DNA of 63,418 nucleotides, filler included, from Reclinomonas americana ATCC 50394 (Eukaryota): assembly GCA_048213135.1 (NCBI GenBank). It is 10 parts of 6 records of this genome, joined end to end, with 100 filler letters (N's around TTAATTAATTAA, not from the genome) between each part and the next. Parts side by side here need not be neighbours in the genome. Positions count along the whole stretch, not along the records: positions 1 to 12,742 come from PS015739.1; 9 more parts are not named here. One strand, written 5' to 3'. Under the pieces are notes generated by a model. That model worked only from the letters and a program-made list of their open reading frames with translations. It had not been told where the DNA came from and did no database searches. Every line of letters begins with the position of its first letter. Positions within the stretch are counted from its first letter, which is position 1. The position numbers and the translations under genes were made by a program. This document shows positions 1-63,418 of this stretch, piece by piece.

Positions 1-2344
1 CTGATGGTCGTTCCGGAGCCGGCAATGGCCGACCACGCCGTGGCTGCGTGCGTAAACTACCTGCTCATCAACCCGCAAATGCGACGGCTGTCTCTCGTCA
101 GTTGCGCCGTTCTTTTTTTCTCTACTCCTGTCCTCCCTACGTTCCCTTGTTCACTTTTTGCCGACCACAGGCCACGACATTTCCTCTGCCGGTATGATGC
201 GCCTCGCCGAGGCCGTGGAACATGCCGGTCACATGACGGACCTCGACGTGCGCATGAACTTTGTCAATCGACAGGCTGTGCTGCGACTGCAGGAGTGCGC
301 TCGTCGCACCCCATCGCTTCGTTCGCTGCGCTACACGGACCCCGAGGCCGCCGAGGCGTATCGCGTCGCGTGCAAGGAACTCGCCGCTGCCAAGCAGGAG
401 TTTCAAGAGGTCAAGAGCTTCACCACGCCGACCATGCCAGTGTTGTTTGTGATGCGACAGGTGCGTCTCTTGTGCCGTGAACGAGTTGTGTGTTGGGGAG
501 ACTCACTGTGGTGTGGTGGTGGTGGCAGATTCTGACCACTCTTGGCGACGTGGAGCCGCATCGCGAGTTGAGCTGGACGCAAGTCAAGCGACACTTGGGT
601 TCCTTCAGTCGCCTGCCCGAGCGCCTCCTGGCGTTCGCCATGCACAATGTGACCGCGTTGGCAGCGGATCCGTCGCGCCTGCGCCCGTGGACTGTGGCTC
701 CTGACCTTGATCCGGCACCGCTGCGCCGTGCCTCGATGGCGTGCTTCCGTGTGGCATCGTTCTTCCAGGCACTGCACGGAGTGCTCGTGTCGGGTCGCGA
801 GCAAGAGGATCTGTTGCTGCAGAGGCGCACCAGCCAGCACGAGCAGCGACTGCAGCGTGAGGCCAGCAGTGGAAGCCTGTCGCCGCGTTCACCTCGCTCC
901 CCACTGTCACCGCGCTCTCCTCTGTCGCCGAGGACGCCGCGCAGTCCACTGTCGCCGCGCGCTTCGCTGTCGCCTCGTGGTGCCGCCGCCGCGGCCGCCG
1001 CCGCTGGCGGCAATGGCAATCCTTTGTCTCCGCGCACTCCGCGCTCCACTCTGAACCGCGCCAACTCAATGGACAGCAGCAGCTCGCTGTCGCCACGCGG
1101 TGGCACCGGCAGCCGACGCGCTCCGCTCTCCTCACGCACCCGTGCACCATACGTCGGTGACCTGTTCAACGCCTTTTTCGACCTTCCCGACATTTGCCAT
1201 TCGCGCATCATCTCGTTCCTGCCGGTGGAGACGACGCAGCGCATCTGGAAAGTGTCGCGCGCGTTTTTCCGCATTCTTCGTTGCGTCTTTTCTTTCTTTG
1301 TTTCCTTACAGCAGCCGTCATTGCTTTGTTACTGACTTCTTCCGTGGGTGCTCAGGCGCGCACGTCACCGCCGTGATCTTCTCCGGACCGACTCTGAGTG
1401 TGTCCAGCGTGGAAAACCTCGCCTCGCTGACCTCTCTGTCGGTGCGACCCGGGTGGCCGCGCATCGGCGACGAGGGCGTCATGGTCGTGTGTGCTGGTCT
1501 TCGCTATGTTTCGTCACGCTACTGCCTGCACTTTCCTCCCCCTCGCTCCATCTGACTCTCTGTGTGTGCAGTCGCGTCGAGTGCGCGAGTTGCGACTGAA
1601 GGACCAGGACATTACGAAGCGCGGTGTGCGAGTCTTGATCGACGCACTGCAGCGATCGCCACACATCGAGGTGGTCGACTTGCGCATGAATCCCATTGAT
1701 CTGGAGGGTGTGGAGGAGCTGCGGCAGTATGTGCTCGAGTCGTCGACACTGCGCTCGGTGCTCATCACAGGTTTGTGACGCATGGTCGCACACGCATGGT
1801 CTCCCGTTGCATTGCTCACTCGGTCACGCTTTGCGTGCTGCAGAACCGGACCTCAGCTGCCAGTTTGCTCAAGTCCGCACGGAAGCGCTGCGCGAGTCTG
1901 AACTCAAGGAGTTGCTCAAGTTCATCAGGCCACCGCCGCCAGTGGTCGACGTCATGGAGGAGCTCATGCAGACGCTGTCGGTGTCGGTGGCCGGCGAGTT
2001 GCACGCTGCGTCGCGGTGGAACTTTATCACCAAGTCGCTGCGTGGCTTCAATGGCAGCCTGACGCGCGCCATGGAGATGCTGCCGCACAATAGCGCTCTG
2101 TGCACCGAGGAGCGTCTGCGGCCGTGGACCAATCCAATCTTCCACCCAGTTTCGCCCTGTCCGTCCCCATGCTTTTTAGTTGTTTGCCCTCTCACACCCT
2201 CCGCACTCGCAGCCGACGTTGCGACGCTCGTCAACGGCCGCCGCCGCTGTGGCGCTGTATTTCCGCGGTCTCAACGCCGTACTCATGGCCGACCTGGAAC
2301 TCGTGCCGGCGGCCGCCGAAGTCGTCGACAATCGCGCGCGTTGA
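1..2344 (+). CDS. LRR (RNI-like)/F-box protein with two dynein-stalk MTBD-like domains; 5'-partial, 7 exons
   Basis: Phase-compatible GT-AG introns (donors at 101, 461, 1280, ~1508, ~1771, ~2149). LRR-type segments (VRELRLKDQDITKRGVRVLIDALQRSPHIEVVDLRMNPI), F-box-like FFDLPDICHSRIISFLPVETTQRIWKVSRAF, SPxSPR repeats at ~877-1100, and two MTBD-like blocks. Stop TGA at 2342-2344. Confidence 0.7.
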
Positions 2345-3182
2345 CGGGATAGGATAGATTACCATTTTTGCTTTTCGTTATTGATGTTGTTGTTTTTGTT
2401 TTATGTTTTGCTGTGTAACATGAGGAAATGAAATCGCGGGAGGAACAATGCTTCTTCGTACCACCACCATCACTTTGCATTCAACCTACTCTCGCAAAGC
2501 AACAACGACGACGAAGCACGACAATGATATATATGGACACAAGGACATTCTAACAGCAAGAGACACGCTACAGGAACCAAAACCACCGACATACTGAGGA
2601 CTAGGGGGGAAACGGAATAAAACGATGAAGAAAAAAAGAAGACTACGACTCTGCCGACACACCCGACTGCACGCACCGTATTCCACAACAAACAAGCAAG
2701 CACCCCTCTCCACCCATCACCACCGACAGCCAGACTGAAGCATGGCTGCGGTGAATGAGAGTTGCTGCTGCAGCCACCACCACCACCATCACAATCACCA
2801 ATGGCGAATCAGCCCATCTCCACTATAGAGAACTTGGATGGGCATGGCCGACGATGAATGGGCGACAATGGTGGGGAGCAGCAGTCAATGAGAGAGAATA
2901 GCAGCAGTTTGTGCAGAGTGCGCGCACCAACATGGCGAGTGCACGACAGAATCCAAGAGCGAAACCAGGTAAGAAAGAGAGGAAAACAAGGAAACAGGAA
3001 GACACAGGGCGAGGGGAGAAAGGAAAAGAGAGAGAATGAGATGACAGAGCGACGGGTGAGATGCGTGAAAGCGTGCGGGAAACAGTCTCACGACTGCCTT
3101 GATGCTCCACACGCCTCACACACCACGCCATTCGCCACCACCACTCCTCTCCTTGCCCGCGTCCCCACTTGCGTGTGCCTGC

Positions 3183-6159
3183 TTACTTCTTGCCCTTCTC
3201 CTCGAACTCGGCCTCGGTCGGGCCGCTCGAAGACGACGACGACTGCGCAAACACAAAGTGAGTTTTCCCACACACACGCGCACACCACTGGACAGAAACG
3301 CAACAGCATTGCGGTGAATGTGCTCGCCAATCTTCATCGAAGCCGTTGTGACGGCCTCCTTGGCCTGACGGATACCCTCGATATCGTCGCGGCCGACAGC
3401 CTCGCGCAGGTTGGCAATCTCCTTGCGGAGAGCGTCAGAAATCTCCTGCGGCACCTTGCTCTTGTACTCCGACAGCGTCTTCTCCGACGAGTGCAGCAGA
3501 CCCTCGGCGTCGTTCTTCAACTCGACGAGTTCCTACGCAGGCCAAAAAATGAGCAACAACAGAAGCCCCAGACGCAGCCACATTCGCATCATTATTCTTC
3601 TACAAACCCTGCGAGTGCGATCCTCGGCAGCGTGCGCCTCAGCGTCGCGAATCATGCGCTCAATCTCCGCCTCCGACAGGCCACCCTGCGGGCGCACCGA
3701 CGTCTGCTGCTCCTTGCCAGTGGCCTTGTCCTTGGCCGACACGTGCACAATGCCATTGGCATCGATCTCGAAAGTCACCTCCACCTGAGGCACTCCGCGA
3801 GGCGCCGGCGGGATGCCGACCAGATCAAAGTTGGCCAGCAGCTTGTTGTCGGCAGCCATCTCACGCTCGCCCTGCAGCACCTTGATCGACACCTGAGTCT
3901 GGTTGTCGGCGGCAGTGCTGAATGTCTGGCTGCGCTTGGTCGGCACGGTCGTGTTGCGCGGAATCAGGCGGGTGAACACACCGCCGAGCGTCTCAATGCC
4001 CAGCGACAGCGGCGTCACATCCAGCAGCAGCACGTCCTTCACCTCGCCCATAAACACACCACCCTGAATGGCGGCACCCATGGCCACGACCTCGTCCGGG
4101 TTCACACCCTACGTGTGCGCGCCACGTACGTGAGAAAACAAGACAAAAAACTGCACCCGCCGCGGGGATCACACAAAACCTTGAACGGCTCCTTGCCAAA
4201 GAACTTGGTGACGACCTCCACGACGCGGGGCATGCGAGTCATGCCACCGACCAGAATCACCTCGTTGATGTTCGACAGACCGACACCGGCGTCCTTGATG
4301 GCAGCGCGGCACGGATCGACAGTCTTCTGAATCAGGCTCTCCACCAGCGACTCCAGCTTCGAGCGCGACATCTTCATGTTCAAGTGCTTCGGTCCCTGAG
4401 CGTCGGCAGTGATAAACGGCAGGTTGATCTCCGTCTGCAGCGTGGAGCTCAGCTCGATCTTGGCGCGCTCGGCCGCGTCCTTCATGCGCTGCATGGCCAT
4501 CGAATCGTTCGACAGATCAATGCCAGTCTGCGAGGCTGGCGAGTGAGTGATCTGCGGCCAGCCACGACTGTGAACGGGCGAGGAAACCAACCTCCTTCTT
4601 GAACTCGTCGCACAGGTAGCGCAGGATGGTGTTGTCAAAGTCTTCGCCGCCGAGGAACGTGTCGCCGTTGGTGCTCTTCACCTCAAACACACCGTCGTTC
4701 AACTCGAGCACCGAGATATCGAAAGTGCCGCCACCGAGGTCGTACACGGCCACGGTGCGCGCCTCGCGCTTGTCCAGACCGTAGGCCAGCGCCTGTGCGA
4801 GGGAGGGAGAGCAGGTGAGTCTCGCGGCACGCCAATGAGAAGAGAGAGGATGAATACAAACGCAACGGCAGCAGTCGGCTCGTTAATCACACGCATGACA
4901 TCCAGACCGGCAATACGTCCAGCGTCCTTGGTGGCCTGGCGCTGGGGGTCGTTGAAGTACGCGGGCACGGTGATGACGGCCTTGGAGACCGGGCGGCCGA
5001 GGTACGCCTCAGCAGTCTCCTTCATCTTGGTCAGAATGAAGGAACCGATCTGCGCCGGCGAGTACTTCTTGCCGTCGGTGGTGGCGACCCAGGCATCGTT
5101 GCTGTTGTCGGCCTTGACAATCTTGAATGGCACCATCTTGGACTCCTTCTGTGTCTGCGGGTCGTTGAAGGCGCGGCCAATCAGACTGCATGGCGACAAC
5201 ACAAAACACGTGAGTTTTTGAGTGCTGAGGGAAGAAGAGTGTGTGCGATTGCTCACGCACCGCTTGGTGGCGTAGAACGTGTTGGCACCATTGGTGACCG
5301 CCTGGCGCTTCGCCGGCTGGCCCACCAGACGCTGTCCGTCGTCCTGTTCGAGTGGCAACAAGGCGGAGTGAGCCGGCGGCTGACGCGAGGGAAGAGAGGC
5401 ACACGCAACAGTAAAGGCGACAATGGACGGCGTGGTGCGTGCGCCTTCCGAGTTCTCCAGCACCTTGGGCTGACCACCCTCCATCAGCGCCACACAGCTG
5501 TTCGTCGTCTGCACGCGAGATAAGAAGCTCACAATTAGACTCGCAGAAGGGGAAAAAGATTCGCATCAGCATCCTCAATGCAAAAACGCACTCTGTGCGT
5601 GGGAGAAGGAAGAGTGAGCTTCTGTCGTCAGAAGACAGATACACACACACACACACACACACTCACCCCAAATCGATTCCAATGACGACATCGGCCTTAC
5701 TGTAGACACACGCACACACAGCGGAAGTAAGAGGACATGTCGCACAAAACTCCGCGTGCTCAACTGCGCGGAGACACCACTGACGAAGACGGAGCTCACC
5801 TGGCAAACGACTGTAGATGGCGATGATGATGATGGGCACAACACAGACAAGGAGAGGAAAAGCAGTCAGTCAAGATGCACACGTCAGCATCACACATACA
5901 CAAAACGACAGATTGTCAGGCGGAGAGCGCGAAAGACAACAACAACGACAGAGAGAGCGAGCGCATCAGACTGGCAAGGCGAGGAGAGGGGAGGCAGAGG
6001 GGCGACATGCACATGCGCATGCGCAAACACACACTAATGTAAACACACAGAGAGAGAGAGAGAGAGAGAATGCAACGCAACTCGCGCCGCAGCCTGGCGC
6101 AACAACGGCAGTGAGGACGACGACGACGCGCCAACAAAGCGACGCGCTGCAAGCAACAT
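3183..6159 (-). CDS. HSPA9: Mitochondrial Hsp70 (DnaK-type, mortalin/Ssc1 orthologue)
   Basis: Spliced product begins [48 protein letters not shown] (Arg/Ser-rich presequence). It contains [66 protein letters not shown] and [14 protein letters not shown]. Includes an 11-nt exon (5800-5810) and a 1-nt exon (5592). Confidence 0.95.
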
Positions 6160-6238
6160 CTTCTCTCGTGTTCCGATCTAAAGAAACCGAATAGTGGGAC
6201 GAAGGGACGCGCGCAGGACCACTCTTACGTTTCGTCTC
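6160..6238. promoter_or_regulatory. Putative bidirectional promoter between the Hsp70 and eEFSec start codons
   Basis: Divergent ATGs at 6159 (-) and 6239 (+) are separated by only 79 nt. Confidence 0.55.
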
Positions 6239-8917
6239 ATGAGCGAAGGGAGCGCTTCTGCTGCTGCTCCTGCTGCAGACGATGCATTGCCACCGTTGAA
6301 TATCAATGTGGGAATTCTGGGGCATGTGGATAGCGGAAAGACCACACTTGGTGAGTGAGAAAAGAACAAAAAAGTCTTTCTCACTCTCTCTGACTTTCCT
6401 GTTTTGCATCAGCTCGTTCTCTGTCAACAGTGGCCTCGACCGCGTCGTTTGATAAGAGCCCGCAGAGTCAGGAACGCGGCATCACACTCGACTTGGGATT
6501 CTCGTCGTTCTCTGTTGACTTGCCGGAGCATCTCGGGCCAGAGGTCTTGTTACGCGCATTCTCCGCGTGTGTGTTCTCCTCAGTGTCCAATCAGTCTTTT
6601 GTGTCTCGCATTTCAATGCTGTGAATGCATGATCGTGTCTCCTGCTCCTCATCATTCTTCTTCTCATCCTTCTTCTTCTTCTTCTCCATCATCATCTTCT
6701 TCTTCATCTTCTTCTCCTCCTCCTCCTTCCCACTGTGCAGTTCTCCTCCTGTTCGTCTTCTTCTTCTCCTGCTTCTGCTGCTTCTCCTCCTCGTCCTTCA
6801 TGTGCTTCTCCTTCTCCTTGTCGTTCTCTTCCTCCTCCTCCTCCTTCTCCTCTTGTTCTTGTTCTTGCTCTTGTTGTTGTTGTTGTTGTTGTTCTTCTTC
6901 TTCTTCTCCTCCTCTTCTTTTTGTTCATCTTCTTCCTCTTCTTCTTCCTCTTCTTCTTCTCCTTCTTCTTTTTCTTCTTCCTCTTCTTCTTCTTCACCTT
7001 CGTCTTTCTTCTTCTCCTTCTTCTTCTCCTCCTCCTCTTCCTCCTACTCCTCCTCCTCCTCCTCCTCTTCCTCCTCCTCCTCCTTTTCCACCACCACCTC
7101 CTCCTCCTCCTCCCCCTTCGCCCTCATCCCTCATCCCTTCCCGTCTTCTCGCTCCAGGTGGCCTCCCGCTACTCCCGCCTCCAATTCACGCTCGTCGACT
7201 GCCCCGGCCACGCCTCACTCATCCGCGCCGTCATTGGTGGCGCGCAAATTATCGACTCGATGATCCTCGTGATCGACATTCAAAAGGGCATCCAGACGCA
7301 GACGGCCGAGTGCATTGTCATTGGAGAGATTCTCGCCGGCGACCTGGTGGTGGCCCTCAACAAGGTCGACCTGATTCCGGCCGAGGCGCGCGAGGAGGCC
7401 ATTCGGAAAATGTCGCTCCGCCTCTCCAAGACCTTTGCGACGTCGACGCGGTTCGGGGCCGAGGTGCCGATTGTGCCAGTGAGTGCACTGACGGGTGGCA
7501 TTGAGGCGCTGGTGGCCACGCTGCGACAGCGTGTGCGCGTACCGCAACGGGACTCGAAGCCGTCGCGCTTCGTGGCCGCCATTGACCACTGTTTCAGTGT
7601 GCGTGGCGTGGGTACGGTGTTGACGGGCACGGTGCTCAGCGGCAGTGTGTCTGTTGGCGACAACATTGCGGTGCCGTCGGCGGGCGACTCGGAACTGCAC
7701 CGCGTCAAGTCGCTGCAGGTGTTTCATCGACCGGTGCAGCGGGCGGCGCAGGGCGATCGGGTCGGCATGTGTGTGCACGGAGTGGACGCCAGCAGCATGG
7801 AGCGCGGACTGGTCGGCGCCCCCGGCAAACTGGTGCACGTGAATGCGTGTGTGTGCTCGGTGCATCCGGTCAACTTTTTCAAGCTGGACGCCCCCTCGCG
7901 CTCCAAGTTTCACATTACCGTGTCGCACACCACCGTCATGGCCACTGTCAACTTCTTTTCACCCCCACTCGCCGCCGTCGATGCCGATCGAGGTGGCAGC
8001 AGTTCGGGTGCACCATCGGCACCGGTGGAGGCTGCCGCGCTGTCGCGAGTGGCACTGGAGGGTGTGCAGGACGAGCGTGCGCGCTTCACTCTCGACATGG
8101 ACTTCCTGGACGACGCAGAGATGCGGCGAGCGGGCAGTGGCACCGCGGCCGGCGGCGGCAGCAGCACCACCACGACAACAACAGCAACCTCGTCGAGTGC
8201 CGCAGGTCCGTCGGCGGCGGCCGGTGATGGTGGCGACGACGGCGATGGCGACGGCGATGATGACGCTCCACGCAAGTCGCTGATTGACGAGCCACGAGCG
8301 CCGTACCAGTTCGCCCTGTTGCGATTCGACCAGCCCGTGTTGGTGCCACACGATGCGCTCCTCATTGCATCGCGCCTCGACACCGACATTCGTTGCGTCG
8401 CGCCATATGTCCTCATTCTCTCCGTCTCGTGTGTGCTGATGATGAGGCACACAACACAGACTCGCCCGTCTGTCGCCTGGCCTTCCACGGACACATTGTG
8501 TCGCCACCGCTCACCGACGACATGCTGGCGCAGCTGCGGCTGTACAAGCCGAAGGCCAAGACGGGAATCATTGAGCGTGTGCAGGATGCGTACACGGTGA
8601 TTGCGCGCCGTATGTTCAAAAAGGACACCGATATGAGTGTGTTTCTCGGGTTGCGCGTCACCACCTCCACGGGCGAGGTCGGTGTGATTGACTCGCCATT
8701 CGGCAAGTCGGGCAAGTTCAAGGTTCGCTTCCCGTCGGGCGGCATCACCGACGCCTGGAAGGGCCGCGAACTGTACCTTCGCTTCAAGAAGTACATGCAC
8801 AGTTTTGGCAGCGCTGCTTCCGGCAGTGGAGGCGCCTCGTCGTCTGGCGGCAGTGGCTCCTCCTCCTCGTCGGCTGCCGGAGCCGGCAAGGGCGCACACC
8901 GAAAAATCCACCAGTAG
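6239..8917 (+). CDS. EEFSEC: Selenocysteine-specific elongation factor eEFSec (SelB), 4 exons
   Basis: NINVGILGHVDSGKTTL, STASFDKSPQSQERGITLDLGFSSF, QFTLVDCPGHASLIRAVIGGAQIID, AIDHCFSVRGVGTVLTGT, SRLDTDIHSPVCRLAFHG and FGKSGKFKV match the eEFSec family. Confidence 0.93.
6650..7115 (+). repeat. Compound (TCT)n/(CTC)n/(TGT)n microsatellite in eEFSec intron 2
   Basis: Directly visible pyrimidine-rich trinucleotide runs; source of the spurious poly-S/L/F ORFs in the track. Confidence 0.9.
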
Positions 8918-8999
8918 AACACGCAACGAATAGAAAAACACAAAAAAAACACGCGATTTTCACTGATATTCGATTTCAACTATTGACAGGAGCGGCGTA

Positions 9000-14703
<5,704 letters not shown>

Positions 14704-14724
14704 CCTGCTCTCTCACACACACAC

Positions 14725-16475
14725 TTACACTACTTGATCGAGTTGCGCAGCATCAAACAACTGCGGGACAGCACGTCGCCACATGAGCAGCGGGTGCGAG
14801 GCCGGAACTTCGGCTTGTGGACCCATCAAGCCTGTTCTACGCAGCATCTCACTGTGTAGCGTCATTGCTGCAGTGCCGCTCAAGGCCGCGGATTGGCGGT
14901 CGCGCAGGAAGTCAAAGTGGTCGGCGGAGACGGTGTTGTCGCCGTGCTGCACGTACCAGTAGAGCGTGGGCGCGTCGAGCATGATGATGCGGTGGGATTG
15001 GAGGAGTTGGTGCATGGCGACTGTGTCCTCGCCGCGGTTGAGGTTGCCGTAGGGCGGCATGGCTGACTTGCGGCACACGAGTGTGTTGTCCTGGTGCCAC
15101 ATGACGGAGAAGCGGAGGGTCGGCGGCCACACGTTGGCGTGCCAGATGATCTCGCGCGCCAACGTCGATGCGGCCACGGACTCGTCGGCGAAGCGCACAA
15201 TGGCCTGCATTTGCACGGCCAGGCGATCTGGATCGTAGATATCGTCGTCGTCCCACACGGCCACGTACTCGCCACGTGCCATCTCCACGGCAAAGTTGCG
15301 CTGCGTGCCCAGTGTCATCTGTTCGCGCTCCTCCTCCGACGAGGTGCGGATGCCAAACAGGCGGATGCGTGAGTCGCCCAGGCGCTGCAGCACGCTGTCG
15401 AGCATGCGTTCCGTCGCCGGGTTCTTCGTCACAATCACCAGCTCGCGATTGGCATACGTCTGCAGCTGGAACAGGTACACCGCGCGCAGGGCGTGCCACA
15501 CGCGTCGATCGGTGATCATCAGGCACGACACGAGCGGCAGGTCGGGCGATTCAGGCGAAAAGTACGGCGCCGGGAACGTGCGACTGTCGCCAAACATGAT
15601 ACCGCGCGCAATGACCAGCACTTCTGTTGGATTCGCGGGCGACGGATGCTTGTCCGTGATCAGATAGCCAACATCGGTGAGCGCTGAGAGGCGAGCGCGT
15701 GTGTGTGAGCGAGTGAGTCAAGCAACAACGAAACACACCGAACGAACCACGACCGCTGCCCTCAATCAACTGCACAGTGACGAAATCAGTGAAGATGATG
15801 ACGCGCGTGAGAGGGGCGACTCAAGAGGAGGAGGAGGAGGCACGCACCCAGTCTCGCATGTTCTCTGTGATGGGTGGGTGCTGCAGCTCGTTGGCGGGTG
15901 TCTCCTTGGCGACCAGTTGCCACGAGCCGCGTCCAATGCCTCCAATGCTCTGTCCGTCTTTCTCAGGGTCGGGAGGAGGTCCACACACGAGCAGAGTGAA
16001 GGTGTCGGTGAGAGGGTAGTAGATCCACCAGCGGAGAGAGCANNNNNNNNNNNNNNNNNNNNNNNNNNNNNNNNNNNNNNNNNNNNTTAATTAATTAANN
16101 NNNNNNNNNNNNNNNNNNNNNNNNNNNNNNNNNNNNNNNNNNCGTGGAGCGCAGGAAGAGAGTTGGGTGTCGTGTGCAGAAGCATGCGCGCGTCTGTGCA
16201 CAGAGTGAGTGTGTGCGAGAGTGAGAGAGTGTGTATGTGCACGTAATCAGCGCACCTCTTCGCCTGCAATGGACACCGCATGGTCGACAGCCACTGTGCG
16301 CGCGCGCACACACACGTCATTCAATGCACACACATAGACACACTCACACACAACAACTGACGCAACATTGCGCATTGCTGTGTCTCACAAGGCACACACA
16401 GGCGACAAGGAGGAGGAGGAGGAGGAGAGGAAACCGCAGATAACACACGGCCTCTCTTCTTCTCTCCGCAATCAT
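14725..16475 (-). CDS. GT2-family (GT-A fold) glycosyltransferase, paralog 1, with signal/anchor and Cys-containing N-domain; 5 exons
   Basis: PLVSCLMIT, QTYANRELVIV, TLGTQRNFAVEMARGEYVAVWDDDDIYDPDRLAVQM and GED motifs. Hydrophobic exon 1 (MIAERRREAVCYLRFPLLLLLLLVACVCLV). Exon 3 reads continuously across the spacer at 16043-16142. Confidence 0.85.
16043..16142. other. Artificial scaffold spacer N44-TTAATTAATTAA-N44 (others at 12743, 29131, 31442, 37386, 39239, 53733, 55677, 59482)
   Basis: The same 100-nt linker, with stops in all six frames, occurs nine times. Here the flanks join with no missing base (LRST|CSL), matching paralog 2. Confidence 0.95.
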
Positions 16476-16601
16476 CGATTTGATCAATATTATGCACCTT
16501 TCCCGCCAATTCTTTGTCGCAAATGGACTTCAGAGAAGGCCGCCCCACACACACACACGACAAAGCATGGATTGTCTAAGCTGTATTCTCTCCGCGGTCC
16601 A

Positions 16602-46400: not shown

Positions 46401-49400
46401 GGAGAACGCAAAGACACAGAACGGAAGTGAGAGAGGAACAGGAAGAAGAAAGAAGGAAAGGAGATGAGGAGCAACAACGAGAGAAATGAAAGGAAGAAGA
46501 GAGAGGAAAAGAAAGAAGAAGAGTCGGGCAAAGGAGGAGAAGGAGAGGGACAAGGAAGGGAAGACAGGAAGTTGCGCGAAGAACAAGAATAAGAATGAAT
46601 GAGAGAGGGAGAACGCGAAGACACAGAACGGCGGGTGAGAGAGGAACAAGAAAGAGGAACGAAGGATGGTGATAGAAGATAAGAGGGAAGAGAAGCAGAC
46701 CATTGAGAACAGACAGATGAAATAGAGGAATGGAGGAGATGGTGACGTAAGAGGTGGCTCGCGACGACACGCAACATGCGACGACGGTGTGAGGAGCGCT
46801 GCTGATGACGTGAGATCCAGTGGTCGAGCAGCTGGCGCAGTTCTCGCCGCCGACGGAGTTCCTTGAACCGCCGCTGCAGCAGAGCGAGACGAGTGTTGAC
46901 GTGCCAGTGCGCAAAGGCGGCTCGCTGCAGTGACAAACGCTGCTGGGACACCACACGGACTCTGCAGAGTGATAGTGCGTGATTATGACCACTCAGCTAT
47001 TGCGAAAAGGTGCTTTGATACAAGCACGCAACGACACGGTGCGCAGGAATGCCGCTCGCCGCCAGTGTGCCACGAATGCACCAAAGCACCGCCTGACGGC
47101 GTGCTTGTCGGCATGAGTGACAGCCAGCACAAACTTGGCACGACGATGGCGTCGTGCCTCGAGCATCTGCATCCACCGCCGAAACAGAGCCTCCACGACG
47201 AGACCGTTGCTGCACATCAAGCAAGTCAATCCCAATGACACGCAAGAAACGCACGTAACCTCAAACTCACCGTCGGTTCCGCACAGCCTTTGCCCGGCGT
47301 GCTCGCTGCAACCATGCCTTCCACACGGCAAACGTGCGACGCTGCACACCGGTCAAGTGCCACGCCACTGCACACGACGGGATAGTGAGAGCGAGTCCGC
47401 CAGGCCTCACAAATATCTCAACTGCTACGCAACATGCCCGCAGTTCCCGCCGATGCCGTCTGCGATCACACCACACATGCCAGTACCGTTGCAGCTGGTG
47501 CCTCTCGACAACCAGCGCGCGTGCACGATTGGCCTTTTGCAGTCGCCACCACTGCAGCCAGCGGGAGAAGGAGCGAAACCTGCAATCAAATGTGAGGAAA
47601 TCACGGAGCATCACACTGTTCTCTCTTTCCCCCGCGATTCGTAACTGTGCGGTGCGGCGCCACAGGCCCAGCGCTCGCCGTTTCTTGGCCTCCTGCTGCT
47701 TCTTGTGACGATGAAACTCGCGCCATTTGGCAAACGCCACGCGCACATGCGAGCGAGTCCATTGCACGAGAATGGCACGAGCGACTGCCGTGGGCTTGGA
47801 GACTCGATGCCAGTAGGCGAACAGCACCCGCTGCGTGGCAAGGTCGCGACGTCGCTGCAGTGCAACCGCTCCCGTGCGTTGGTGCGCTCGGTCGTCCACA
47901 AACCGCATCCACGAGGCCCACACTCGACGACTGCACATTTCTCGTCAGTCAAGGCGCGGGCGAGAGAAGAAACAGAAGGCAAGCACACGCAACGTCAGCG
48001 AGCCACTCCACACGGCGAGCATTTGGGCATAGCGACGGCGCCGTTGGTGACGCATCGCCGTGTACTCCAGCCACGCACGAAATGCACGCGCCTGCGTCGC
48101 GCACAACCATTGCCGCACGAACCTGCGAAGCAGACCGCACAGCTGCCATCGTGACTTCCAGCGCAGATAAAACTGTGGCCGCATGCGTGTACGAGGGGCA
48201 TGAGAAACGCAGAGATGTGGCGATAGATGGAACATCCAAGAAGTGCACCTTCTGTACAGCACTCTGCGTGGATTGACGGCCGGCGACAGCTGCGTGCAGT
48301 CGTCGCTCTTTCCGCTGCGGCAAAAACTGCTTCCAGTGCCGAAATGCTCGACCCCTGCCACCCAGCGAGACGTCAGACGGTGCAATGCATGCTGAAAAAA
48401 GTGAACTTGAAACGCAACAAGAGCCGCGCTCGCCAGTTAACAAGGGCCTTGCGCAGCTGCATCATCGCACGTCGGCGACTCTGCCAGCGGTGAAAGAAGC
48501 GCTGCTGGATGAGCCGATGGATGGAGACAGTGAGTCGCGTGGCGGTGGTGTGCGCCTGACGACGAGCGTCGATAAACTTGCACCAGCGCCTCCATGAAAC
48601 ACCTCTGCGCAGGGGGACATGAGACCAGGCAAGATGAAAAAAAAAGGCAAGGCTTGCGCAACAGTGTGCTGGACGTCCACAGCGCCAGCGCTTTGCCGGA
48701 TTTTTGCCGTTTTGCTCGGCAAGCCTCAACAAACCCACTCCATGACCTTGGTACACAAAAGAGCGGGTAGTCGGTCGGGAAGCAGAAGCACAGAGAGAGC
48801 ACGGCGCAACAAGCTTACACACCGCCAGCATTTGCTCAGACTCTGCTTGCGCCACCGTTGCACGGCAGCGCGGCACTGCTGCAACCGACGAGCGCGTGCA
48901 AACCACCACGCAAACACATGCATCCGCGTCTGCCTGTCCACGTGGTCCCGGAGCGTGGCTGCCAACTCATGGGCACGCACACGATGCTGAGTCCACGTTT
49001 TCCACGCCAGGAAGAACTTGATGCTGCAGCGAGCACAACCAGTTGATCAGTGCGGAGGGGTGAGCGCGGTCTCCAACAAGAGTCAATCACACGCACATCT
49101 TGCGCCCCATCCACACTTGCAGGTTGCGACGCCCGGCCTCATGTCTGCGTCGCGCGCGATCAATGAATCCCATCCAGCTGTTCCACGCACGTGACATGGT
49201 GCGATGCAGCGCCTTGCGCAGCAGACGGCGTGCTTGCAGCCGCCGGTTATACATGGCGCGCCAGTGTGCAAAGAACTCGCGCTGCACACTGCGCTCTTGC
49301 TGGTACTGCAAGTTGGAGACGGAAGTGTGTTCGGCGACACTGCGCTCTGTCCACTGTCGCCAGGCGGACCACACGCGACCTCTGATGATTTGGGCAAGGG

Positions 49401-52400
49401 CATATGAGAAAAAAGGGAAAGGGGAAGGGAAAAGGAGGGGAGAGAGAGGGGTTTGAGGGAAGGAGGGAAAAGGGAAGGGAGAGGGAAAGGGAAGGAAGAG
49501 GGAAAGGGAGGAGGGAGAGTGAGGAGAGGACGGCGAGGGCGGAGCAACAAGGAAATGACACTGAAAGTGAGGGAAAGGAGAAAGTGAGAGAGAGGACTTG
49601 GTGGGGAGAGAATGAGAGGCTATGAGGGAAGTTGGAAAGGGAGAAGGAAAGCGAACGAAACTAAGGAGGAGGGAGAGAGAGGCTGGACAGGAGAGAGAGT
49701 GAAGTGTATGAGGGATGTAGGAGCAAGAAAGGAGGAAAGGGAAAGAATTTAAGGAGAGAATGAAAACTTGACGGGGGAGAGGATGAGAGACTACGAGGGA
49801 AGTTGGGAGAGGGAGAAAGAAAAGGGAGAGAAGCTGAGGAGAACAGGGAGAGAGCGGCTGGACAGAGGAGAGAATGAAGGGGTAAAGATATGGAGAATGA
49901 GGAGGGCAGAAGAAAGAGATGGGGAAGTAGGACAGGGAGAGGGGAAACGAGTAGAAGAAGGAAGATAAGGGAAGTGGAGAATGAGGAGGGAAGAAGAAAG
50001 AGATGGGGAAAGAGGCAGGGAGAGGGAAAATGAGTGGGAGAAGGAAGAGAAGAGAGAGGCTGGACAGGGGAGAAAATGAAGAGGTAAAGATGTGGAGAAT
50101 GACGAGGGAAGAAGAAAGAGATGGGGAAAGAGGCAGGGAGAGGGGAAATGAGTGGGAGAAGGAAGATAAGGGAAGTGGAGAATGATGAGGGAAGAAGAAA
50201 GAGACGAGAAAGTAGGACAGGGAGAAGGAAAGCGATTAAATCTAAGGAGGAGGGAGAGGGCTTGTGGGGGGGAAAGAGGATGAAGAGCTAAGGGAAAAGG
50301 AAGAAGGAAGACGATAGTGCGGCATCATGACGAAGATGAGGAACTGGAAGAGATAAAAGAGAGGGAACGGAGGAAGCACAGTGAGAGAAGAAGAAGAACG
50401 ATGAACATGGACACGGAGCATAGCAACGCAAACAAGAAGGAAGAAGAACAAGAAGAGCAGAAACAGGAAGAAGAACACAGACAGCACCTGGTTGTGGAGG
50501 ACCACAGCAGCATGGCTCGCGTATGGTGATCACGACGCTGAAGCCGCCGTGCGACATACTGGCGCCACGAACGCCACGCACTTGCCAGGAGGCTATTGCG
50601 CCACTCGCGCAGTGCCTGCCGAGCATGCAAGCGCACTCTCCAGTACTGAAACATGCGTGCCATGTACGCCTTGCGCACACGGCCAACAGCAGCTGTCACG
50701 GATTTCCACCGCTTCTCGCGCTCGAAGAAACGACGCCACGAGAGGAAGCAACGCGCCCTGCATGACGCAGTCATCAGAAGAGTAGTTCTACAGGTGGTCG
50801 TCTTGAGATGTTACGTACATGGCGCGACCGCTCCAGTGCACCAGGGCGATCTTGGCCTTGTGACGAACACTCCTCTACACCGGCGAGTGCACGTGAAAAG
50901 TGATGGCGCTATAACAAGAGCACGGAAAGCATCTCACCTTGTGATTCAGCCGACCACGCCACACAGCCACTGCATCTCGCAACTGGCGCTTGTGTTCCAG
51001 GTGGGCAACGCTCTCCGCCGTGCGATTCACTCGGCGGCGTCGACTCGCGAATAGCCGCCATGAGTTCCAGGCCTGTGGGCAGAAGTGAGCAAAGGGTGGG
51101 AAAGGAGGAGGAGGAAGAGAAGAAGGAGACACGGAGGACAACAGCAAACACAAGAAGGAAAGATGAAAGCCAGATGAATTAGAAAACAGGACAAGTGTGA
51201 GAAGGTGATAGATGAAGGAAAATAAAGATTAAGAAAAGAAGAAGAAAAAGATGAAGGCAAGAACGGAAGAGGAGGAGATGACAGATGAAGAGGGAAAATG
51301 AAGAATAAGACGACCAACAACATGGTGAAGAAAAAGGAACAACAACATGGCCATGATGCAGACAAGATACACAGGAACGAGGAAGAAGAGAAGGAAGAGG
51401 AGGAGGGACGGATGAAGGGGAAATAATGATGCAGAAACAAGAAGGAAAAGATAAACAAGAAGCAAAAGAACAAGGAAGAAGAGAAGGAAGAGGAGGAGGT
51501 GATAGACTAAGAAAACAGAATAATAACTTGGAGAGGATGACGCCAAGAAGCAGAAGAAAATGGAACAACAACAAGGATGTGATGCAGACAAGATGCACAA
51601 GAGGAGGGAGAGGAGATGAAAATATGGAGAACAACACGAGAACCATGTCAAGAGGTGAAGAACAAGAAGAATAAGGATGAGGAGGAAGAAGAAGATGCTT
51701 GTCACGGGCAGTCCTGCCTGTTGCCTTCTTCTCCTTCTGCTTATCGGTCATCATCGTTCTCTTCTCCTCTCCCTTCTCCTCCTTGATTGCACCCACTCCG
51801 CACCTTGAGTAGTAATCGTTGCTGGTGGTTGCCAAACATGGCGCGCACACGCCGACGCACGCGCAGTCGTGCCCGCCATTGCCGCAGTGTCTTCCGCACC
51901 AGACTCTTCCCGGCCGTCCGAGCGCACACAGCAGAGTGTTGTACCTCTGTCGCAGTACAGGCTATTGAGACACGGGCAGGTCGTGAACAGTGAGTAACAC
52001 AAGCGTGGACTCACCAGCAAGTCGGCGAGCAGTGAACTCCTTCATGGCCAAGAAGCATCGATGAAGCGTGTCGTGTCTGCTGGCAAGTGAGACGGCAGCA
52101 CACACGCAGCTTAACAGTGAATGTCGTCCACAAACCTCCACAGCACAAGAATCCGACGCTGCAACTCAACACGGTACTCTGCACGAAGCAGCCGTGCATG
52201 CCACACTCCGAATGACCAGCGCAGCAAACTGTATGATGACAGAGATCGGTGAGGCAAGAGGCACACAACATCCAGAGTCGGAGTGCCTCCCTATACTCAC
52301 CGACGGGCACCATAACTGCGCACCAGCAGCTTTTCCTCGCGGTACCGTCGATGTAAGGCCAGCCATGAGCGCCACGCCCGCGCCGTGGTGTTGTGGCGCA

Positions 52401-53554
52401 TGGACAGGAGTACCCGTTGGCGGAGCTGCAAATCCAGTCAGACATTGTTAATTCATCAGCGATAGGCACAACTGTGTCGTACCTTGCGCCGTCGAACGAG
52501 CCGCTTCCAGGCCATGAAGTACTTGAGAGCGTACAGGTCGTAGCGCACGGGAACCAATGTCGATGCAGCCACGGGAGACAAGGCATCTTCGTGTCCGTGC
52601 TGCTGAATGATCTACAACAACGCAGAAGTGGGCGCGTGCATGTGCGCTGATAAAAGGGGGAAAGAGGGCACGCACCCTCCTTCTGTGTCGCTCACGAAAG
52701 GCCCGCGGCATGCGCTTCCACCATCGAGCGTAGAAGCGTCGGAGGGTCATTTCATGTCGCCACTTGTCACGGAAGTGACGCACGGCTGGCGATTCCTCAA
52801 ACTCGCGCGCGTACCAGTGACGAATGGCAAACCGGAGACGAGCATGATCGATGCACTGGCGGACGCGCTGAGCAAATGCCTTTTCACGCAGTTTCCACGC
52901 ACTACGTCCGTAACCAAAGAGTGAGATAACAAATCATTGCGCAGTGCGTGCTTGCACACATCGCGCAACGTTCGCTCACGCCACACGCGAAACAGCCGAG
53001 CACGCGCACTGACGCTCATCATGGTGCGCACCAGGCCGCTGGTGTCGCGGCCCTCCGCCTGTCGGTGGCACCATGCTCGCCAGCGTTGGAAGATCCACCT
53101 TGGATGAGATGTGAGGAAAGGGGACAGAGGGGAAAGGGAAGCAGGATGGTGGCAATGGCGAAGAGAAGGGGAGACGCTGAACGGTGAGAAGGCATGGGGA
53201 GAGGGAGAGGGAGAGGGAGAGAGAGGGAGAGGGAGAGAAAGAGAAGAGAAGAGGGAGAGCATGAACAACAAAGAAGTGGCGGAATAAGAAGCAAGTCCAA
53301 AGTGACAGAGAGAAAGACGGTGAGGAGAGGGACATTGTAAGCGACTGAGAGAAACAGGGAGAAGAGAACGGGACGATTGAAAGGGGGACAGGGCGACAGG
53401 GAGAAGGTCGTGGATGTGAGGGGAAGGAACACGGGCGAGGAGTAAGAGGAGACGCGACATGGCGAGGGACACGAGTAACAGAAAATCTGGAGTGTTTGAG
53501 AAGGAGCATCTTGTTGACATTGCAAGAGATTAAGAGAGAGAGAGAGAGAGAGAC

Positions 53555-53593
<39 letters not shown>

Positions 53594-56257
53594 GGGAGGA
53601 AGAAACGAAACGAACGAACGAACGAAGGGAAGGGGAGAGGAGAGACAAGTACAACAGCGTAGGTAAGGAGTAGGATAGTTAGTAAGAGACTAGAGAGAGA
53701 GAGTGTGTGTGTGAGAGAGAGAGAGAGAGACANNNNNNNNNNNNNNNNNNNNNNNNNNNNNNNNNNNNNNNNNNNNTTAATTAATTAANNNNNNNNNNNN
53801 NNNNNNNNNNNNNNNNNNNNNNNNNNNNNNNNGGAGAAACGAAAACACGAACGACAAGGAAGGGGGAGAGTGAGAAGCAAGTCAACAGCTGTAAGGGATA
53901 GGGATATTGTAAGAGACTGAGAGAGAGAGTGTGTGTGTGAGAGAGAGAGAGAGAGACAGAATACGGGACGAGAAGCAAGGAAACGACAAGACAATTGTGA
54001 GTAGTTGAGAAAGATATCGAAGGAGAATGTCACAGTGAGAGAAGAGTGGGCACTGTGACAACTGCGGAGAGGATGGAAAACGAAAGAAAGCGAGTGGACA
54101 GGAGAAGAGAAAGCACGCAGGACACAACACACGAACAGAGGAGTGAATCAAGCAAGAGATGCACTCCGAAACGCACTTTTGTCGCAGCAATAAAACGCCA
54201 CGCACGCGTAACCGTCGCATGCAACACTGCGCATTTCATCAGCTTCAGCGGACAGTCCCCGAACAGCACAGCAAGGACGGCGCACAACTGAACCTCGCGA
54301 AACCGCTGCACCCAGTGCGCAAAGAGCTCCCGTTGCGAGCGCTTGTCCTGACGAGCCAAGATCGGTTGCACAAGACGACGCTCACACTCGCGCAGCTGTC
54401 GGTACAGCTTCAGACCCTGGGAAACAGAAGCAGCAAGCATTTAGACTTCTCCTCCATTCACATCACCGCAGACAAAGGCAGACCTTGATAAAGCGCCCCG
54501 CCAGACGTGCACGAATGCGGCAGCGAACGAGTTCCTGGAAGTACTCCTCTTCGAAGCGCCATCGCTGAAAGCACTTGCGCACAATGCGCCGTGTCCAGTG
54601 ACGCACCGCGCGCAGCCAGTTGTCCGTCATCAGGCGGCGAGAGTGTGAGCGACGAGTGACCCTGCAGCGGCACTCTCAGCAGCGTGCGATACGGAACAGA
54701 GTGGACATTTACACACACTCACACACCTTCTCCAGTCGCGAAACACCCGCTGCTGCAACACATAGGCCGCAAAACCACGCAGTCGCTCCTCACCGCTGTC
54801 CGCTTTCCCAGAACCCTCGCCAACAGATCCTCGTGACGTGCGTCGCAAAATTGAAGGCGACGGTGGTGGTGACGTGCGCTCCACCAACTGGCGAGCTTGC
54901 ACCGACGGTGGCGGCAGCAGATCAAACGGCGACGACGACGACGACAGTGACGCCACAGACGACGATCGCAGTGGTGGCGAGAACACTGCCGAGTCTCTGC
55001 TGTTGACAGACTGCGCTGCCGCTGAAGGGGATCGTGCCTGCTGCTGCTTCTTCTTCTTCTCCTCCACTTCCACCACTTGCTGCGCATCCGTGGTTGCCAC
55101 AAAGTCGAGACGACGTGCGGCGGCATCGCGCTGCGACCGGCGTGCATCCGGCGGCGACGGCTGCAACACCATCGAATCCTCGGCCGNNNNNNNNNNNNNN
55201 NNNNNNNNNNNNNNNNNNNNNNNNNNNNNNNNNNNNNNNNNNNNNNNNNNNNNNNNNNNNNNNNNNNNNNNNNNNNNNNNNNNNNNNNNNNNNNNNNNNN
55301 NNNNNNNNNNNNNNNNNNNNNNNNNNNNNNNNNNNNNNNNNNNNNNNNNNNNNNNNNNNNNNNCCCCCTTCCCCTTATCCGCCTTTCCCCTTATCCTCCT
55401 CCTTCTCCCCCCTTACAGCCTCCCTCGCCCCACCCTTCCCGGACTCCCCACCCCCCTCCTCCACCACACCAATTCACGCCTTTGGCCGCATTCCACCCCG
55501 CGACCTCAGTCTGTGGATGCTGGAGGAGGACTTTGCGGCGTTTGACGAGCGACTGTCGCGCATGGTGGTTCATCGGGAGGGCATTGTGACCCCCAACTCG
55601 GCCGCCAAGGCCGCCCGCGAGGCAGCGGCGGCGGCGGCGGCGGCGGCTCGGCACGCAACGGAGGTGTCGGATGTGTNNNNNNNNNNNNNNNNNNNNNNNN
55701 NNNNNNNNNNNNNNNNNNNNTTAATTAATTAANNNNNNNNNNNNNNNNNNNNNNNNNNNNNNNNNNNNNNNNNNNNTAGAGGGGTAGGGGTGAGAATGCA
55801 ACTGAACTGAAAGAGATAAAAGAAGCAAGGGATGAGAAAGAGAGAGAGAGCAGAGCGTCAGAGTGAATAACGACCAGTGACGAGAGGTTTAGAGACAGCG
55901 AGAGGTACGGGAGGCCGGGATTGAGGAAGGGGGATGAGGAGCCAGGGAAGAATGAAGAGTGAACAGTGCGTCAGGGTACTTGACTACTGCACGGACACGA
56001 TGGGACTGGAAGCAAGGAGGGTGATGAGAGGAAAGTGAGAGAAGCTGGAGGAGAAGACTGACGGTTGGAAAGTGAGAGTGAGAAGGCGATGATCTTGGAA
56101 GAAGGAAAAGGGAACAGAATGTGTTGTTTTCTCTACCTGGTGAAGTTCGTCTCGCAGCTTGTACTTCGCATGGAAACGGTTTCTCTGTCTGTCTCTGCCG
56201 CTCTCGCCTAAGTCTGCTTGTCTGTGTGTTTTATGTCGTGTGCCGCTCTTGTTCCTT

Positions 56258-56305
<48 letters not shown>

Positions 56306-58980
56306 GGTTTGGGGGGGGGGGGNNNNNNNNNNNNNNNNNNNNNNNNNNNNNNNNNNNNNNNNNNNNNNNNNNNNNNNNNNNNNNNNNNNNNNNNNNNNNN
56401 NNNNNNNNNNNNNNNNNNNNNNNNNNNNNNNNNNNNNNNNNNNNNNNNNNNNNNNNNNNNNNNNNNNNNNNNNNNNNNNNNNNNNNNNNNNNNNNNNNNN
56501 NNNNNNNNNNNNNNNNNNNNNNNNNNNNNNNNNNNNNNNNNNNNNNNNNNNNNNNNNNNNNNNNNNNNNNNNNNNNNNNNNNNNNNNNNNNNNNNNNNNN
56601 NNNNNNNNNNNNNNNNNNNNNNNNNNNNNNNNNNNNNNNNNNNNNNNNNNNNNNNNNNNNNNNNNNNNNNNNNNNNNNNNNNNNNNNNNNNNNNNNNNNN
56701 NNNNNNNNNNNNNNNNNNNNNNNNNNNNNNNNNNNNNNNNNNNNNNNNNNNNNNNNNNNNNNNNNNNNNNNNNNNNNNNNNNNNNNNNNNNNNNNNNNNN
56801 NNNNNNNNNNNNNNNNNNNNNNNNNNNNNNNNNNNNNNNNNNNNNNNNNNNNNNNNNNNNNNNNNNNNNNNNNNNNNNNNNNNNNNNNNNNNNNNNNNNN
56901 NNNNNNNCAATCGTTTTTCTCTCTCTCTCTGTGAATCGCGTCAGCGGTCTTCGAGGTGATTTATGACTACTGACTGAAGGCGATGAGAGGAAAGAAAGAG
57001 AAGCTGGGGAGGAAGCTGACGGCTTGGAAAGTGAGAGTGAGAAAGGCGATAATCATGGAAGAAGGAAGAGGGAATAGTGCGTCAGGGGTCTACGAGGTGG
57101 TTTGTGACTACTGACGGAAGGTGATGAGAGGAAAGGAAGAGAAGCTGGTGGAGAAGACTGATGGTTGGAAAGTGAGAGTGAGAAGGCGATGATGTTGGAA
57201 CAGGAGAGTAAGGAGTGAGTAGGGATGTTGGAAGAAGTCAGAAAAGAGGAGAGAGAGAAGCCACAGATATATGAAGCAGAGCGTCAGAGGTCATGGAGAT
57301 GCACGGATGAGAGTGAGGGTCATGGAAGGCTGGAGACGAGAATGAGATATTGCGAGAAGCGTTGACGAGTTCCGAGAAGCTATTCTTCTCTCTCCCTCTC
57401 CCTCCCCTCACCATCCACATTCCGTGCGGTAATCCACGCATGTCGCACCGGCTGCAACGCCTGTCTCCGTCGCCATGTCACCACCCACCGATGAAACGAG
57501 CGCAGCTGCGTGCGAAACACGCGAAAGTGGTGCGCGATCCGGTTGCGGTTCTCACGTAGACGCAGGCGCACAAAGCTCGTCACCCAGTCGCCGCCGATCG
57601 ACATGTCGCGTTCCACGTGGTGCGAGAGCTTTAGAATCAGGCGGTATAGGCGGGTGTCGCTCTGGAGGGGGGAAATAGGGAAAGTGGGGAGAAAAGAGAT
57701 AGAGGAGGGAGAGCGAGGAGGCAGAGAGTGAGCATATGTGGCAACAGTTCACTGTCCCTGCTTGCGTCTGTGGTGCTTTTCGCTTGCTTTCTGTTGCATG
57801 TTCGCGTGTGTGCTCGTGTGTGTGTGTGTGAGAGAGAGAGAGAGACAGATCACAGATCTTGATGCGAGCGATGAGCAGCAATAATCCGTATCAATGCTGC
57901 TCCCCTCCATCATCGTTGCATGACAGAGAGAGAGAGAGAGAGACAGAGAGCAGAGTTCAAGACCCTGTCTCTGAATGCAAGAACTGTGTGAGAGCTGCGC
58001 TTCGATCGCCTTCTGCTGCATGAATGTAAGAGGGAGGAAGAGAGAGAGAGAGAGAGAGAGAGAGTGCAGAGATCAGGACCCTGTCCCTGATTGCCAGAAC
58101 AGTGTGAGACCTGCGCTTCGATCGCCTTCTGCTGCATGAATGTAAAAGGGAGGGGGAGAGAGAGAGAGAAAGAGATGCCCCTGATTGCACGATCTGCGTC
58201 TGCGCTGCCATTCGCTCGCCCTCCTATTNNNNNNNNNNNNNNNNNNNNNNNNNNNNNNNNNNNNNNNNNNNNNNNNNNNNNNNNNNNNNNNNNNNNNNNN
58301 NNNNNNNNNNNNNNNNNNNNNNNNNNNNNNNNNNNNNNNNNNNNNNNNNNNNNNNNNNNNNNNNNNNNNNNNNNNNNNNNNNNNNNNNNNNNNNNNNNNN
58401 NNNNNNNNNNNNNNNNNNNNNNNNNNNNNNNNNNNNNNNNNNNNNNNNNNNNNNNNNNNNNNNNNNNNNNNNNNNNNNNNNNNNNNNNNNNNNNNNNNNN
58501 NNNNNNNNNNNNNNNNNTGCGGTGTGTGTGTCATGCATGCATCATAACAGTACCTCCACTGGCTGCCCACGCTGCGCCAAGACCTCCTCATACGCGCGAA
58601 ACACATGCACCACTGTAACAAGCGGCGCCTTGAACAGTCCACTGTTGGAGGAGCCGCGACGACGAATCCCACTACTCGCAGTCGTCGGTGTCGATAAAGA
58701 CGTTGTCGCGAGCTGCAATGCACGCTGCAGTATGTCTTCCACTACATTCAGCTCCTCCGTCGAGTATGGTGTAGTGGGCGCGGGGATTGCGCGGTACGAG
58801 GCCAGTGGCACGTCTGCACATCAGAGAGAGAGTGTGAGTATGGATTTTTCGCGCGCTTTGTTGCTTGTCGGTGATTGACTGACCACCGTGAAAGAGTCGT
58901 GAGCGGAGTGCAGTGGGCGTGGTTGCTGTGGGCGGCTGCTTGCGCTCGACTTGTGCGGCAAGCAGCGCCAGTGCGTCCAT
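43409..58980 (-). CDS. SFI1: Sfi1-like centrin-binding scaffold protein (many exons, spans gaps)
   Basis: Dozens of Arg-rich repeats with a conserved Trp (for example LRRAFREWR, LRTCLSHWH, LSKCWR). The N-terminal block VFRAYEEVLAQRG...DTRLYRLILKL...DWVTSF resembles the Sfi1 N-terminus. Exact exon chain not resolved. Confidence 0.78.
55365..55676 (+). other. Coding-like fragment on the strand opposite Sfi1, between two gaps; probably a mis-oriented contig piece
   Basis: A pyrimidine tract and AG precede an open frame ...LWMLEEDFAAFDERLSRMVVHREGIVTPNSAAKAAREAAA...; flanked by N gaps on both sides. Confidence 0.5.
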
Positions 58981-59230
58981 CGTGGAGGATAAGAGTGCGG
59001 GCAATTGATTGTCCTGCGACGTTTTGCGTGCTGGGTGTGATTGGTCAGTCGTCTGCAGCGCGCACTGCTGCTACAGTGGTAAGTAAATAGCAAGGCTGCA
59101 CGTTGCGTGGTTGACCAGCCTCGCAGCGTCCTGTTTGCCGGTCAGTAAACAATTTCGTTTGCGAATTCATTCCGCGACTTTCGATACCGTGACGAATGCA
59201 CAAGTCCTCGGCACAGGGCGGTTGGATATA

Positions 59231-59961
59231 CAGCTGCAAATGGACCTGACACGTCATAACATATGTCAAGGGATGTCCCACTAACATCACTCTGACATGA
59301 CCCCCTTGACATGCTCTTCTTGCAGTTAGTAACTGTACCGCGAGTACTCCGGAGTGCTCAGAACATGTCGTTCCAGTGCAGTGACACGTCATCTCCTCGC
59401 GGCTGACATGTGTTGACATCCGATTCGCGAGCCAAACACCCCACGCGCAGCACAGCAGCCGCTTGCTTCTGCGCACATCCANNNNNNNNNNNNNNNNNNN
59501 NNNNNNNNNNNNNNNNNNNNNNNNNTTAATTAATTAANNNNNNNNNNNNNNNNNNNNNNNNNNNNNNNNNNNNNNNNNNNNTGTTTCTTGACCTTAGACC
59601 ACGCAAAGATGGTCGACATCGACATGACAGAGAGAGAGAGAGCGCGCGCTCTTTTGTGCAATGAGGAATGGTCGCGTGACACTCAGACCGACACAGGAGG
59701 TCATGGGCACCCACTACCACCACTCTGTGACGCTTATGCACTCACTTGCGTGACATGGTTGATGTGCACCTTCTCGTCACATACACTGAAAAGCCCTTCT
59801 CCTGCTCCTTGGGTGCTCGCGGCTTCGGAGACCACCATTCCATGGAGTTGACTGGCATGTGCTAACAGGTGCCGGACGATGTCAACCAGCAGCGAGCATG
59901 CAGGTCAAGATCGTTAACATCGCTAACATATGTTATGACGTGTCACCGCCATTTCCAGTTG
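59231..59961. mobile_element. Non-autonomous DNA transposon (MITE-like) with degenerate TIRs and TA target-site duplication
   Basis: TA|CAGCTGCAAATGGACCTGACACGTCATAACATATGTCA ... TAACATATGTTATGACGTGTCACCGCCATTTCCAGTTG|TA: a 32/38 inverted match with TA on both sides and many internal TGACA/TAACAT motifs. No transposase ORF seen. Confidence 0.65.

Positions 59962-63418: not shown

Follow-up and report, generated by a model that had tools for sequence, protein, structure and literature searches.

A candidate single-nucleotide exon in a mitochondrial-type Hsp70 gene of Reclinomonas americana

The kind of gene structure considered here, a spliceosomal exon of one nucleotide, is already known from APC11, VPS55, and CYP621A. 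In Arabidopsis thaliana APC11, exon A333 was proven by cDNA, genomic resequencing, and substitution and deletion constructs (Guo & Liu 2015, PMC4674806). There, the interval is 422 nt long, had been annotated as one intron, and carries the A 333 nt in, with a branch point 44 nt upstream; the authors argue for intron definition and sequential removal of the two introns. According to Yu et al. (2022, PMC8831610), the 1-nt microexons of plant APC11 and VPS55, constitutive or alternatively used, are conserved across land plants and supported by RNA-seq and RT-PCR, and that of VPS55 shows alternative forms. The one-nucleotide exon of Fusarium CYP621A supplies the middle base of a codon; 20 orthologs share it, and 18 SRA reads confirm it (Nelson & Syed 2026, PMC12940212). 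A related arrangement is the fungal spliceosomal twin intron, or stwintron (reported in PMC5587772, PMC6616335, and others), where the donor, branch, or acceptor of an outer intron is split by an inner one; the outer intron can function once the inner one has been excised, and nothing exonic is retained. A preliminary description of the present locus stated that records of 1-nt exons are very rare and that aligners overlook them; this agrees with the published cases, but at least three gene families (APC11, VPS55, and CYP621A) are in print.

Here, we examined a candidate exon of this kind, A5592 (plus strand T), in a nuclear gene for a mitochondrial-type Hsp70, within a 63,418-nt stretch of R. 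americana DNA (hereafter, the window). The locus resembles APC11 in having a lone A between AG and GT that is required for the frame, canonical flanking introns, and its own upstream branch point. Like the 1-nt exons of plant APC11 and VPS55, it lies next to a strong donor hexamer where annotation and standard aligners miss such an exon, and like that of CYP621A, the single base falls within a Gly codon of a conserved motif. Unlike the APC11 case, the Hsp70 case is known from DNA sequence, its introns are short and nearly equal in length (74 and 83 nt), its host is a protist, and the base belongs to a codon for an invariant residue in the catalytic loop of a chaperone that is essential. Unlike the middle base supplied in CYP621A, A5592 is the third, synonymous base of its codon. 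As with stwintrons, two consecutive splicing reactions would clear one stretch; unlike in stwintrons, the signals of each Hsp70 intron are intact, and removing either makes no new site.

The gene occupies positions 3183–6159 on the minus strand, and its exon-intron model and translation give a protein of 653 amino acids. The model has 12 exons (78, 11, 33, 1, 99, 83, 319, 201, 348, 501, 228, and 60 nt) separated by 11 introns (271, 100, 74, 83, 66, 75, 74, 64, 71, 75, and 62 nt), all 11 of which have GT..AG ends. A profile search matched Pfam HSP70 to five ORF pieces over profile positions 67–597. Among solved relatives, the two highest-scoring were both "Stress-70 protein, mitochondrial" (263.8 and 260.1 bits; best E-value 3.6e-78), followed by DnaK, whereas Hsc70 and BiP scored about 205 bits or less. 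Residues 1–30 are basic and Ser-rich and include no acidic residue, from which we infer an N-terminal mitochondrial presequence. The full-length domain architecture, the closest similarity to mitochondrial Hsp70 and DnaK rather than to cytosolic or ER proteins, and this predicted presequence place the protein in the mitochondrial (DnaK-type) Hsp70 family. The predicted presequence exon is linked with exon 3 by a predicted 11-nt exon 2, TCGTTTGCCAG (positions 5800–5810, minus strand); the frame of exon 3 (ORF 5663–5869) has no upstream Met, and the model therefore needs a further exon before it that ends in phase 2. As separate observations, the best database matches of an Hsp70 exon had 78–83% identity, and those of a class I PI3K exon in the window had at most 72%, spread over Amoebozoa, Heterolobosea, Fonticula, Capsaspora, and others.

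The interval in question, positions 5666–5509 of the minus strand, is 158 nt long. The 33-nt exon 3 (5667–5699, minus strand) ends with GGA ATC GAT TTG GG, and its final GG forms the first two bases of the Gly codon in the GIDLGTT motif. The 99-nt exon 4 (5410–5508, minus strand) begins with ACG ACG AAC AGC. The reading frames of these two exons are offset by a single base, and the conserved protein is restored only when one base of the interval is retained. When the entire interval was removed as a single intron, the reading became GIDLGRRTAVWR and then a stop, at the ninth codon after Leu; the frame of GIDLGTT is thus broken, as the preliminary description had reported. In contrast, when A5592 was kept as the third base of a Gly codon, GGA, between introns of 74 and 83 nt, an intact mitochondrial-type Hsp70 of 653 amino acids resulted, again as described.

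The upstream intron (74 nt, 5593–5666, minus strand) has the donor GTGAGT, a pyrimidine tract, and the acceptor GCACAG, a hexamer that it shares with the intron at 4866–4793. It contains an 11-unit (GT) microsatellite at 5662–5641 and a branch-like CTCAC at 5618–5614, the A of which lies 22 nt before the intron end. The downstream intron (83 nt, 5509–5591, minus strand) has the donor GTGCGT, which recurs at the donor at 5260, and the acceptor GTGCAG, which also ends five GTTGCGT-type introns in the window; its branch-like CTAAT is at 5538–5534, with the A 26 nt before the intron end. Every donor, branch motif, and acceptor named in the preliminary description, as well as the lone A at 5592 (minus strand), was found at its claimed position.

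Each half of the interval looks like a complete, ordinary intron of the local type, judging from its length and signals. The other short introns of the gene are 62–100 nt long, and in nine of nine the branch motif lies 16–28 nt from the 3′ end, the corresponding distances in the two halves being 22 and 26 nt. Across the window, the GTTGCGT donor motif was observed 35 times against about 8 expected; 19 of these motifs are followed by a branch and an acceptor, and for 17 of the 19 the resulting intron measures 60–76 nt. Lengths of 74 and 83 nt fit the local norm, whereas the undivided interval is approximately twice that norm, which argues against an intron of 158 nt. The Hsp70 model also includes a 271-nt intron, however, and an intron of 158 nt is accordingly not impossible.

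A 158-nt intron is what the main rival explanation proposes. If a base was lost through an assembly or sequencing indel, the true genome would have five G residues (TTG GGG/GTGAGT), the interval would be one GT-AG intron, and the internal CAG-A-GTGCGT with its branch would be coincidental. The outer GTGAGT, CTAAT, and GTGCAG would be enough for one intron, and the 271-nt intron is a precedent for its length. A missing base is plausible where the G4 homopolymer at the exon end adjoins the 11-unit (GT) repeat, and the assembly is an old-style draft, in which 11 six-frame-stop linkers (N44-TTAATTAATTAA-N44) join contigs; together with other N runs, the window includes 2030 N. Because GGA and GGG both encode Gly, protein comparison cannot choose between the exon and the indel. 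The codon usage of the gene does bear on this point: the Gly codons of the Hsp70 coding sequence are GGC (26), GGT (19), and GGA (6, including the A5592 codon), with no GGG, whereas the indel would introduce GGG, a codon absent from the 50 other Gly positions of the gene. Meanwhile, a check of the window's coding sequence with profile support, 6024 nt in all, showed no frameshift, although it contains 20 homopolymer runs of at least 4, a number that still allows an error of several percent per run. These two indirect checks speak for the assembly being right, short of deciding the matter.

The indel further requires that two independent rarities coincide: an error at the last bases of an exon, and an internal acceptor-N-donor arrangement complete with a branch and tract. 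The frequency of the second was estimated with a pattern consisting of YAG with CTNAY 16–28 nt upstream, one base, and then a donor-like GT[GT]NG[CGT]. In 20,000 dinucleotide-preserving shuffles of the 158 nt, the internal split arose 76 times; the donor filter behind this figure accepts (GT)n repeats as well, and the Hsp70 gene itself was among its sources. With the same filter, a scan of both strands of the window, which hold 238 acceptor-like and 1429 donor-like sites in total, found the acceptor-N-donor pattern at one site, A5592; its absence from every other position on the two strands also argues against the indel. Within the interval, A5592 was the only AG-N-GT leaving room for two introns. 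A second AG-N-GT, within the first donor GTGAGTGT, was rejected, as it would leave an intron of 5 nt. The acceptor-A-donor arrangement at 5592 is more than chance. A separate pattern scan gave other candidate tiny exons on the minus strand, of 2 or 9 nt near 38315–38322 and of 3 nt at 34267.

Contigs of a related organism provided a further comparison. A public run contained RNA-like contigs from this relative, 85–95% alike, with the differences mostly at every third base. The contigs skip 3531–3607, 4107–4179, 4527–4592, and 3242–3305, and GT..AG ends are present at all four of these modelled introns, indicating that the modelled boundaries are used in the RNA-like contigs of the relative. 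Over the exons covered, no letters were missing or added, which also speaks against the indel. Near A5592, a 297-nt contig of the relative covers 5409–5505 at a depth of 4.57 and probably reaches into exon 3 for some 28 nt (bin mean 1.17), an extent taken from bin depths with the joint at the (GT)n mask (5630–5674) left out; the relative's contigs give no cover of 5507–5615. When metagenome contigs were searched with a degenerate pattern for the GIDLGTT region, all five loci obtained were bacterial dnaK genes that lack introns and have their start codon shortly before the match. Considering both sides, we regard the indel as unlikely, while it remains the main rival to the exon.

A genuine one-base deletion would also account for a frame that is broken when 5666–5509 is read as one intron. 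The sequenced locus would then carry a null or strain-specific mutation, or be in decay, and functional mtHsp70 would have to come from a different allele or copy. Against this, the other exons are intact across 1962 nt, codon bias is strong (GC3 of 0.81 in the 501-nt exon), the presequence is plausible, and the stop codon is present. The internal intron signals would, again, have to be due to chance, and we consider such a deletion very unlikely.

Non-canonical processing, finally, would leave the genomic sequence as it is and restore the frame through a TG..AG or GT..CA intron, programmed ribosomal frameshifting, or RNA editing, yielding an mRNA reading TTGGGGACGACG or a shifted reading. No point supporting it was found among the data. 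GT..AG ends are present in all 11 Hsp70 introns, in three PI3K introns with the GTTGCGT donor, and at the four joints in the relative's contigs, and a frameshift within the invariant ATP-binding loop would be costly, with a stop following after nine codons. These observations make such processing extremely improbable.

Several other arrangements were considered and rejected. A stwintron does not fit, as both introns have their own intact GT donor, branch, and AG; once either has been excised, the other is still whole and a single base is left over. Recursive splicing through a zero-nucleotide exon was rejected, as one base parts the AG from the GT and is needed for the frame; a pattern scan of the window for gap-0 AG/GT sites with flanking intron-like units found none. 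Stwintron, recursive-splice, and shifted non-canonical junctions were also worked through by hand, and the frame was not restored. An introner or duplication origin was likewise set aside: the two introns are dissimilar (global score of 10), and a search of the window for copies of either found none beyond (GT)n repeats.

A single-nucleotide exon is, in our judgment, the best explanation of the assembled sequence and probably the correct one. The preliminary description had proposed such an exon, and the proposal holds as an explanation of the sequence, with both halves complete, the site unique in the window, and the ORF intact. The same description suggested that skipping of the exon might act as an NMD switch, a possibility on which the sequence data are neutral. 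Read in this manner, 5666–5509 would consist of two short U2-type GT-AG introns one base apart, and A5592 would be a constitutive exon providing the third Gly base in the invariant GIDLGTT phosphate-binding loop of the nuclear-encoded mitochondrial Hsp70.

The splice sites would most likely be paired across the intron, in other words, by intron definition, since the introns are short and tightly sized, the donor is strong, and a CTCAC-like branch lies 16–28 nt from the 3′ end. Under intron definition, a minimal exon length is not needed, and the exons modelled just upstream of A5592 would themselves be tiny (11 and 33 nt). Because the first acceptor and the second donor overlap where splicing factors make contact, the two introns would have to be spliced out in succession. 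TTGGG/A/ACGACG would result whichever goes first, whereas a junction without A5592, TTGGGACGACG, would point to exon skipping or a defective product. The preliminary description had suggested strict intron definition or sequential splicing; sequential removal under intron definition is reasonable and matches the argument of the APC11 authors (PMC4674806). On this reasoning, we infer that A5592 is present in the mRNA and that the introns are intron-defined and sequentially removed.

The two introns also share a perfect 10-nt complement. Its 5′ arm, AGAAGCTCAC (5614–5623, minus strand), contains the upstream branch CTCAC, and its 3′ arm, GTGAGCTTCT (5523–5532, minus strand), falls after the downstream branch motif and ahead of the final acceptor. 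A complement of this length was reached in 10 of 3000 mononucleotide shuffles, and of the 10 pairs of neighbouring introns in the gene, no other has one as long. The two introns flanking a constitutive 1-nt exon might be coupled, with a 10-bp helix (AGAAGCUCAC/GUGAGCUUCU) hiding the upstream branch until the downstream intron is removed. The complement is, however, absent from the minimum-energy fold, with a pair probability of about 3% for the interval alone and 0 with 60-nt flanks, and the RNA structure of the 158-nt interval was not unusual (z of −0.35; 69 of 200 shuffles folded as well). Such coupling is distinctly doubtful. If it does operate, a downstream-first order would be imposed and the steric clash between acceptor and donor would be solved; the locus would then have a built-in splicing-order device serving the smallest possible exon, in a lineage that tolerates runs of tiny exons (11, 33, and 1 nt).

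If the site proves to be an assembly error, the A5592 finding has no biological content. A literature search for a single-nucleotide spliceosomal exon in a protist or in an Hsp70 gene found none reported. Standard gene callers and spliced aligners would annotate this Hsp70 as frameshifted or truncated; annotation pipelines could usefully be tested on this case, and over-long, phase-breaking introns are worth checking for AG-N-GT. If confirmed, A5592 would extend single-nucleotide spliceosomal exons beyond plants and fungi. It would lie in a codon that ranks among the most conserved of this essential chaperone, and would mean that exons have no minimum size where intron-dense protists splice by intron definition.

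The minus-strand Hsp70 gene (6159–3183) was matched by the Pfam HSP70 profile in five ORF pieces (profile positions 67–597), and the top solved relatives of its 501-nt exon were "Stress-70 protein, mitochondrial" (E 3.6e-78) and then DnaK; cytosolic Hsc70 and BiP ranked far lower. The gene model comprises 12 exons and 11 introns, all GT..AG, and yields an uninterrupted 653 aa with a basic, Ser-rich N-terminus. Three small modelled exons, of 11 nt (5800–5810), 33 nt (5667–5699), and 1 nt, are consecutive at the 5′ end on the minus strand; with the 11-nt exon, which is preceded by a 271-nt intron, an Arg-Ser-Phe-Ala-Ser stretch becomes complete, and we take this stretch to be typical of presequence cleavage sites. 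The preliminary description had proposed a single-nucleotide exon within the interval 5666–5509, and when the sequence was re-read, all the features it described were present. Exon 3 (5699–5667) ends in GAT TTG GG and is followed by a 74-nt intron (5666–5593; GTGAGT...CTCAC...GCACAG), the candidate exon A (5592), an 83-nt intron (5591–5509; GTGCGT...CTAAT...GTGCAG), and exon 4, which starts at 5508 with ACG ACG AAC. When 5666–5509 was spliced as a single intron, translation gave GIDLGRRTAVWR and then a stop, and when A5592 was kept, translation across the exon 3/exon 4 junction stayed open. The site has the three sequence-level features of a single-nucleotide spliceosomal exon, namely a one-base phase gap, an internal AG-N-GT with canonical acceptor and donor, and a complete intron on each side. 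The proposal of a single-nucleotide exon is probably right; the accompanying suggestion that its skipping could act as an NMD switch is speculative.

The other short Hsp70 introns measure 62–100 nt, and all nine carry CTNAY, mostly as CTCAC, with its A 16–28 nt from the 3′ end; the branch-like motifs of the two halves lie at 22 nt (CTCAC, upstream) and 26 nt (CTAAT, downstream). At 158 nt, the interval is approximately twice the norm, and its halves are within range. The commonest donor was the heptamer GTTGCGT, found 35 times in the window versus about 8 expected, with 28 copies on the minus strand (for example, at 5409, 4866, 3304, 9522, 10867, 11946, 26480, and 47433). A branch motif and acceptor followed 19 of the 35, and 17 of these 19 introns were 60–76 nt long, typically with CTCAC or CTGAC and then CAG at 60–76 nt. 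GTTGCGT is an unusual donor, and so distinctive a set of intron signals might be of use in placing the organism. The inner donor, GTGCGT, is the same as the donor at 5260, and the inner acceptor, GCACAG, is the same as that of the intron 4866–4793. When both strands of the whole window were scanned for (branch + YAG)-N-(GT[GT]NG[CGT]), A5592 was the only site, among 238 acceptor-like and 1429 donor-like sites. When the interval was shuffled 20000 times with its dinucleotides preserved, 76 of the shuffled sequences contained an internal split of the same type.

A single public run shared words with the Hsp70 gene (share 0.06; the kind of run was guessed). All nine of its contigs aligned on 3000–6250 were <95% alike, with differences at mostly every third base; judged by sequence, they come from a related organism. 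Four of the modelled introns (3531–3607, 4107–4179, 4527–4592, and 3242–3305) are skipped in these contigs, each with GT..AG at its ends, and another two are skipped with ragged alignment ends, which supports the intron boundaries of the model in a relative. One 297-nt contig spans 5409–5505 and, from bin depths (a mean of 1.17 across 109 nt, with the contig at depth 4.57), probably also ~28 nt of exon 3. The alignment masked 5630–5674 as a repeat, leaving out the one joint there, where the junction base would be the relative's.

The main alternative is that the interval is one intron and that a G is missing from the end of exon 3 through an assembly indel. Exon 3 ends in GGGG, directly followed by an 11-unit (GT) repeat, and the contigs are joined by 11 N44-TTAATTAATTAA-N44 linkers, which we took as a sign of an older draft. 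However, comparison with the relative's contigs showed no insertions or deletions over the exons that they cover, and the 6024 nt of coding sequence supported by profiles contained no frameshift, although this bound on indel errors is weak because just 20 homopolymers of at least 4 bases lie in that sequence. A missing G would also require a complete internal intron boundary by coincidence, and a GGG codon, which is otherwise unused in the gene (0 of 50 other Gly codons, versus five other uses of GGA). Weighing these points, we consider A5592 a probable 1-nt exon and a missing G unlikely. That the locus is a true null allele or a copy in decay is very improbable, and non-canonical processing more so, because all 11 modelled Hsp70 introns and three resolved PI3K introns are GT..AG. 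Stwintron and recursive-splice readings were rejected: in both, the frame stays broken, and, with intact signals in both units, one base must remain.

For the 1-nt exon, pairing of splice sites across the intron (intron definition) is probable, given that the introns are short and narrow in size range and that their donor and branch signals are strong. Exon length would then be irrelevant, consistent with consecutive modelled exons of 11, 33, and 1 nt. The first intron's AG would lie within the U1-type contact region of the second donor, and that donor within the contact region of the first acceptor, so that the two introns would have to be removed one after the other; either order would give TTGGG/A/ACGACG. 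The same argument for sequential removal was made for APC11 (PMC4674806). A 10-nt perfect complement on the minus strand links AGAAGCTCAC (5623–5614), which holds the upstream branch motif, with GTGAGCTTCT (5532–5523). It was matched in 10 of 3000 mononucleotide shuffles and was the longest among 10 adjacent Hsp70 intron pairs (8 and 8 nt at the other two small exons, 0–6 nt elsewhere). In thermodynamic folding it had ~3% pair probability and was absent from the minimum-energy fold, and folding of the whole interval revealed no unusual RNA structure. In a bold and improbable reading, such a helix would mask the upstream branch motif for as long as the downstream intron is in place.

The window is a GC-rich (about 52–60%) eukaryotic draft with 2030 N. 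Its linkers, six-frame stop spacers that often sit at microsatellites, occur at 12743–12842, 16043–16142, 29131–29230, 31442–31541, 37386–37485, 39239–39338, 53733–53832, 55677–55776, and 59482–59581, among others, so contig order and adjacency are untrustworthy. Pfam placed eEFSec, a class I PI3K, three GT2 glycosyltransferase paralogs, a Kelch protein, a CRT-like transporter, glutaminase, and PCMT near Hsp70. The selenocysteine-specific elongation factor gene eEFSec (6182–8914, plus strand) is head-to-head with Hsp70. About 25 nt separate the start region of eEFSec from the ATG region of Hsp70, which suggests that the two genes share a very short promoter interval. The 5′ part of eEFSec overlaps with a long low-complexity ORF rich in Ser and Pro. 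The tandem family-2 glycosyltransferase paralogs (14728–15717, 16605–17654, and 21293–22261, minus strand) are each a long single ORF of 323–350 codons. The pattern scan also gave minus-strand tiny-exon candidates of 2 nt (AT) or 9 nt near 38315–38322, just 3′ of the glutaminase ORF, and of 3 nt (CTG) at 34267. Plus-strand ORFs antisense to Hsp70 exons (2858–4327, 4574–5218, and 4819–5520) match Pfam NAD-GH (PF10712), which we take to be the artefact family known to consist of ORFs on the reverse strand of Hsp70/DnaK genes; there is no gene there. The best similarity matches (78–83% for an Hsp70 exon, ≤72% for a PI3K exon) were spread across several protist groups.

The 1-nt exon of Arabidopsis APC11 was proven by cDNA, resequencing, and mutagenesis (PMC4674806), those of APC11 and VPS55 are proven across land plants (PMC8831610), and a mitochondrial group-I case is reported in placozoan cox1. 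Our literature search found no spliceosomal exon of 1 nt for any protist, nor for Hsp70. The main value of the Hsp70 A5592 case lies in the annotation trap that it represents and in its being possibly the first protist example.
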